IMG/VR virus record: IMGVR_UViG_3300029305_012101
DNA from: an uncultured virus (IMG/VR IMGVR_UViG_3300029305_012101)
Taxonomy: Duplodnaviria > Heunggongvirae > Uroviricota > Caudoviricetes
Direction: 5' to 3' (one strand)
DNA: 64,000 nucleotides
The position numbers and the translations under genes were made by a program. This document shows, piece by piece, positions 1 through 64,000 of this stretch (positions within the stretch are counted from its first letter, which is position 1; every line of letters begins with the position of its first letter). Below the pieces are notes generated by a model that was given only the letters and a program-made list of their open reading frames with translations, was not told the origin of the DNA and made no database searches.

Positions 1-366
1 TTACTTCAAAAAAGCCAAGAGGCCTGAGAGTTTTCCCGGATCCATTTCGTGGATGGCTGTCACAACTTTGCAAAATTCATCATCAGTACGCATTCTCAAA
101 ACGATACTCGCCAGAGTGTCGTTTTCTTTTTGCATTTTCCGGTGATCCTCTGTCTTATTTTCGATCAGATCTGATTTTAGGCAGCCAAAGTAATTTGCCA
201 GTATCTCGATTTTGTCTATCCGTGGAAATTTCTTTCCTTTAATCCAATCATTCATAGTAGGAGCGGAAACACCGACGATCTCTGCCAATTCTTTCTGTGT
301 TTTCCCCATCCGATCCATATACATTCTCAAATTCTTTGCAAATACCTCTCTTGAAAATTCTGTCAC
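1..366 (-). CDS. CI-like phage repressor (XRE HTH)
   Basis: HTH_3 motif TQKELAEIVGVSAPTMNDWIKGKKFPRIDKIEILANYFG; divergent from cro; GGGAGGT RBS before GTG at 366. Confidence 0.9.
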   Translation of the reverse strand: MTEFSREVFAKNLRMYMDRMGKTQKELAEIVGVSAPTMNDWIKGKKFPRIDKIEILANYFGCLKSDLIENKTEDHRKMQKENDTLASIVLRMRTDDEFCKVVTAIHEMDPGKLSGLLAFLK

Positions 367-414
367 ACTAACACCTCCCTTCACATCTATATCTCTATTT
401 TTATTCTACACCTA

Positions 415-520
415 ATTAGCTTAAAAGTAAAATAAAATCTACAAATAATTAGCTAAAAACTATTGACAACCATCAGGCAAAGTAGTAGTATAACATCGTG
501 GTGATTAGCTTAAAGCTAAT
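415..520. promoter_or_regulatory. Lysis/lysogeny switch: operators and rightward sigmaA promoter
   Basis: 17-bp palindrome ATTAGCTT-A-AAGCTAAT at 504-520; degenerate copies at 415-431 and 448-464; TTGACA(463)-17 nt-TAGTAT(486). Confidence 0.8.
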
Positions 521-539
521 TGGTTAAAAGAAAGGAGGT

Positions 540-758
540 TTGAATATGAAAAAGATCTCGCTTCCGGCAGCTAGAGTCAATGCTGGTTTCACTCAGGATC
601 AGGTTGCGGCTCATTTGAATATTGCCGTTTCTACCTATCGCAACTGGGAAAGTGGTAAAACTTATCCGAAACTTCCCCAGGTCGATCAGCTTTGCGAGCT
701 ATTTGGAATGCCGTATGATGCCATTGACTTCCTGGGAACAAAAAATTTTGCCGTATGA
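540..758 (+). CDS. Cro-like HTH regulator
   Basis: 72-aa XRE HTH (TQDQVAAHLNIAVSTYRNWESGKTYP), AAGGAGG RBS. Confidence 0.85.
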   Translation: MNMKKISLPAARVNAGFTQDQVAAHLNIAVSTYRNWESGKTYPKLPQVDQLCELFGMPYDAIDFLGTKNFAV

Positions 759-774
759 TTAGCTTTAAGCTAAC
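758..774. promoter_or_regulatory. Fourth repressor-operator copy downstream of cro
   Basis: ATTAGCTTTAAGCTAAC, near-perfect match to the 504-520 palindrome. Confidence 0.7.
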
Positions 775-788
775 TCTAGGAGGAAGTT

Positions 789-938
789 ATGAACGAGTAT
801 CGAATCGGAAATGCCATCGTAAAAGTTTCCCGGCCGGAGCTGACCGAAGCGGAACGGCGGAAGCGCGAAGGCCAGGTGCTGATCGGCCTGCAGCAGTTCG
901 GCAAGGCCATGGAAGACGCCAGACGGGCGATGACCTGA
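789..938 (+). CDS. Small hypothetical protein (49 aa, not in ORF track)
   Basis: AGGAGG RBS, MNEYRIGNAIVKVSRPELTEAERRKRE... Confidence 0.6.
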   Translation: MNEYRIGNAIVKVSRPELTEAERRKREGQVLIGLQQFGKAMEDARRAMT

Positions 939-951
939 AAGGAAAAAGACC

Positions 952-1632
952 ATGAATCAGAATGAAACGGTAAAGGCGCTGCTGGAGCGGCGGAGATTGC
1001 GGAAGAAACAGCGGATCATCCGCACGGCAAGTACCACCTTGTGTTTGTTGGGAATGGCTGTCTGCCTGGTTTGCCTGATCATCCTGGATCGGGAAGATGC
1101 CCGCGCCCTGGAAGAAAATCATACATACATAGAAGAAGCCCAGTCGGCCCCCATGCGGTCAACTGCGGTAGAAGTGAAAGAGATCCCGGTCCAGCCGGAG
1201 GAGATCCCCGAAGAGATCCAGGAAGAGGAACCGGCTGCGGTGCCTGAAGAGTACCCGGAGGATTACGAGAACGAGAAGATCGAGGCTGCGCTGCTGGACA
1301 AGGCCCACCGCATGGATGATGTGATGATCACTCACTACTGCTCCGAGCTGTATCCCCACATCTGCGGCACCGGCAATGGCATCACAGCCTCCGGCCGTGA
1401 GATTGAGCCCTATGTGAGTGTGGCTGTTGACCGGTCTGTGATCCCCCTGGGCAGCGAGGTAATGATCGACTACGGCGATGGTGAGATCCATTACTACCGG
1501 GCCGACGATGTTGGTGCCTGGGTGAACGGTGCCCACATTGATGTGGCTGTGACCACCCATGACGAGGCCCTGCAGTTGGGCATCAAAACGGCGACCGTAT
1601 GGTGGATCCCGCCTGAAAAAGGTGGTGAGTAA
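952..1632 (+). CDS. Membrane-anchored 3D-domain protein
   Basis: N-terminal TM helix, acidic linker, 3D motifs GITASG...VAVDRSVIPLGS...ADDVGAWVNGAHIDV. Confidence 0.8.
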   Translation: MNQNETVKALLERRRLRKKQRIIRTASTTLCLLGMAVCLVCLIILDREDARALEENHTYIEEAQSAPMRSTAVEVKEIPVQPEEIPEEIQEEEPAAVPEEYPEDYENEKIEAALLDKAHRMDDVMITHYCSELYPHICGTGNGITASGREIEPYVSVAVDRSVIPLGSEVMIDYGDGEIHYYRADDVGAWVNGAHIDVAVTTHDEALQLGIKTATVWWIPPEKGGE

Positions 1633-1636
1633 CGTG

Positions 1637-1825
1637 ATGGACAACTACGACATGTGGGCGCAGCAGGAGCGCAGGACCCAGCGGAGGCTGGCTGAGCGAC
1701 CTGTCTGCAGCAACTGCGAAGAGCACATCCAGGATCAGAAAGCCTACTACATCAACGGCGAATGGATCTGCAAGGAGTGCATGGAGCGAGATTTTGAGAA
1801 GGATGTGGATGATTACTGTGAGTGA
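1637..1825 (+). CDS. Small Zn-finger protein
   Basis: CSNC...CKEC, coupled to neighbours. Confidence 0.6.
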   Translation: MDNYDMWAQQERRTQRRLAERPVCSNCEEHIQDQKAYYINGEWICKECMERDFEKDVDDYCE

Positions 1826-2564
1826 AAAGAAGCAACTGAAACTGGGAAGCCTTTTTGATGGCTCTGGTGGCTTTCCCCTTGCCGGATCTCTCTGTGGGAT
1901 CAAGCCCTGCTGGGCTGCTGAAGTGGAGCCCTACCCTATCGCCGTGACCCGAAGCCGCTTCCCCGATATGAAGCATCTGGGCAGCGTTACCGATGTCCGC
2001 GGTGGTGAGATCGAACCGGTGGACATCATCACCTTCGGCTCCCCCTGCCAGGATCTGAGCGTGGCAGGCAAGCGAGCCGGTCTGAAACATGAGGCCAATG
2101 GAGATGAGGAGACCACCAGAAGCGGCCTGTTTATGGAGGCTGTGAGAATCATCAAAGAAATGAGGGAAGCAACCAATGGATTATATCCAAGAATCGCTCT
2201 TTGGGAAAATGTCCCCGGAGCCTTTAGTTCAAACAAAGGTGAGGACTTCCGAATCGTCCTCGAAGAGCTCATCAAAGTCGTCGAACCGAGAGCCGTTATG
2301 CCTGCGGTTCCACGCAACGGATGGCCCTACGCCGACAGTTATTGCGGTGACGGATGGAGCCTTGCGTACAGAACTTTCGATGCTCAATACTGGGGAGTCC
2401 CCCAGCGTCGCCGTCGAATCTACCTTGTCGCAGATTTTAGAGGCGGATGCGCCGGAAAAATATCGTTTGAGCGCCAAGGCCTGCGAGGGCATTCTGCGCA
2501 GAGCAGAACGGCGGGGGAAAGCACTGCCGGAGATGCTGAGGATGGCCCTGGAGCAGATGATTGA
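1809..2564 (+). CDS. C5-cytosine DNA methyltransferase, catalytic N-terminal part (motifs I-VIII)
   Basis: SLFDGSGG, GSPCQDLS, ENVPG, QRRRRIY. Confidence 0.92.
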   Translation: MITVSEKKQLKLGSLFDGSGGFPLAGSLCGIKPCWAAEVEPYPIAVTRSRFPDMKHLGSVTDVRGGEIEPVDIITFGSPCQDLSVAGKRAGLKHEANGDEETTRSGLFMEAVRIIKEMREATNGLYPRIALWENVPGAFSSNKGEDFRIVLEELIKVVEPRAVMPAVPRNGWPYADSYCGDGWSLAYRTFDAQYWGVPQRRRRIYLVADFRGGCAGKISFERQGLRGHSAQSRTAGESTAGDAEDGPGADD

Positions 2565-2613
2565 GATGGATACCGCTCAGGCAGATGAATCCATGGAGGA
2601 TGAAGAAGCATGA
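2176..2613 (+). CDS. Overlapping alternative-frame methyltransferase beta-like subunit
   Basis: LSQILEADAPEKYRLSAKACEGILRRAERRGKALPEML; ends coupled (ATGA) to the 2610 ORF. Confidence 0.7.
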   Translation: MDYIQESLFGKMSPEPLVQTKVRTSESSSKSSSKSSNREPLCLRFHATDGPTPTVIAVTDGALRTELSMLNTGESPSVAVESTLSQILEADAPEKYRLSAKACEGILRRAERRGKALPEMLRMALEQMIEMDTAQADESMEDEEA

Positions 2614-4184
2614 GCAGCAATGTAAAACCTATCACCTTTGAGCCTGGTATCGCCAGCAGAGAAGGTGGTCATGTCTACGAAGGGGTTGCAGGAACTCTAA
2701 GGGCCAATGCCGGTGATAATCAACTGGCTGTGGCACAACCGATCGCTGTAGCAACTCAGCAAGGCGGAGCGGAGATCCGAGAAGATGGCATCTGCCCCAC
2801 CATCACAGCGGCGGCCGGCATGAGTGGAAACAATCAGCCCTGGATCTGCAAGCCTATGGCATTCACCCAAAATCAGCGGGATGAGATCCGTGATCTGGGT
2901 GACAAATCTGGGTGCCTTCAAGCGGAACCCGGAATGAAACAGCAGACATTCATCATCGACAGCATCGGTGGTCAGGCTGAAAGAGGTTGGGAGGGTGATG
3001 TTGCTCCTTGCTTAAAAGCAAGCCACTACAAGTTCCCTCCGTGTGTAACAGTGGCTGCCGGTTTCAAGCCTAACCAGGGATCAAAAGCCATGGGGATCGG
3101 ATGGGAGGAAGAGGTCTCACCGACTCTGCTGGCAGGACAGGAACCTGCTGTGTGCATCAAAGAGGTTCTGCCTTTTGATACTACTCAGGTGACAAGCCCC
3201 CAAAACGGCAACAACCCCAAATGGGGCGACCCATGCCACCCTCTGGCGGCACAGGGGCATCCTCCCACAGTAATCTGCAAGACCTGGGATGCCAGAGGCA
3301 ACGGTGATGGTGAAACCGTCAGTACGATCACCGGAGATCATGAGAACCGGATCACCGACTACACCAGCGTGGTGGTGGAGGAAGCCTGCTATGTCGATAC
3401 GACCCATGCCGATGATGTGGTCCGCATTGATGACAAGGCTGCGCCACTACAGGCAAGAGATAACAAAGGTGGGAAACTGATCTGCCAGCCGGTCTACTGC
3501 CTCCAAGGCAACGGCATCGACCGAGCCGATACAGCTGGCTGTAACGGCAAGGGTTGGAAAGAGGATGTCGGCTATACGCTGAATACCATCGACAGACCGG
3601 CAGTGGTATATCTGGCCAGCAAAAGAGAGATCGCAGGGACATTGATGGCAAGTATGGCAACAAAACAGTGCCTTGGAGACCAAGAGGCTTTCAGTGGTGA
3701 TTATCACGTTATCGAGGAGTATCCTTCCTACGACATTGATTGCCGCAACATGAATGAGTACAAGGAACTGTACCCAACTTTACAGGCAAAGCCCAACGGA
3801 GGTCAGAGCCTAAATTTCTCTGGAGCAGTTCGCACCAATTCCAACAGAGAGGATGAGACCATGATCCGCTATATTGTCCGCCGCCTGACACCGACCGAGT
3901 GTGCAAGGCTGCAGGGTTTTCCCGATAACTGGGGCCATCCTGATCAAAAATCTGACTTTTCCGATGAGGAATATCAGTTTTGGCTGGATGTCCGAAACAC
4001 CCACGCCGCCATCAACGGCAAGGCGACCAAGGAGTACACCAAGGAGCAGATGCTGACCTGGTACAACAAACTGCATACCGACAGTTCTGAGTACAAGATG
4101 TGGGGCAATGGTATTGCACTGCCCACGGCGCTATATGTGATGCAGGGAATCGCAGAACTGATCGGAGAGGAGGAAATGGTGTGA
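2610..4184 (+). CDS. C5 methyltransferase C-terminal part with tandem TRD-like units
   Basis: RRLTPTECARLQGFPD and YKMWGNGIALP at C-terminus; about 11 xxTLxA-type repeats. Confidence 0.85.
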   Translation: MSSNVKPITFEPGIASREGGHVYEGVAGTLRANAGDNQLAVAQPIAVATQQGGAEIREDGICPTITAAAGMSGNNQPWICKPMAFTQNQRDEIRDLGDKSGCLQAEPGMKQQTFIIDSIGGQAERGWEGDVAPCLKASHYKFPPCVTVAAGFKPNQGSKAMGIGWEEEVSPTLLAGQEPAVCIKEVLPFDTTQVTSPQNGNNPKWGDPCHPLAAQGHPPTVICKTWDARGNGDGETVSTITGDHENRITDYTSVVVEEACYVDTTHADDVVRIDDKAAPLQARDNKGGKLICQPVYCLQGNGIDRADTAGCNGKGWKEDVGYTLNTIDRPAVVYLASKREIAGTLMASMATKQCLGDQEAFSGDYHVIEEYPSYDIDCRNMNEYKELYPTLQAKPNGGQSLNFSGAVRTNSNREDETMIRYIVRRLTPTECARLQGFPDNWGHPDQKSDFSDEEYQFWLDVRNTHAAINGKATKEYTKEQMLTWYNKLHTDSSEYKMWGNGIALPTALYVMQGIAELIGEEEMV

Positions 4185-4357
4185 TGAGCAGCAATGTTGA
4201 TGGAAGAGCGATGCTTTTGCTGAGGTCAGCCAGGTCCTGCCTCACCCGGCAGCAGTTCAACACACTGAAGGGGCAGGTGCTGGCTGGCCATGGTGAAGCG
4301 GCTATGAGAGGTCTGGATAAGATCCTGAGCCGCCAGCAGAAAGGATGCGAGGCCTGA
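4184..4357 (+). CDS. Small hypothetical phage protein
   Basis: Translationally coupled at both ends; LTRQQFNTLKGQVLAG. Confidence 0.6.
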   Translation: MSSNVDGRAMLLLRSARSCLTRQQFNTLKGQVLAGHGEAAMRGLDKILSRQQKGCEA

Positions 4358-5187
4358 TGGCTGAACGAAGAATGTTTACCCAGAAGATCGTGGACAGCGA
4401 CGCCTTCCTGGATATGCCGCTGTCTGCCCAGGCTCTGTATTTCCATTTGAACATGCGGGCCGATGATGATGGTTTTGTGAACAACCCGAAGAGGATCCAG
4501 CGGACGGTGTGTGCCTCAGAGGATGATCTGAAGTTGCTGATCCTAAAGCGCTTCCTGATCTGCTTTGAGAACGGCGTGATCGTCATTAAGCACTGGCGGA
4601 TGCACAATTCCCTTCGGAAGGACCGGTACAGCCCGACCCAGTATCAGGATGAATTTGCAAGGCTGGGGATCAAGGACAATGGGGCATACACCGAGCGGGA
4701 AATGCTGCCGGAGTCCCTGCCGGCGCCGGAAGACGACCCTCCGGCAACCGATTGGCAACCAGACGGCAACCAAGCGGCAACGCAGGATAGGGTAGGTAAG
4801 GGTAGTGTAGGTAAGGATAGTGTAGGAGAGGGAAGGAACGTCAACTATCAGCAGATCGTTGACATGTACCACGACACTTGCGTGTCGTTCCCCCGGCTCC
4901 GCTCCCTCTCCGAAGCAAGGAAAAAGGCTATCAGGGCCAGGATGAAGACCTACACCATAGAGGACTTCCAGCTGCTCTTTGAAAAGGCAGAGGCCAGCAG
5001 CTTCCTAAAGGGCAAAAACCCCCGGAACTGGCGAGCCGATTTTGACTGGCTTATCACCGACAAATACATGGCCAAGACCCTGGACGGCAGCTATGATGAC
5101 AGACCCGGCAGTTACGGGCCCCGCAACGATGGCTTTGAGTCCTCCAACCCCTTCCTGGAAATGTTGCATGAGGAGCGTGGTTACTGA
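4357..5187 (+). CDS. Phage replication initiator (replisome organizer)
   Basis: MAERRMFTQKIVDSDAFLDMPLSAQALYFHL N-terminus; WRADFDWL C-terminal domain. Confidence 0.88.
   Translation: MAERRMFTQKIVDSDAFLDMPLSAQALYFHLNMRADDDGFVNNPKRIQRTVCASEDDLKLLILKRFLICFENGVIVIKHWRMHNSLRKDRYSPTQYQDEFARLGIKDNGAYTEREMLPESLPAPEDDPPATDWQPDGNQAATQDRVGKGSVGKDSVGEGRNVNYQQIVDMYHDTCVSFPRLRSLSEARKKAIRARMKTYTIEDFQLLFEKAEASSFLKGKNPRNWRADFDWLITDKYMAKTLDGSYDDRPGSYGPRNDGFESSNPFLEMLHEERGY
4743..4829 (+). repeat. Iterons / probable replication origin inside the initiator gene
   Basis: GGCAAC x4 at 11-bp period (4743, 4754, 4765, 4776), then three 15-bp GG(A/G)TAG(G/T)GTAGG.. repeats. Confidence 0.7.
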
Positions 5188-5744
5188 TGAACAGAGAAGA
5201 GACCCTGGCCATCATGTCTGTGCTAAAGGCGGCGTATCCCAACTACTACCGGGATATGAAGAAAGCCGATGCGGAGAGCGTGGTGGGCCTCTGGCAGACC
5301 ATGTTTGCCGATGAGCCGGCGGAGATCGTGGCAGCCGCCGTGAAAGCACACATTGCCACGGATGTCAAGGGCTTCCCGCCCCACATCGGCGCCATCAAGG
5401 ATGCCATCGTTAAGCTGACGCAGCCGAAGCAGCTGACGGAGATGGAGGCTTGGGGCCTGGTCAAGGAGGCAACCCGCAACAGCCTGTACGGGGCGCGAGA
5501 GGAGTTCGACAAGCTGCCGCCCATCGTCCAGAGGTTGGTGGGATCCCCGAATCAGCTCCGGGAGTGGGCCATGATGGATTCGGAAGTCGTGTCGTCGGTG
5601 GTGGCGTCCAACTTCCAGCGGTCCTACAAGGTGCGGGCAGCCAGTGAGAGAGAGTTCCTGGCGCTTCCGTCGGACATCAAGCAGACCATGGAGCTGCTGG
5701 CCGGCGGGATGAGCATGAAGGCCCTTGGCGATGGCCAGAAATGA
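5187..5744 (+). CDS. Replicative helicase loader/inhibitor (G39P-like)
   Basis: MNREETLAIMSVLKAAYP...FPPHIGAI; follows initiator. Confidence 0.8.
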   Translation: MNREETLAIMSVLKAAYPNYYRDMKKADAESVVGLWQTMFADEPAEIVAAAVKAHIATDVKGFPPHIGAIKDAIVKLTQPKQLTEMEAWGLVKEATRNSLYGAREEFDKLPPIVQRLVGSPNQLREWAMMDSEVVSSVVASNFQRSYKVRAASEREFLALPSDIKQTMELLAGGMSMKALGDGQK

Positions 5745-5754
5745 GGAAAGAAAT

Positions 5755-6147
5755 ATGGCAGTACATGGATTCATTCAGGATGTCATGAAGGACATGGAAG
5801 CCGGGATATACGACTACACGATGGATGGGAAGTGCTCAAACTGCGGAGAGTGTTGTGCAAACTTCCTTCCTGTGTCCAAAAAAGAGGTCAAGGAGATCAA
5901 AAAGTACATAGAAAAGCATGGCATAAAAGAGCAAAAACGCTTCTGGCCGTTCAGCGGGCCTACTCTTGATCTCACTTGCCCCTTCCGATCCAATTCTGAG
6001 CGGAAATGTCTGATTTATGAGGTGCGGCCTGCAATTTGCAGAGACTTCCAGTGTGATAAGCCGCGGAAAAAGATCTTTGCGGATAAGGAAATGTATCACG
6101 GAAAGTATGCAGTTGTAGATATGCGCCAAGAGTTTTTTGGGAAATGA
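5755..6147 (+). CDS. YkgJ-like CxxCxxCC cysteine-cluster protein
   Basis: CSNCGECC...CPF...CLIYEVRPAICRDF. Confidence 0.8.
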   Translation: MAVHGFIQDVMKDMEAGIYDYTMDGKCSNCGECCANFLPVSKKEVKEIKKYIEKHGIKEQKRFWPFSGPTLDLTCPFRSNSERKCLIYEVRPAICRDFQCDKPRKKIFADKEMYHGKYAVVDMRQEFFGK

Positions 6148-6185
6148 AAAAGCCGCCTTCCGGTGTGCGAGACCGGAAAGCGGCA
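6146..6185. terminator. Hairpin/terminator
   Basis: AAAAAGCCGCCTTCCGGT-loop-ACCGGAAAGCGGC. Confidence 0.45.
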
Positions 6186-6237
6186 TGGGACAAATATTGC
6201 TACGGCTATGATAAGCCGTTTGGGAGGAAATGTCAAT

Positions 6238-6399
6238 ATGAAGAAAAGCGAGAGATACCATTACGCGATGATCGCGGTACTCAAATATGGGTTTTCTGAT
6301 GAGGCCAAGATCGAGATCCTGGAGACTCTGATGGAGGATCGGGGCGTGGCTGTATTCAACGAGAAACAGAAGGAGAAGGATCAGGAGGTGCAGGCATGA
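6238..6399 (+). CDS. Small hypothetical protein
   Basis: GGAGG RBS, coupled to the 6396 ORF. Confidence 0.55.
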   Translation: MKKSERYHYAMIAVLKYGFSDEAKIEILETLMEDRGVAVFNEKQKEKDQEVQA

Positions 6400-6884
6400 T
6401 CAGCATCTATGAAATCGATCAGGCCATCATGAACCTGGTGGACCCTGAAACCGGTGAGATCCTGGACTGGGAGGCATTCGATCAGCTCCAGATGGAGCGG
6501 GATGCCAAGATCGAAAATCTGGCTTGCTGGTATAAGAACCTGGTAGCTGAGGCTGCTGCCATCCGGCAGGAGGAGCTGAACCTGGCCAAGCGCCGCAAGG
6601 AGATCGAGGCCATGGCGGAGAACCGGAAGAGATGGCTGAAGGCCGCTTTGGCCGGCGAGAAGTTCCAGACCGCCAAGTGCTCCATCACCTTTCGCAAGAC
6701 CACCCGCGTGGAGCTTTCCGACGAGGCGGCCGCCATTGAGTGGGCCCAGAAGAATTTCCACGACGAGATCCTGAAGTACACCGCGCCCACCATCAGCAAG
6801 GATGAGGTGGCCAAGCTGCTGAAAGCCAATATGGAGATCCCCGGCGCTACGCTGGTGTCGGATTTGAGCATGGGGGTGAAGTGA
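6396..6884 (+). CDS. Siphovirus Gp157-like protein
   Basis: LVDPETGEI...KIENLACWYKNL coiled coil...IPGATLV. Confidence 0.8.
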   Translation: MISIYEIDQAIMNLVDPETGEILDWEAFDQLQMERDAKIENLACWYKNLVAEAAAIRQEELNLAKRRKEIEAMAENRKRWLKAALAGEKFQTAKCSITFRKTTRVELSDEAAAIEWAQKNFHDEILKYTAPTISKDEVAKLLKANMEIPGATLVSDLSMGVK

Positions 6885-7558
6885 TGGACAACCTGTATAT
6901 CTATGAGAAGGCCCGCGTCTGCCCGGACAATGCCCTGCGGCCGATCCAGGCCGGCAAACTGAAGGGCAAGAGCGACATCAACCCGATTTTCCGTATTAAA
7001 TTACTGACCGAGCTCTTCGGCCCCTGCGGCGTGGGCTGGAAACTGTGCAACGTGAAATACTGGACGGAGCCCGGCGCCGGCGGCGAAGTGGCTGCCTGGT
7101 GCTCCATGGAGCTGAAAATCAAGGTGGACGGCCAGTGGAGCGACGGGATCGAGGGCGTCGGCGGATCCATGCTGATCAACACCGAGAAGGGCAAGCTGGT
7201 GACGAACGACGAGGCCTTCAAGATGGCTTATACCGACGCCGTGAGCGTCTGCTGCAAGATGCTGGGCGTGGCTGCAGATGTGTACTGGGAGGCAGATCGC
7301 ACCAAGTACAGCGCCGGAGAAACCGGCGGGAATACGCCTCCTCCCCAGGCACCCGCACCCAGGCCTTCCGCTCCTCCTCCCCCGCCCGCTCGCCCCTGCC
7401 AGAGATGCGGTCAGGCCATCAAGGCCACACGCGCCGGCGGCAAGGTGTACAGCGTTAAGGAGATTGCGGAGAACGCAAAGAATACTTTCGGCCATGAGCT
7501 TTGCTGGAACTGCATGAAGGCGCTGCAGGCCGAGAAGCAGGCGGCTGATGGCCAATGA
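6881..7558 (+). CDS. Rad52/Sak-like single-strand annealing protein with C-terminal Zn ribbon
   Basis: DINPIFRIKLLTELFGPCGVGW, KMAYTDAVSVCCKMLGVAADVY. Confidence 0.75.
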   Translation: MMDNLYIYEKARVCPDNALRPIQAGKLKGKSDINPIFRIKLLTELFGPCGVGWKLCNVKYWTEPGAGGEVAAWCSMELKIKVDGQWSDGIEGVGGSMLINTEKGKLVTNDEAFKMAYTDAVSVCCKMLGVAADVYWEADRTKYSAGETGGNTPPPQAPAPRPSAPPPPPARPCQRCGQAIKATRAGGKVYSVKEIAENAKNTFGHELCWNCMKALQAEKQAADGQ

Positions 7559-8001
7559 TCGACAGAGCAAGCCGCAGGCGGATCCATTACGCCTGGAACA
7601 ACATGAAGCAGCGCTGCTCCAATGCTGCCAGGGATGACTATCCGCTGTACGGAGGCCGGGGGATCACGGTCTGCCCCGAGTGGGCAGGATTCCCCGCCTT
7701 CCTGGCCTGGGCCATGGAGAGCGGCTATGAAAACCACCTGACCCTGGATCGGATCGACACGGATGGCCCATACTGCCCTGAAAATTGCCGTTGGGCAACA
7801 AAGAAGGAGCAGGCCAACAATCGGAGATCCAACCGGGTGCTGACCCTGGATGGTCGGACGCAGTCGATGACCCAGTGGGCTGAGGAGCTGGGCATCGACG
7901 CCTCCACCCTCTGGCGCCGGCTGCATTATGGCTGGCCGGTGGAGCGGGCTCTGACGGAGCCGGTACATACCGAAAAGCGCAAGAGGAGCGTGAGATCGTG
8001 A
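7555..8001 (+). CDS. HNH homing endonuclease-like protein
   Basis: YGGRGITVCPEW, TLDRIDTDGPYCPENCRWAT. Confidence 0.8.
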   Translation: MIDRASRRRIHYAWNNMKQRCSNAARDDYPLYGGRGITVCPEWAGFPAFLAWAMESGYENHLTLDRIDTDGPYCPENCRWATKKEQANNRRSNRVLTLDGRTQSMTQWAEELGIDASTLWRRLHYGWPVERALTEPVHTEKRKRSVRS

Positions 8002-8543
8002 AATCTACATTCGAGCAGGCGAAGGTGATCCTGGATGGTGAAAAAGCTTTCCTCTGCATCGGGATCCCCTACCGGGACGCCAAGAAGTTCGTGGGCGAGA
8101 TGAAGCCGAAGAAGTACGCGGTGGAGATCAAGGAGTGCCGGGAGCACCGGAGCCTGGATGCCAACGCCTATATGTGGAGGCTGCTGGACGAGATGGCGGA
8201 GGTCAAGAGCCTGATTGAGGAGAAGACCTGCACCAAGGAGGAGCTGTACCTGGGATATGTGAAAGAGGTCGGCCCCTTCAAGGACTTCACCCTGCCGGAG
8301 GATCAAGCAAAGACCTTCCGGGTGGCCTGGTCCATGCTTGGCACCGGCTGGCCCACAGAGCAGGTTGATTTTTCCCCTGATGGTGAGCAGGTGGTGATCC
8401 GGGCTTACTACGGATCCAGCCAGTACAACAAAAAGCAGATGAGCCGGCTGATCGACATGGTGGTCCAGGATGCCAAGGCCCTGGACATTGAGACCCTGAC
8501 GCCCATGGAGCTGGCCAGGATGACGGATCGGTGGGGCGCATGA
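7998..8543 (+). CDS. NinB-like recombination protein
   Basis: RSLDANAYMWRL...GSSQYNKKQMSRLID. Confidence 0.7.
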   Translation: MKSTFEQAKVILDGEKAFLCIGIPYRDAKKFVGEMKPKKYAVEIKECREHRSLDANAYMWRLLDEMAEVKSLIEEKTCTKEELYLGYVKEVGPFKDFTLPEDQAKTFRVAWSMLGTGWPTEQVDFSPDGEQVVIRAYYGSSQYNKKQMSRLIDMVVQDAKALDIETLTPMELARMTDRWGA

Positions 8544-8863
8544 AGGACCGGACGATAGCCTTGTCAATACCCATGGAGGTAAAGAAGGCTGTTGCGGAGC
8601 GGGACAGCGTGGATGGCTGGCCGTGCTGCATACTCTGCGGCCGGCCGGCGCCCACCAGCAATCCGCTGGCCTTCTCCAATGCACACTACATATCCCGCGC
8701 CCAGGGTGGCCTGGGGATCCCGGAGAACACCCTGACTCTCTGCCCACGGTGCCATCGGGAATACGACTCCACGGAGCGGAGCGCATACCGGCCGATCCTG
8801 GCCCGGCACCTGCGGGAGAACTACGATGGCTGGGATGAGTGCAAATTGGTTTATCGAAAATGA
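8540..8863 (+). CDS. HNH/NinG-like nuclease
   Basis: CILC...AHYISRAQGGLG..N..TLCPRCH. Confidence 0.7.
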   Translation: MKDRTIALSIPMEVKKAVAERDSVDGWPCCILCGRPAPTSNPLAFSNAHYISRAQGGLGIPENTLTLCPRCHREYDSTERSAYRPILARHLRENYDGWDECKLVYRK

Positions 8864-8881
8864 AATAAGGAGCATGAATTT

Positions 8882-9379
8882 ATGTTAAACAGAATTATCA
8901 TCATGGGCCGCTTGGTCCGCGACCCGGAACTTCGCACCACACAGAGCGGAAAGCCTGTGACATCTTTCACTCTGGCGGTGGATCGGGACTTTAAGGGCCA
9001 GAACGGCGAAAAAGCCACCGACTTCATCGATGTAGTGGCATGGCAGCACACAGCTGAGTTTGTCTGCAGGTATTTCTCTAAGGGCCGCATGGCCGTGGCA
9101 GAAGGCCGGCTGCAGATCCGTGAGTGGAAGGATCGGGACGGCAATAACCGCCGAACCGCTGAGATCCAGGCGGACAACGTGTACTTCGGTGACAGCAAGA
9201 AGGAAGAGAGCGCACCCGCCTATGGTGCCCCGGCTGGATACGGCGCTCCTGCGGGAGGCTATGGCGCACCTACCGGATACGGTCAGCCTGCTGCCTATGG
9301 TGATTACAAGCCTGCCGGCGCGCCGGTGGCTGTGGGTTTTGAGGAGATCGAGGACGAGGACGAGGATCTGCCGTTCTAA
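8882..9379 (+). CDS. ssb: Single-stranded DNA-binding protein
   Basis: MLNRIIIMGRLVRDPELRTT, acidic DEDLPF tail. Confidence 0.95.
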   Translation: MLNRIIIMGRLVRDPELRTTQSGKPVTSFTLAVDRDFKGQNGEKATDFIDVVAWQHTAEFVCRYFSKGRMAVAEGRLQIREWKDRDGNNRRTAEIQADNVYFGDSKKEESAPAYGAPAGYGAPAGGYGAPTGYGQPAAYGDYKPAGAPVAVGFEEIEDEDEDLPF

Positions 9380-9403
9380 GCTAACTGAAAGGAGAAATAA
9401 ATT

Positions 9404-9634
9404 ATGACTCTGTACGAATTGCAGGCGAAGCTCGGCGAACAGATTGAGCTTATTACAGATAAGCAGACTCCTTTTTCTGCTAAGAAGCAGCTTGCGGAGG
9501 TTGCGATGACCGTTTCCTCACTTGCCAAGCAGATGATTAACAACGCCGATGTTGTTTTGAGAACGGAAAAGCTTGTTGCAGAAGGGAAACTCAAAAGCAG
9601 CACCATTGAGAAGATGGTTGGTAAAAACGAATGA
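9404..9634 (+). CDS. Hypothetical protein
   Basis: AAGGAG RBS, AT-richer, coupled to the next gene. Confidence 0.65.
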   Translation: MTLYELQAKLGEQIELITDKQTPFSAKKQLAEVAMTVSSLAKQMINNADVVLRTEKLVAEGKLKSSTIEKMVGKNE

Positions 9635-10326
9635 GAGGAAGCCACTACACCGAGGATCAGAATGCTTTCATTGTGGAACACTTTCCACACATGTCATATA
9701 GCGAACTGGCCAAGTGCTACAATGCGAAATTTGGCGCACACATGACAACGGATTCCATGGGCAAAAAGTGCAGATATTTGGGATTGCCTAAAAAGGAGCC
9801 TTTGAACAAAACCAGATTCACCGCAGAAGCGGATGCATTTTTGCTGGAAAACTGGAGCAACTACACAAGCCGAGAGTTATCTAAAAAACTGTTTGAATTG
9901 TTCGGAATCAAAGTTGCAACGCAGACTGTGACGGATCATTTACTCAAATTGGGCGTATGGAGAGGAAGCAACTACACGCCGAAAGACCATGTTCCAAAAA
10001 AGTATCAAACGTGCAAACCGATAGGAACGGAGCGCATCGAGAAGAAAGGCATTGTCATGGTCAAGGTGGAACAGCCCAACAAGTGGGTGCCCAAGGTGCA
10101 ACTTCTCATGGGATACGATCCCAAGAAGTTTCAGGCAATCTATCTGGATGGCAATTCCATGAATGTTACGAAAGAAAACATCGTGGTCGTTCCGAAACGC
10201 ATTCATGCAAGGCTTGCTAAAAACGGATGGCTTAACAGTAGCAGTGAGGTGATTCTGACAGGAATCAAGTGGAGCGAGTTGCTATATGCAATTCAGGATT
10301 TGGAGAAAGAATGTGAGTTGACATGA
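9631..10326 (+). CDS. HNH-like protein with N-terminal HTH repeats (nuclease site looks degenerate)
   Basis: KPIGTERI...VKV..PNKW...IYLDGNSMNVTKENI. Confidence 0.55.
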   Translation: MRGSHYTEDQNAFIVEHFPHMSYSELAKCYNAKFGAHMTTDSMGKKCRYLGLPKKEPLNKTRFTAEADAFLLENWSNYTSRELSKKLFELFGIKVATQTVTDHLLKLGVWRGSNYTPKDHVPKKYQTCKPIGTERIEKKGIVMVKVEQPNKWVPKVQLLMGYDPKKFQAIYLDGNSMNVTKENIVVVPKRIHARLAKNGWLNSSSEVILTGIKWSELLYAIQDLEKECELT

Positions 10327-10652
10327 TGATTAAGGAAGCTATCGAATATTTGCGTCCGATCCGGGATAATGCTTCGCTGTCAAACTACGCCTATGCGCTG
10401 GACATCGCCATCAAGTGCATGGAGGAGCGGGAGGCGGCAAGGATCGTGGGGGATGCTCTGCTGGCAGAGCTGAAGAAATACGGCGGCTGCGATACCTGCC
10501 GCCACAAAACAGCACCCCTCCCCTGCATAGGCGCCGACTATATCTGTGACAACTGCCCGGATGAGGCCTGCGTCTGCCATGCCTGCGAGAAGAACAGCCG
10601 CTGGGAGTGGCGGGGCATTCAGGAGGATCGCCATGGACAGCAAAGCCATTGA
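10323..10652 (+). CDS. Cys-rich hypothetical protein
   Basis: CDTC...CDNC...CHAC...WEWRG. Confidence 0.6.
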   Translation: MMIKEAIEYLRPIRDNASLSNYAYALDIAIKCMEEREAARIVGDALLAELKKYGGCDTCRHKTAPLPCIGADYICDNCPDEACVCHACEKNSRWEWRGIQEDRHGQQSH

Positions 10653-10830
10653 CCGCGCCATGCGGGACCGGCTGCCGGTGATGTATGAGGGCCGGCGGTA
10701 TGAACGGATCAGCGAGTATATTTCCTGGTACACCGAAAACAAACAGCACCGCCTCTCTGTGGTGCTGATCGAAAGGAACGGATCCACGCGGGTGCCGGCC
10801 GACAAGGTGGAGCTGGCGGAGGAGGGATGA
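10633..10830 (+). CDS. Hypothetical protein
   Basis: AGGAGG RBS, operon packing. Confidence 0.6.
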   Translation: MDSKAIDRAMRDRLPVMYEGRRYERISEYISWYTENKQHRLSVVLIERNGSTRVPADKVELAEEG

Positions 10831-10834
10831 TGAT

Positions 10835-11248
10835 ATGCCATTGTTAAATTACACAACGAAGGTGGATGTCTACACCACGCTGGGCGCCATTCAGGGCCAG
10901 TTGGTGAAGCATGGCGCCAAGAAGATCATGCAGGACTATGACGACGACGGCCATATCACTGCTTTGTCGTTCATGGTCGATACCCCCGCCGGCCCCCGGG
11001 GCATCCGCCTCCCGGCTAATGTGGACGCTGTCCATGCTGTTTTGCACCGTCAGAAGGTCAAGTGTGATCGTGAACAGGCGGAGCGGGTGGCCTGGCGGAT
11101 CCTGAAGGACTGGGTGGAGGCCCAGATGGCTATTTTGGAGAGCGAGATGGTGCAGCTGGACGAGATCTTCCTGCCCTATATGGTCAACCAGAGCGGGCAG
11201 ACCTTGTTTGAGGCTTACCGCAGCAATCAGTTGTTATTGGAGGGCTGA
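10835..11248 (+). CDS. Conserved phage hypothetical protein
   Basis: QAERVAWRILKDWVEAQMA...EIFLPY. Confidence 0.7.
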   Translation: MPLLNYTTKVDVYTTLGAIQGQLVKHGAKKIMQDYDDDGHITALSFMVDTPAGPRGIRLPANVDAVHAVLHRQKVKCDREQAERVAWRILKDWVEAQMAILESEMVQLDEIFLPYMVNQSGQTLFEAYRSNQLLLEG

Positions 11249-11250
11249 CC

Positions 11251-11700
11251 ATGGATCGACTGACACGACGCCGCGCCGATACTGACGGCGGAAAATATAT
11301 TTTGCATGTGGTAGATGATTATTTCGGAATTTACCCGGATTGCACGTTAGGGAGAGTTGTCAAACGCCTCGCCGCCTACGAGGACACCGGCCTGACACCG
11401 GAGGAGATCGTGACCCTGCAGGAGCGGCTGAACGAAAACATTGGTGCTGCAAGAATGTGGGCGCGGCGATGCCATGATTTTCTCCAGGCTGACAAGGAGG
11501 GCCGTCTGGTGGTGCTGGAAAATATCGACGACCCTTTGAGCCTGGATGGGCTTTCCCTGTTCCTCCAAAATCGTGCAGATGCGAAGGGAGTTCTGAACGA
11601 GTACGACAAAATGCTCATGCGTGAAGCGAGCTACAGATTGGCCGAGGCGGCTGTTGCAAAAAACGCAACAACCACAGGAGAGAAGAGGACTGACGAATGA
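11251..11700 (+). CDS. Hypothetical phage protein
   Basis: RLAAYEDTGLTPEEI...ADKEGRLVVL motif common in Bacillota phages. Confidence 0.7.
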   Translation: MDRLTRRRADTDGGKYILHVVDDYFGIYPDCTLGRVVKRLAAYEDTGLTPEEIVTLQERLNENIGAARMWARRCHDFLQADKEGRLVVLENIDDPLSLDGLSLFLQNRADAKGVLNEYDKMLMREASYRLAEAAVAKNATTTGEKRTDE

Positions 11701-11984
11701 AGCTGATTTACTACAGGAACAAAGACGGAAAGATCGTGCGCCATCATCTGCCCCCCAAGGGGATGACGCCGGATCAGCTGGAGACCGCAATGGCAGAGTT
11801 CAACGAAAAGGGCGACGACAAGGTCTACCTCCATGAAATCGAGGAGGGGAGCTTGGAAATGCACCTCTACGAGATGGCCCAGTATCGCCGGCGCTTCCCG
11901 CAAGAAGTCATTCGTGCTGCACTGGATGCCATCGACGAGGCCCGCGATGCCATCAACTGTTTGGAAACGGAGGAGACACCATGA
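11697..11984 (+). CDS. Hypothetical protein
   Basis: Coupled ORF with RBS. Confidence 0.6.
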   Translation: MKLIYYRNKDGKIVRHHLPPKGMTPDQLETAMAEFNEKGDDKVYLHEIEEGSLEMHLYEMAQYRRRFPQEVIRAALDAIDEARDAINCLETEETP

Positions 11985-12286
11985 GATGCGGATTGTGTGA
12001 TAAAACGGACGGCCTGTGCTATACCTCCAACCCACCAAAGGTGAAATGCACTATCACTGGGGAGTTCCACGAATACGGAGATAACTGTGACGCCATCTTC
12101 ATGGCAAAAATCTGCAAACCCTTACATGAAATATCCTGCTTGATCTGCGGCGAAACCGTCCGAACCTGCGAAGGCCCCATCGTGGGGCCGGAAGTCTGCG
12201 ACAAGTGCAAGGCCGCCATCCTGAAAATGCGGTGCGGCCTTGTGGCTGTTGCAGAAAATGCAACGACCACAGGAGAGGGGGGCTGA
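11981..12286 (+). CDS. Cys-rich hypothetical protein
   Basis: CGLC..CYTSNPPKVKC, CLIC, CDKC. Confidence 0.6.
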   Translation: MRCGLCDKTDGLCYTSNPPKVKCTITGEFHEYGDNCDAIFMAKICKPLHEISCLICGETVRTCEGPIVGPEVCDKCKAAILKMRCGLVAVAENATTTGEGG

Positions 12287-12525
12287 TGGTGAAGATACTG
12301 ATTCTGCTGTGGATCGTCTCCGGTGTTATCGGAGTATGGATTGCGGTGGAGTTGATTCGGAGGGATCGCTGTACCACTTCATGCGATATGTGCAAGCACC
12401 TGAAACGCAAAGGCGGCGGCGATCTCTATCGATACTATTGTAGTAAAAGACTGTGTGGCTTCGACAGACAGCCGGAATACTGCTCTGATTGGATGCCGAG
12501 AGAGGATGGTGAGGGCGATGGCTGA
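12286..12525 (+). CDS. Small membrane protein with Cys cluster
   Basis: N-terminal TM, CDMC...C...C. Confidence 0.55.
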   Translation: MVKILILLWIVSGVIGVWIAVELIRRDRCTTSCDMCKHLKRKGGGDLYRYYCSKRLCGFDRQPEYCSDWMPREDGEGDG

Positions 12526-12676
12526 TATTATCACTGTTATCCTAGACCTAGTGTTTATTGCTTTCGGCGTATTCGGCATTTATGTGTTTTGGGTCTGGCA
12601 TAAAATCGGCAAAAGGATGGACGCTATTTTGTCTGAGATGGAGGAAAAATATGAAAATCATCAAACCCAGCGTTGA
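12518..12676 (+). CDS. Small membrane protein
   Basis: Single hydrophobic helix. Confidence 0.5.
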   Translation: MADIITVILDLVFIAFGVFGIYVFWVWHKIGKRMDAILSEMEEKYENHQTQR

Positions 12677-13304
12677 GTTTATGGAGCCGGTGGACGGCTC
12701 CGAGATCCTGCGGAAAATAGAGCGGATCGGCAGGGTGTGCTACAAGAGCGAGGACAAGATCACCGACGGCAGCGCCGAGCGGTTTGTCCGGAGCATTATC
12801 AAAAGCGGCCATGAGTCCGTTATCGAGCACCAGAGCATCTCCGTCAAGGTCATCTGCGACCGGGGCGTGAGCCATGAGATCGTGCGGCACCGCCTCGCCA
12901 GCTACTCACAGGAGAGCACACGGTACTGCAATTACACCGGGAAGAAGTTCGGCGGGGAGATATCCTTCATCGACATCAGAACCGGGTTCAAGTGGGATAT
13001 ACCTGGCGAGGATTGGTATAAGTGGCGCCTTTGGTGTGATGCCATGAGGATGGCGGAGTATTACTACGAGAAGCTGATCGAGGTCGGGGCCAAGCCCGAG
13101 GAGGCCAGAAGCGTGCTGCCCAACAGCACCAAGACCGAGATCGTCATGACCATGAACATCCGGGAGTGGAGGCACTTCCTGCGGCTTCGGAACAGCCCTG
13201 CTGCCCATCCGCAGATCTGGGAGGTGTCCGACATGATCCTGGACATGTTCCATGCCGAGATCCCGGTGGTGTTCGATGATGTGTATGCGGAGGTGCATGG
13301 CTGA
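12651..13304 (+). CDS. thyX: FAD-dependent thymidylate synthase
   Basis: GHESVIEH, EIVRHRLASYSQESTRY, ARSVLPN. Confidence 0.95.
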   Translation: MKIIKPSVEFMEPVDGSEILRKIERIGRVCYKSEDKITDGSAERFVRSIIKSGHESVIEHQSISVKVICDRGVSHEIVRHRLASYSQESTRYCNYTGKKFGGEISFIDIRTGFKWDIPGEDWYKWRLWCDAMRMAEYYYEKLIEVGAKPEEARSVLPNSTKTEIVMTMNIREWRHFLRLRNSPAAHPQIWEVSDMILDMFHAEIPVVFDDVYAEVHG

Positions 13305-13747
13305 TGCGTGAGATTTTGTTCCGTGGGAAGCGGATTGACAATGGGGAGTGGGTCGAGGGAATGCTCGTACAGCACCACGAAGAAATTAAAGCGTCCATTG
13401 TACTAAACCACTTTGGGGTGACGGAGGAAGTCGATTTTATTTGCGTTGACCCCTCCACCGTAGGCCAGTACACCGGCCTGCAGGACAAGAACGGCAAGCG
13501 GATCTTTGAGGGGGACATTATTCAGATCCGCTTCGAGGGTGATGCCGAACCGCCAAGCACGCCTCCTGTGTGGTACGAAACCGGCAAGGTTATTTGGCAT
13601 GAGCAACTGCACGGCTGGTATGTTGTATTTGATGACCCTGATGGGGTTGCGATACAAGAATATCGCGACGGCGATGATGTATTCGTCATCGGCAACATCC
13701 ACGACAACCCGGAGCTGCTGCAGGAGGTGCATGGTGAAGAGAATTGA
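13304..13747 (+). CDS. YopX family protein
   Basis: MREILFRGK...GQYTGLQDKNGKRIFEGDI...VIGNIHDNPELL. Confidence 0.9.
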   Translation: MREILFRGKRIDNGEWVEGMLVQHHEEIKASIVLNHFGVTEEVDFICVDPSTVGQYTGLQDKNGKRIFEGDIIQIRFEGDAEPPSTPPVWYETGKVIWHEQLHGWYVVFDDPDGVAIQEYRDGDDVFVIGNIHDNPELLQEVHGEEN

Positions 13748-14156
13748 CAAGGACGCTTACTACCTGACGATTGCCAGCACCGTGTCGCTGCGCTCCACCT
13801 GCCTGCGCCGCCAGTATGGTGCGGTGATCGTCAAGGATGACCGGATCATCGCCACCGGCTACAACGGCTCCGCCAGAGGAGAGCCCAACTGCTGTGATAC
13901 CGGCGAGTGCTGGCGAGAGGCCAACGGGATCCCCCATGGTGAGCGATACGAAGCCTGCAAGGCCGTCCACGCGGAGGACAATGCGATCTCCCAGGCCGGG
14001 CGGGAAACCATCGGAGCGACGCTGTATCTGGCCGGACGAGAGGGGAACCGGGTGATTGCGGCGAGGCCGTGCATGATGTGCGAACGGAAGATCAAAAATG
14101 CCGGGATTGTCCGGGCCGTATTTTCAGAAGACGATGGAGTGGAGGGAATGCCATGA
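13731..14156 (+). CDS. dCMP deaminase (ComEB-like)
   Basis: RSTCLRRQYGAVIV, GYNG, HAEDNA, PCMMC. Confidence 0.9.
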   Translation: MVKRIDKDAYYLTIASTVSLRSTCLRRQYGAVIVKDDRIIATGYNGSARGEPNCCDTGECWREANGIPHGERYEACKAVHAEDNAISQAGRETIGATLYLAGREGNRVIAARPCMMCERKIKNAGIVRAVFSEDDGVEGMP

Positions 14157-14506
14157 AGAAGAGCGGGCTGCTTGCCAGGCATGATGCCAGGACCAAGGAT
14201 CTGATCGAGATCTCCGGGGACGTAAATCGCCAGATCGTCGTAGATTGCCTGACCATGATGCTCTACGATCCGAACGACATGAAGGGCCGGCCATGGTATC
14301 CGAAGCAGATCGAGGAATTCGTCATGCGGCTGTGCGAGAGGGTGGATGAATACTATGAGGCCCTGTATACCGGCCCGGAGTCGGACTATTACCGGGAGAA
14401 GTTAGATCGTGGTATCCGGCCCATCTACAAGGATAGGTTCCAGCCGTTCCCAGTGAGATACCCATGCATAAAAGAAATTTTCTACGGCCTGCGGAAGAGG
14501 CACTGA
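14153..14506 (+). CDS. Hypothetical protein
   Basis: Coupled ORF with GGAGG RBS. Confidence 0.6.
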   Translation: MKKSGLLARHDARTKDLIEISGDVNRQIVVDCLTMMLYDPNDMKGRPWYPKQIEEFVMRLCERVDEYYEALYTGPESDYYREKLDRGIRPIYKDRFQPFPVRYPCIKEIFYGLRKRH

Positions 14507-14512
14507 GGAGGA

Positions 14513-14713
14513 ATGATTATGAAAGAGATCACCAGAATCATCACCTGCGAGATCACCTATGTCACCAGCGACGAAAACACCGCTGCACGGCCATCTACCC
14601 ATGAGGACATGAAGGCTGTTGCCGACATCCTCAAAAAGAATCTGTGTGTGGATAACGTGGTTGTTACGAATGTCCAGAGCTTTCTGCGGGATGAGGACGG
14701 CAGTGCAACCTGA
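14513..14713 (+). CDS. Hypothetical protein
   Basis: GAGGAGG RBS. Confidence 0.6.
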   Translation: MIMKEITRIITCEITYVTSDENTAARPSTHEDMKAVADILKKNLCVDNVVVTNVQSFLRDEDGSAT

Positions 14714-14737
14714 GTTGCACCGACCATGGCATAAAAT
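14703..14737 (+). promoter_or_regulatory. Putative late promoter 1 (GTGCAACC-N21-TAAAAT)
   Basis: Same motif and spacing at 26972, 35048, 42881. Confidence 0.65.
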
Positions 14738-14848
14738 AGAATTTAGGGAGTGGCACACCATGAAACGACCTGAAACGGGGCCACGCACATGATCAGAGCG
14801 TGGTTTTCTGTATGCAAAGACTATGACTATCTTTCGGGGGAAGACACG

Positions 14849-15193
14849 ATGGCATCATTGGCAGAAATCAATAAAATTGCCAGATCCATGGGTCTGACCT
14901 ATGGCAAGTATGAGGCGATGCTATACGAGCAAAACCGCGGAAAAGAGCCACAACCACCTCCCGTCCAGACAAGGCGATCCAGACGGAGATACACCGATGA
15001 GCAGGCCTTCGCTCTGTGGCAGGAGGGAAAAAACGATTGCGAGATAGGGATCGTGCTGGGCGTATCCAGGCAGATCATCCAGAGATGGAGAGACACCATG
15101 GAACTGCCCTCCACGGCCAAAGATGAAATAGACACCAGTAAGTATCACCTGGAGAAGACCGGGGCGGGGGTATTTGTCATCCATGAGGATTGA
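14849..15193 (+). CDS. HTH-containing protein
   Basis: ARSMGLTYGKY; LWQEGKNDCEIGIVLGVSRQIIQRWR. Confidence 0.65.
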   Translation: MASLAEINKIARSMGLTYGKYEAMLYEQNRGKEPQPPPVQTRRSRRRYTDEQAFALWQEGKNDCEIGIVLGVSRQIIQRWRDTMELPSTAKDEIDTSKYHLEKTGAGVFVIHED

Positions 15194-15231
15194 CAGCCTC
15201 CCCCTTGAATCAAAAAAGGAGGTGGCAGGCG

Positions 15232-15759
15232 ATGGCGAAGGAGAAGGAGGTTGTCGCGCCGGAGCCTTGGGAGAAACAGCCAGAGGAGACGGTGAAGGCC
15301 TATGCTGCGTTCTGCGTATACCGGGATCTTGGCCCTGAACGAAGCCTTGCCAAGGCGGGGGCGGTTTTGGGGAAAAACCCGGGAGGCCTGGAAGAATGGA
15401 GCTCCAAAAACGATTGGGTGAAACGGTCTGCCGCATGGGATGCGGAGCAGGACCGGATCGCCCGGCAGGCGCAGCTGGATGAGATCGTGAAGATGCGGAA
15501 GCGCCATGCCAAGCTGGCCAGCGATATGCTGGTCAAGGCGGCCAAGGCCCTGGACAAGCTCCCGGATGAGGAGATCAAGGCCAGCGATCTGAGCCGCATG
15601 GTTGACGTGGCTTCCAAGCTGGAGCGCCTGAGCCGCGGTGACGTGGGCGATGTGATCGAGGAGCGGGATGGCGGCGAGTCCATCAATCCCGTGCAGATCT
15701 ACATCCCCGACAACAGCCGGAGCCGGAAGCATGAGAGTTTTGATGACCTGGAAGTTTAA
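15232..15759 (+). CDS. Probable terminase small subunit
   Basis: PWEKQPEETVKAYAAFCVYRDLGPERSL...WSSKNDWVKRSAAWD; C-terminal VQIYIPDN; upstream of TerL. Confidence 0.7.
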   Translation: MAKEKEVVAPEPWEKQPEETVKAYAAFCVYRDLGPERSLAKAGAVLGKNPGGLEEWSSKNDWVKRSAAWDAEQDRIARQAQLDEIVKMRKRHAKLASDMLVKAAKALDKLPDEEIKASDLSRMVDVASKLERLSRGDVGDVIEERDGGESINPVQIYIPDNSRSRKHESFDDLEV

Positions 15760-15785
15760 CCAGGATACAAAAAGGAGGAACAACA

Positions 15786-16220
15786 ATGGAAACGAAGGAG
15801 AAAGTCAACGGCATTCTGGAGGCGGCAGAGATCGAGGCCGTTTCCTTTTTCGACCGCTGCACGGTGATGGCTGCCAGGCTGGAGAGCGGCGAGATCCTGC
15901 TGGCTGCCGATGTTGTGGAGCCCATGGCGGATTTTGTCCCGGAGGAAAGTGCTGAGAGGTGCATGATGCAGTTTTTTGATCGACTGATGAACAGAGAGGC
16001 GGAGACCGGCGTTCTGACGAAGGATCAGGCCCGGCTGATCGTTGCACTGTCTGAGAACAACCTGAGCGGCACCGAGACGGCCAAGAAGCTGGGCTGGGGC
16101 CGCACCAAGCTGTACGCCACCATGAAGAAGATCCGGGAGAAGACCGGCAAGGATCCGCTGGAATTCTTCGGCATGTGTGAGCTGCTGGTGATGGCACGGG
16201 AAGTGCTGAAGGAGGACTGA
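15786..16220 (+). CDS. Two-domain protein: Gp49/gp66-like N-terminus plus PucR-like HTH
   Basis: CTVMAARLESGEIL...ADF..E; NNLSGTETAKKLGWGRTKLYATMKKIREKTGKDP. Confidence 0.5.
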   Translation: METKEKVNGILEAAEIEAVSFFDRCTVMAARLESGEILLAADVVEPMADFVPEESAERCMMQFFDRLMNREAETGVLTKDQARLIVALSENNLSGTETAKKLGWGRTKLYATMKKIREKTGKDPLEFFGMCELLVMAREVLKED

Positions 16221-16223
16221 GGC

Positions 16224-16592
16224 ATGGAGAGACTGAACACCATTCAGAAGCGTGAGAATTTGAACGGGGTTTTCCGTGCCGGAGAGCCCGGCCCCGGCGG
16301 TGCATACCACGACTACATAGTCGCATTCTTCGGTGTCGGCGAGCCTTCTTGCGATGCGATCATGTTGGAGTTCCAGAAGGGCCCCCGCAAGGATCCTGAC
16401 GCCCGCCATGGCGTTCTGGACACCGATCTGCTGGAGATCGTCCGCGACCGGCTGAAGTGCTTCCAGGCCGGTGAGTTTGCCACCATGGAGAATGCCTGCG
16501 CCCTGAACCACATCGAGGAGGCTCTGCTGTGGATGAATAAGCGCGTAGAGGATCGCATCGAGCGGAACGTGCTGGGGACCATGGCGAAATGA
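16224..16592 (+). CDS. tad1: Thoeris anti-defence protein Tad1 (cyclic-nucleotide sponge)
   Basis: TIQKRENLN...GPGGAYH...FQKGPRK...[22 protein letters not shown]...[30 protein letters not shown], matching the Tad1 sequence pattern as I recall it. Confidence 0.9.
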
Positions 16593-16599
16593 GGCAGCC

Positions 16600-16845
16600 A
16601 TGAAGGCATATTTTAAGGGAGACAAAAGTGTCTTTGTGTTCGATCCGATTCCCAAAAGCCAGAAAGGCCGGAAAAAGAAAATGAGCAACTTTGACCGGAT
16701 CCTGAACGGAACTGAGGAAGATCTGGTGGATGAACTTGAAAAGGCCATTACATGGGCCAGAGAGCTGGACGAGGATCAGTGGAATGATATTCTCAACAGC
16801 CGCGGCGGCCTGCGTGGCTTTATTAGGGAAACCATGGAGAAATGA
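16600..16845 (+). CDS. Hypothetical protein (start may be 16681)
   Basis: Open frame after tad1. Confidence 0.45.
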   Translation: MKAYFKGDKSVFVFDPIPKSQKGRKKKMSNFDRILNGTEEDLVDELEKAITWARELDEDQWNDILNSRGGLRGFIRETMEK

Positions 16846-17030
16846 AATGCGGCCGGCATCTGCGGATCCGGCTTGCCGGGGTGGATGCGTCCGCCCCGGT
16901 GATATGGGGAGCATGGTTTTGAGTGGGTTCGACTCCCACCCTCCCCTTCCGAGTGGCGTATACAGCCACAAGGTCTGCGCAGAGCGTCCTGGTGGGAGGC
17001 GTAGCTAACCGCCCACCAGGATGCGAATAT

Positions 17031-17106
17031 GGGGATATAGCTCAGATGGGAGAGCGCCTGCCTTGCAAGCAGGAGGTCGCCGGTTCGATCCCGACTATCT
17101 CCACCA
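17031..17106 (+). tRNA. tRNA-Ala(TGC)
   Basis: Full cloverleaf, CCTGC-CT TGC AA-GCAGG, GGTTCGATCC, CCA end. Confidence 0.93.
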
Positions 17107-17241
17107 GGAGGGTCCTGGACAATCGAAACACACTATTAACGACTGAAGCGCAAGGCCGCCAACGTGTGCAGAGAGGAACAGGGCTGTGTGATAACTGGCC
17201 AATAAGCGCACAGCGGGCCATTGTGCCGCGCCCTCAGATAT

Positions 17242-17313
17242 GCCGATGTAGTGTAATTGGTAAAGACACTCCGTAGAGGTAGAGAGATGCCGGTTCGAGT
17301 CCGGCCATCGGTA
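17242..17313 (+). tRNA. tRNA-like RNA with non-canonical anticodon arm
   Basis: GCCGATG/CATCGGT acceptor, D arm, GCCGG-TTCGAGT-CCGGC T arm; no 5-bp/7-nt anticodon arm. Confidence 0.6.
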
Positions 17314-17355
17314 TCAGCGCATATAGCGCAATATCATTTTTTGAAAGGACGACGA

Positions 17356-17709
17356 ATGACGATGAACGAGACTTTGAGCAGCAAGCTGGCACGACTCCTG
17401 ATGGATGAGAGGATCTACAAAGTGGAGATCAATATCAAGTGCAAGACCAAGGATGGCATGATCTACACCATCCAATCTCAGGAGTACAGCAGAGAGAGCA
17501 TTGACGAGGCGGCGAAGGGTGCCAACCTTTGCTTCGCTGAGGTTGTGGACACCAGCACCACGCAAAACCTGTTGGAAATCACAAGCATTATTGAGAAGGC
17601 CGATGGTTTCTGGTTCTCCGTGGAAGAGATGGTATCTATTAAGCACAGCGAGATCGTCCGTATCTGGGCAGAGCTGGGCGACCTCTACTATGACGGAATG
17701 CCCGAATAA
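17356..17709 (+). CDS. Hypothetical protein within tRNA cluster
   Basis: AAAGGA RBS, 117 codons. Confidence 0.6.
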   Translation: MTMNETLSSKLARLLMDERIYKVEINIKCKTKDGMIYTIQSQEYSRESIDEAAKGANLCFAEVVDTSTTQNLLEITSIIEKADGFWFSVEEMVSIKHSEIVRIWAELGDLYYDGMPE

Positions 17710-17751
17710 TTTCAATTAAACCGAGCGCGGCGGTATATCCGCGCCTATTAT

Positions 17752-17828
17752 GCCGATGTAGCTCAGTTGGTAGAGAGTGATGGGGACAGCCCACAAGGTC
17801 GCCGGTTCGAGTCCGGCCATTGGCACCA
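17752..17828 (+). tRNA. tRNA-like RNA with CCA end and remodelled anticodon arm
   Basis: GCCGATG/CATTGGC acceptor, AGCTCAGTTGGTAGAG D arm, intact T arm, ACCA end; anticodon arm TGGG-GACAG-CCCA has a 5-nt loop. Confidence 0.65.
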
Positions 17829-18110
17829 AGAGCCAAAGCTGACAGCGTACAGGGGCGCCCGCACGGAAAAACGGGAAAAGGAGACGTCCTTTTCGACCGT
17901 GCAGTGGTTGAGAGTCCCGTCAGCAGGCTCTACAGAACCGCGATACAGAGGCACCCTGTGCGGATTAAAAAAGCGGAGGCGGTGCCGTCCCGAGCCTCCG
18001 AGACGACAAGCTGGCCGGGCCAGCAGGGCACACCGGGGCGGGGTTCAATTCCCCAAGGTCAAAGGTTCGACTCCTGCGATCAGAGGTTGATGGTGTGCCC
18101 CCTCTTATAC

Positions 18111-18185
18111 GCTGTTGTGGCTCAGTGGTAGAGCGGCTGATTTGTAATCAGCGGGTCGGGGGTTCAAATCCCTCCAGCAGCTCCA
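18111..18185 (+). tRNA. tRNA-Thr(TGT)
   Basis: Cloverleaf, GCTGA-TT TGT AA-TCAGC, GGTTCAAATCC, CCA end. Confidence 0.92.
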
Positions 18186-18311
18186 TGGGGAGGCCGACAG
18201 CTCCCCTAGTTTCATTCCTCTCAGGACAGCCCGGAGAGACGGGCCCGGAAGCGCCCCCACACTTCCGGTGATCCAGCCTCTGCTGATTCATGATGGCGGC
18301 AGCGGCTTAAT

Positions 18312-18376
18312 GGATGCGTCAGGTGAGAGACGGACCCTTCTCCGTCAGAAGGCCGTTCGATTCGGCCTCGCATCCA
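18312..18376 (+). ncRNA. D-armless tRNA-like structure
   Basis: GGATGCG/CGCATCC stem, GACGGA/TCCGTC stem, AGGCCG-TTCGATT-CGGCCT T arm. Confidence 0.45.
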
Positions 18377-18708
18377 TCATCATCCCGTTGAGTTTTGGCG
18401 ACCTCTCAACAAGGCCCACGAAGAGCGAAAAAAGGCGCTTCCCCTGTGCGCTGTGCGAAAGCGGCGGGCGGATATTTATAGATTGCGGCTGACCCCGGCC
18501 ATGTTAAAGTTTTTTACGGTTCCGACTGACGACACCAGCGGAGGGGTTGAGATGTACCGTGATCCCCCATGGCGTGACGCTGGCCTACCCCTGGGAGGCG
18601 TATGGATGTGGTGAGGTTCCGGCTGTCTGCGGACACGGCCGGAGAGTAGCAGGATGGTTGATGCTGATCGCCATGGGGATTGTGAAATTTTAGAAAGACG
18701 GTGACGCC

Positions 18709-20307
18709 ATGAATATACGACCGCAGCCGAAGCAGGAGGAGTTCCTGTCTTCCCCGGCGGATCTGGTGATCTATGGCGGAGCGGCTGGTGGCGGCAAGAC
18801 CTACGCCCTGCTGCTGGAGGAATGCCGCCACAGCGACAATCCGCGCTTCAACAGCGTGATCTTCCGCCGCAACAACACCCAGATCTTCACCAACGGCGGC
18901 TTGTGGGACTCCGCCATGGCTCTGCTGCCCCAGATCGGGGCCAGGCCCAAGAAGACGCCAAACCCTCAATTTACATTCCCCAGCGGCGCCAAGGTGGTTT
19001 TCGGCCACCTGGAGAGATATGCCGACTGTCTGAGTTATCAGGGCTCCCAGATCCCGCTGATCGCTTTTGACGAGCTGACCCACTTCGACGAGGATGTGTT
19101 CTGGTACATGTTTTCCCGTATCCGCTCCGATTCCGGCGTTGATGGCTATATCCGCGCCACGACCAACCCGGACCCGGATAGCTGGGTGCGGCAATTCATC
19201 GACTGGTGGATCGGTCCCAACGGCCTGGCAATCCCGGAGCGCAGCGGAAAGATCCGCTGGTTCATCCGCCTCAATGGTGAGGTGATCTGGGGAGAGGGGC
19301 GCATGGAGCTGCTGCGCTACCAGTTTGATGGCGAGATCCGGAAAGTGGACAAGAGCCATTGGGACAAGGATGAGCTTTTCATCCTGGACGAGAAGGACAG
19401 CAAGAAGCAGACGGTGATCCAGCCGGGCGAGGATGGCGTTCTGTACGTCATCACCGGAACACGGGAGTTTTTCCAGTGGGACGGCACCGAGTACCGGCAG
19501 CTGATCGGCCCCAAGAGCGCCACCTTCATCCTCTCCACCTTGCAGGACAACAAGATCCTGATGAAAAACGATCCCAGCTACCTGGCTAACCTGCAGGCCC
19601 TGCCCCTGGTGGAGCAGGAGCGGCTGCTGGGCGGCAACTGGGACATCCGGCCGGCGGCGGGCATGTACTTCCCCCGCAACAAGGTGACGCTGATCGACGA
19701 GATCCCGGATGATGTGACGCGATGGGTCCGGGCATGGGACCTGGCCGGCACCGAGGACAAAAAGCAGAACAATCCCGAGGATGGACCTGCCTACACGGCC
19801 GGCGTTCTGATCGGCCGGCGGAAGAGCGGCGGGTATGTGATCGCCGATGTGATCAACCTGCGGCTCAACTCCAGCGACGTGAGAAACACCGTTTTGAACA
19901 CGGCCAAGGCGGACAAGGCCGCCTATAAATCGAAATACCGGATCCGCATGAACCAGGACCCCGGCCAGGCCGGCAAGGATCAGGCGGATCAGTACATAAA
20001 GCTGCTGAGCGGCTTTTCCGTGAATGTGGAAAGAGAGAGCGGCAGCAAGGAGACCCGAGCGGAGCCGTTTTCCGCTCAGTGGATCGGCGTGAAGGGATCG
20101 GAAAAGGGCAACGTGTATGTACTCAATGCCCCATGGACATCGGCCTATCTGGCCCAGATGGATGGCTTCCCGGATCGCAAATTCAAGGACATGGCCGACG
20201 CCAGCAGCACCGGCTTCCTGGAGCTGGAGAAGATGGCCACCGGCAGCGGACCGCCCAAGAGCGACAGCCGCAGCGTGACGCTGAAGAGCAGCTACTGGCT
20301 GAAATAA
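18709..20307 (+). CDS. terL: Terminase large subunit
   Basis: Walker A GGAAGGGKT, Walker B IAFDELTH, ATTNP, nuclease RAWDLA...KDMADA. Confidence 0.95.
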   Translation: MNIRPQPKQEEFLSSPADLVIYGGAAGGGKTYALLLEECRHSDNPRFNSVIFRRNNTQIFTNGGLWDSAMALLPQIGARPKKTPNPQFTFPSGAKVVFGHLERYADCLSYQGSQIPLIAFDELTHFDEDVFWYMFSRIRSDSGVDGYIRATTNPDPDSWVRQFIDWWIGPNGLAIPERSGKIRWFIRLNGEVIWGEGRMELLRYQFDGEIRKVDKSHWDKDELFILDEKDSKKQTVIQPGEDGVLYVITGTREFFQWDGTEYRQLIGPKSATFILSTLQDNKILMKNDPSYLANLQALPLVEQERLLGGNWDIRPAAGMYFPRNKVTLIDEIPDDVTRWVRAWDLAGTEDKKQNNPEDGPAYTAGVLIGRRKSGGYVIADVINLRLNSSDVRNTVLNTAKADKAAYKSKYRIRMNQDPGQAGKDQADQYIKLLSGFSVNVERESGSKETRAEPFSAQWIGVKGSEKGNVYVLNAPWTSAYLAQMDGFPDRKFKDMADASSTGFLELEKMATGSGPPKSDSRSVTLKSSYWLK

Positions 20308-20322
20308 AGGAGGAAAGATCAA

Positions 20323-21912
20323 ATGTCAAAAGAGATCGGCCGGATAGGCCAACTTAGATATGGTCCTGCGGGATCCGGCAGCATCTTCTTCGAGGAATTC
20401 CTGCATGAGCTGCGGGGCACCAAGGGCGTTCAGGCCTACACAGAGATGGCCGACAACGACGCCACGGTGGGCGCGATCCTGTTTGCCATCGAGATGCTGA
20501 TGCGGCAGTGCGAATTCCACATTGAGCCCGGCGGCGAATCCGCCAAGGACAAGGAATGCGCGGAGTTTGTGGAAAGCTGCATGGACGACATGGAGCGGAC
20601 ATGGGCGGACACAATCTCTGAAATCCTGTCTTTCCTGACCTACGGCTGGAGCTACCATGAGATCGTGTACAAGCGCCGGGTGGGCAAGACCACATCCCCC
20701 ATCACCAACAGCAAACACGCCGACGGCCTGATCGGATGGCGGAAGCTGCCGATCCGCAGCCAGGACACCCTGTATGGCTGGGAGTACAAGGACGACAGCG
20801 ATGATCTGATCGGTATGACCCAGGTTCCCCCGCCCACCTTCAAAAAAGTAACCATCCCCATCGAAAAGGCCCTCCACTTCCGCACCAGGAGCCGCAAGGA
20901 CAACCCGGAAGGCCGATCCATCCTCCGTACCGCATACCGCGCCTACTATTTCAAGAAGCGGCTGGAGGAGATCGAAGGCTACGGCATGGAGCGCGATCTG
21001 GCCGGCTTCCCGGTGCTGTATGGCCCCGAGGGGCTGGATCTGTGGGATGAGAGCGATCAGGAGATGGCCCAGGCCCTGGCCCAGGCGGAAATGATCGTTT
21101 CCAGCATACGCAGAGACGCCAGAGAGGGCCTGGTCCTCCCCGGAGGCGAGAATGGCTGGAAGCTGGAGCTTGTGTCCTCCGGCAGCCGCCGGCAGTTCGA
21201 CACCAACGCCATTATCGACCGCTATGACAAGCGGATCGCAACCAGTGTCCTGGCAGACTTTGTGATGCTGGGCCAGAATGCCGTGGGCAGCTTCGCCCTG
21301 GCAGACACCAAGACGCAGATCTTCGCCCTGGCCATCGGCACCTATCTGGACGTGATCTGCGAGGTTTTCAACAACCAGGCCATCCCCCGGCTGATCGACA
21401 TCAACGGCGATCACTTCAAGGGGATCTCCGACTATCCCAAGATGGTCCACGGCGACATCGAGGAGAAGGATCTGACCCAGTTTGCCACCTACATCAAGGA
21501 GATGGTGGGCGTGGGCGTTCTGGTGCCTGATGAAGAGCTGGAGAAGGAGATCCGCCGCATCGGCGGCCTGCCGGAGAAGATGGAGACCGATGTGCCGCCC
21601 GGCGGTATGCCCGGGATGCCCGGCGAGGAGGAGCCCGGCGCAGACGAGATGGAGAGCAAATCCATCTACAAGATCACCAGCATCCTGGACAAATACCAGA
21701 GCGGCAAATCCACCCGGAACACTGCTGCCCGCCTGCTGCAGTCCATCGGTCTGGATGAGGAGCAGATCGACTTCTATCTGAAAGAGGCGGATCTGAGCCG
21801 CCAGGAGCAGGAGAAGGCGGATGCGGAGAAGGAAGCCGCCAAGGCCAGAGCCAAGGCGGACAAGAAGGACGCGAAAGAGGCGGAAGAGGCCAAAAAGAGC
21901 CTGGGACGATAA
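20323..21912 (+). CDS. Portal protein
   Basis: Follows TerL; NPEGRSILRTAY, GMERDLAGFPV, AIPRLIDIN. Confidence 0.88.
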   Translation: MSKEIGRIGQLRYGPAGSGSIFFEEFLHELRGTKGVQAYTEMADNDATVGAILFAIEMLMRQCEFHIEPGGESAKDKECAEFVESCMDDMERTWADTISEILSFLTYGWSYHEIVYKRRVGKTTSPITNSKHADGLIGWRKLPIRSQDTLYGWEYKDDSDDLIGMTQVPPPTFKKVTIPIEKALHFRTRSRKDNPEGRSILRTAYRAYYFKKRLEEIEGYGMERDLAGFPVLYGPEGLDLWDESDQEMAQALAQAEMIVSSIRRDAREGLVLPGGENGWKLELVSSGSRRQFDTNAIIDRYDKRIATSVLADFVMLGQNAVGSFALADTKTQIFALAIGTYLDVICEVFNNQAIPRLIDINGDHFKGISDYPKMVHGDIEEKDLTQFATYIKEMVGVGVLVPDEELEKEIRRIGGLPEKMETDVPPGGMPGMPGEEEPGADEMESKSIYKITSILDKYQSGKSTRNTAARLLQSIGLDEEQIDFYLKEADLSRQEQEKADAEKEAAKARAKADKKDAKEAEEAKKSLGR

Positions 21913-21927
21913 AACGGAGGTAACACC

Positions 21928-22653
21928 ATGAACACTGTGAGAGGCAGCACGACAAGCGAAACCAGACTAATCAAGGCGATTCAGACGGTCATCGGCTCTT
22001 ATGCCGACGGCCTGATCGGTTCTCAGACCATGGTAGATCTGGCCGTCAAGCTCAAAGCAAACTGCTTCCCCCTGACAGTACAGCTCTACGGCCAGCCGGT
22101 GATCGTCTGCAAGGACATCACCATCAGCAACCCGGCCAAGGGCTGCGGCAGCTTTGAAAACAGCCTGAGCGGCAGCTTCAGCTACCTGAAGAAGCCCTGC
22201 TCCATTCTGATCAACAACGGCCAGACGGTGTACGGTGCCTCCTGCCATGCCCACATTGACAAGCCGGAGAGCGTTCTGTACCGGCTGGCAAATGGCAGCT
22301 TTGGTATAAAACGGACCATCAGCTCCGCAGCTCTTCCCTCCGGCGTCCGCTGGGCGGTGGGCGGTCTGGGCCTGCTGGCCAACTACAACCCCGCTGCGGA
22401 GGGCTTCACCGGCGCCTACAGCGACGTGCTCCGGCTCACCAACCACACCATGATCGGCTGCAAGAACGGCATGGTCTACCTGTGCTACTGCAAATCCATG
22501 ACCGGCAGCCAGGTCAACGAGTTCGCCAAGAAGCTGGGCCTGGAGTACGCTATTATGCTGGATGGCGGCCATGTGGCGGCCATCAACGGCGAGGAGAGCT
22601 TCGCCAAGATCAACACCAAACAGGCGCAGTATTATCTCATTCAGGGGAAATAA
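21928..22653 (+). CDS. Peptidoglycan-binding plus phosphodiester glycosidase (NAGPA)-like protein
   Basis: IKAIQTVIGSYADGLIGSQT; HTMIG...LGLEYAIMLDGG. Confidence 0.6.
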   Translation: MNTVRGSTTSETRLIKAIQTVIGSYADGLIGSQTMVDLAVKLKANCFPLTVQLYGQPVIVCKDITISNPAKGCGSFENSLSGSFSYLKKPCSILINNGQTVYGASCHAHIDKPESVLYRLANGSFGIKRTISSAALPSGVRWAVGGLGLLANYNPAAEGFTGAYSDVLRLTNHTMIGCKNGMVYLCYCKSMTGSQVNEFAKKLGLEYAIMLDGGHVAAINGEESFAKINTKQAQYYLIQGK

Positions 22654-22673
22654 CCGAGGAAGGATGAGAGCCC

Positions 22674-23669
22674 ATGGGCTACACATTCAAGAAGATCACC
22701 TACCCGGTGCAGAAGCGCCGCGGACCCGCCCCGAAGACCATTGCAGCCGCCCAGGAGACCCTGAAGCGGCTGCGGTCCTTCCTGGACCGGGAGGAGCCGG
22801 AGCTGGTGTATTTCCTGGTCAACCTGCGGGGCGCCCAGGGTAAGGCGATCACCTACAAGGAGCTGCGGCAGGCCATCCTTGCCGGCGTCATCGATGAGAA
22901 CCTGCTGGAGGAATGGCGGCAGGACTATGTGAAATTCGTCAAGGAGCACTTGGAGCCGAAGTGGATTGAGGCCATGGAGGAGGCGGCGGAGGAGATCCGC
23001 CAGAAATACCCGGAGTGGTTTTTCGATCCCATGGGCGACGGCGTGAAGACCTGGACGGAGCAGCGGTCCGCGGATTTTGTCACCAGCGTGACGGAGAACC
23101 AGATCGAGGGCCTGCGGGCCGTTGTCAGGAGAGCGGCCGTTTTGGAGAACATGAGCGTGGACCTGCTGGCCAGGGCGATCCGGCCCATGGTGGGACTCTA
23201 CCACCAGCAGAGCGTGGCCAATCTGAAATACTTCGAGAGTCTGCTGGCCAACGGCGTCAGCAACCGGAAGGCGTTGGAGATGTCCACCCGCTACGCGGCC
23301 AGGATGCACCGCTACCGCGGCTATCTGATCGCCAGGACGGAGCTTGCCTTCGCCTACAACCAGGGCAGCTACGAGGGCACCAAGCAGGCCCAGGAGGCCG
23401 GCTACATGGGCGTGGTGATCAAACGGTGGTGTACCGCCGACGATGAGCGCGTCTGTGACGTATGCGGCAGCCTGGAGGGCAAGGTGATCGACATCGACGA
23501 GGACTTCTACTATGATCTGAAGGATCTGGACGGCCACGTCATCGGACGGCGCAGGATCAACCACAAGCTGATGGATGAGCCCCAGACCGGAATGGTCCCC
23601 CCTGCCCATCCCAGCTGCCGGTGTACCGTGATGTATGAGGAGATCGAGCCACCGGAGATGTACAGATGA
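22674..23669 (+). CDS. MuF / SPP1 gp7-like head morphogenesis protein (short form, no toxin extension)
   Basis: LIARTELAFAYNQG, KRWCTADDERVCDVC, PPAHPSCRC. Confidence 0.9.
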   Translation: MGYTFKKITYPVQKRRGPAPKTIAAAQETLKRLRSFLDREEPELVYFLVNLRGAQGKAITYKELRQAILAGVIDENLLEEWRQDYVKFVKEHLEPKWIEAMEEAAEEIRQKYPEWFFDPMGDGVKTWTEQRSADFVTSVTENQIEGLRAVVRRAAVLENMSVDLLARAIRPMVGLYHQQSVANLKYFESLLANGVSNRKALEMSTRYAARMHRYRGYLIARTELAFAYNQGSYEGTKQAQEAGYMGVVIKRWCTADDERVCDVCGSLEGKVIDIDEDFYYDLKDLDGHVIGRRRINHKLMDEPQTGMVPPAHPSCRCTVMYEEIEPPEMYR

Positions 23670-23702
23670 GAAAACCCCCGCCCGGGATGGGTGGGGGTTT
23701 TG
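23670..23702. terminator. Bidirectional terminator
   Basis: AAAACCCCCGCCC-GGGAT-GGGTGGGGGTTTT between convergent genes. Confidence 0.75.
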
Positions 23703-23704
23703 TG

Positions 23705-24448
23705 TCAGTATGGTTCTTTTTTGATCCGCAGCAGGACGGCGATCAGCCGCTTGGCCAGCGAGCGCTGCTCTGCCTGGGAGATGATCAGATCATACCGGGC
23801 GAGAAGATCCGCTTTTTGCTGAGACAGGGCCTCCCTGGTGAGCCCGGAGCGGCGAAGATCCTTTTCCCGGAAGGTCAAGAGCTCATCCATGGTGGCCAGC
23901 AGATAATCCAGATACTTTTTTGCGGTGGTCGGATCATCGGTGGTATTTACGATGGCCTGGAACTTTTCCCGCTGCTCCAAAACCTGCTGCAGGTATGGTG
24001 CAGCTTTCTTTGCGTCATCGCTGCTCATCAGATACCAAAGGATGGACAAACCGCTCGCAGCGAACACAGCAAGGACGAAGAGCGCGACACCAAGGCCGAT
24101 GGTGAAGAGAATGATAAGATCCAGGATGGCCATTGAGGACAGAATCGCTACAGCGACCGCTTCCTCTCCGGTAAGCGGCTTCTGGGGTGCAGCAGCTGCG
24201 ACAACAGGCGCGGACTTTCTTTTCGTGGCAGTCTGATGGTTGGCTTTGCGCTTTTTGCGCTTCCCGGAAGATTCCTTTACGAAGGAAAGCCCGGTGCCGG
24301 GAATATAGGCTGTGGTCCGGGTGCGGCCGGAGGCTGTTTTCGTGAAGCGGAAACCTTTGCGGCCCCAGCTGTAGCCAATTCCGCTCTTGCTGATGGTGAT
24401 CCGGGCGCCGCCGCCCAGGTTGATGCTTTTTCGATACCGGAAGCCCAT
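23705..24448 (-). CDS. DUF4236-domain membrane protein
   Basis: MGFRYRKSINLGGGARITISKSGIGYSWG...IPGTGLSF; two TM helices. Confidence 0.8.
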   Translation of the reverse strand: MGFRYRKSINLGGGARITISKSGIGYSWGRKGFRFTKTASGRTRTTAYIPGTGLSFVKESSGKRKKRKANHQTATKRKSAPVVAAAAPQKPLTGEEAVAVAILSSMAILDLIILFTIGLGVALFVLAVFAASGLSILWYLMSSDDAKKAAPYLQQVLEQREKFQAIVNTTDDPTTAKKYLDYLLATMDELLTFREKDLRRSGLTREALSQQKADLLARYDLIISQAEQRSLAKRLIAVLLRIKKEPY

Positions 24449-24451
24449 GGA

Positions 24452-24661
24452 TCAGTCCTCCCTTGTGTGTTCGATCAGATCCCCAGGCTGGCGATCCAGC
24501 AGGTTGCAGATGGCCTCCAGGCTGCTCCAGGATACGCCCTCCTTCTGCCGGAGTTTCTGGATGGTGGATTCGCTGAGCAGCTTGTCCTTGCGGAGGCGGC
24601 CGGTGTTATAGCCGGCGGCCCGCAGATCAGCCAGAACGTCGGTTTTATAGCGCAATGCCAT
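24452..24661 (-). CDS. Cro/C1-type HTH (HTH_26-like) regulator
   Basis: LLSESTIQKLR...SLEAICNLLDRQPGDLIE. Confidence 0.8.
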   Translation of the reverse strand: MALRYKTDVLADLRAAGYNTGRLRKDKLLSESTIQKLRQKEGVSWSSLEAICNLLDRQPGDLIEHTRED

Positions 24662-24685
24662 GGTATCTCCCCCCTCTTTTTTGAT

Positions 24686-24795
24686 TACACCGATTATAGC
24701 GCAGATTCTACACGGAAACAAGTGTACAAAATCACCAAAGATCAACACCGAAGTTCGTGCATTCTGTCAATATACATTACACGATAAAAGGTGTA
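24686..24795. promoter_or_regulatory. Operator array TACAC-N8-GTGTA
   Basis: Perfect at 24709-24726 and 24778-24795; imperfect at 24686 and 24744. Confidence 0.65.
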
Positions 24796-24864
24796 AAATA
24801 CAAGTGTAGTGAGGGGGGCGTGATCCCCCGGATGAGAGAGGCCTGATGGCCGGGAGGAAATGAC

Positions 24865-25086
24865 ATGAGCAGCAAGTATGAATGGTTCCCCATCGAGGAG
24901 ATGGATCTGGAAGACGGCACCCACACCGGGTATGCGGCCAAGGATCGCAACGGCGAATTGATCTGGATCACCCAGATCTCCGACGACACCTGGGATGTGG
25001 AGGTCAAAGTGGCTGATTACTTTGTCACCCTGGTCAACTGCAAGACCCTTACCTCTGCCAAGCGCTGGGTTGCCAGATACCTGTAA
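24865..25086 (+). CDS. Small acidic hypothetical protein
   Basis: GGAGG RBS. Confidence 0.65.
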   Translation: MSSKYEWFPIEEMDLEDGTHTGYAAKDRNGELIWITQISDDTWDVEVKVADYFVTLVNCKTLTSAKRWVARYL

Positions 25087-25137
25087 ACCGCTCTTGTTCC
25101 GCCAGGATAATGTGATCAAAAACAAGGAGGAAACGAC

Positions 25138-25299
25138 ATGAAAAAGTACAGCACTCAGGAAGTGATCGACATGGCTGCCGATTTCTACGACAGAGGGATC
25201 CTCACCCGCGTTGGTGTCAGGCGTTTTCTGGAGAGCCTGCTTGACACCGGCAGTGCGGAGTTCGATCTGTACAGTGTGTACGACCTGATCGTCGGCTGA
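25138..25299 (+). CDS. Small hypothetical protein (53 aa, not in ORF track)
   Basis: AAGGAGG RBS, MKKYSTQEVIDMAADFYDRG... Confidence 0.6.
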   Translation: MKKYSTQEVIDMAADFYDRGILTRVGVRRFLESLLDTGSAEFDLYSVYDLIVG

Positions 25300-25367
25300 C
25301 CCCGCGCCCCTGCTCCGGTCGGGCAATAGGCTGGAGCCCATGAGATCAAATTGAGGAGGTTTTCACT

Positions 25368-25595
25368 TTGAAAATTATTGACTACACCCTGTACATCCAC
25401 CGCTATCGCCGCCACCTATCCTTCGACAAAGTCGAAGATCTGCGCGAGGAGCTGAGCGGCTACTTCACCAAGAGCGAAATCGCAAGCGGTATCGTAGACC
25501 GACTCACAGACTTCAGCCACAAGCGCCCCCGTGACGGCATCATCACCAACAGTTATCAGGACATCGAAGTGTCTTGCTATGTAGAGGAGGAATGA
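25368..25595 (+). CDS. Hypothetical protein
   Basis: GAGGAGG RBS, TTG start. Confidence 0.6.
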   Translation: MKIIDYTLYIHRYRRHLSFDKVEDLREELSGYFTKSEIASGIVDRLTDFSHKRPRDGIITNSYQDIEVSCYVEEE

Positions 25596-25810
25596 CCATG
25601 TATCTGTTCGAGATCATCAACGATCACTTTGAGGTGGGCCAGCGCTACATCGGCAGGAATAACGGCGTGAGGCTGGTTGTGGACAGAGTCCAGGAGGTGG
25701 GCGGCAGGGCGAATCGCCCCATGGTCCATTTCCGCGATGAGAAGAGCGGCAGGATCCTGATCCATGATCTGGAGACGGCGAAGCGGCTGCAGCTGCAGTT
25801 GGTGAAGTGA
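25592..25810 (+). CDS. Hypothetical protein
   Basis: Coupled, GAGGAGG RBS. Confidence 0.6.
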   Translation: MTMYLFEIINDHFEVGQRYIGRNNGVRLVVDRVQEVGGRANRPMVHFRDEKSGRILIHDLETAKRLQLQLVK

Positions 25811-25821
25811 GGAGGGGCGCC

Positions 25822-25989
25822 ATGAAAATTCCGAAATACGTCAGAACCGGGGACGGGTATATCGGCGTCCTGGTGAAGATTGATGACATCGGCCCGCTCT
25901 ACCGGTTCCCCGGTGGGGTCCGCTATTCGGATCAGTGGGAGATTGCCAATGGCAGCGACAATCGAGAGGATCTGGAGGGAAAGGAATGA
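25822..25989 (+). CDS. Hypothetical protein
   Basis: GAGGAGG RBS. Confidence 0.55.
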   Translation: MKIPKYVRTGDGYIGVLVKIDDIGPLYRFPGGVRYSDQWEIANGSDNREDLEGKE

Positions 25990-26252
25990 AGTACAGAGCA
26001 GTGGCCACCCTGACCGACGGGGTGAAGCTGTGGGACGTGATCATCTACAGCGAGTACGGATCCATGGAGGCGGCCCTGGAAGGCGCCCGCCTCTTCGCCT
26101 CCCACGGCTACGACATCGCGAAGCTGCGGATCGAGCGGGTGGAGGAGGACGGCATCGGCTGCGGTCTGTGCAGGCACTGGGACAAGCGGCTGTGCCATGA
26201 GCCCTGCGCGTCCTGCCGGCACTACAGCAATTTTGAGCGGAGGGAGGGATGA
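25986..26252 (+). CDS. Hypothetical protein with C-terminal Cys cluster
   Basis: CGLC...PCASC. Confidence 0.55.
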   Translation: MKYRAVATLTDGVKLWDVIIYSEYGSMEAALEGARLFASHGYDIAKLRIERVEEDGIGCGLCRHWDKRLCHEPCASCRHYSNFERREG

Positions 26253-26255
26253 TCG

Positions 26256-26477
26256 ATGGCGTTCGGTGATACGATCATGTTCTGGAAGCCTGAAGGCGAT
26301 CTCACTTTGTTTCATTGCCCGTTTTGCGGTGAGCATAATGTCGTATATGAGAAATACCAACATGCAGTTGGGGAGCGGTGGCGAGTAGTATGTCTGAGCT
26401 GCTGCGCCTCTGTGGATCCTGGATATGCTCAGGAGCGCCATGTGGTGAAGGAGATGTGGAATAAGAGGAGCAAATGA
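26256..26477 (+). CDS. Lar-like restriction alleviation Zn-ribbon protein
   Basis: CPFCG...VVCLSC...WNKR. Confidence 0.7.
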   Translation: MAFGDTIMFWKPEGDLTLFHCPFCGEHNVVYEKYQHAVGERWRVVCLSCCASVDPGYAQERHVVKEMWNKRSK

Positions 26478-26947
26478 TGGAAATCAAAATTGATGTTAGC
26501 AATTATCTGACCCATGAGGAAATCAAGGAAGAATGCAGAATGGCTATTCGTAGCATTATCAAAGAGCAGTTCTCCAAGGAAAGTCAGATTCAGCGGCTTA
26601 TTTCCAATTTAGGATATGAGTTCATTTTCGAGGCTGTTTCACAGGAAATGGGAATGGATGCGCGGGAGGCAATCTCTGAGGTCGTTTTTGACCTTGCAAG
26701 TGATGTGAGCCATATTCGATATGAAATGTGGCGCAGAAAAGATGCGTGGGAAAGAACGGAGTCTCCGGCGATTACGATCATGAACGAAGCGATCAAGGAG
26801 AACAGGGATTTTATCGAGGCCAGCGTAAGGGCGGCAATTAAGGAATTTGAGTTCCCTGATGTGCGGCAAGCGATGTACGACATGGCACAAGAGGTTATCT
26901 ATGAAAAGCTGTTTGGAGGGAACGGAGATGATGGAGGGCTGACCTGA
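26474..26947 (+). CDS. Hypothetical protein
   Basis: Coupled, GAGGAG RBS, AT-richer. Confidence 0.65.
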   Translation: MMEIKIDVSNYLTHEEIKEECRMAIRSIIKEQFSKESQIQRLISNLGYEFIFEAVSQEMGMDAREAISEVVFDLASDVSHIRYEMWRRKDAWERTESPAITIMNEAIKENRDFIEASVRAAIKEFEFPDVRQAMYDMAQEVIYEKLFGGNGDDGGLT

Positions 26948-26971
26948 TGGTCGGCCCTTTTCCCTTCCCGG

Positions 26972-27006
26972 GTGCAACCAGAGAAGCCGGCCGCCGGTGA
27001 TATATT
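26972..27006 (+). promoter_or_regulatory. Putative late promoter 2 (GTGCAACC-N21-TATATT)
   Basis: Shared motif and spacing; precedes cargo locus. Confidence 0.65.
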
Positions 27007-27038
27007 GGAAAGAGAATTATCATCAGGAGGGCGGCGTG

Positions 27039-29525
27039 ATGGCCGGAAAGATGTTTGAACAGATCATTGAAAAACTGAATCCCTACCATGGATCCGACGG
27101 CCGTTTTTCCACAGCGGAGGGCGCCGCATCCTTCACCTACAAGCCCGGCGCCAGCACCGCCCACGACAACGCCATCGCCCGGGAAAAAGAGCGCACCGGC
27201 AGCGCCAAGGGCTTCAAGGGCACCCTGTACCATGGCAGCCCCGCCACGGATATTGAGGAGTTCGACATGGGCCTGGCCGGCCGGAACACCTCCAGCGGCG
27301 AGAAACTGCTTTTTTTCACCGACAGCAAGCAGATGGCGGACGACTTCTCCTATGAGCGGCTGGATGGCTCCAGCAAGTTCATGCAGCGGAGAGGCAAAAA
27401 GGGCCGGGTCTACGAGGTGGACGTGGAGATCAAAAAGCCGCTGGATCTGCGGAATCTCAGCGAGAAGGATCTGTCCAACCTGATGAAACTGGACGTGGAC
27501 GGGATCCTGACCCGGGAGATCGCGGTGGAGCTCAGCGGCAAGAACAACCAGCTGCTGAAGACCTACCTGGATCTGACGGCGGAGAGCCTGATAGGCCTGG
27601 GCTACGATGGCCTGATCGCCCACACCGGCAAGGCCGGCCACAACTCCATCGAGTATGCGGTGGTGGACAGCAAGCAGGCCAGGATCCGCAAGGGCGTGGC
27701 CAAGAGCTTTGCTGAGATCCTGAAGGGCAACTCTGAGAAGCAGAAAAAAGCAAAGTCGCTCATTGAACGGTGGCAGGAGGACGACCATCCTATTCGTGCG
27801 GAGCGGTTAGATGTTCGCAAGTTTAACGATAACCACGATCCCAAAACCGGTCAATTTGCCCCCAAAGGCGGGGCCGGTGGTGCTGGATATGGCATCACAT
27901 CGGAGCAGCAGGAAAAATTGACATCATTGATCCAGAGCGGAGCCATTTTTTCAGCGGTCAAATATAAAAAAGAGATCGGCATGGACGATGATGAGTTCAA
28001 AAAACTCAAGGAGAGCATCCAGGGAAAAAAGGAAACAAAGCCGAAGGTCGAACCCAAGCCCCAAAAGAAACCGGAACTGTCGGATGAGTCCAAGGAGCGG
28101 ATCAGCCGCTTTCAAGCGGAAAGACAGGCAAAAATAGATGCGCTTGCGGAGGCCTGCGGTGTTGACCAGGAAAAGGCGAAGGAATACTTCGAGGCACTTG
28201 ATGGCTGGACCGGTGGCGATTATATCGGCGTTAGGGCGTTGCAGAGCGGCAGGATCTCCGATTATCCATACTACACCAGGGATGATATTGCAAAAACCAA
28301 GAAACAGGCCGAAGCTATCGAGGCCTTTATCAATGACGCACCTCCGTATGAAGGCACATTATACCGTGGAATTGGAGCCGATGTTTCTCAATTCAAAGTA
28401 GGCGGCCGCATTGACATGGGCGGCACTTCCTCTTGGAGCTCATCCAAGGATATGGCGGAGGACTTCGCCATGGGTGAGGGCGGCGGTCGGAATAGCGTCG
28501 TTTTGATCTCTACAAAGAAAATCAGCAAAGCGGCAGGTATCGAGTCCATCATGCAGACCGGCGAGGATGAGGTCCTTGTGTCGGAGAGCGTCAAATATGA
28601 TGTGAAAAAGATCATGCGGTCTGGCCGCATTGACTACGTTTATGTGGAAGAGGCGGCGGACACCATTGGAAAGTCCTTCGCCGAGATTCTGAAAGCCAAC
28701 CCCTACCATGACCCCAGCAACGGGAGATTCACGACCGGGCCCGGTGGCGGCGGTGCCTGGGCGGAGAGCATGGAGGCGGAGAAGGCCAGCGTGATGGCCA
28801 TGAAGCCGGCCAAGCGGGCGATGTATGTGCTGGATCACGACGGCGAGACCTACGACAACTGCGTGGCTGCCATGCAGAACGGCGAGACTGAGGCCCTAGT
28901 GAACAACTACTTCGCCGTGATGGCGGCAAACGGCGATCCCACACCCACCAAGCCCGTCAGCGATCAGCTGGATGGGCAGATCCGGCAGGATGTGGAAGGC
29001 AGCAAGAAGTACAGCGGCTATGAAGAGGCCAGGACGCAATACATAAAGGACATGAGCGGGCTGGACGATGACCAGGCCCAGGCCACCATGAAGGAGTTCC
29101 AGAAGTGGTTCGGCGGATCCTGGGATGACGCAGACACGGCCACGCTGGATAAGTACATTGAGGAGGATCATGCCTTTGAAGGCACGATGTACCGGGGAAT
29201 GAAGTTCGACCACGATGGTTTTGATGCCTTCATGAAGGACATCGGCCCCGGCGCTCAGATCCGCATGCAGCGCAACTCCAGCTGGTCCAGCGATGAGGAA
29301 GTGGCCAGGAGCTTCGGCGCTCACATCTACAACGATGTGGACACGGTCATGATCACCTGCGTGAAAAACAGGACATCGGCACCGGTGGCCCATCTCTCCA
29401 CCGCAGGCGAGTCCGAAGTGCTGGCCCACAGCAAGGCAAGCTGGACCGTGCTGCACAGCGAAGTGGTGCAGTGGCCCAGCGGCGCCAAGAAGGCATATCT
29501 GACAGTAGTGGAAACGGGGGAATGA
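27039..29525 (+). CDS. Polyprotein with three ADP-ribosyltransferase-like domains, each preceded by an NxxHD..GRF-type tag
   Basis: Domain 1 YHGS..F..FFT..VYEV..GYDG..EYAV (ART-PolyVal-like); domains 2 and 3 YRG..SSWSS..E-x-E (R-S-E clade). Confidence 0.8.
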   Translation: MAGKMFEQIIEKLNPYHGSDGRFSTAEGAASFTYKPGASTAHDNAIAREKERTGSAKGFKGTLYHGSPATDIEEFDMGLAGRNTSSGEKLLFFTDSKQMADDFSYERLDGSSKFMQRRGKKGRVYEVDVEIKKPLDLRNLSEKDLSNLMKLDVDGILTREIAVELSGKNNQLLKTYLDLTAESLIGLGYDGLIAHTGKAGHNSIEYAVVDSKQARIRKGVAKSFAEILKGNSEKQKKAKSLIERWQEDDHPIRAERLDVRKFNDNHDPKTGQFAPKGGAGGAGYGITSEQQEKLTSLIQSGAIFSAVKYKKEIGMDDDEFKKLKESIQGKKETKPKVEPKPQKKPELSDESKERISRFQAERQAKIDALAEACGVDQEKAKEYFEALDGWTGGDYIGVRALQSGRISDYPYYTRDDIAKTKKQAEAIEAFINDAPPYEGTLYRGIGADVSQFKVGGRIDMGGTSSWSSSKDMAEDFAMGEGGGRNSVVLISTKKISKAAGIESIMQTGEDEVLVSESVKYDVKKIMRSGRIDYVYVEEAADTIGKSFAEILKANPYHDPSNGRFTTGPGGGGAWAESMEAEKASVMAMKPAKRAMYVLDHDGETYDNCVAAMQNGETEALVNNYFAVMAANGDPTPTKPVSDQLDGQIRQDVEGSKKYSGYEEARTQYIKDMSGLDDDQAQATMKEFQKWFGGSWDDADTATLDKYIEEDHAFEGTMYRGMKFDHDGFDAFMKDIGPGAQIRMQRNSSWSSDEEVARSFGAHIYNDVDTVMITCVKNRTSAPVAHLSTAGESEVLAHSKASWTVLHSEVVQWPSGAKKAYLTVVETGE

Positions 29526-29526
29526 G

Positions 29527-32259
29527 ATGAGCATTCGTGAACAGTGGAAAAGTGAAAAAGCTTCTGATTGGAGCGTGACGCCTTCCAAGGTGAAGCTGCA
29601 GCCCATCAAGCGGATAGAACCGGTGGCCAAAACCTTCAGTGAGATCCTGGAGAAGGCCAATCCCTACCATGATGAACTGGGGCGGTTTGCTACGGCTCCC
29701 GGTGGTGGCGGAGGCGGCGCCGTGGGCAAAAACGGCGTGACCACGGAAGAGCAGGATGCGGCCTACATGGCGGCTATCGAGTCCGGCGATCTGGAGACCG
29801 CGCAGCAGATGGTGCTGGATACGGCCAAAGCGGTGGGCGCGAAGACCTTCGCCAATCCCGACACCACGGCCTACAGCATCCGCCGAGGCCCGGAGCCGAA
29901 AACCACGGTGACGGTCTACAAGACCTTTTTCGTGGATGAGAACGGCAACCCCTCCGCCCTCTTTGTGGAGGGTACGGAGCGGCTGCCTGTGGACGTATGG
30001 CTGGACGCCAAGGACGCCTACCACTTCCAGGCGGACAACGGGAAAATGTACACCCCCTCCCGGAAGAATCCCAATTCCGGCGGCAGCGGAAAGACCGGCG
30101 CCAACATCAAGATCCCCAACGACCAGGTGCGTCAGGAGCTGATCGACCAGGGCTTCCTGCCCGAAGGTTCCACAGCCAAGGACGTGACTGCGCTGGCATA
30201 CCGGCCGGGCTGGCATGCCGGAGATCTCCCCTTCTTCCCCCAGGGTGGCAAGCAGGGCAACCCGGAGCTGACCGAGAGCGGCAAGCCCAACAAGCGCTAT
30301 GACCCCAGCAAGCCCGCTACCAACTACCAGAACATCCACCGATGGAACCAGGTCGTTTTCGAGTGCGAGATGGCGGCAGACGTTGACTACACCAAGAGCT
30401 CTACGGTGAAGTCCGGCCCCCACAAGGGCAAGACCAAGTACACCGACATGCAGCAGATGCCCAGCGACGGCTATTACAAGTTTGCGACAAATCCCATGAC
30501 CAACGCCAACGAGCTGGGCACCTGGTACATCTCCGGCTCTCTGAGGATCAAGCGGGCCCTGACCCAGCAGGAGTGCGACGACATCCTGGGCAAGAACGGT
30601 TTTAAGCCCCAGGAATGGGAAGGCGGGAAGCTGGACCTGGGCAAGCTGGGCTACAATCCCAACAAGACGGACCGGGGCACAAAGCTGCTGGATCCGGTGA
30701 CATACGACGACAGCGGCAAGGTGATCCCCCTGTCCCAGCGCTTCGACAGCAGCAGCGACGATGTCAGAAAATCCGACGACGACGGCCTCTGCACCATCTA
30801 CAAGACAGACGAGGACAAGCGGCTGGTATTCGGCTGGGCGTCCATCTCCATGACGGTGGATGGTGAGCAGCTGGTGGACCGGCAGCACGACATGATCGAC
30901 CCGGAGGATCTGGAGGAGGCCGTCTATGAGTATGTGCTGAATTTCCGGGACATGGGCGAGGAGCACGTTCCCTCCCTGCGGAAGAAGGGCAAACTGGTGG
31001 AAAGCTGCGTCCTGACAGAGGAGAAGCAGCGGGCCATGGGCATCCCGCCCGGCATCCTGCCCGTGGGCTGGTGGATCGGCTTCAAGATCGAGGACGACGA
31101 GGCCTGGGAGAAGGTGAAAAACGGCACCTACAAGATGTTCTCCATCGAGGGCAAGGCCAACCGGGTGCCGGTGGAGAAACGGGATGCCAAAAAAGACTAT
31201 GACGCTTACCCTGAGTATGGCATGTGGTTGGAGGAGAATCTGGACGCCACTATGGATGAGCAGAAGGCAGCCAAGAAGCACTACTTCAGCAGATCCAGAG
31301 AAGAAAACCGAGAGGCGAACAGGAGGTATTGGTCAGTGGGAAAGACCTTTGAAAACAGCACACGATTTGAGCAGATCATGGAGATCGGAAAATCCGATCA
31401 CATCGACCGGATTGTGGAGATCGAGAAGTTCAACGACAGGCACGATCCGGCAACCGGCCGTTTTGCCCCCAAGGGCACCGGCGTAGGATCAGCCAGCGGC
31501 GGCGCAGGCAAGGCCATCATCACCAGCGGCAAGGTCAGCGAAAAGAATGTGGCGAAGCATGTGGAAAAGGTCCGCAAAGCCGTTGGCAACAGTTATGACC
31601 CGATCACGAAGGAAGATGCGAATCTGGACAAGATCAAGGAGCGCGGCGGCTGCACCGATGCGGAAGCGAAAAAGTGCGCGGAGCTGGCCGATGGTGTATT
31701 TGCGAAAGCTGCGGCAGCTGAGCCCCAGATCACAAAGGACGTGGTTGGTCTGGTGGCCGACAATGGCGGCAAGATGTACGGCCTCGCACACCGCATGAAG
31801 CAGCCCAGCTCCATGGGCGGCAAGATCGCAGCGGATTCCAAAACCGATAACGTCAGTTTCGAGGAAGCAGCGGCAGCCATCAAGGATTCTGTGCGATATA
31901 CCGCAATTTTTGAGGATGGCGGATTTGTTTCCGGCTACAACAACGTCAAGAAGAGCCTGGAAAGCCAGGGCTACAAAGAGGTACGCTGCAAAAACTTCTT
32001 CCAGAAGTATGAGGACGGCACCTCCTGCCAGAAGGCTGTTCAGTGCGTTTACAAGAACAAGGATGGCCTGAGCTTTGAGCTGCAGTTCCACACCTATTCC
32101 ACCCAAGGCGCCAAAGAGGTGAATCATCCCTTCTATGAAGAGCAGCGGGCAGTCGGCACAACGAAGAGACGCTTTGACAAGCTGAACGCAGCGATGACGC
32201 AGATCTCCTCTTATTCCGCGGTGCCGGACGGTGTGTTGGATATCAAATCTCACCCTTGA
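29527..32259 (+). CDS. Polyprotein: polyvalent-protein domain + XkdF-like prohead serine protease + RelA/SpoT-like synthetase
   Basis: Protease about 30790-31170 (KRLVFGWAS..D..D..GEEH..LVES..GWWIGFKI..FSIEG); synthetase about 31700-32259 (HRMK..S..K..IKDSVRYT..KN..FELQFHT..H..YE). Confidence 0.82.
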   Translation: MSIREQWKSEKASDWSVTPSKVKLQPIKRIEPVAKTFSEILEKANPYHDELGRFATAPGGGGGGAVGKNGVTTEEQDAAYMAAIESGDLETAQQMVLDTAKAVGAKTFANPDTTAYSIRRGPEPKTTVTVYKTFFVDENGNPSALFVEGTERLPVDVWLDAKDAYHFQADNGKMYTPSRKNPNSGGSGKTGANIKIPNDQVRQELIDQGFLPEGSTAKDVTALAYRPGWHAGDLPFFPQGGKQGNPELTESGKPNKRYDPSKPATNYQNIHRWNQVVFECEMAADVDYTKSSTVKSGPHKGKTKYTDMQQMPSDGYYKFATNPMTNANELGTWYISGSLRIKRALTQQECDDILGKNGFKPQEWEGGKLDLGKLGYNPNKTDRGTKLLDPVTYDDSGKVIPLSQRFDSSSDDVRKSDDDGLCTIYKTDEDKRLVFGWASISMTVDGEQLVDRQHDMIDPEDLEEAVYEYVLNFRDMGEEHVPSLRKKGKLVESCVLTEEKQRAMGIPPGILPVGWWIGFKIEDDEAWEKVKNGTYKMFSIEGKANRVPVEKRDAKKDYDAYPEYGMWLEENLDATMDEQKAAKKHYFSRSREENREANRRYWSVGKTFENSTRFEQIMEIGKSDHIDRIVEIEKFNDRHDPATGRFAPKGTGVGSASGGAGKAIITSGKVSEKNVAKHVEKVRKAVGNSYDPITKEDANLDKIKERGGCTDAEAKKCAELADGVFAKAAAAEPQITKDVVGLVADNGGKMYGLAHRMKQPSSMGGKIAADSKTDNVSFEEAAAAIKDSVRYTAIFEDGGFVSGYNNVKKSLESQGYKEVRCKNFFQKYEDGTSCQKAVQCVYKNKDGLSFELQFHTYSTQGAKEVNHPFYEEQRAVGTTKRRFDKLNAAMTQISSYSAVPDGVLDIKSHP

Positions 32260-32284
32260 CAAACTACGATAAGCGTAGTAAAAT
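32256..32284 (+). promoter_or_regulatory. SigmaA promoter for the downstream immunity-like genes
   Basis: TTGACA(32256)-17 nt-TAAAAT(32279) with palindrome ACTACG-N5-CGTAGT in the spacer. Confidence 0.75.
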
Positions 32285-32317
32285 AACAATGCGGGGTGTG
32301 CCCCGGAAAGCGAGGTT

Positions 32318-32539
32318 ATGACGATGAGCACGAAGAATCGCTACTATGTCTATCGGGACGAGGCCGGAAAGGTGCGTCGCCTGGCGATGATCGGAACCGT
32401 GAAGGGCGAGTTCTGCGCCTATGGTTACGAGAGCGGCGGCTGGGTGGCTATGCCTGCCCTGTTCAAGATCGAGTGGGAAGTGACTGACTACGACGAGATC
32501 ACCGAGGCTGAGGCCAAGAAGATTATGGAGGAGATTTGA
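32318..32539 (+). CDS. Putative immunity protein for the alarmone synthetase
   Basis: 73 aa directly after synthetase; ends YDEITEAEAKKIME. Confidence 0.6.
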   Translation: MTMSTKNRYYVYRDEAGKVRRLAMIGTVKGEFCAYGYESGGWVAMPALFKIEWEVTDYDEITEAEAKKIMEEI

Positions 32540-32540
32540 C

Positions 32541-32963
32541 GTGGGACATGATGTTTTGAGCGCGGCGCTGCGGATTGCGATTTATGCCCATGACGGACAG
32601 GTGGACCGGGCGGGAAAGCCCTATATCTTCCACCCCCTGACGGTGGCCACCATGACCGACAGCTTCGATGCGTTCATTACCGCCATTCTCCACGACGTAC
32701 TGGAGGACTCCGACGTTACGGCTGGTGATCTGTTGGCCGCAGGGATCCCGGATCACATTGTGGAGGCGTTGGCGTTCCTGACCCATGACAAGGACGAGCC
32801 CTACATGGCCTATGTGGAGAAGATCAAGAGTAACGATCTGGCCCGGGCTGTGAAGTTGGCCGACCTGAAGCATAACAGTGACCTGAGCCGGCTTCCCGTC
32901 GTGACGGAGAAGGACCGGTATCGGGCGGAGAAGTACAAGCGGGCCATGGCTCTGCTGGCCTGA
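32541..32963 (+). CDS. HD-domain small alarmone hydrolase (Mesh1/SAH-like)
   Basis: AHDGQVDRAGKPYIFHP, AILHDVLED, VKLADLKHNSD. Confidence 0.88.
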   Translation: MGHDVLSAALRIAIYAHDGQVDRAGKPYIFHPLTVATMTDSFDAFITAILHDVLEDSDVTAGDLLAAGIPDHIVEALAFLTHDKDEPYMAYVEKIKSNDLARAVKLADLKHNSDLSRLPVVTEKDRYRAEKYKRAMALLA

Positions 32964-32978
32964 TGCTGGAGGGATTGC

Positions 32979-33701
32979 ATGAGAACAAAACTGAAAAAGC
33001 TGTTTTTGAGCAGCGTTGATACCGTGCGGGCGGGGGCCAACCAGGAGGCCGACATCTGCCTTTTCAAGAGCGCGGATGGTGCGGAAGCTCCGGCGCAGGA
33101 GATCCCCATCGACGACGGCACGTTTCTGACATATTCCGACGCCCTGGCCAAGTCGATCCTGAGCATCCAAGGGGATGAGACCCTGGACGAGGCGGCAAAG
33201 GCGGACATGATCCAGAAGAGCTTCGAGCAGTTCAATGAGGCTGTGGAGAAGATCAACCATTATCACGATGAGCTGGGCCGGTTCACAACGGCCAGCGGCG
33301 GCATCGCCCACGCCACCGTGCAGAACGAGGGCAGCACCACCAACCTGCGTCACGGCACCAGCCCCAAGGGCGGCTATATGCTGGTGACGAAGGAGGACGC
33401 TGCCCGCGCTCAGCAGGTCTCCGTCAACAAATACTGGAGCAAGGACAAAAAGCGCAAGGAGATCCGCAAGGCCCTGGACGACTTCAAGGAGAAGAACAAG
33501 GACATCCTGGTGGATGGCGGCGACAACGGGAAGTTCCTGGGCACCTGGTTCGACAAGAAGAGCGGGACCCTTTGGCTGGACGTGTCCACCAACTTCACCG
33601 ACAAGAAGGCAGCCATCAAGGCCGCCAACGATGCCGGCGAGATCGCCATCTGGGACGTGAAGGCCGGCGGAGAGATCCGCCTGCGGGATACGCATGCGTA
33701 A
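32979..33701 (+). CDS. Scaffold/protease-associated N-terminus + tag + unknown effector domain
   Basis: LSSVDTVRAGANQEADICLFKS N-terminus; EKINHYHDELGRF; GST...GGYML...GTWFD..G.LWLDVS...IAIWD. Confidence 0.6.
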   Translation: MRTKLKKLFLSSVDTVRAGANQEADICLFKSADGAEAPAQEIPIDDGTFLTYSDALAKSILSIQGDETLDEAAKADMIQKSFEQFNEAVEKINHYHDELGRFTTASGGIAHATVQNEGSTTNLRHGTSPKGGYMLVTKEDAARAQQVSVNKYWSKDKKRKEIRKALDDFKEKNKDILVDGGDNGKFLGTWFDKKSGTLWLDVSTNFTDKKAAIKAANDAGEIAIWDVKAGGEIRLRDTHA

Positions 33702-33714
33702 GGAGGAAAGACGT

Positions 33715-33840
33715 ATGAGCAAGAAGTTTATCGGTTATTCCAACGATGTGGACGAGATCATGGACATGCTGGAGGAGGCCGGCGCCTTCGATGAGGAAGA
33801 GGGCGCAGAGGATCAGATCCAGGAGAAAGAGGAGAGCTGA
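33715..33840 (+). CDS. Small acidic protein (41 aa; possible immunity; not in ORF track)
   Basis: TAAGGAGG RBS; MSKKFIGYSNDVDEIMDMLEEAGAFDEEEGAEDQIQEKEES. Confidence 0.65.
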   Translation: MSKKFIGYSNDVDEIMDMLEEAGAFDEEEGAEDQIQEKEES

Positions 33841-33842
33841 TC

Positions 33843-34727
33843 ATGGATCGGTTCGATCAGATCGTCCATAAAGCCAGGTTTGACCGCATTGTGGAGATCG
33901 GGAAGGCCAACCCCTACCATGATCCGAAAACCGGCCGGTTCACTACGGCAAACGGCGGCGGAGCCGGCGGGATCTCCTTTTCCGCTGCTTCCACCAAGGC
34001 GGAGGCAAGAGAGTACGCAAGGACGCAGCTTGGCTTTTCCGGCACGGTGGACTACAGTTATTCCTACATCGATCAGAAGACGGTGCAGCAGGTTTTCGGT
34101 GAGCTGGATCTGGAGACGGTCAACCATGTGAACAAGACCATCACAGAGATTCAGGAGCGCTACCCGGAGCTGAAGGGCGCCGTGACAAACTTGGGCGTCA
34201 GCACCAGGAGTGTTTATGCAGAGGTTGTGTACAGCGGCCGGGACGGCAGCGCCAGCCTGATGATCGGTGCCAAGGCATACGGGAAAGGCCTGCAGTCGGT
34301 ATACGACAGCTACGCCGAGGACGTGGATCTTGGCTATCATCCCAAGGGCACCACGGGCGACGCCATTTTGTGGCATGAATACGGCCATGTGTATGCCGGC
34401 ATCGGCAATGAGAAGGCCTGCGGATCGATGCTGAACGTCAGAAACAAGATGAGCGCGATCCACAACAACGTGGCTGAAAACGAGTGGCGAAACACAGCCA
34501 TCAGCAAGATGCTTTCTGACAGTAAGTTGAAGGCGGAACACGACATGCTGGGGCTGGAGTTCTCTGCCCAGGCGCTTTCCGCCAGTTTCAACAGGAAGGT
34601 CAGCGGCTACGCGACGAAAGACAATGGTGAGCTGTTTGCTGAGGCATTCGCAGCCCACAACACCGGAAACGGCAACCGATGGACCGACGCCCTGATGGAG
34701 GCGGCGGGCGCAGACAGGAGGAAATGA
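33843..34727 (+). CDS. Tagged zincin metallopeptidase
   Basis: EIGKANPYHDPKTGRF tag; HEYGH; VSGYA...ELFAEAF. Confidence 0.8.
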   Translation: MDRFDQIVHKARFDRIVEIGKANPYHDPKTGRFTTANGGGAGGISFSAASTKAEAREYARTQLGFSGTVDYSYSYIDQKTVQQVFGELDLETVNHVNKTITEIQERYPELKGAVTNLGVSTRSVYAEVVYSGRDGSASLMIGAKAYGKGLQSVYDSYAEDVDLGYHPKGTTGDAILWHEYGHVYAGIGNEKACGSMLNVRNKMSAIHNNVAENEWRNTAISKMLSDSKLKAEHDMLGLEFSAQALSASFNRKVSGYATKDNGELFAEAFAAHNTGNGNRWTDALMEAAGADRRK

Positions 34728-34731
34728 AACC

Positions 34732-34878
34732 ATGGTCATGATCCCCGATATTCTGAAAAAGCGCAGGGATGAATGGGCATTCTCCGAAGAGGAACCCTGG
34801 AAGCCCGAGGCGAAGGACAACGCTTCCGACGAAGTGAAGAAAGCCATTGAGGAGTTTTTGGCTGAGGCCAAAGGTTAA
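34732..34878 (+). CDS. Small protein (48 aa; possible peptidase immunity; not in ORF track)
   Basis: MVMIPDILKKRRDEWAFSEEEPWKPEAKDNASDEVKKAIEEF; AGGAGG upstream. Confidence 0.6.
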   Translation: MVMIPDILKKRRDEWAFSEEEPWKPEAKDNASDEVKKAIEEFLAEAKG

Positions 34879-34894
34879 TATGTGAGATCCATTT

Positions 34895-34925
34895 GGGAGG
34901 GACATTCGTGTCCCTCCCTTTTTTT
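34895..34925 (+). terminator. Rho-independent terminator closing the cargo locus
   Basis: GGGAGGGACA-TTCG-TGTCCCTCCC then T7. Confidence 0.85.
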
Positions 34926-35047
34926 ATGCACAGGGCTCCCGCCGGAACCCAGTGAAACGGTTCCGGTGGGAAGAGGAGGCGTAATGGCGTGAGCGAATTT
35001 TCGCCGGAAAGGCGGAAATAAGTGATACAAAATTTACGCCGACGAAG

Positions 35048-35082
35048 GTGCAACCTAAGAAATTACTGTGTGGTCATATAAT
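35048..35082 (+). promoter_or_regulatory. Putative late promoter 3 (GTGCAACC-N21-TATAAT)
   Basis: Shared motif; precedes scaffold/capsid. Confidence 0.7.
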
Positions 35083-35147
35083 GATTTTATGAGAATTCCC
35101 ATTCTCAGCGGCCAAAGGCCAACAACACACAGAAAGGAAAGATCCGC

Positions 35148-35738
35148 ATGATCACCATCGACAAGAGCAGATTCACAGCGGAGCAGCTGGCCCAGTACGA
35201 GGCGCTGGTTGCCATCGGTAAGGCCGACGTTGACCCCGAGGCCGCCGAGAAAATGATGGAAGAGGATAAGCCCCCCTTCCCCAAGAAGAAGACCGAGAAA
35301 GCAGAGGTAGAAGACATGGAGAAGTCCGCATCCCCCGAGCTGACCGCAGCTCTGGAGCAGCTGGCAGATCTGAAGAAGTCCATCGAGATGAAGGAGTTCA
35401 CAGACATCGCCAAGAAGTATGCTCCCCTGGGTAAGAATGAGGCTGAGCTTGCCCAGACGCTCTACGACATGAAGAAGAGCAACGAGGCCAACTACAACGC
35501 ATTCATCAACGTCCTGGACGAGAGCCTGGGCCTGGTGGAGAAGAGCGGCCTGTTTGCCGAGATCGGCAAGAGCGCAGGCAATCCCACTGCTGCCGGCGGC
35601 GCTGTGGCCAAGGCTGAGGCCAAGGCCCAGGAGCTGATGAAGTCCGATCCCACCATGGACTACACCACCGCTCTGGCTAAGAGCTGGGAGGATCCCGCTA
35701 TCATGGCAGAGTACGACTCCGAGTATTTCGGCAGATAA
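35148..35738 (+). CDS. Capsid scaffolding protein
   Basis: Helical and acidic, repeated KS sites (MEKS, LKKS, VEKSGLFAEIGKS); precedes capsid genes. Confidence 0.7.
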   Translation: MITIDKSRFTAEQLAQYEALVAIGKADVDPEAAEKMMEEDKPPFPKKKTEKAEVEDMEKSASPELTAALEQLADLKKSIEMKEFTDIAKKYAPLGKNEAELAQTLYDMKKSNEANYNAFINVLDESLGLVEKSGLFAEIGKSAGNPTAAGGAVAKAEAKAQELMKSDPTMDYTTALAKSWEDPAIMAEYDSEYFGR

Positions 35739-35756
35739 GGAAAGGAGAAAACAATC

Positions 35757-36230
35757 ATGGCAAAGAACTACAACGGCGTTCAGATCAACCCCTCCGCCAC
35801 CATCGTGGAGAAGGCCGGTGCTGAGATCGCTGATGTCCGCAACCGCATCGTGAAGTTTGACGACAACGGCAACGTCGTCCTGGCAGCTGCCGGCACCGAC
35901 ATTCCCGTGGGTATCGCCATCATCGAGGCCGGTTACAACGACATTTCCGGCGTGGAGTCCGGCAAGGCCCGCGTTGGCGATGACGTGGACATCGTCATCA
36001 AGGAAATGAGCGTGGTCCTGGCTGGCGCTTCCGTGAAGAAGGGCCAGGAAGTGACCGCCGGTGCCGATGGCAAGGCTGTTCCCGCTGCCGGCGGCGACTA
36101 CGTCCTGGGCTTCGCTCTGGACAGCGCAGAGGCAGACGAGTATCTGCCCATCCAGATCGCCAAGTATCAGAAGGTCTCTGGCCCCACTGCTTCCGGTGAG
36201 CAGATGACCGAAGAAGAAGGCACTCTGTAA
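35757..36230 (+). CDS. Capsid cement/decoration protein (DUF2190-like)
   Basis: VLAGASVKKGQEVTAGADGKAV...GFALDSA. Confidence 0.75.
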   Translation: MAKNYNGVQINPSATIVEKAGAEIADVRNRIVKFDDNGNVVLAAAGTDIPVGIAIIEAGYNDISGVESGKARVGDDVDIVIKEMSVVLAGASVKKGQEVTAGADGKAVPAAGGDYVLGFALDSAEADEYLPIQIAKYQKVSGPTASGEQMTEEEGTL

Positions 36231-36250
36231 GAACAAGGAGGAAATGAATC

Positions 36251-37282
36251 ATGGCTAATCTGACACCCGCAATGATCAGCGCCCAGATCGCAAAGGGCGC
36301 TTTCAGACCCCATACCGCTCTGACCAACATGGCTCTGAGCTACTACCAGAATGCTGCCAACTACTTCGCTAAGGCAATCTTCCCCGTTTGCCCCGTGAAC
36401 CTGAGCAGCGACAACTTCTACATCTTCGACAAGGAAGACCTGCTGCGCGACAGCTGGCAGCGCAAGCCCGCCTACGGCAAGGTCATGCCCGCCGTCGTGT
36501 CTGAGCACACCGACACCTACAAGTGCGATGTTGACCAGATGATCATGGGCATCGACGAGATCCGCCAGACCGATCTGCAGCGCCGTCAGGGTCCCACTCT
36601 GGCCCGCGATCCCCGCGCTCAGCGCACCAAGACCATCGCCGAGCAGGCCAACATCCACCAGGATCGCCTGTTTGCTGACGGCTTCTTCCGTTCCGGCGTG
36701 TGGGCTAACGAGCTGACCGGCGTGGACAGCACCATGCCCGGTGAGAAGGAGTTCATCAAGTTCTCCAACGACAACTCCGATCCCATCCAGTTCATCGCTG
36801 ACCGCAAGCTGAAGATGCACGAAGAGACCGGCCGCACCCCCAACAAGCTGGCCATCGGCGCCAACGTGTTCAACGCTCTGCGTAAGCATCCCGCCATCCT
36901 GGACCGCGTGAAGTACGGCGGCAGCACTGCCAATCCCGCTTCCGTGACCAAGAACGTGCTGGCTCAGCTCTTCGAGGTTGACGATCTGGTCGTCCTGATG
37001 AGCATCTTCAACCAGGCCAAGCAGGGCAAGGATGCCGACATGACCTTTATCGGCGATCCCAACGCGCTGCTGCTGGCTTACACCACTTCCGCTCCCGCCG
37101 TGGATGAGCCCTCTGCCGGCTACATCTTCACCTGGGACATGCTGGGCGATGGTCAGATGCTGCCTATCTTCCACTATCCCGGCGAGAACGGCACTCACAG
37201 TGAGTACGTCGAGGGTCTGATGGCTTACGACATGAAGAAGACCGCCGACGATCTGGCTGTCTTCTGCAAGGATGTTGTCTAA
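36251..37282 (+). CDS. Major capsid protein
   Basis: 343 aa, highly biased codons, position after cement; TGRTPNKLAIG.NVFNALRKHPAIL. Confidence 0.85.
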   Translation: MANLTPAMISAQIAKGAFRPHTALTNMALSYYQNAANYFAKAIFPVCPVNLSSDNFYIFDKEDLLRDSWQRKPAYGKVMPAVVSEHTDTYKCDVDQMIMGIDEIRQTDLQRRQGPTLARDPRAQRTKTIAEQANIHQDRLFADGFFRSGVWANELTGVDSTMPGEKEFIKFSNDNSDPIQFIADRKLKMHEETGRTPNKLAIGANVFNALRKHPAILDRVKYGGSTANPASVTKNVLAQLFEVDDLVVLMSIFNQAKQGKDADMTFIGDPNALLLAYTTSAPAVDEPSAGYIFTWDMLGDGQMLPIFHYPGENGTHSEYVEGLMAYDMKKTADDLAVFCKDVV

Positions 37283-37296
37283 GAAAGGGTGATCCC

Positions 37297-37701
37297 ATGA
37301 AACTGATTGCGAAGAAGCTCTGCAGCTTCGGAGGCAGGAAGTTCTTTATCGGCGACGAGATCCCTGCGGATCTGGTCATGAATCCCAAGGAGCAGGAGAA
37401 AATGGACGTTCTGAGCATCGTGAGCGAAGACGACCATCCCGGTTCCAACGGAGGCACCGTGAGCGTGAAGGTCCCTGTGGAGGAGGGCGAGCTGATCCTG
37501 GAGATCACTCCCGATGGCCTGCAGTCTTTTGTGAATTCGCTGATCGGCACCGCCGACGAGGCGAAAGCCACGATTGACGAGATGACCGACGGCGACGCCC
37601 TGATCCTGCTCCACATGACCGACACCCGCAAGTCTGTGAAGGCAGCTGCGGAGACCCGCGCCAAGGCTCTGAACGGCCAGGAGAGCGCAGGTGAGCAGTA
37701 A
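37297..37701 (+). CDS. Head-associated hypothetical protein
   Basis: Position after MCP. Confidence 0.55.
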   Translation: MKLIAKKLCSFGGRKFFIGDEIPADLVMNPKEQEKMDVLSIVSEDDHPGSNGGTVSVKVPVEEGELILEITPDGLQSFVNSLIGTADEAKATIDEMTDGDALILLHMTDTRKSVKAAAETRAKALNGQESAGEQ

Positions 37702-38114
37702 TGCCTCCCACCTATTCCTACGATCCCACCAAAATCACCGATGGCGGCCGGGATCAGATGCGGTTTGAGCTGGGTGACACCGTCATCGACCTGGGGCCCA
37801 TTGCAAGCCCCCTGTGCGATGAGGAGTACGACGCGATCCTGAAGAAATTCGGCGCAAACTGGCGGGGCGCAAAGCTCCGCTGCCTGGAGGCCATCTGCAT
37901 GAAGCTGGCCTATGAGGTAAACACCAGCCTGGACGGCCTGAGCTATTCCCTTGCTGAGCGCTTCGACCGATGGAAGAAGATGCTGGACGAGGAGAAGAAA
38001 AAGGCCAACGCCGTTTCCGGCGTTCCCAGGGCGGGCTTCCCCGGAAGTCTCAGCCCCCATGGCCGGACACCGTATTTCTACAACGACATGCAGGCAAACC
38101 GCCGCAAGTTTTAA
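37701..38114 (+). CDS. Head-tail adaptor
   Basis: YSYDP...DQMRFELGDT...LCDEEY. Confidence 0.7.
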   Translation: MPPTYSYDPTKITDGGRDQMRFELGDTVIDLGPIASPLCDEEYDAILKKFGANWRGAKLRCLEAICMKLAYEVNTSLDGLSYSLAERFDRWKKMLDEEKKKANAVSGVPRAGFPGSLSPHGRTPYFYNDMQANRRKF

Positions 38115-38135
38115 TCCGAAAGGAGATGACAGCCC

Positions 38136-38513
38136 ATGTCCTTCAGAGGACTGCTGCGGCCCGGGCAGGGATTCAAACCCTACACCGTGCTGCGGAGGAA
38201 AGGCGGCACAACCGCCACCGGCCGGCCCGTGACGGGCAAGCTGGAGCCCGATGGCGTGATCTGGGGCATCATCTCCCAGGCAAGCCAGAATGAGCGGGAG
38301 ATCTGGAAGCAGAAGGGCCACCCGATCACCCACACGGTGATTCAGCGCGGCACCCATGGAGCAGCCGGTGCGGACGATGTGCTGGAGCTTGTGAAAACGG
38401 GCGATGATGGCAAGGAGATCCGCCGGCGCTTCCTGATCCGCGGCACCCGGGATCCCGGAGAGATCGGCCACTTTACAGTTTACGCCGTGGAGGAACGGGA
38501 GGATCTGCAATGA
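38136..38513 (+). CDS. Head closure / stopper protein
   Basis: Position and size; ITHTVIQRG. Confidence 0.6.
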   Translation: MSFRGLLRPGQGFKPYTVLRRKGGTTATGRPVTGKLEPDGVIWGIISQASQNEREIWKQKGHPITHTVIQRGTHGAAGADDVLELVKTGDDGKEIRRRFLIRGTRDPGEIGHFTVYAVEEREDLQ

Positions 38514-38986
38514 ACATTGACAACCTCCTGGAGCACGAGGTGGAGCAATTCACCGACAGCATCAAGCATCAGATGGAGCGGCGGGCGTATCTCGCAGCAA
38601 ACGAGATGCGAAACGCCAGCCAGCTGGTGCTGCGTGGCCAGAGAAGCGGCCGCCGGTACAAGGTCCCCGGCACCTACCGCAAGCAGCGGGACAAGGTGGA
38701 CGGGAAGATCAAGCGGGGCCGGTACTATACGGCATCCGCACCAGGTGAGCCGCCTGCTGTCCGCACCGGTGTTTTCCGCATGAGCTGGCAGCCTACCTCC
38801 CATGTGGTGTTCGGATCCTACATCTCCCGGATCTCCAGCGATGTGATGACTGATAACGGGAAGTATAACCTGGGCGAAATCCTGGAAAACGGCACTCCGA
38901 AGATGGACCCGAGACCGTTTGAGGAGCCCATCATGGAGAAGGCCAAGAACAAGATCTTGCGGATCTACAACGCACCATATTTCTAA
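38510..38986 (+). CDS. HK97 gp10-like neck protein
   Basis: ASAPGEPPAVRTG..R.SW, LENGTPKMDPRPF. Confidence 0.75.
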   Translation: MNIDNLLEHEVEQFTDSIKHQMERRAYLAANEMRNASQLVLRGQRSGRRYKVPGTYRKQRDKVDGKIKRGRYYTASAPGEPPAVRTGVFRMSWQPTSHVVFGSYISRISSDVMTDNGKYNLGEILENGTPKMDPRPFEEPIMEKAKNKILRIYNAPYF

Positions 38987-38998
38987 GGGGGACGGACG

Positions 38999-39871
38999 AT
39001 GATTGAACAAGCACTCTATGAGCATCTGCTGAAGCAGAAGTCCCTCTTCCCTTTCCTGGCTGTCTACAATGGTCAGCCGGCCATTTTCAACCAGGAAGCT
39101 CCCTCCGATGTGGACGACCTGTGGAACGACGGCCCCCAGTACGGGCGGCTGGTTTTCGCGGTGGATCTGCAGGGAGACCCGGAGCGCATCATGGGCGGAA
39201 CGCTGGTGGTGGACATCATGTGCAAGGAGGATGAGCAGTTCCCCGAGGACATTGAGCCCATCGTGAAGGATCTGATCCATGGGTATTTCTTCTCCAACGG
39301 CACGTTTACCACGGCCGCCCAGTGGAAGAATTCCTCCTATTTCACCCAGCCCACCGACCATGTCACCGGTTGCACCGTGGCTTTTGACCTGCTGGGCTTC
39401 CCGGTGCTGACCACGTCGGATCCCGATGTGATCGAGCGGATCAACGCATGGACCAGCGAGAGCTTCCCTATGCTGCATGTGATCAACTACGAGGCGCTGC
39501 CGGCTGCCGCATGGAAGCCGGAGGGCGAGGAGGCCGCCGTCTACTGGCGGATGGTCACAGATGATCCGGCCGGCTGGATCCCGGACACGTTCCAAACGAT
39601 CTGGCGAACAGCCAATCTCAAATGCCATGTGTTTTCTGAGGATTTTGCTGCCGCGGCAGACGCAGCGCGAGGAATCGTCTTCCGGCTGTACGCGGTTAAG
39701 CGGCTGATGAAACAGGGGGAAGCCCCGATCATGGTCAACCGGAGGAACCGGCTGGATCTGAGCGCCGATCCCCTGCGGGCGGGGCAGATCGCGGTGGAGG
39801 CCACCTATGGCGTCATCGTACAGTTTGCCAACGAAAACCACCTGCAGGGCATCAGATACGACAAAAACTGA
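38999..39871 (+). CDS. Tail terminator/completion protein
   Basis: Position just before sheath. Confidence 0.55.
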   Translation: MIEQALYEHLLKQKSLFPFLAVYNGQPAIFNQEAPSDVDDLWNDGPQYGRLVFAVDLQGDPERIMGGTLVVDIMCKEDEQFPEDIEPIVKDLIHGYFFSNGTFTTAAQWKNSSYFTQPTDHVTGCTVAFDLLGFPVLTTSDPDVIERINAWTSESFPMLHVINYEALPAAAWKPEGEEAAVYWRMVTDDPAGWIPDTFQTIWRTANLKCHVFSEDFAAAADAARGIVFRLYAVKRLMKQGEAPIMVNRRNRLDLSADPLRAGQIAVEATYGVIVQFANENHLQGIRYDKN

Positions 39872-39892
39872 GCATCGGAAGGAGAACCGATC

Positions 39893-40120
39893 ATGGCAAG
39901 CAACAAGGAAAAGGCCGCGGAGCCCGCTGTGGAAAACCTGGCGGAGATCAAACCCGCCGAAAGTATTTACACCGCCGCCGAGCTGGCCGGCAATTATAAA
40001 GCGTTTGGTACATACCGCGAAATCGTTGTAGTCGCCCTGCGTCTGGCAGGGAAAGAGCAGGCGACCTTCCCGGAGGCTAAGCGCATCATCGAAAACTTCA
40101 AGAACAAGGAGGTCAAGTAA
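39893..40120 (+). CDS. Small pre-sheath protein
   Basis: AAGGAG RBS, ends IENFKNKEVK. Confidence 0.6.
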   Translation: MASNKEKAAEPAVENLAEIKPAESIYTAAELAGNYKAFGTYREIVVVALRLAGKEQATFPEAKRIIENFKNKEVK

Positions 40121-40123
40121 TCT

Positions 40124-41545
40124 ATGGCTATCTTTTTCAAAGAGGGCGAAACTAAGATTCGCCCCGGCATTTACCAGCGCTATGAAAATATCGGCTTCAG
40201 CACTCTGGTGGCGGCTCAGGACGGCATCTGCGCCATCCCCGTCCGTTCCAGCTGGGGTCCCCTTGGCAAGGTTGTGAAGAACAACCGCGCCGCTGATCTG
40301 GCCAAGAACTACGGCGCCGGCACCTATGGCGCAGGCTACACCGTTCCCGCTGCTGAGGCAATGTTCCGCGGCGGCGCTGTGACCGTGTACACCTACCGCA
40401 TGGGCACCGGCGGCGCAAAGGCCAGCCTGACCGTCGAGGGCATGACCGTCACCGCCAAGCATGTGGGTACTCTCCCCATCAGCGTGGCCGTGCAGGTGAG
40501 CCTGGGCGACAGCGCCAAGAAGCAGTTCCAGGTTTACACCGGCACCACTCTGGTGGAGTCCTTCCCCTTCGCCGCCGATGGCGTCAAGGAGGGTGAGAAC
40601 CTGATCGCTGCCGTCGCCAACTCCAAGTATGTGGAGCTGAGCGCGGAGACCGCTCCCGCTGTGGTTCCCGTTCTGCCTGTGGCTTCCGGCGCTCTGGCCG
40701 GCGGCGAGGATCCCGTTGTGACCAACGAGGACTACTCCAAGGCTTTTGCCGCCTTCGAGGGCTACTACTACAACACCATCGCTCTGGACGTGGACGACGA
40801 TGACAACATGACCCTGTCCCTCATGCTGCAGGCCTACAAGGAAGCAGCCTATGAGATGGGCAAGCTGGGCATCGCCGTGGTTGGCGAGAAGACCAGCGTG
40901 GACTTCATCAACCGCCTGGCCCATGCCAGAATGTTCAACGACTACAAGGTCGTGTACCTGGGCGGCGGCTGGATGAACGGCGCGGACAGCATGGATGGCG
41001 TTATGGCTATCTGCTACACCGCCGGCGTCATCGCTTCCACTCCTTCCAACAAGGGCATCACCCACACCGTCATCAACGGCGGCACCGAGCTGTGCGAGGC
41101 TCTGACCTACTATCAGTACGAGGAAGCCATCCTCAGCGGTATGCTGATGGTGAGCATGTCCACCGACGGCGAGATCTGGTACGACTCCGCTGTCAACACC
41201 TTCCTGTCTCCCATTGACACCGTCAACGACGAGGGCTGGAAGAAGATCCGCCGCGTGAAGGTGCGCTTCGAGATGTTCGACCGTCTGGATCGCGCTCTGG
41301 CTCCCAAGGTGGGCCGCGTGTCTGCCGACACCGACGGCATTGCCGATGTGATTCAGACCGGCCAGCGGATCCTGGATGCCATGGCGGACGACGAGCACAA
41401 GCTGGCCTCCGGGCCCAGCTTCGTGGAGGATCCCGACAATCCCATGGTCGGCGACAGCGGCTGGTTCGCCATTCAGGCCGACGACCTGGATTCTCTGGAG
41501 AAGATCTATCTGCGCTATCAGTTCCGCTATAGCCAGAATTCTTAA
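40124..41545 (+). CDS. Tail sheath protein
   Basis: KIRPGIYQR, WGPLGK, LAGGED, WKKIRRV. Confidence 0.92.
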   Translation: MAIFFKEGETKIRPGIYQRYENIGFSTLVAAQDGICAIPVRSSWGPLGKVVKNNRAADLAKNYGAGTYGAGYTVPAAEAMFRGGAVTVYTYRMGTGGAKASLTVEGMTVTAKHVGTLPISVAVQVSLGDSAKKQFQVYTGTTLVESFPFAADGVKEGENLIAAVANSKYVELSAETAPAVVPVLPVASGALAGGEDPVVTNEDYSKAFAAFEGYYYNTIALDVDDDDNMTLSLMLQAYKEAAYEMGKLGIAVVGEKTSVDFINRLAHARMFNDYKVVYLGGGWMNGADSMDGVMAICYTAGVIASTPSNKGITHTVINGGTELCEALTYYQYEEAILSGMLMVSMSTDGEIWYDSAVNTFLSPIDTVNDEGWKKIRRVKVRFEMFDRLDRALAPKVGRVSADTDGIADVIQTGQRILDAMADDEHKLASGPSFVEDPDNPMVGDSGWFAIQADDLDSLEKIYLRYQFRYSQNS

Positions 41546-41561
41546 CAGGAGGAGCTAAGAA

Positions 41562-42035
41562 ATGAACAAGAACAACACCCTCAACACTACCGAGCTGATG
41601 ACCGGCAAGGACGGCCGCCTGTTTGTGGAGTTTAACGGCGTGAACATGTTCCTGGCAGAGATCAACACCTTCGCCGTGAACATGAACGTCAACACCACCG
41701 AGAAGCAGCCTGTTGGTTCCATTCTGGTCCACCGCATTCCTACCGGCGTCACCTTCGATCTGACCTACACCGAGATGGTGATCCGCGATGACCTGATCAT
41801 GGAGCCCCTGCTGGCTGCCATTCAGGAGGGCCAGATCCCTGTTTACAACTTCCAGGGCGTGGCATACAAGCCCGACGGCCAGGAGCAGCGCCTGACCTTC
41901 AACGGTGCCGTTCCCAACGGCAACTTCGGTCTGATGAGCCTGACTCCCGGTGAGGTGATCGAGCGTGAGCAGAGCTTCGCGCTGAACCAGATCCCCAAGT
42001 TCATCTCTTCCCTGGCATCCACTTACCTGCAGTAA
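41562..42035 (+). CDS. Tail tube protein (XkdM-like)
   Basis: Follows sheath, 157 aa, MTGKDGRLF...GEVIEREQSF. Confidence 0.85.
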   Translation: MNKNNTLNTTELMTGKDGRLFVEFNGVNMFLAEINTFAVNMNVNTTEKQPVGSILVHRIPTGVTFDLTYTEMVIRDDLIMEPLLAAIQEGQIPVYNFQGVAYKPDGQEQRLTFNGAVPNGNFGLMSLTPGEVIEREQSFALNQIPKFISSLASTYLQ

Positions 42036-42091
42036 TTTCAATCAGGGGCCCCGCAATGGGGCCCCTTACATAAAAAAGGAGGATTTTCCCC

Positions 42092-42616
42092 ATGGCAACC
42101 AAGGCAACTGAGAAGAAGGACATCACCGGCCTGGATCAGGCCAGCGACCGCCGCGAAGCCGAATATGATCTGGTCACTTCCCTGCTGAGCGCGGCAGAAT
42201 ACAGACTCAGCGAGGAATCTATTTCCACTGTTGACATCAAGAGAGCGGGCAAGTTCCTGTTTTCTGTAAATATCCATCCCATCAGCGAGGCCGACCTGCG
42301 GACAGCCCGCAAGAAGGCCACCCTCTACATGCCCAACCCCAACAACAAGAAGCTGCCTCCCATCGAAAAGGACTTCGACACTGCAAAGTTCAATTCGTGG
42401 ATCATTTACCTTGCGACTACCGAGGAAGATCAGGAAAAGATCTGGGGCAACAAGCAGGTGATGCAGAAGTATGGCCTCTCCCTCCCTGTTGAGAGCATCG
42501 ACCTGCTGCTGACCTGGGGCGAAAAGCGCAACCTGGCGGATCTGGTATATGACATCAGCGGCCTGAACGAGACCCCGGATGAGGAATACCAGGACGAGGA
42601 GACCTTTCTGGCTTAA
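42092..42616 (+). CDS. Tail assembly chaperone (XkdN-like)
   Basis: Between tube and tape measure; LLTWGEK...DISG. Confidence 0.8.
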   Translation: MATKATEKKDITGLDQASDRREAEYDLVTSLLSAAEYRLSEESISTVDIKRAGKFLFSVNIHPISEADLRTARKKATLYMPNPNNKKLPPIEKDFDTAKFNSWIIYLATTEEDQEKIWGNKQVMQKYGLSLPVESIDLLLTWGEKRNLADLVYDISGLNETPDEEYQDEETFLA

Positions 42617-42839
42617 TCTCTTCGAGGAAAGCGGGCTTGCGTACTATCTGCACACCATCTTCCAGAATCAGCATATACTTCCCGGCGTGATCATGGGGCT
42701 GAGAGGGCCAACCGAAAAGATCCTGCCGGGGGAACAGACGTTTGCCCTGGCCAGCACGAAAAAGGCGCTGGAGGAGGGAGACACGCCTGTGAAAATCCGC
42801 AATTTTTCAAAACCGAAACAGACAACGGAAGGGTCATAG
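42579..42839 (+). CDS. Chaperone extension ORF (+1 frame relative to chaperone)
   Basis: LAYYLHTIFQNQHILPG...GEQTFALAS; overlaps end of chaperone. Confidence 0.6.
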   Translation: MRNTRTRRPFWLNLFEESGLAYYLHTIFQNQHILPGVIMGLRGPTEKILPGEQTFALASTKKALEEGDTPVKIRNFSKPKQTTEGS

Positions 42840-42880
42840 CGGCCCTTCCGTTTTTTTGGTTCCGGCCGTGCGGGGCCCCG

Positions 42881-42915
42881 GTGCAACCTGCTTTCCTGAC
42901 GGCCCATATTATACT
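42881..42915 (+). promoter_or_regulatory. Putative late promoter 4 (GTGCAACC-N21-TATACT)
   Basis: Shared motif, immediately after terminator 42824-42857. Confidence 0.65.
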
Positions 42916-42952
42916 GATTATATGAGATTTACGGGCAATCGGAGGTGAGAAT

Positions 42953-45900
42953 ATGGGTCAGCGCTATGTGATAGATCTGGAAGCGAGGTTCCAGGACCAT
43001 GTGACCGGAGAGACCGGCCCGGCAACCAGATCCCTGAAAGGTCTGGGCGAGGCTGCAGAGCAGGCGCAGGGCAAAATCGGAAAGCTGGTAAAGACCAAGG
43101 CCCAGATCGAGGTTGACGCCAACAACACCAAATTTGTCCGAAAGATCCGGGAGGCGGAAGCGAAGGCGCACAAGCTGGGACGGACCAAGACCACGATGGT
43201 TCTGAATGCGCTGGACAAGGCCACGGTAAAGATCAACAAGGTGATCGGCCACGCGAAGAATTTTGCCGCGAAAACCTATAATGCCATCCTGAAGGTCATG
43301 GACTCTCAGGCCGTGAAGGCACTGGGCGAAGTGGGCGGAACGCTGAAGCACATAACCGGCCGGACCTGGTCCACCATCGTCAAGATCAAGGACTATGCCA
43401 CGGCGCCGCTGCGGAAAATCAAAGACTCTCTTTTCAGCATCAAATCGCTGATTGCGGCCGTGACGGCCGGCGTGGCAACCAAGCAGCTGATCATGGATCC
43501 GGTGGGTCTGGCGGACACCATTGAGAGCTCCCGGATCGCTTTTACCACAAAGCTGGGAAGCGAAGAGAAGGCTGAGGAATTCCTGCAGTCTATCTATAAA
43601 TTCGACGAAAAATCTCCCTTCGACACCATGGAGATCGTCGGCATCACCCAGCAGATGATGAACCTGGGCTGGACGGCTGAGGATGTTCTGAAGGATCTGG
43701 GCACCATCGGCGACTGGTCCGCCTCTTTGGGCAAGGGCGAGGAAGGCATCAGTGCCGTCACCCGCGCCCTGGGCCAGATGCGGATGAAGGGCAAACTGTC
43801 CAGCGAGGAAATGCTGCAGCTGACGGAGGCCGGCGTGAATGGCTGGCAGTATCTGGCGGATTATCTGGGTACTGACATCCCCAAGGTCCGCGAGATGGCC
43901 GAGGACAACCTGATCGACGTGAACACTGCCATCACCGGCATTATGGCCGGTATGAGCGAGTATTCCGGCTCTGCCGCCGCTACGGCCGACAGAACGGTGA
44001 GCGGTCTGAAGGATCAGGTCATGTCCCTCTTCAAGACCTACGTTGCCCTGCCCTGGGGCGAAGGTCTGGGCGAGGGCTTCCGGGACGCTCTGACGCAGGT
44101 GCGCGATGTGATCGATGAGAACAAGGATGCGCTGAAGGGCCTGGGCACCGAGCTGAAGGAAGTCGGCAAAGCCATCAGCGGATGGGTGGCCGACCGGGCA
44201 GAGAATGCGATCAGACGGATCAAAGAAATCACCTCCGGGGATGCGTTCAAAAACGCAAGCATCACCGGGAAAATCAATATGCTGTGGGACGGCGTGATCG
44301 CCAACCCCTTCTCCAAATGGTGGAAAGAGACCGTGATCCCCTGGTGGGATGACACGGCTGTTCCCTGGCTGGAGACAAAGGCTTCCAAACTGGGCAAAAA
44401 CATCGGTTCCGGCCTGACAAAGGGCCTGATGGCGCTGCTGGGCATCGACTATGCCAGCGCCATTGAGGACGGATCGAACATCGCCGGCGGTTTTGTCAAC
44501 GGCTTTTTGGAGGGCTTTGACGGGGCGGCCATTACGGACGCTTTTGTGGATGCCATCACCAACGTGTGGAGAGCCCTGCCCGGCTGGGCGAAGCTGCTGA
44601 TCGGCGGCACCGCCATTTACAAAACCGGCGTTGGCGCCGCCAGCGTGATCGGCAACGTCAAGGCGTTGATCGGAACAGCGGGCGGCCAGATCCTGGCGGA
44701 TGGATCTGTTGCCCCTGCCACGGGCCTCCGGGCTGTGTTCGGCAGCACCGGCAACTATATGGTATCCGGCACCGGTATGTTAGGTTCGCTGGCAAAACTG
44801 GGATACAACGCAACAGGAGGACCCGCTTCTGCTGCAGCTTACTTCGGCCATGGTATGAGCGGAGCGGCGGCTGCCGGCATCGGAGGCGGCATCGTTGCCG
44901 GTATCGGAACCGGTATCTACACAGCGGGAAGCGGCGTTGTAGACATTTACAAAGGTTCCAAAAACAATGACGACGATTCGATCAATTCCGGTTTGTGGAA
45001 AATAACCGGTGCAGGCGGCGGCGCAGCTTTGGGCGCGGCTATCGGAACAGCGTTTGGCGGTCCTCTGATCGGAACAGCCATCGGAGCGCTGGTCGGCAGC
45101 GGCGTTGGCTGGTTGCAAAGCAATCAGATAAAGAAAAATGCTGTGGAGGCCGCACAGGCCTCCGGCACCCTGGAGGAACTGGCAGCTTCTGAGTCCATAG
45201 CGGCAAAAAAAGCACAGAAACTGCTGGATGAAATGAGAGCTCTGGCAAAGGCTGACATGGCCGAGCATTTTGGCGATGTAGCACTCTCCGCGGATCAGGT
45301 CAAATCTGCAGTGAATGATCTGATCGGCCAGGATGTGATCGACCGGGCGACCGCGGCAAGCGACGCCCTCGCACAGCTCAACTCCTCCATGGAGTCCTTC
45401 AGAACGGCAGACTACAACCTGAACCGATCTCTGTGGGATACCACGCTGGCCGATGGCAAGGCGCTGTCTGATGATGAGATCAGCAAGCTGAAAAGCAGCT
45501 ATGAGGCTTATTCCGATGCGGCATCGGCTTTGCTGGACGATAAGCAGTATGCGTCCGAGGAGTCCATCAACGCACTTCTGGGTGACACTGAAGATGCGAA
45601 AAATGTGCTGAAAGCATCCAAGGACTATTATGCACAAACCCGGAAGCAGCTGAAGGAAAAAACGACTGAGTTCACCAAGGCTCTGGAAAAGGCGCTGGAT
45701 GATAACGGAGACGGCAAGATCAACTTCGCGGTTGGCGAGGGCGTCATTTCTCTGGATGAAGAGAAGAGTCTGCAGGAGATCCGCAGCCAAATTTCCAGAA
45801 TCACCGCCCAGATCGAGCAGGAGCAGTACACGGCCGACATGAACATCATCAAGGCCAAATTCAGCACTGATAACATAAATGTGGAGAGTTTCGGGCTGCT

Positions 45901-47338
45901 TATGGACGAGTTGGAGTCCACCAACAGCGAAGTTATTTCCAGTTTCTGGGATGAGTTCGGCGCAGCATCCGTTGGTCTGGAGGAAGGCAGCGATGCCTGG
46001 AACACGCTGCTGGAAGGTACACTTACTGAGATTGCCAACACCCTGCAGAATGCCGGCGATCTGGGCATGGATAAGCTGCAATCCAGATGGGCAAAGGATC
46101 TTGGCATCCTTGGCCATGATCTCTCTGACATTCTGGCGAACAATACCGGCCCCGAAATCACGGCGGCCGCGGAAAATCTGAGCAAGGAAACCAGGGCATC
46201 CATCGACGCGATGCTGGATCACATGGCGCCGACCACAGAGCAGATCCAGGAAGTGGTGGAGGCATACCGAAACGCCGGGCTGGAGGATAAAATCCCGGAG
46301 GCTTTGCTGAGCTATCTGAATACCACGGAATTCTACGAAGCGCTGTCAGCAGGACCGAAGGCTGTGGAGAATTTCTTCCGAACCTTAGAGATTGACATCG
46401 AGCCGAAGGGCTTCAATTATGACGCCTCTTTTGAAGAGTGGCAGCTAAACGCCCCTCTTGGGCAGGTTTTTGAAGTAGAGGCAAATGTCAAAACCAACTG
46501 GACCTATGACGCATGGGATGATGAGTGGATCGCACCGGATGAGACTATTTCCTTCACTACGGAAGCCATGGTCAAGGCCGGATGGACATACAATCCGTTT
46601 GAGGAACAGTGGATCAGCCCGGGAGAAGCATATACATTCGGCACCAACGGCGAGGTGAATGTATCCTGGCTTGTGGATAAGTTTGGGGACAAAGTTCTCG
46701 CTGATGGTAGCACAAATGCGACCTTTGGTGTGAATTCTTCCTATACAGCCAGCACGACCGTCGATCTGTACACCAAGTATAACGTGATTCCCAGCCAGAA
46801 AAAGGCTTATGACCTTTTGCTGGACGAGGGCTACTATGGAGCACCCGGCGGCCAGGGATACCGGGGCGGCATCTTCGGCGGCGACAGCGCCATGGATGCC
46901 TTTGCACGGGGCGGCCGGACGGACAACAGCGGCATCGTGGGCGGCAGCACCCGGTTCATCCGGGTGAATGAGGAAAGCCCGGAGATGATCATCCCCCTGA
47001 GCAGCCAGCGCAGAGACCGGGCCATCGACCTGTGGGAGAAGACCGGAGAACTGCTGGACGTGGATCGATACGCCAGAGGCGGCTATGTTGGCCGGCAGAT
47101 GAGCGAGGGCTTCAGTTTCCGTGCATACGATGCCGATGATGGCGTTGGCGGCCGGGTGGTTCAGGTGGACATGGGCGGCGTGACCGTGGAGTTCCATGTG
47201 GACGTAAGCGGCGGGCAGAGCGTGGCGGAAGCCATTCAGGCCCAGGCACCCGAGATCGCAGAGATGGTGGCCGGCATTATCAACGACGCCATCGGCGCTC
47301 AGTTTGAGAACACACCGACGAAGGGAGGCGCCGCCTGA
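42953..47338 (+). CDS. Tape measure protein
   Basis: 1461 aa; ALGQMRMKGKLSSEEMLQLTEAG tape-measure motif; Gly/Ala-rich membrane segments. Confidence 0.93.
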   Translation: MGQRYVIDLEARFQDHVTGETGPATRSLKGLGEAAEQAQGKIGKLVKTKAQIEVDANNTKFVRKIREAEAKAHKLGRTKTTMVLNALDKATVKINKVIGHAKNFAAKTYNAILKVMDSQAVKALGEVGGTLKHITGRTWSTIVKIKDYATAPLRKIKDSLFSIKSLIAAVTAGVATKQLIMDPVGLADTIESSRIAFTTKLGSEEKAEEFLQSIYKFDEKSPFDTMEIVGITQQMMNLGWTAEDVLKDLGTIGDWSASLGKGEEGISAVTRALGQMRMKGKLSSEEMLQLTEAGVNGWQYLADYLGTDIPKVREMAEDNLIDVNTAITGIMAGMSEYSGSAAATADRTVSGLKDQVMSLFKTYVALPWGEGLGEGFRDALTQVRDVIDENKDALKGLGTELKEVGKAISGWVADRAENAIRRIKEITSGDAFKNASITGKINMLWDGVIANPFSKWWKETVIPWWDDTAVPWLETKASKLGKNIGSGLTKGLMALLGIDYASAIEDGSNIAGGFVNGFLEGFDGAAITDAFVDAITNVWRALPGWAKLLIGGTAIYKTGVGAASVIGNVKALIGTAGGQILADGSVAPATGLRAVFGSTGNYMVSGTGMLGSLAKLGYNATGGPASAAAYFGHGMSGAAAAGIGGGIVAGIGTGIYTAGSGVVDIYKGSKNNDDDSINSGLWKITGAGGGAALGAAIGTAFGGPLIGTAIGALVGSGVGWLQSNQIKKNAVEAAQASGTLEELAASESIAAKKAQKLLDEMRALAKADMAEHFGDVALSADQVKSAVNDLIGQDVIDRATAASDALAQLNSSMESFRTADYNLNRSLWDTTLADGKALSDDEISKLKSSYEAYSDAASALLDDKQYASEESINALLGDTEDAKNVLKASKDYYAQTRKQLKEKTTEFTKALEKALDDNGDGKINFAVGEGVISLDEEKSLQEIRSQISRITAQIEQEQYTADMNIIKAKFSTDNINVESFGLLMDELESTNSEVISSFWDEFGAASVGLEEGSDAWNTLLEGTLTEIANTLQNAGDLGMDKLQSRWAKDLGILGHDLSDILANNTGPEITAAAENLSKETRASIDAMLDHMAPTTEQIQEVVEAYRNAGLEDKIPEALLSYLNTTEFYEALSAGPKAVENFFRTLEIDIEPKGFNYDASFEEWQLNAPLGQVFEVEANVKTNWTYDAWDDEWIAPDETISFTTEAMVKAGWTYNPFEEQWISPGEAYTFGTNGEVNVSWLVDKFGDKVLADGSTNATFGVNSSYTASTTVDLYTKYNVIPSQKKAYDLLLDEGYYGAPGGQGYRGGIFGGDSAMDAFARGGRTDNSGIVGGSTRFIRVNEESPEMIIPLSSQRRDRAIDLWEKTGELLDVDRYARGGYVGRQMSEGFSFRAYDADDGVGGRVVQVDMGGVTVEFHVDVSGGQSVAEAIQAQAPEIAEMVAGIINDAIGAQFENTPTKGGAA

Positions 47339-48111
47339 TGAATATTGACATCTACATCCGCGAACGCGAAGGCAGCCGGGAGATCCGCATCCCCTGGCTG
47401 CCGGAGACCATCCTTTTCAAGAGCGGCGGAACCGTCCGGGCAAGCTACGACATCATGAACAAGGGGCCGGCGGAGATCCCGACCGGCTCCGGCCTTTGTG
47501 AATACTCCTGGGAGAGCGTTTTCCCGGGGAAGTACCGGACGGACCGCTCTATGCAGCGGGGAGAATGGCAGGATCCCGCTGCCTATCACAACATTCTGGA
47601 AGACTGGAAGGCCAAGGGGACGCCGCTGGTGATCCTGGCCGTGGGCTATCCCATCAACAAGGACGTCTATCTGGACGACTACATCGGGAAGGCGGCCGGC
47701 GGCTTCGGGGACATCGAGTACGAAGTCTCTTTCATTGAGGATCGGGAGATCACCATCTCCTCCACAAAAGAGGCCTCCGGGGGCGGCACCCAGCGGCCTG
47801 CAGCGACAACAACCACCTACACCATCAAGCAGGGTGACACCCTGTGGAGCATCGCCCAGCGGTTTTTGGGCTCCGGCGCCAGGTGGATCGAGATCTACAA
47901 CGCCAATAAGGAGATCATCGAGAGCACCGCGAAAAAGCGGTGGAAAGCCGCAGGGATCGACCGCGACAGCCAGAACGGCCACTGGATCTTCCCGGGGACC
48001 GTGATCACCATTCCCGGCGCAAGCGGAACATCTGCAGGCGGAACGACGAAGAGCTCTTCGATCACAAGCGCTGCCGGCAAGAACAAGAACGAAATCCTGA
48101 CCAAGAATTAG
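47338..48111 (+). CDS. LysM-domain tail tube initiator (XkdP-like)
   Basis: YTIKQGDTLWSIAQRFLGSGARWIEIYNAN. Confidence 0.88.
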   Translation: MNIDIYIREREGSREIRIPWLPETILFKSGGTVRASYDIMNKGPAEIPTGSGLCEYSWESVFPGKYRTDRSMQRGEWQDPAAYHNILEDWKAKGTPLVILAVGYPINKDVYLDDYIGKAAGGFGDIEYEVSFIEDREITISSTKEASGGGTQRPAATTTTYTIKQGDTLWSIAQRFLGSGARWIEIYNANKEIIESTAKKRWKAAGIDRDSQNGHWIFPGTVITIPGASGTSAGGTTKSSSITSAAGKNKNEILTKN

Positions 48112-48121
48112 GAGTGACAGC

Positions 48122-49126
48122 ATGAAGGCATCCGTCAAGAATCCTATCTATACGGTCTACATCGTATCCGGTCAGACCAAATACAACCTGACCAACGCGG
48201 TGGAGAGTATCGGCTTTTCCGAGCAGAAAAAGCAGATCGCCAAAAGCTGCACCATCGATCTGGTCAACGTGAAGGTCGGCGGATCCTGGCTGTCCTCCCT
48301 GCTGAAGGTGAGAGACCGGGTATTTATTTACGCGGACGACGGAGAGCGGAGCGAGGAGGTCTGGCGGGGCTACGTTTGGACCCGCTCCTACCGGTCCCGG
48401 CTGGACGGCCACAACCTGACGCTGAAGTGCTACGACAACCTGATCTACTGGCAGGAGAGCGAGGATGCGGAGTTTTTCGCCTCCGGCAAGAGCACGAAGG
48501 AGATTCTTTCCACACTCTGCAGCAAGTGGGGTGTGAAGCTGGAATACAGCTATGAAAGCATTACCCACTCCAAGCTGGCCCTGCGGGGCACCATGAGCGA
48601 CATCGTGACCAGCGATGTGCTGGATCTGGTGAAGGACAGAACCGGGAAGAAATACGTCATCACCAGCGAAAAGGACGTGGTGAACATCCGCACCATCGGA
48701 TCCAACAGCCGGGTCTACACGATCAAAAGCGGCCAGAACGCGATCCAGACCAGCAGCGAATGCACCATGGAAGGGATGACCACCCAGGTGGTGATCCTGG
48801 GCAAGGCGGACAAAGAGGACCGCCAGAAGGTGGAGGGAACGGTCTCCGGGAATACCGGAGCCTACGGCACCCTGCAAAAGCTCATCACCCGGGACGAAAA
48901 CACCAGCCTGGATGACACCAAAAAGGAAGCCCAGAGCATCATCGATGCGGACGGGAAGCCCAAGTGGGAGTACGAAATCACGACGGTGGACATCCCATGG
49001 ATCCGAAAAGGAGACAGGGTGAAAGCCAGCGCCGGCGACATGACCAGCACCTACATCGTTGTTGGCATCGACCGGGATCTGAGCAATTCCAAAAAGCAGA
49101 TGACGCTGACTGTGGAAAACGCATAA
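48122..49126 (+). CDS. Baseplate hub (XkdQ-like)
   Basis: Position and size; YGTLQKL...IRKGDRV. Confidence 0.8.
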   Translation: MKASVKNPIYTVYIVSGQTKYNLTNAVESIGFSEQKKQIAKSCTIDLVNVKVGGSWLSSLLKVRDRVFIYADDGERSEEVWRGYVWTRSYRSRLDGHNLTLKCYDNLIYWQESEDAEFFASGKSTKEILSTLCSKWGVKLEYSYESITHSKLALRGTMSDIVTSDVLDLVKDRTGKKYVITSEKDVVNIRTIGSNSRVYTIKSGQNAIQTSSECTMEGMTTQVVILGKADKEDRQKVEGTVSGNTGAYGTLQKLITRDENTSLDDTKKEAQSIIDADGKPKWEYEITTVDIPWIRKGDRVKASAGDMTSTYIVVGIDRDLSNSKKQMTLTVENA

Positions 49127-49138
49127 GGAGGAACGGCC

Positions 49139-49585
49139 ATGAGCAGCAACATCCAGCGGCTGGGCAATACGCTTACCAGCCGCATGGCCAAAACGGCAAA
49201 GGCGGCGATCCCGGTGACGGTGGAGCTGGGCATCATCAATGGCGATCTGAGCCTGAGCGTGGACAGCCTGCCCGGAAAGATCAGTCCCAGCGACTACATG
49301 GTGGATCTGAGCCTGACCCACGAAACCTACTACACCTACAACGAGCTCTACAACACCGACATGGTCCCTGCCAGGACCTATCACAAGCACTACGAAGGCG
49401 AGCACAGCGGCCATGAAAGCGGCGACGGCGGCCACAAGCACACCACCGACGGCCTGCACGACCATCGCGTCCCATCCGTTTTCCGGCGGCTGAAGGCGGG
49501 GGATCGCGTACTGGTGATCTGGGTGGGCCATGAGCCGATCATCATCAGCATCGTGGTCGCCGGAGACACCATCACGCCGAATTAA
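49139..49585 (+). CDS. Baseplate spike-like protein with His-rich loop
   Basis: ELGII...LKAGDRVLV; HKHYEGEHSGHESGDGGHKH. Confidence 0.7.
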   Translation: MSSNIQRLGNTLTSRMAKTAKAAIPVTVELGIINGDLSLSVDSLPGKISPSDYMVDLSLTHETYYTYNELYNTDMVPARTYHKHYEGEHSGHESGDGGHKHTTDGLHDHRVPSVFRRLKAGDRVLVIWVGHEPIIISIVVAGDTITPN

Positions 49586-49596
49586 GGAGGGAGAGC

Positions 49597-50067
49597 ATGC
49601 CTAATCTGCTGCCGGAAGGCTATGAATATGAAATCATCACCGATGCGGACCGGCTGGAGGAGCAGCCCATCGGCTACCGCAACGGATCCGCCTTTGACTA
49701 CGAGATCGGCGACTACCGCCGGGACGGAAAGTACAAGATCCTGGACAGCGACGGCGTGGAAAGCTGGAAGGCATGGGTGATCAACTGCATGAGCACCGAG
49801 CGGTACAAGCACCTGGCCTACTCCACCGACTTCGGCATCGAACTGGACAAGGTTTTCGCTGCGGGATCCCGGGAGGAAGCGGAAAGCATCTTGGCCCGGC
49901 AGATCACCGAGGCCGTTCTGGCCGACGACTACAAGCGGACGGAATATGTGGAAAGCCTGGAATTTTCCTGGCCGGCACCGGACGCCATCCTGGTCCGGGC
50001 CGTTCTGCACGGCTATGAGGATGTGACGATAGATGTGACGGCCTACATCACCAGAAGGGAGAGCTGA
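49597..50067 (+). CDS. DUF2634/XkdS-like baseplate wedge protein
   Basis: TERYKHLAYSTDFGIEL, ITEAVLAD. Confidence 0.8.
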   Translation: MPNLLPEGYEYEIITDADRLEEQPIGYRNGSAFDYEIGDYRRDGKYKILDSDGVESWKAWVINCMSTERYKHLAYSTDFGIELDKVFAAGSREEAESILARQITEAVLADDYKRTEYVESLEFSWPAPDAILVRAVLHGYEDVTIDVTAYITRRES

Positions 50068-50068
50068 C

Positions 50069-51514
50069 ATGGCGGAATTTGTCATACCTGAATTTTTACA
50101 GCATCACAGCGTGGACGAGGTCCACGAAATCATGAAGAGCATTCTGCCCGCCGACATCGACATCAGCGAAGGCAGCCATGAGTGGAACAAAACAAGGCCC
50201 ACGGCGCTGGTCGTGGCGGAGGTCTGCGAGTTTGTTCTGCCGGAGGTGATCAAGCTGATCTTCCCGGAATTCTCCTACGATGAATTCCTGGGCTATCACG
50301 CCAAAACCCGGAACATGGAGCGGCTGGACGCCACGGCGGCCACAGGCGAGATCACCATCACCGGAGAGATCGGATCGAAAATCCCCGCCGGGAGCCTCTT
50401 TGCCACGGTCTCCATCAACGACGAGCCCTCCATTTCCTACCGGACCACGGAGGACGGGGAGATCACCGACGAGGCCATTGTAAAGGCTTCAATCCGCTGC
50501 ATCGAGGAGGGAACTGCCGGAAATGTTGTGAAAAATACGCCGTTTTTCGCAAAAGACCAGATTGATGGTGTTGTTTCCGCAGTCAATGAAGAGGCGATCC
50601 GGTTCAACGAGAAATTGGATCCGCAGTATGCTTCCGGTTTGTTGACCATCACCGGAAAGGTGGGCACGGTCATCCCGGCCGGCAGCATCTTCTCCTCCCG
50701 CTATTCCGACCAGTATCCTAGCGTCCAGTACGAAACGCTGCAGGAGATCGTGATCCCTGCCTGCGTGAGAGTGCGTGTGGAATGCACGGAAGTCGGCAGC
50801 GTCGGCAACACCATCCGGGATACTGTGATCCTGGTGGGCAGTAAGCTGACCGGCATCAAGGCCGTGACCAACGAGGAGCCCATCACCGGCGGCACGGAGC
50901 GGGAAAGCGACGAATCCCTCCAGGAGCGAATCACGGAATACGACCGGACTCAGGGTGAGAGCTTTGTCGGCAATGTGGCCGACTACAAGCGCTGGGCAGA
51001 AAATGTGGATGGTGTGGGCGCGGCCATCGTGATCCCAGCTTACGACGACACCGGGCTGGTGACGATCATTATCATCGACGCAAACGGCGCCCCTGCAACC
51101 GAAGAATTGTGCGAGTCGGTTTATAATTACATTATGAGGCCCGACGACGAAGAAAGCCGTCTGGCTCCCGTCAATGCGTATCTCTCTGTTATCCCGCCGG
51201 AGACGCTGACCATCTGCGTGAAGGCCACGACGGAGTTGGAATATGAGGCGACGCTGGAATCCGTGAAGGCTAATTTCATGGCTGCTCTGGCTCTGTACAT
51301 CCCGGAGGCACTTGTGGACAAGGAGATCAAATACTCCCGTATCTGGTCCATTCTTTCTTCTGTGGCAGGTGTAAACGATCATAAGGGTCTGAAGGTCGGG
51401 TTGAAATACAGCGGAGAGAACATCGCCTACGGAACCGGCAATATCCCGATCACGGCCAGACAGCTGCCCATCATCGAGGTGGAAAATCTGGACCTGACCA
51501 CTGGATCCGTGTGA
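50069..51514 (+). CDS. Baseplate J-like protein
   Basis: GGTERESDESLQERI, GNVADYKRWAENVDGVG. Confidence 0.9.
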   Translation: MAEFVIPEFLQHHSVDEVHEIMKSILPADIDISEGSHEWNKTRPTALVVAEVCEFVLPEVIKLIFPEFSYDEFLGYHAKTRNMERLDATAATGEITITGEIGSKIPAGSLFATVSINDEPSISYRTTEDGEITDEAIVKASIRCIEEGTAGNVVKNTPFFAKDQIDGVVSAVNEEAIRFNEKLDPQYASGLLTITGKVGTVIPAGSIFSSRYSDQYPSVQYETLQEIVIPACVRVRVECTEVGSVGNTIRDTVILVGSKLTGIKAVTNEEPITGGTERESDESLQERITEYDRTQGESFVGNVADYKRWAENVDGVGAAIVIPAYDDTGLVTIIIIDANGAPATEELCESVYNYIMRPDDEESRLAPVNAYLSVIPPETLTICVKATTELEYEATLESVKANFMAALALYIPEALVDKEIKYSRIWSILSSVAGVNDHKGLKVGLKYSGENIAYGTGNIPITARQLPIIEVENLDLTTGSV

Positions 51515-51525
51515 GGTGAGCGCCT

Positions 51526-52386
51526 ATGAAGCAACAGACGGAGCTGATGCGGCGGATCCTGAAACATGAGATCGCCCAAAAAATCATTGATTACGTCTCC
51601 CCTATCTACGGAGACAGCTACGTCGCGCTGTGGATCTACGAGGCCATCGGCGTGGCCCTGAGCGAGATCGTCACCATTGCGGAAAAGCTGCGGTATGAGA
51701 CCAACCCGATGACCACCACGCTGCTGATGGACTACTGGGAGGATCACTACGGCCTCCACCGGGACAGCCGGCTAACCATGGAAGACCGCCGGGAGCGGCT
51801 GCTGGAAAAGATCCGGTTCCGCGCCCCCTGCAACCCAGAAAAACTGGCGAAGGCCATGGAGCGGGTGCTGGAGGTGCCGGTGGAGATCACCGAGAGGGTG
51901 GCAAAGAACACCTTCCAGGTGGAGATCATGGATACGGTGGCGGATTTTGGAAAGCTCCTCCACGCCCTCTCTGTCCTGGAAAAGCGCAAGCCGGCCCATC
52001 TCATTTACCGTGTCAACGTGAACAATCCGGTGGACGAAACGGATCTGAAGATGGCGGCCGCTACAACGATGGACGAGCAATACTCCGTCGGTGTGGAAGC
52101 AATCAAGCTGACGCTGCAGACGACTCTGGAAAAAGCCATCCAGCTGGGCGCTGTGGTGACTATGCGAGAGAGTTTTGGCGTTAATCCCAACGAAATTGCC
52201 ATCGAAACCCGGACGGAAATCGAACATGAGGCAAAATTGGCTACTCCCATAGCCGCAAGAGAGGTCTACAACATTACTGACATTAAACGGACTGCGCGAA
52301 TCGCAGTGGAGACGGCATTCAAAATCGCCTCCCCGATTTTCAGCAGCGAGGAATTTACCATCGAGGAGGTAAGAACCAATGAGTGA
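51526..52386 (+). CDS. DUF2313/XkdU-like baseplate protein
   Basis: LMDYWEDHYGL...RRERL...KPAHLIY. Confidence 0.75.
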   Translation: MKQQTELMRRILKHEIAQKIIDYVSPIYGDSYVALWIYEAIGVALSEIVTIAEKLRYETNPMTTTLLMDYWEDHYGLHRDSRLTMEDRRERLLEKIRFRAPCNPEKLAKAMERVLEVPVEITERVAKNTFQVEIMDTVADFGKLLHALSVLEKRKPAHLIYRVNVNNPVDETDLKMAAATTMDEQYSVGVEAIKLTLQTTLEKAIQLGAVVTMRESFGVNPNEIAIETRTEIEHEAKLATPIAAREVYNITDIKRTARIAVETAFKIASPIFSSEEFTIEEVRTNE

Positions 52387-53182
52387 CATCATCGAAATCC
52401 CCAACTCCTGGAAGGCGGGCGTCATCACCAACGACGGTCTGGGCCTGCTGAGTAAACTGGTGAAGGGTCATACCCTGAACATCATCAGAGCAGAGATCGG
52501 CGCCGGCTGGGTGGATCCCGAGCAGCTGAACACCCTGAAGGCCGTCATGGAGCCTATGCAGGCGCTGTCCTTCTCCACAGTGAGCTACCCGGAGGAAGGC
52601 AAGTGCGTTATCCCCTGCAAACTGGACAACAGCAATGTGACGGAAAGCTACATCGGCCGACAGATCGGCCTGTACGCCCAGGATCCCGACAAGGGCGAGA
52701 TCCTGTTCTACGTTACCCAGGTGGAGGACGAGGACGGCGGCACCGGCATCCCCGCAAACAACATTATCCCCAGTTATTCTGCTACCTGGAACCTGGTGAT
52801 CTACTACGGCATGGCCGATGGCGTGGACGTGACTGTGGATCCCGCAAGTTCCGTTACCCATGAGGAAATGGAGCAGTTTGTGGAGGACGCTCTGGAAGGC
52901 TTCCAGGAGGACATGCGCCCGGCCACCAACGAAGAGATCGACGCTGCTCTGGGTTCCTATTCCGGCGGCGAAGGTGGCGGAGACATGGGCTTTACCGTGC
53001 CTCTGGACCACACACTCCTGTTCAACCGCGATGCGGAGGATCAGCACCCCATCGAGTCTATCACCGGTCTGGAGGAAGCTCTGGACAAATTGGAGGATAT
53101 GGCAGAAGACGATGGCGGCCCGGTCATGACGGACGGCGAAATCGACGACGTGTGGAACAACATAATGGGTGAAGGTGTGTAA
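52379..53182 (+). CDS. Tail-collar/fibre base protein
   Basis: VITNDGLGLL...IGLYAQDPDKGEILFY; H..L.NRDAEDQHPIESITGL. Confidence 0.7.
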   Translation: MSDIIEIPNSWKAGVITNDGLGLLSKLVKGHTLNIIRAEIGAGWVDPEQLNTLKAVMEPMQALSFSTVSYPEEGKCVIPCKLDNSNVTESYIGRQIGLYAQDPDKGEILFYVTQVEDEDGGTGIPANNIIPSYSATWNLVIYYGMADGVDVTVDPASSVTHEEMEQFVEDALEGFQEDMRPATNEEIDAALGSYSGGEGGGDMGFTVPLDHTLLFNRDAEDQHPIESITGLEEALDKLEDMAEDDGGPVMTDGEIDDVWNNIMGEGV

Positions 53183-53303
53183 GCGCACATAGCATTATTT
53201 TTCCACTAAAATTGCGCTTTAAGCGCAAATTCAAGTCAGCAACCGGGTAAACCCGGTAAATATATAGCTGAAACAAAAAATATTTTTTGGAGGTAATTTT
53301 ACC

Positions 53304-54206
53304 ATGGCAGAAGTCAAGTATGTATCCCAGGCTAATCTGAGCAGAATCCTGGGTAAGATCAAGGAAACCTACGTTGCCAAGGAGACCGGCAAGGGTCTGT
53401 CCACCAACGACCTGACCAACGAGCTGCTGTCCAAGATCAACGGTATGGGTACTGTCGCCACTCTGAACGAGATCGGCGAGAGCAACCTGTCCGCTGCCCT
53501 GCTGGAGAAGGTCAACGCCTCTGCTGAGGGCAACCACAGCCACGCCAACAAGGAGCTGCTGGACACCTACACCCAGACCGAGGCCAACCTGGCTGACGCT
53601 GTCGCCAAGAAGCACAGCCACGCCAACGCTGAGGAACTGGCAAAGATCGCTTCTGGCGACAAGGCCAAGTGGGATCAGGCCGTCACTGACCTGGCTGCCG
53701 TTGTGGCCGACTACCTGAAGACCTCTGACAAGGAGGCCCTGCAGGCTCTGATCACCGCTCTGGATGGCCGCGTGACCATCAATGAGCAGGGCATCGCCAC
53801 TCTGAACGGCAACTCCAGCGTTGAGGGCTCCGTTGACAAGAAGATCGCCGACGCGATCAACGCCTGGGCCGCTCAGGTGACTGACGACGGCACCATCAAC
53901 ACCTACAAGGAGGCCCTGGAGTACATCGCCGCTCACGGCGGTGAGTACACCACTCTGCTGGGTGAGGTCACTCAGAACAAGAACGCCATCGCTACCCTGA
54001 ACGGCGACGCTTCCACCGCTGGCTCCGTTGCCAAGCAGGTCGCTGACGGCGACGCTGCTACCCTGGCTGCTGCCAATGAGTACACCAACGGCAAGGACAC
54101 CGCTATGGGCGCCCGCGTGAAGGCTATCGAGGATGACTACGTCAAGGCTTCCGAGCTGGTGGCATTCACCGATGCGGAGATCGACGAGATCTGGGTCAAC
54201 GCCTAA
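53304..54206 (+). CDS. Fibre-like structural protein
   Basis: GKGLSTNDLT, HSHAN repeats, IATLNG repeats; highly biased codons. Confidence 0.65.
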   Translation: MAEVKYVSQANLSRILGKIKETYVAKETGKGLSTNDLTNELLSKINGMGTVATLNEIGESNLSAALLEKVNASAEGNHSHANKELLDTYTQTEANLADAVAKKHSHANAEELAKIASGDKAKWDQAVTDLAAVVADYLKTSDKEALQALITALDGRVTINEQGIATLNGNSSVEGSVDKKIADAINAWAAQVTDDGTINTYKEALEYIAAHGGEYTTLLGEVTQNKNAIATLNGDASTAGSVAKQVADGDAATLAAANEYTNGKDTAMGARVKAIEDDYVKASELVAFTDAEIDEIWVNA

Positions 54207-54316
54207 GCAATAGGCGACTAATCTTAATCCGGCCCCCGGCGTAATGCTGGGGGCCGGGTGATAAGATGCGGGGAACACCCGCTATGTGTGGGGATTCCCG
54301 CAGAAAGGAGATTACA

Positions 54317-54847
54317 ATGCCTATTAAGTATGTGAGCCAGGATAACCTGACCCGGGTGCTTTCAAAACTCAAAACTTTGATCGGCACCAAGGCGGATGCA
54401 ACCCATGACCACGCTGCCGGCGACATCAAATCCGGCACCCTGTCCAGTGATCGGCTACCCATCGTGCCCATTTCAAAGGGCGGCACAGGCGCTGCAACCG
54501 CAGAAGAGGCGAGAAAGAGCCTGGCCATCACACCGGAAAACATCGGCGCAGCCAGCGCAAGTGCAGTCTCTGCAAAATATAACGAGTCTATTATCGGATT
54601 GTCCGTGGACGGGCAGACCGTTACATATATCAAGGGTGACGGGTCCGTGCATTCTTTCCAGACTCAGGACACCGATACGACCTACTCCATCGGAACCGAC
54701 CAGGCGACCGGCCTGACAAAACTGTACGCCACTACTGGATCCGCTGAAGATGGAACCATGACCCAGAAGGCGATCAAAACCGAACTGGACAAAAAGGTGG
54801 GAGTGGAGGTAGACACCACACAGAACGCCTTGATTTTCAAGATTTAA
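54317..54847 (+). CDS. Tail fibre-related protein
   Basis: HDHAAGDIKSGTL, VPISKGGTGA, GLTKLY...DGTMTQKAI. Confidence 0.65.
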   Translation: MPIKYVSQDNLTRVLSKLKTLIGTKADATHDHAAGDIKSGTLSSDRLPIVPISKGGTGAATAEEARKSLAITPENIGAASASAVSAKYNESIIGLSVDGQTVTYIKGDGSVHSFQTQDTDTTYSIGTDQATGLTKLYATTGSAEDGTMTQKAIKTELDKKVGVEVDTTQNALIFKI

Positions 54848-54869
54848 TTAGAAAAGGGGAAACAGTAAT

Positions 54870-56105
54870 ATGGCTCATTCCGCTAATATTATCAGCTCTA
54901 TCAAGCTGCCCAACGGGACTACCTACGAGATCCATGACGCACAGGCCATCCACAAAATCGAAGATCTTGGCCTTGCTTCCGTCCTGAAATTTAAGGGAAC
55001 CCAGGCCAGCGAGTCCGCAGTCCATGCGCTGACTTCCGCAGAAGTGGGCGACGTGTATCTGGCGGGCGGTGCGGAGTATGTGTGCATTGAGGCGATCTCC
55101 GGCACTGCAAAGGCATCCGCCTGGGAGAAACTGGGCAACGTCCACGATGCCGCAGCTTCCAACCACACTCACACCACCACCGTGACCGGCACCAACGCGG
55201 CATCCACCGTGACCGGCACCGTGACCGTGCCCACCGTCAGCAAAACACAGAAGTATCTGTCCGCTGCGGCAGGCGTACCTACCGTGACTCCGGTTACAGA
55301 CACCGTTCTGGGCACCGGCACCACGTTTGCCGTCTCCGGCGGCGCAGCCAACGCAACCAAAACCAAGATCGGTGCCACTGCAAGCGGCGCAGCTGTTGGT
55401 GCAAACGGAACAGCCAAGGCTATCACCGCCCTGGGCACTCCTACCACCGCTGCGGCCATCACCGCGCTGAATACCACCACCGTCAAGAATCCCACCGTTA
55501 CTCCGGTGAGCATTCCCAACGTGACCGGTAACTCCGCTGTGACCGCTACCAAGATGTCCAGCTACGGCACTCTGCCTTCCTGGAGCGCTTCCGTTTCCGA
55601 TGGTGTGCTGTCCTTCTCCTTCGGCGCAGGCACTCTTCCCACCGGTTCCGACGTGTCCGCTTCCAAGGTGACTCTGGGCACCGCTCTGAGCGCCTCCAGC
55701 GTGAGCACTTCCGATGTGACCGTGGCTACCGGCTCCAAGAGCACCGCCAACGCCATCACCGGCTTCGGCACTCATACCACCGCCAATGCTCTGACCGGCG
55801 TGAAGATGACCGCCCAGCCTACCATCACCCTCAGCGCTGACGCTACTACCGGCGTGGATGTCGTGATCGATGTGTCCAATTCCGCCATCTCTGTTACGGC
55901 AAGCGGCGACAACGTGACCGCTATGACCGGCGTGACGGTTGGTGCCCCTGCAATTACTCTGACAAACAACTCCTCCAGCGTGACCGGTTCCGTGCCCGTT
56001 GTTTCCGCTGTGGAAATTGGCTCTGCTTCTGCAAGCCTGACCAACGGCTCTGCTGCAGCTCAGAAGTGGACCCAGGCCAGCGGAACTACCAGCACTCCCA
56101 AGTAA
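54870..56105 (+). CDS. Thr/Ser/Ala-rich fibre protein
   Basis: Low-complexity beta-rich 411 aa; VLKFKG..VGDVY..WEKLG. Confidence 0.6.
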   Translation: MAHSANIISSIKLPNGTTYEIHDAQAIHKIEDLGLASVLKFKGTQASESAVHALTSAEVGDVYLAGGAEYVCIEAISGTAKASAWEKLGNVHDAAASNHTHTTTVTGTNAASTVTGTVTVPTVSKTQKYLSAAAGVPTVTPVTDTVLGTGTTFAVSGGAANATKTKIGATASGAAVGANGTAKAITALGTPTTAAAITALNTTTVKNPTVTPVSIPNVTGNSAVTATKMSSYGTLPSWSASVSDGVLSFSFGAGTLPTGSDVSASKVTLGTALSASSVSTSDVTVATGSKSTANAITGFGTHTTANALTGVKMTAQPTITLSADATTGVDVVIDVSNSAISVTASGDNVTAMTGVTVGAPAITLTNNSSSVTGSVPVVSAVEIGSASASLTNGSAAAQKWTQASGTTSTPK

Positions 56106-56147
56106 TCCGGGCGCGGATCGAATTTTGTAGAAAAGGAGGGGGCATAA

Positions 56148-56837
56148 TTGTCAATCTCTCAAATTAAAATCGGCAGCGATACCCATGACATCGTTGCCGG
56201 CGCCAATATTTACTGCACCTGTGGCACTGCCGCCGCTACAGCGGCGAAAGTAGCAACAGTTGTCGCCGGTAAATTCAGTCTGTTCACCGGCGCCCGGGTT
56301 ATCGTCAAATTCACATATGCCAACAGCGCAGCTACCCCGACATTGAACGTCGGCGGGACTGGTGCTAAGTCGATTATGCGATATGGCTCTACCGCCATTA
56401 GTACCGGAACGACCACCTCCGGATGGAGCGCAGGAGCTATTCAGGCGTTCACTTACGATGGTACAAACTGGGTGCAAGACTACTGGTACAACAGCACCTA
56501 TAGCAACGCCTCTCTGGGTCAGGGCTACGGCACCTGCTCCACTGCTGCAGCAACGACCGCAAAGGTGGTTACATTGAGCAGTTATTCGTTGACTACTGGC
56601 GGCGTGGTTGCCGTTAAGTTCACCTATGCCGTGCCTGCCAATGCAACCATGAATATCAACAGTAAGGGTGCAAAGTCCATTTACCACCGAGGGGCGGCCA
56701 TCACCGCAGGCATTATTAAGGCGGGTGACATTGCAATATTTATCTACAACGGCAGCCAGTATCATCTGCTGGGCATAGATGATATTCCCGTCGTAGCTAC
56801 CACCGACCAGATCGACGAGATCTGGAACAACGCCTGA
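56148..56837 (+). CDS. Fibre protein with duplicated domain
   Basis: Two copies of TC.TAAAT.AKV...L.TG..V.VKFTYA...T.N....GAKSI...F.Y.G. Confidence 0.7.
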   Translation: MSISQIKIGSDTHDIVAGANIYCTCGTAAATAAKVATVVAGKFSLFTGARVIVKFTYANSAATPTLNVGGTGAKSIMRYGSTAISTGTTTSGWSAGAIQAFTYDGTNWVQDYWYNSTYSNASLGQGYGTCSTAAATTAKVVTLSSYSLTTGGVVAVKFTYAVPANATMNINSKGAKSIYHRGAAITAGIIKAGDIAIFIYNGSQYHLLGIDDIPVVATTDQIDEIWNNA

Positions 56838-56857
56838 TTTAGAAAGGAGGCCATACA

Positions 56858-57991
56858 ATGGCACAAACATTTATTGATTTGAACGGCCTGGCCCATGCTT
56901 TCAGCAAGGTTAAGGCGTTGGTTGCCACCAAGGCCAACGCCGATCTCAGTAATGTGGGCAAGGATACTCTTGCCGCTGCGGTGGAGGAGGCCGGCATTAA
57001 GAATTACACTCACCCCACCACCAGCGGCAACAAGCATATCCCCTCTGGCGGTTCTTCCGGCAAAATCCTGAAGTGGTCTGCTGATGGTACAGCAGTCTGG
57101 GGCGATGAAAAAAGCATTACCGTGGACAGCGCTCTTTCCAGCAGCTCCACCAACCCCGTGCAGAACAAGGTGGTCAAGGAAGCTCTGGACGGCAAGATGT
57201 CCAGCGACGGCGGCAATATGGGCGGAGAGCTGGTTTTCAACACTTCCGATGGCGGTGTGCAACTGGCAAACCCGTATGCCAACGGCAGAAAAGGCTACAT
57301 TACCCAGCCTGCAAACGGTGAAATTGAGATCAAAAACCATGTGGGTTCCGGCAACGATTTTACTGCTCTGCAGCTGAAGCCCGAAGGCTACAACGGCGTG
57401 AACTTCCTGCGGGCGCTGCGTATGAGCGGCGGTGTGCAGACAGGCTACGACGTGCTCCACACCGGCAATATCAGAGAACATGCGGCGGAGAAGGAACACG
57501 ACCATACTGCTGCCGATGTAGGCGCCGTGCCCACGGGCGGCGTGGATAAGGATTTTTCCGAATACACTACCTGGGCCGATCTTCTGAGCGCACTGCCCGT
57601 CGGCAGCGTAACAATGGTGCGGATCGCTGAGATCAACGATGAGTTGGTGCCTGCCGAGTGCCCGAACACTTCCTGGGCCAGTTTCGTGATCAGAAAGCCG
57701 AACACTGTCTACCAGACCTGTTCCGTGACGCTGCATGCCTATACTGAGAATGGGCCCCGCGTTTTTGAAGCAATTTTTGCTCAGGGTACTGCTGCAGTAT
57801 CCTGGATGGAAGTCGCGGCTGTAGGCCACACCCAGGCTGCCAGCACCATCACCGCCGGCACCTTCGGCGGTCAGGTGGTAGCCAACGCCTCCAACCAGAC
57901 CCCCGGCACCAGCCTGATCCGCAACACCAAGCTGGTCTCCGCAGACACCACGCCCACCGTCAACGGCGAAATCAACTGGACGTACAAGTAA
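56858..57991 (+). CDS. Tail fibre / receptor-binding protein
   Basis: YTHPTTSGNKHIPSGGSSG, VDSALSSSSTNPVQNKVV. Confidence 0.7.
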   Translation: MAQTFIDLNGLAHAFSKVKALVATKANADLSNVGKDTLAAAVEEAGIKNYTHPTTSGNKHIPSGGSSGKILKWSADGTAVWGDEKSITVDSALSSSSTNPVQNKVVKEALDGKMSSDGGNMGGELVFNTSDGGVQLANPYANGRKGYITQPANGEIEIKNHVGSGNDFTALQLKPEGYNGVNFLRALRMSGGVQTGYDVLHTGNIREHAAEKEHDHTAADVGAVPTGGVDKDFSEYTTWADLLSALPVGSVTMVRIAEINDELVPAECPNTSWASFVIRKPNTVYQTCSVTLHAYTENGPRVFEAIFAQGTAAVSWMEVAAVGHTQAASTITAGTFGGQVVANASNQTPGTSLIRNTKLVSADTTPTVNGEINWTYK

Positions 57992-58005
57992 GGAGGTGCT
58001 GATCT

Positions 58006-58491
58006 ATGGCACATGGAACATTGATCGGCGGCACCGCTTATGAGATCAGCGGAGGCAGAACGCTGGTGGGCGGCACCGGGTACAGCATCGACAAGGGCAA
58101 GACTCTGGTGGATGGGACTGGGTATGAGGTGCCATTTGTAGAAAATGTGCAGTTAAGGCTCGAATTTACAGCAGGAAAAGATAATGACAGATATCGCTAT
58201 GTTGAGGTCAATGGGTCCAAATATTACACTGGAACAATTACCTTGGACGTGCCGGTAGGAACAAGTGTGTATATCTATAACCAAACCGGAGATAGGCACA
58301 CAACGTATCTGGACTATGACGATGAAGAGTGCAATTACTATCCCAAAATTTATGATCGGATTAACGGGATAACGTTGGATTACGAATTCGGGTATACTTT
58401 TGCAATAACAGTTTCTGCTAATATTTTTTGGAAATTTGAAGACAGAGCCCCGTACCAGTGTTACTGTAACGTCAATATCATACCAATTTAA
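58006..58491 (+). CDS. Fibre-tip protein with AT-rich variable C-terminus
   Basis: Three TL(I/V)xGTxY repeats then abrupt GC drop after about 58140. Confidence 0.6.
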   Translation: MAHGTLIGGTAYEISGGRTLVGGTGYSIDKGKTLVDGTGYEVPFVENVQLRLEFTAGKDNDRYRYVEVNGSKYYTGTITLDVPVGTSVYIYNQTGDRHTTYLDYDDEECNYYPKIYDRINGITLDYEFGYTFAITVSANIFWKFEDRAPYQCYCNVNIIPI

Positions 58492-58509
58492 GATTTACAG
58501 GAGGATAAT

Positions 58510-58869
58510 ATGACCTATATCAAAATCGATGAAAAACTGATCCCCGCAGAGATCAGTGGGTTCATGACCGACCGGGCATGGGATAACCGGGAAAGCAAGG
58601 CCATCACTCTGGAAATGTCCCACGCCGAAGCGAACGAGCTGTTTGTTGACGGTCTGCCCTGGAGCATCGTCATGGATGTGGAGAAGGAGCGGGAGACCGT
58701 GCAGGAGGATGGTACGGTGGTGACTGAGATCGTCACCACCCAGGAGGAGTACGACAACTCCGAGTTCTGCGTGGCCGGTGACATCACCGACCACCGCGAC
58801 GGCACTCTGACCGTCAAGATGGGCAAGTTCACCGTTGAGGAAATGCTGCTTATGGAGGTGCTGGCATGA
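58510..58869 (+). CDS. Hypothetical tail-associated protein
   Basis: YDNSEFCVAGDITDHRDGTLTVKMGK. Confidence 0.65.
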   Translation: MTYIKIDEKLIPAEISGFMTDRAWDNRESKAITLEMSHAEANELFVDGLPWSIVMDVEKERETVQEDGTVVTEIVTTQEEYDNSEFCVAGDITDHRDGTLTVKMGKFTVEEMLLMEVLA

Positions 58870-59003
58870 AGGTAAGCAAGAATTCTATCCGCATCCTGTA
58901 TCGTGCAGGCAAGATCACCATCGAGGGCGTGAAGCAGGCCGTCGAGCGCGGCTGGATCACCGCTGAGGACTTCGAGGCCATCACCGGTGAGGTGTTTCGC
59001 TGA
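58866..59003 (+). CDS. XkdX-like small protein (not in ORF track)
   Basis: LYRAG...VKQAVERGWITAEDFEAITGE. Confidence 0.75.
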   Translation: MKVSKNSIRILYRAGKITIEGVKQAVERGWITAEDFEAITGEVFR

Positions 59004-59103
59004 TCCAGCGATAAAAGGGGGCGTATCGCTTTGATGCCATACCCCCCTTTTCCCACATTCCCCTAACAAAAACACTGCCAATGCGGCAGAAAGGCGTTTT
59101 ATT

Positions 59104-59736
59104 ATGGAATATATTGAATACCTGGGTCTGCCTGCAACGGTGGTGATATGCCTGGCCGCGGCGTATCTGGTCATGAATCTGGTCGGAGAGCTGCTGGAAT
59201 TCAAGGGCAAGGTGGTGCCGGAGTTTTTGAAGATCCGCAAGTATTTTGCCCGGAAGCGGCAGGAGCGGGAGACCCTGGCAGAGGTGCAGAAGACCCTGGC
59301 GGACGCGAAGGCGACGCTGGAGGCGGTGAAGGTCCAGCTTCTGGAGGTCAACACCCACTACAGCACCGACAACATCACCATGCGGGACAACTGGATGCAC
59401 GACGTAGACGACCGGCAATCCAAGGACCACGCATGGATCGAGCGGCTGGATAAGAAGCTGGACAAGATCGGCGACGACACCATGGCCATACTGATCGAAA
59501 ACAAGCGGAGTGAGATCATCGGTTTTGCTTCCTATGTGATCGACGACAAGGCCCCAGCCACCCGTGAGCAGTTCCGCCGGATCTTCAGGACCCACAAGGA
59601 CTATGAGACCATCATCAAAGAAAATGGCCTGACCAACGGCGAGGTGGACACCGCGCTGCGGATCATCCAGGAGTCATACGAGCAGCACATGCGTAATCAC
59701 TCCTTCGTGGAGGACGTGCGCGGATACGGCGCATAA
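59104..59736 (+). CDS. Membrane-anchored lysis-region protein
   Basis: N-terminal TM, coiled coil, NGEVD motif. Confidence 0.6.
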   Translation: MEYIEYLGLPATVVICLAAAYLVMNLVGELLEFKGKVVPEFLKIRKYFARKRQERETLAEVQKTLADAKATLEAVKVQLLEVNTHYSTDNITMRDNWMHDVDDRQSKDHAWIERLDKKLDKIGDDTMAILIENKRSEIIGFASYVIDDKAPATREQFRRIFRTHKDYETIIKENGLTNGEVDTALRIIQESYEQHMRNHSFVEDVRGYGA

Positions 59737-59747
59737 GGAGGAAGGCC

Positions 59748-60041
59748 ATGAGATCGAAGCCGATGGAGACCAGCAAGAAGATCCTGGCCGGCAGCTGGGC
59801 GGCAGCCCTGACGCTGACGGCCATCGTGATCGTGGGCACCTTCCTTCAGGTGGACGTGACCAACCTGACCATTCTGGCCGGGGCGGCCTGGACGGAGCTG
59901 ACCGCCGCCCATGGCTTCTACTACTGGAAAGCCAAGAACGAAAACCGGTCCAAGGGCATTCAAACGCTCTTGACAGATATGGCGGGAAAATACGGCATCG
60001 ACGCCGTTGCCCGCATTGCAGAATTGATTTTTAAGGAGTGA
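59748..60041 (+). CDS. Holin-like two-TM protein
   Basis: METSKKIL...GFYYWKAKNEN. Confidence 0.6.
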   Translation: MRSKPMETSKKILAGSWAAALTLTAIVIVGTFLQVDVTNLTILAGAAWTELTAAHGFYYWKAKNENRSKGIQTLLTDMAGKYGIDAVARIAELIFKE

Positions 60042-60349
60042 AGACCATGGAACTGATTCTGGATTGTCTCGCCGAGATCGCTGGCCTTCTGGTCGGCGCA
60101 TGCGTCGTGTACCTGGCCAAGGTGGCCGGCGGCTACATCAAAGAGCAGCGGCTGCAGAAGTTCATCAACTCCCTGGTGAAAGCCGCGGAGCAGCTGTACG
60201 ACAAGGAGATCGACGACACCGGCGAGATCCGCCTGGCCTACGTCGAGTCCATGGTGGAGGACGCCGGCTACAAGCTGACCTCCGCCGTCAGAGCCTACAT
60301 CGAAAGCAAGGTCTACGACCTGAACTACGCGCAGAAGAAAAACAACTGA
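60038..60349 (+). CDS. Holin (LL-H-like)
   Basis: TM helix, LVKAAEQLY...IESKV. Confidence 0.7.
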   Translation: MKTMELILDCLAEIAGLLVGACVVYLAKVAGGYIKEQRLQKFINSLVKAAEQLYDKEIDDTGEIRLAYVESMVEDAGYKLTSAVRAYIESKVYDLNYAQKKNN

Positions 60350-60363
60350 GAGGATGATCCCGC

Positions 60364-61128
60364 ATGACAGAACAGCAGCTTAGACAGAAAGTAGTATCTA
60401 TTATGGAGGGCTGGCTGGGATGTAAGGAGTCCGATGGGAGCCATCGGAAGATCATTGATACATACAACGCCCACACGCCCCGGGCCCGCGGCTACAAGGT
60501 GACATACACCGACGCATGGTGCGCCACGGCCGTCTCCGCCGCCTTCATCAAGGCGGATATGGTGGACATCGGGCCGGCAGAGTGCAGCTGCAGCAAGATG
60601 ATCGATCTGTACAAGAAGAAGGGTCGGTGGCAGGAACACGATGGTTACAAGCCGCAGGCCGGCGACGTGATCTTCTACGACTGGGACGACCTGGGCGTCG
60701 GGGAATGCACCGGAGCGCCGGAGCACGTCGGCATCGTTGCCTCCGTGAGCGGCAGCACCATGAAGATCATCGAGGGCAACCTGAGCAACGCGGTGGGCTA
60801 CCGCAATCTGGCCATCAACGGCCGATTCATCCGGGGCTACGGCCTGCCGGACTACGCCAGCAAGGTGATCGCCCCCAACAACCCCGCTGCCAAGGCGGAC
60901 CCCGCACGATCCTTCGAGCGCGCCTACGCCAAGACCTACACGGTGACGGCATCCGCGCTCAACCTACGCATGGGCGCCAGCACCAAGAAGAGCATCATCA
61001 AAGCCCTCCCCAACGGCAGCAAAGTGACATGCTACGGCTACTACACCAAGACCGGAGAGACCACATGGCTGTTGGTGAAGGACAGCACCGGAACCGTCGG
61101 GTTCTGCTCAAAGAAATATCTGAAGTAA
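60364..61128 (+). CDS. Endolysin, CHAP + SH3
   Basis: AWCATAVS, GDVIFYDW, HVGIV, IEGN; ALNLRMGAS SH3b. Confidence 0.9.
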   Translation: MTEQQLRQKVVSIMEGWLGCKESDGSHRKIIDTYNAHTPRARGYKVTYTDAWCATAVSAAFIKADMVDIGPAECSCSKMIDLYKKKGRWQEHDGYKPQAGDVIFYDWDDLGVGECTGAPEHVGIVASVSGSTMKIIEGNLSNAVGYRNLAINGRFIRGYGLPDYASKVIAPNNPAAKADPARSFERAYAKTYTVTASALNLRMGASTKKSIIKALPNGSKVTCYGYYTKTGETTWLLVKDSTGTVGFCSKKYLK

Positions 61129-61129
61129 T

Positions 61130-61162
61130 AAAAACGCCCCGGGCTCAGGCCTGGGGCGTTTT
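61130..61162. terminator. Bidirectional terminator
   Basis: AAAACGCCCCGGGC-TCAG-GCCTGGGGCGTTTT. Confidence 0.75.
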
Positions 61163-61369
61163 GTCGTCTTCGGGGATGTATTCAAAAATGTCTCCGGGCT
61201 GGCAGTTGAGGGCGGCGCAGATCTTATTCATGTCTTCTATTTTGATCCGCAATGTTTTTCCCATGTTCATGGCGGACAGCGTTGGCTGCCGGATGCCGGT
61301 GATGCTGACCAGCTCCTTCTGGGTGACGCCCTTCTCTTTGAGCAGGGCTTTCAGCTTAATCTTTATCAT
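61145..61369 (-). CDS. Cro/C1-type HTH (HTH_26-like) regulator
   Basis: TQKELVSITGIRQPTLSAM...KICAALNCQPGDIFEY. Confidence 0.85.
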   Translation of the reverse strand: MIKIKLKALLKEKGVTQKELVSITGIRQPTLSAMNMGKTLRIKIEDMNKICAALNCQPGDIFEYIPEDDKTPQA

Positions 61370-61454
61370 AGCAAATACCTCCTGTTGGTTGGGATTATAC
61401 TACCGCTGCCGTATTTTGTCAACATGGATCTGCACCATGGTGAGGCGTAAATTT

Positions 61455-61508
61455 ACTACGGTAAAAGTAGTTTTATCTATTGACAAACTACGCTAGGAGT
61501 AGTATTAT
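61455..61508 (+). promoter_or_regulatory. SigmaA promoter with two ACTAC-N7-GTAGT operators
   Basis: TTGACA(61480)-17 nt-TATTAT(61503); palindromes at 61455-61471 and 61487-61503. Confidence 0.75.
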
Positions 61509-61670
61509 AATAGTGCAGGGAGGAGTTGATCTCCCAGCCGCCCGCCTGCCGGGGCGTAGAGTCCGGCAGGGGCCAACCTCCCGGGCCGACACGGAGAGCG
61601 GCCGCCTGACAAGGGCTGGAACGGTTTACGGAGGAGCGATCCTCACGACGATATATGGGAGGAATTGATT

Positions 61671-62807
61671 ATGACTAACAGTATCAAGTTTTTCTGGAAC
61701 GGCATTCGTGTCAACGGTGAAAAGAGCCTGATCAAGGTGAGCTACAGCCTGGACAACCACCGGGATCACGCTGAGTGCGTGACCATCTACGCCGATGGCT
61801 ACGGCAGCCGGCTGCCCCGGGACGTCTTCGAGGTCCACAATGAGACCGACCTCTACACCGACTACTTCGAAAACGACAGAGCGGTTCTGACTCCCGCCCA
61901 TCCCCTTTACAAGTACGCCCGGTATGCTGCGGTGAAGGCCAAGATCCACGACCTGAAGGGCTACATCAAGTACAAAACGTATTATATGGAGAAAAATCCT
62001 CAGATGGCCGCCAGATACAATTATGCTGACGAGATCAACCGCAGCATGAAGGAGCTGGCTGAGCTGGAAGCCATCAAAAATCCCGGCCATCCCACTGCCG
62101 AGGATCTGGCTGAGATCGCCCGGGTCCGCATGGAGGCTGAGAACGCCCGGATTGCTGCCGAGCATGAGGCTGAGCTGAAGGCCCGCGAGGAGCGCCAGCG
62201 GAAGCAGAATGAGGGCCGCCGCTTCATCGAGAAGGTTGCCCAGGAGCACCCGATCTGCGAGGGTGAGCCCGTCGTGACCATCAACTGGAGCGAGCATCCC
62301 GCCTTCTACAGCTGGGAGGATGGCGAACTGAAGCTGTCTGTGGCCGCTGCTGAGATCATCCTGACCCACTTTGACAAGGAAGTCCACGCGGATGGGGACC
62401 GCGGCTACGACAAGACCTCTTTCACCATCGAGTTTGTGAACGAGGACGGCGAGCAGGACACCTACGAGGGGCGCTATGATCTGGGCGACAACGATGGCGG
62501 CATGATCGAGCACATCCGCGCCTGGGGCCGTTTCCTCCTTGAAAAAGGCAGCTACGGCAACGGCAAGCCCACCGAGGACGACATCGAGACCGGCCGGGCG
62601 ATCATCCGTTTCGCCGACTTCCTGGCCCGTCACGCCGATGTGGACTCCATGAGCGACGAGGATCTGATGGTGGAGGTGCTGAAGATCAGCCCGAACGACA
62701 TCACGAGGAGACCTCTGGCTGAGTTTTACATCACGGTTCTGTCCCGCCGGGACATCCGGCTGGCCAGGGAGGCATACAGAATGTGGAAGAAGGAGGCGCT
62801 GGCATGA
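61671..62807 (+). CDS. Protein with LPD25-like (large polyvalent protein-associated) domain
   Basis: VTINWSE...GYDKTSFTI...YEGRYDLGDNDGGMIEHI. Confidence 0.7.
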   Translation: MTNSIKFFWNGIRVNGEKSLIKVSYSLDNHRDHAECVTIYADGYGSRLPRDVFEVHNETDLYTDYFENDRAVLTPAHPLYKYARYAAVKAKIHDLKGYIKYKTYYMEKNPQMAARYNYADEINRSMKELAELEAIKNPGHPTAEDLAEIARVRMEAENARIAAEHEAELKAREERQRKQNEGRRFIEKVAQEHPICEGEPVVTINWSEHPAFYSWEDGELKLSVAAAEIILTHFDKEVHADGDRGYDKTSFTIEFVNEDGEQDTYEGRYDLGDNDGGMIEHIRAWGRFLLEKGSYGNGKPTEDDIETGRAIIRFADFLARHADVDSMSDEDLMVEVLKISPNDITRRPLAEFYITVLSRRDIRLAREAYRMWKKEALA

Positions 62808-63223
62808 AGATCTACAAGAAAGCGGAATGGGAGCGGGAGCAGTACAAGGGACGATGGGAGCCTTCTCCCTTCCTCCTGGACCGTGTAGAGGCGGGGGAAG
62901 TCCCCGCCGGCTACATCGGCCGCCGGAACGTCATGGTGGGCGGAGAGCACGGCGCGACGCTGCTGACTGAGGGAGTCCACTTCCTGGTGGAGGGTGAGTA
63001 CGACCAGCTCCCCCACCTGGAAAAGGCCAACGCCATGGAGGGCGCCTGCTACAGTTTCGCCGGCGGCTACATCCAGGTGACGAAGCTGTGGCGCCTGAGC
63101 GAGGAAGAGGCGAAGAGAGAGGATCTGTACTATCTGGATCGGGTCAGCTTTATGCAGTACGCCAAGTGGGGCACCATTCCCGGCGGCTGCGCCCTGGTTG
63201 GCAGCGATGTCCGGGAAGGTTGA
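62804..63223 (+). CDS. Hypothetical protein
   Basis: AAGGAGG RBS, coupled. Confidence 0.6.
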   Translation: MKIYKKAEWEREQYKGRWEPSPFLLDRVEAGEVPAGYIGRRNVMVGGEHGATLLTEGVHFLVEGEYDQLPHLEKANAMEGACYSFAGGYIQVTKLWRLSEEEAKREDLYYLDRVSFMQYAKWGTIPGGCALVGSDVREG

Positions 63224-63249
63224 GAAACTACAAAACAGGAGGAATTGCC

Positions 63250-63879
63250 ATGAATGCTGAGACAATGCTGAAAAAGATTCACCAGATCGCTGATCTGTAC
63301 CATCCTGAGATCGCAGAAACACCTGAATTTCAGGATCTGGCCCAAAATTTGCGCGAGGAGATCGCGCTGGCCGAGCAGAAGAAGACCGGGAAGGCGGATC
63401 GCTTCAAGGCAGCCCTCCGCCTCTCCAAGTGGGTCAATCGGGAGTTCCGGGCCACCCGCCCGGCCATGGCCGGCGCATACACCGACGCCCATGGCGCCCA
63501 GTGGATCTTCCACTCCTACATCGGCGTCCGCTATGACAAGCCCTATGACGGCCTGGTGGAGGCCGAGGAGGGTATGCGGCCCGCCAATGCGGAGCAGATC
63601 ATGTCCACCTATGACAGCCTCCGTCCGGTGAGTTTGCCGGATGTGGGAGTGTTGAAAACCAAGCTGAAGCTGGACAAGGCCCAGGGCGATGTGGATGATC
63701 GCGGCCGGAGCTACACCAAACTGGACGGCGTCTACTTCGACACCGATCTGCTGATCAAGCTGATGGAGTCCGTGGAGCCCACAGAGGCCTACTTCTCCAG
63801 CAAGGGGGATCACCCGATGCTGGTGGCCATGGGTGAAGGATCCCGCGGCGTGGTTTGCCCGATCCGGGTGAATGGGTAA
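63250..63879 (+). CDS. Hypothetical protein, possibly sliding-clamp-like fold
   Basis: C-terminus YFDTDLL...PMLV....GVVCPIRV resembles beta-clamp domain ends. Confidence 0.45.
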   Translation: MNAETMLKKIHQIADLYHPEIAETPEFQDLAQNLREEIALAEQKKTGKADRFKAALRLSKWVNREFRATRPAMAGAYTDAHGAQWIFHSYIGVRYDKPYDGLVEAEEGMRPANAEQIMSTYDSLRPVSLPDVGVLKTKLKLDKAQGDVDDRGRSYTKLDGVYFDTDLLIKLMESVEPTEAYFSSKGDHPMLVAMGEGSRGVVCPIRVNG

Positions 63880-63888
63880 GGAGGAAGA

Positions 63889-64000
63889 ATGGCGAAAAGA
63901 GTGCAAGAAACAGCCCGCCCGTTTACGAAGAAGATCCTGTCTCTGACCGGGCGGTTCCCGATCTGGGAGATCTGGTCCGACTTCATCTATATGACGGCCG
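63889..64000 (+). CDS. Partial gene, possibly N6-adenine methylase family
   Basis: TAAGGAGG RBS; LTGRFPIWEIWSDFIYMTA, truncated by window end. Confidence 0.4.
   Translation, partial: MAKRVQETARPFTKKILSLTGRFPIWEIWSDFIYMTA

Follow-up and report, generated by a model that had tools for sequence, protein, structure and literature searches.

An Apk/EAS-type pyrophosphokinase domain joined to the XkdF prohead protease in the head operon of a gut prophage

The head polyprotein and its neighbourhood

The window, that is the whole stretch of 64,000 nucleotides of viral DNA analysed here, comes from a gut prophage with a temperate-type head operon. Among its terminase, portal, scaffold and capsid genes lies a long ORF, followed by two small genes, with these features:

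29527..32259, + strand: head polyprotein of 910 aa, consisting of a tag, an unknown domain (about 60-410), the XkdF protease, a second tag and a synthetase domain
30793..31164, + strand: XkdF/S78_2 prohead serine protease domain, residues 423-546 (Pfam PF14550, E 3.8e-21)
31426..31464, + strand: lysine followed by the motif FNDRHDPATGRF, preceding the synthetase; predicted protease site and putative head-cargo tag
31642..32256, + strand: Apk/EAS-type pyrophosphokinase (RelA/SpoT-like SYNTH), residues 706-910, assigned from an 8VX3 match, a structure model, a fold match and invariant catalytic residues
31978..32049, + strand: rebuilt acceptor loop, with R820-N823, an inserted helix with Y828, and QKAVQC replacing YKGxN
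32256..32284, + strand: predicted sigma-A/70 promoter TTGACA-17-TAAAAT, overlapping the toxin stop and preceding the two protective genes
32318..32539, + strand: IapK/Tis1-type immunity protein, 73 aa, assigned from profile matches, gene position, a complex model and a weak Tis1 fold match
32541..32963, + strand: Aph1-type HD (p)ppApp hydrolase, 140 aa, with a 7SMG match and the signature D22, K94, D114, R117, K131, Y132

The PF14550 match in the polyprotein scores 75.8 bits against a cut-off of 24, and H480 and S539, which would be the catalytic residues of the protease, are kept in aligned relatives. For residues 60-412 the ESM Atlas named no family. The preliminary description had placed a gene start at 31423, which does not hold, since this position lies inside one uninterrupted ORF (29527-32259), at the motif between K634 and F635, and has no start codon; a stand-alone gene from 31423 is thereby ruled out. 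Its view that the synthetase is attached to the protease rather than to MuF was correct: XkdF is in the same 910-aa ORF, in which Pfam finds no MuF domain, and MuF is encoded separately and free of toxin. Four further genes of the operon are relevant:

22674..23669, + strand: stand-alone MuF minor head protein, 331 aa, MuF domain at 200-320, no C-terminal toxin
26997..29525, + strand: sister cargo protein, 842 aa, with three tags, each preceding an ADP-ribosyltransferase-like module
32979..33701, + strand: 240-aa protein with a scaffold-like N-terminus (phrog_17741 2-41), a tag and an unknown domain
33843..34727, + strand: tagged protein of 294 aa, HExxH (HEYGH) motif present, a probable zincin

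The 842-aa sister protein matches PF18760 (E 2.5e-11) and, weakly, PF01129, together with phrog_16619 and phrog_832. Minus-strand ORFs at 29353-31281, 31489-32331 and 32523-33722 gave no Pfam match under E 0.25, and we read them as GC-rich coding shadows. No resolvase was found and no integrase located.

The synthetase domain occurs at 100% identity in three IMG/VR contigs, and a contig from run X6, which is not flagged as the source, covers 30538-33080 with zero differences; the arrangement is thus not an assembly artefact. Run X8, from a related phage, had no cover over 31740-32653 and is uninformative, and the GTDB genomes contributed 1 locus only.

The synthetase domain and its rebuilt acceptor loop

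The RelA/SpoT-type motifs noticed at the outset all lie in a single frame of ORF 29527-32259 (RMKQPSSMGGK at 31792, IKDSVRYT at 31879, CQKAVQC at 32026, FELQFHT at 32074 and NHPFYE at 32122). Pfam itself does not recognise the domain, and PADLOC matched none of the three proteins (synthetase, 73-aa and HD). The domain matches SaEAS (8VX3) in sequence at E 8.6e-14, and its structure model (pLDDT 97.5) superposes on 8VX3 with a TM of 0.85. SaEAS is the closest solved structure and has the RYT, EvQFHT and H..YE motifs in common with our domain (PMC12691689, partial text). Unlike SaEAS and the other exported alarmone synthetases, the protein described here has no signal peptide, and the carriers named in the part of PMC12691689 available to us (Sec, WXG/LXG, XopAD, MuF, DUF4157, Rhs/PAAR) do not include a protease or portal. 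Since near relatives with this fold produce (p)ppGpp or both alarmones (same paper), the fold does not fix the product.

The SYNTH fold is complete in its donor-site and catalytic residues and in the RYT (syn2) and H..Y (syn4) signature. Nine catalytic residues (K758, S762, K766, D787, R790, T792, E851, Q853, Y870) are invariant in 62/62 variant domains and in 44/44 clade-type representatives. What is absent is the syn3 GxN with its preceding G-loop tyrosine, which reads QKAVQC here. The early observation that CQKAVQC had taken the place of the usual Y-K/R-G-x-N/H loop is borne out across the family, as the acceptor tyrosine is found in 0/62 variant domains versus 77/77 canonical ones. The changes at the acceptor site (Y>Q, G>A, N>Q) occur together, and with them a new E818 that is invariant (62/62) and a near-invariant R820 and Y828. 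Judged from sequence comparison, CQKAVQC marks a conserved phage clade of 62 domains rather than decay; pseudo-enzyme decay or a sequencing error is contradicted by the identical contigs, run X6, the clade-wide conservation and the substitution rates. The dN/dS values, 0.04-0.26 in the 6 unsaturated pairs among 11 computed (the window's own gene being in none of the 6), indicate that the clade remains under purifying selection. All trees are FastTree trees only. Judging from the covariation only, this clade's own helix, which carries Y828, has likely taken over from the missing G-loop tyrosine.

In FaRel2 a Y-to-F change at the acceptor-stacking site impairs the enzyme (PMC11782079, in the text available), and changes in the GxN of Apk2 inactivated it progressively (PMC12226406). 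Because the tyrosine is invariant in the canonical domains and these mutants are impaired, Q-K-A-V-Q could either lower or redirect the activity. In a sub-clade of 22 members that carries H at this site, H867 is lost as well (0/22) and both protective genes are missing (0/19 loci), while neither protective gene is present in 3/16 loci of the Q-clade. Immunity genes accompany 43/60 canonical loci versus 0/19 H loci (Fisher p 1e-8, with loci that are not independent). The unprotected Q and H loci show that known protection is not a condition for carrying the rebuilt enzyme. The strings QKAVQC, QKAIQC and HKSVQS occur 0 times in the 6 supplementary files of PMC12691689, where YKGVNT/YKGINT are many, and our literature search found no paper on this clade, on the tag or on DUF7211.

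The two protective genes and their predicted promoter

The preliminary description had proposed that a 73-aa gene and an HD hydrolase follow the synthetase in the Apk2-like order of toxin, immunity and hydrolase, and homology confirms this for both. The 73-aa family profile matches the iapK-position genes of three named MuF-Apk2 phages, here proxies for the studied strains, at E 1e-13, 5e-11 and 2e-10, and all of its 84 matches (84/84) among 13,458 ORFs start between -100 and +150 nt from a synthetase stop. Another close system is Apk1/Tas1-Tis1 (6OX6), in which a family profile finds Tas1 at E 2e-5; Apk1/Tas1 differs in being a T6SS PAAR effector without hydrolase and in keeping Y-x-G-x-N. 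With the 73-aa model as query, VIA placed Tis1 at rank 3 of 48,161 chains, a weak match (Z 4.8, rmsd 5.0, 65 aligned); Foldseek returned no match for this model, and searching PDB sequences with the profile of the immunity family yielded Kelch noise only. The model of the complex of the synthetase and the 73-aa protein scored 0.83, versus 0.58 for the best control, by a mark that 116/157 solved and 2/215 mismatched pairs reach, although a like complex, Tas1-Tis1, is already solved and the predictor may simply have reproduced it. At least 90% of contacts are shared between runs, the pLDDT of the partner is 88, and the modelled contacts are on the acceptor side (the loop at 830-835 and 839-841, D787, E851 and Y870). 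The model thus supports a position of the 73-aa protein at the acceptor site.

The HD protein, a short single-domain SAH with its HD motif at H51-D52, aligns with Aph1 (7SMG) without gaps over 133 aa at E 6.5e-34. It is identical at 5/6 positions of the Aph1 signature (D24, R96, D116, R119, K133, Y134), and at the R96 position it has K, which the homologue of the S. pneumoniae phage has too. According to PMC10083569, D24, D116, R119 and Y134 are the residues that mark specificity for (p)ppApp, and their equivalents are kept in 10/10 Q-clade loci having a hydrolase.

This pair of partners bears on the substrate. An early suggestion was that the synthetase might modify the tRNA 3' end, and pyrophosphorylation of the CCA end as by FaRel2 or CapRel would agree with an altered acceptor loop and with the appearance of CapRel (7ZTB) among the fold matches, at rank 30. 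Toxins of that type have pZFD antitoxins that block the donor site, and their G-loop tyrosine is retained (PMC11782079, partial text), whereas the partner here is of the IapK/Tis1 type, is modelled on the acceptor side and is followed by Aph1. As the accessible part of the same paper reports such a partner pair for enzymes that make (p)ppApp but not for toxSAS that modify tRNA, the tRNA option is disfavoured, and we regard it as highly improbable. A different change of acceptor, in which the rebuilt loop would admit another small nucleotide, be it GTP/GDP, a pyrimidine or one used in signalling, or several of them, and the hydrolase would be a broad safety net, seems to us unlikely. The concerted loop changes with the new E818, R820 and Y828 speak for it, as does the difference in product among EAS relatives on one fold (PMC12691689, text seen in part), but the linked hydrolases retain the adenine-specific D24/R119 pair in 10/10 Q-clade loci, and motif swaps did not turn Apk2 into a (p)ppGpp maker (PMC12226406).

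The best of 6 promoter-like sites in 26500-35200 is TTGACA-17-TAAAAT, with 11/12 consensus matches, and it recurs in 11/16 Q-clade loci versus 1/48 control windows. In the same interval no promoter match belonging to the synthetase gene exceeds 9/12. Two protective genes under a strong predicted promoter imply real toxicity, and this tells against a weakened (p)ppApp synthetase of which a few injected molecules would modulate and not kill the host, with the H sub-clade further along this path and its immunity dropped. Such an enzyme would fit the crippling effect of losing the stacking tyrosine in RSH enzymes (PMC11782079, available part), the loss of H867 and the disappearance of the protective genes from 19/19 H loci; for the window's copy, which retains both genes, we consider it rather unlikely.

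Proposed head cargo and function

The tag xNPxHDxxGRF occurs in 7 copies in the window, all in four head-operon genes and every one after a lysine, so that six other modules of the operon are headed by it as well. It is present in 22/25 clade proteins, where the preceding residue is Lys in 10/10 XkdF fusions and Arg in 7/7 HK97-type portal fusions having the tag, and 8 hydrophobic-x-Lys-small sites occur in the 196 aa of the window's scaffold; the patterns for tag and cleavage behind these counts were drawn up after the sequences had been viewed. It is likely, from these patterns, that lysine followed by xNPxHDxxGRF is a protease-cut head-packaging tag. Our literature search found no paper on XkdF cleavage specificity. 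The T4 capsid targeting sequence is similar in being a short cleaved tag that loads cargo (PMC9026906, partial text), and differs in that the conserved part here would remain on the cargo after cleavage. Polyvalent and head-fused phage effectors, that is multi-effector head proteins as here, have been described, and known fusions join RelA/SpoT to MuF, and Nudix and ART to MuF, portal or a capsid-processing serine peptidase (PMC5512222 and PMC9503650, both in part). Neither a RelA/SpoT-XkdF fusion nor the NPxHDxxGRF tag is described in the parts of PMC5512222, PMC9503650 and PMC9026906 available to us.

Among 24 long relatives with the variant domain (proteins of 500-1593 aa only), the carrier is XkdF in 9, an HK97-type portal in 8, a Mu-type portal in 2 and a minor capsid protein in 1, the remaining 4 having a carrier of no known family; PF04233 (MuF) is found in 0/24. 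Stand-alone forms of the domain also occur, and a canonical-loop domain is likewise fused to XkdF (locus L053). These portal and minor-capsid carriers and L053 rule out the protease fusion as a unique feature.

The closest known systems are the MuF polymorphic toxins Apk2-IapK-Aph1 from prophages of B. caccae, S. pneumoniae, M. haemolytica as well as P. multocida (PMC10083569, PMC12226406), with which our locus shares the synthetase family, gene order, homologous immunity and hydrolase genes and a temperate phage head operon; identity to the MuF proteins of S. pneumoniae, Mannheimia and Pasteurella phages is ~30-34%. It differs from them in its carrier (XkdF and not MuF), in syn3 (Y-x-G-x-N to Q-K-A-V-Q, plus the inserted helix), in the separate clade of its synthetase, and in a 59-nt gap with the predicted promoter where the genes of Apk2 loci are coupled.

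On balance we lean towards a virion-packaged, protease-released (p)ppApp synthetase of the Apk2 type with two-gene protection of lysogens. From its position, the polyprotein would be expressed late together with the head operon, and would enter the prohead both as part of the protease and through its tag. Maturation cleavage by XkdF after K634 would release a fragment of ~276 aa, tag plus enzyme, with F635 as its N-terminus, which could leave the head together with the DNA, reach a naive cell and there convert ATP to (p)ppApp; host metabolism would then be slowed, or cells hit but not productively infected would be killed. Lysogens and the producing cell would be protected by the immunity protein, plugging the acceptor site, and by the hydrolase, recycling the product, as their families suggest, and in the lysogen both would be expressed from their own predicted promoter. 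No Apk2 toxin has so far been demonstrated in a virion (PMC10083569). Virion delivery, as proposed initially, appears likely, given that the domain is either joined to head proteins or carries the same kind of tag as other head cargo. The same observation, made in diverse phages, and the missing promoter of the synthetase render it improbable that the enzyme is not injected and acts in the producer instead, being released at lysis against neighbours or serving as a prophage-keeping addiction module, although the separate promoter of the protective genes would fit addiction or kin protection and, for MuF toxins, PMC10083569 keeps both roles under consideration.

More speculatively, and with less confidence than in the packaged toxin, we can envisage that a widespread gut/rumen phage lineage loads a re-engineered synthetase by means of swappable protease-cut tags (xNPxHDxxGRF, elsewhere DUF7211), that the nucleotide signal from the rebuilt pocket is another one or has been tamed, and that the H sub-clade enzyme is injected free of immunity to manipulate stringent or anti-phage signalling of the host and not to poison it. 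The role of phage-borne (p)ppApp toxins and their carriage in virions are stated as unresolved (PMC10083569, PMC12226406), and the locus offers a sharp test, as it predicts a mature N-terminus (F635) in virions and, for the antidote genes, a lysogen promoter. Should the repeated tag prove real, Firmicutes phages would have in it a portable signal for loading the head. Finally, the clade could be regarded as a natural experiment on RSH specificity, in which a tyrosine whose loss is crippling in the laboratory has been dropped with purifying selection retained, and dropped in two steps, to Q with antidotes and to H without them.

The protease-borne synthetase and its phage

The motifs of the alarmone synthetase named in the preliminary description all lie within the C-terminal 205 residues of a single 910-aa ORF, and the domain is attached, as proposed there, to the protease and not to MuF: the XkdF prohead protease forms the middle of this ORF, while MuF is a separate gene without a toxin. 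H480 and S539 are presumably the catalytic residues of the protease, judging by its family. The cargo region contains:

26997-29525, +, 842-aa cargo protein; each of its three ADP-ribosyltransferase-like modules is tagged (one ART-PolyVal, two Alt/VIP2-like)
29527-32259, 910-aa ORF with protease and synthetase
29700-30760, +, residues about 60-410 of that ORF, a tagged domain of no named family
32318-32539, 73-aa immunity-type ORF
32541-32963, 140-aa HD hydrolase ORF

A Pfam search did not recognize the synthetase domain. It matches SaEAS (8VX3) by sequence (E 8.6e-14), and its model (pLDDT 97.5) matches the same structure in fold (TM 0.85), followed by RelP and Tas1. One contig, from a run that is not marked as the source, covers the protease, the synthetase and the two genes after them without a difference. 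The domain at 29700-30760 matches phrog_30118 (E 4e-13) and otherwise unnamed viral clusters; in relatives, Nudix or ART-PolyVal takes its place on this protease.

The source record (65,484 bases, of which the window is bases 1-64000) is classed as a complete provirus. Judged by its gene set (DnaD-like replication genes, terminase, portal, MuF, scaffold, capsid and tail sheath), the phage is temperate and contractile-tailed. The host is probably a Firmicutes, going by DnaD; the sole genome match of the variant clade is a Clostridiales MAG, and public runs containing the phage are labelled feces or gut metagenomes.

We favor, at somewhat better than even chances, a (p)ppApp synthetase that would be packaged in the phage head, cut free by the protease and injected, with protective genes expressed from their own predicted promoter in the lysogen. 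The analysis establishes the anatomy, family assignments, clade and conservation; packaging, cleavage, injection, product and promoter activity are inferred. The locus would work like Apk2-IapK-Aph1, the MuF-fused toxin, immunity and hydrolase set, but falls outside Apk2 by definition, lacking both MuF and Y-x-G-x-N.

A rebuilt acceptor loop

We compared 107 locus domains under 90% identity (from 164 loci) and 32 database proteins, a set that splits into 77 canonical and 62 variant rows (39 Q, 1 I and 22 H, after the residue replacing the acceptor-loop Tyr), counts that are not frequencies, as the scan patterns were biased towards the variant. In FastTree trees a single branch sets all variant rows apart (support 97 with the loop, 85 without residues 817-841), and the H sub-clade has support of 99-100. 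Y835 is present in 77/77 canonical and 0/62 variant rows; in the latter G837 has become mostly A/S and N839 mostly Q, and E818 (62/62) and a short helix with Y828 (57/62; F in 4) have been gained. K758, S762, K766, D787, R790, T792, E851, Q853 and Y870 are retained in 62/62 variant rows. Six unsaturated pairs give dN/dS values of 0.04-0.26; of the other pairs, four are saturated and one is identical. We take the K/S/K/D/R/E/Q set to map to RSH catalysis, from family knowledge and the FaRel2 residues named in the accessible part of PMC11782079.

A 1.84-billion library, searched with a profile in which 38 of 107 rows were variant, holds 5,580 representatives of the synthetase family; 44 of the best 150 are clade-type, with the catalytic set in 44/44. 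Ten of the best 150, mostly very long proteins, naturally carry Phe where the G-loop Tyr would be:

P0051, P0055, P0057-P0059, P0069, P0092, P0093, P0116, P0160

The exact strings QKAVQC, QKAIQC and HKSVQS are missing from the six supplementary files that accompany the EAS survey (PMC12691689), where canonical strings are common, and from the accessible PMC10083569 supplement, a search with no positive control; the supplements of PMC5512222 and PMC9503650 could list such fusions.

That this rebuilt loop changes the acceptor is the foremost of the alternatives, though an unlikely one; an attenuated synthetase comes second and is likewise unlikely. The strongest hint that the rebuilt pocket lowers or changes activity comes from the H clade, which appears unprotected and has lost H867 (0/22). 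For loci whose sequence runs on for 700 nt or more past the synthetase (12/107 left out), immunity and hydrolase genes were each found in 0/19 H loci. A divergent H immunity could escape the immunity profile, which was built from Q and canonical loci, but in many H loci the next gene is already one for terminase, connector or other cargo. The Q clade has immunity in 10/16, hydrolase in 10/16 and either in 13/16; canonical loci have immunity in 43/60 and hydrolase in 18/60.

Protective genes and their predicted promoter

The alignment of the HD hydrolase of the preliminary description with Aph1 (7SMG; E 6.5e-34) contains no gaps, and D22, K94, D114, R117, K131 and Y132 stand at the positions of the Aph1 specificity signature, given in the available text of PMC10083569 as D24, R96, D116, R119, K133 and Y134. 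Among 13,458 ORFs from 164 loci plus the window, the family seeded by the 73-aa protein has 84 matches at E<0.001 (7 duplicate the gene of the window itself, 2 lie on the opposite strand), all starting within -100 to +150 nt of a synthetase stop. In three named MuF-Apk2 phages, proxies for the strains assayed, its 43-row profile matches the genes at the iapK position (E 1e-13 to 2e-10), and Tis1 ranks 3 of 48,161 chains for the protein's model, a weak match (Z 4.8). The model of its complex with the synthetase scores 0.83 against 0.58 for the best control, on a scale whose mark 116/157 solved and 2/215 mismatched pairs attain, and this score may stem from the known Tas1-Tis1 structure. In the predicted complex the synthetase is contacted at its loop, D787, E851 and Y870. 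A tRNA target, raised in view of the altered loop, is therefore very improbable: in the accessible part of PMC11782079, enzymes that make (p)ppApp are linked to Tis1-like blocking of the acceptor site, and those that modify tRNA to blocking of the donor site. In L037, L026 and L131 (comparison loci) the immunity domain is fused N-terminally to a longer protein resembling a head protease or scaffold.

A candidate promoter precedes both genes:

32256-32284, predicted promoter TTGACA-17-TAAAAT, overlapping the toxin stop, ranked first among 6 sites over 8.7 kb

Sites with at least 10/12 matches occur in the same 150 nt in 11/16 Q-clade loci (window included), 1/20 H-clade and 6/69 canonical loci, and in 1/48 control windows inside toxin genes, a contrast somewhat inflated since intergenic DNA is AT-richer than coding controls. 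A lysogen may thus produce both antidotes with its head operon silent. Past the last cargo gene, a strong terminator-like hairpin (34895-34918, +) precedes the scaffold gene; similar sequence occurs in other contigs of the examined runs.

Putative tags and head cargo

Across all six frames of the window the putative tag N-x-x-H-[DG]-x(2-4)-G-[RQK]-F has 7 copies, which are confined to the four cargo genes that separate MuF from scaffold. Each copy stands two residues after a Lys and ahead of a distinct domain; the motif is present in 22/25 long clade proteins. The residue before it is Lys in 10/10 XkdF fusions, Arg in 7/7 tag-bearing HK97-type portal fusions and His in L107. In line with these residues are 8 hydrophobic-x-Lys-small sites in the 196 aa of the window scaffold, E-x-R-S/A near the capsid boundary of capsid precursors in the S78-protease loci L008 and L085, and L/I-x-H-S/A in the protease-capsid linkers of L098 and L102. 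Tag and cleavage patterns were picked after inspection of the data, and are a lead rather than a test. Effectors fused to MuF, portal and capsid-processing peptidase (PMC9503650, PMC5512222) and cleavable targeting in T4 (PMC9026906) are described in the accessible parts of these papers. We consider it quite improbable that the enzyme is not injected, and favor a released, injected synthetase.

No obvious hydrolase gene adjoins the 842-aa cargo gene. A related phage has lost one tagged module, the middle one of this protein, through an in-frame deletion of 969 nt bounded by two KSFAEILK repeats, which suggests that the repeats also shuffle cargo. Cargo genes sit between two parts of a split scaffold (phrog_17741), whose N-terminal 41 residues (32979-33101) head a 240-aa gene and whose C-terminal half is the 196-aa gene (35148-35738). 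A small-gene block (23705-26947), variable in the related phage, is inserted between MuF and the cargo genes and includes two minus-strand genes (a 247-aa membrane-type protein and a probable HTH).

A DUF7211 peptide (H-[HY]-G-[IV]-x-G-[MQ]-K-W-G), preceded by L-x-H, heads a wide range of genes in H-clade loci such as L098, L100, L102, L107, L015 and L116; 12/24 H representatives likewise begin with a DUF7211 peptide. It looks like a second head-cargo tag; our literature search found the term DUF7211 in no paper. Some variant synthetases (loci L009, L088 and L105; library representatives P0066, P0086 and P0107) follow yet another N-terminal motif, W-[VR]-T-x-x-G-x-[HR]-I, the third of its kind and a possible further tag.
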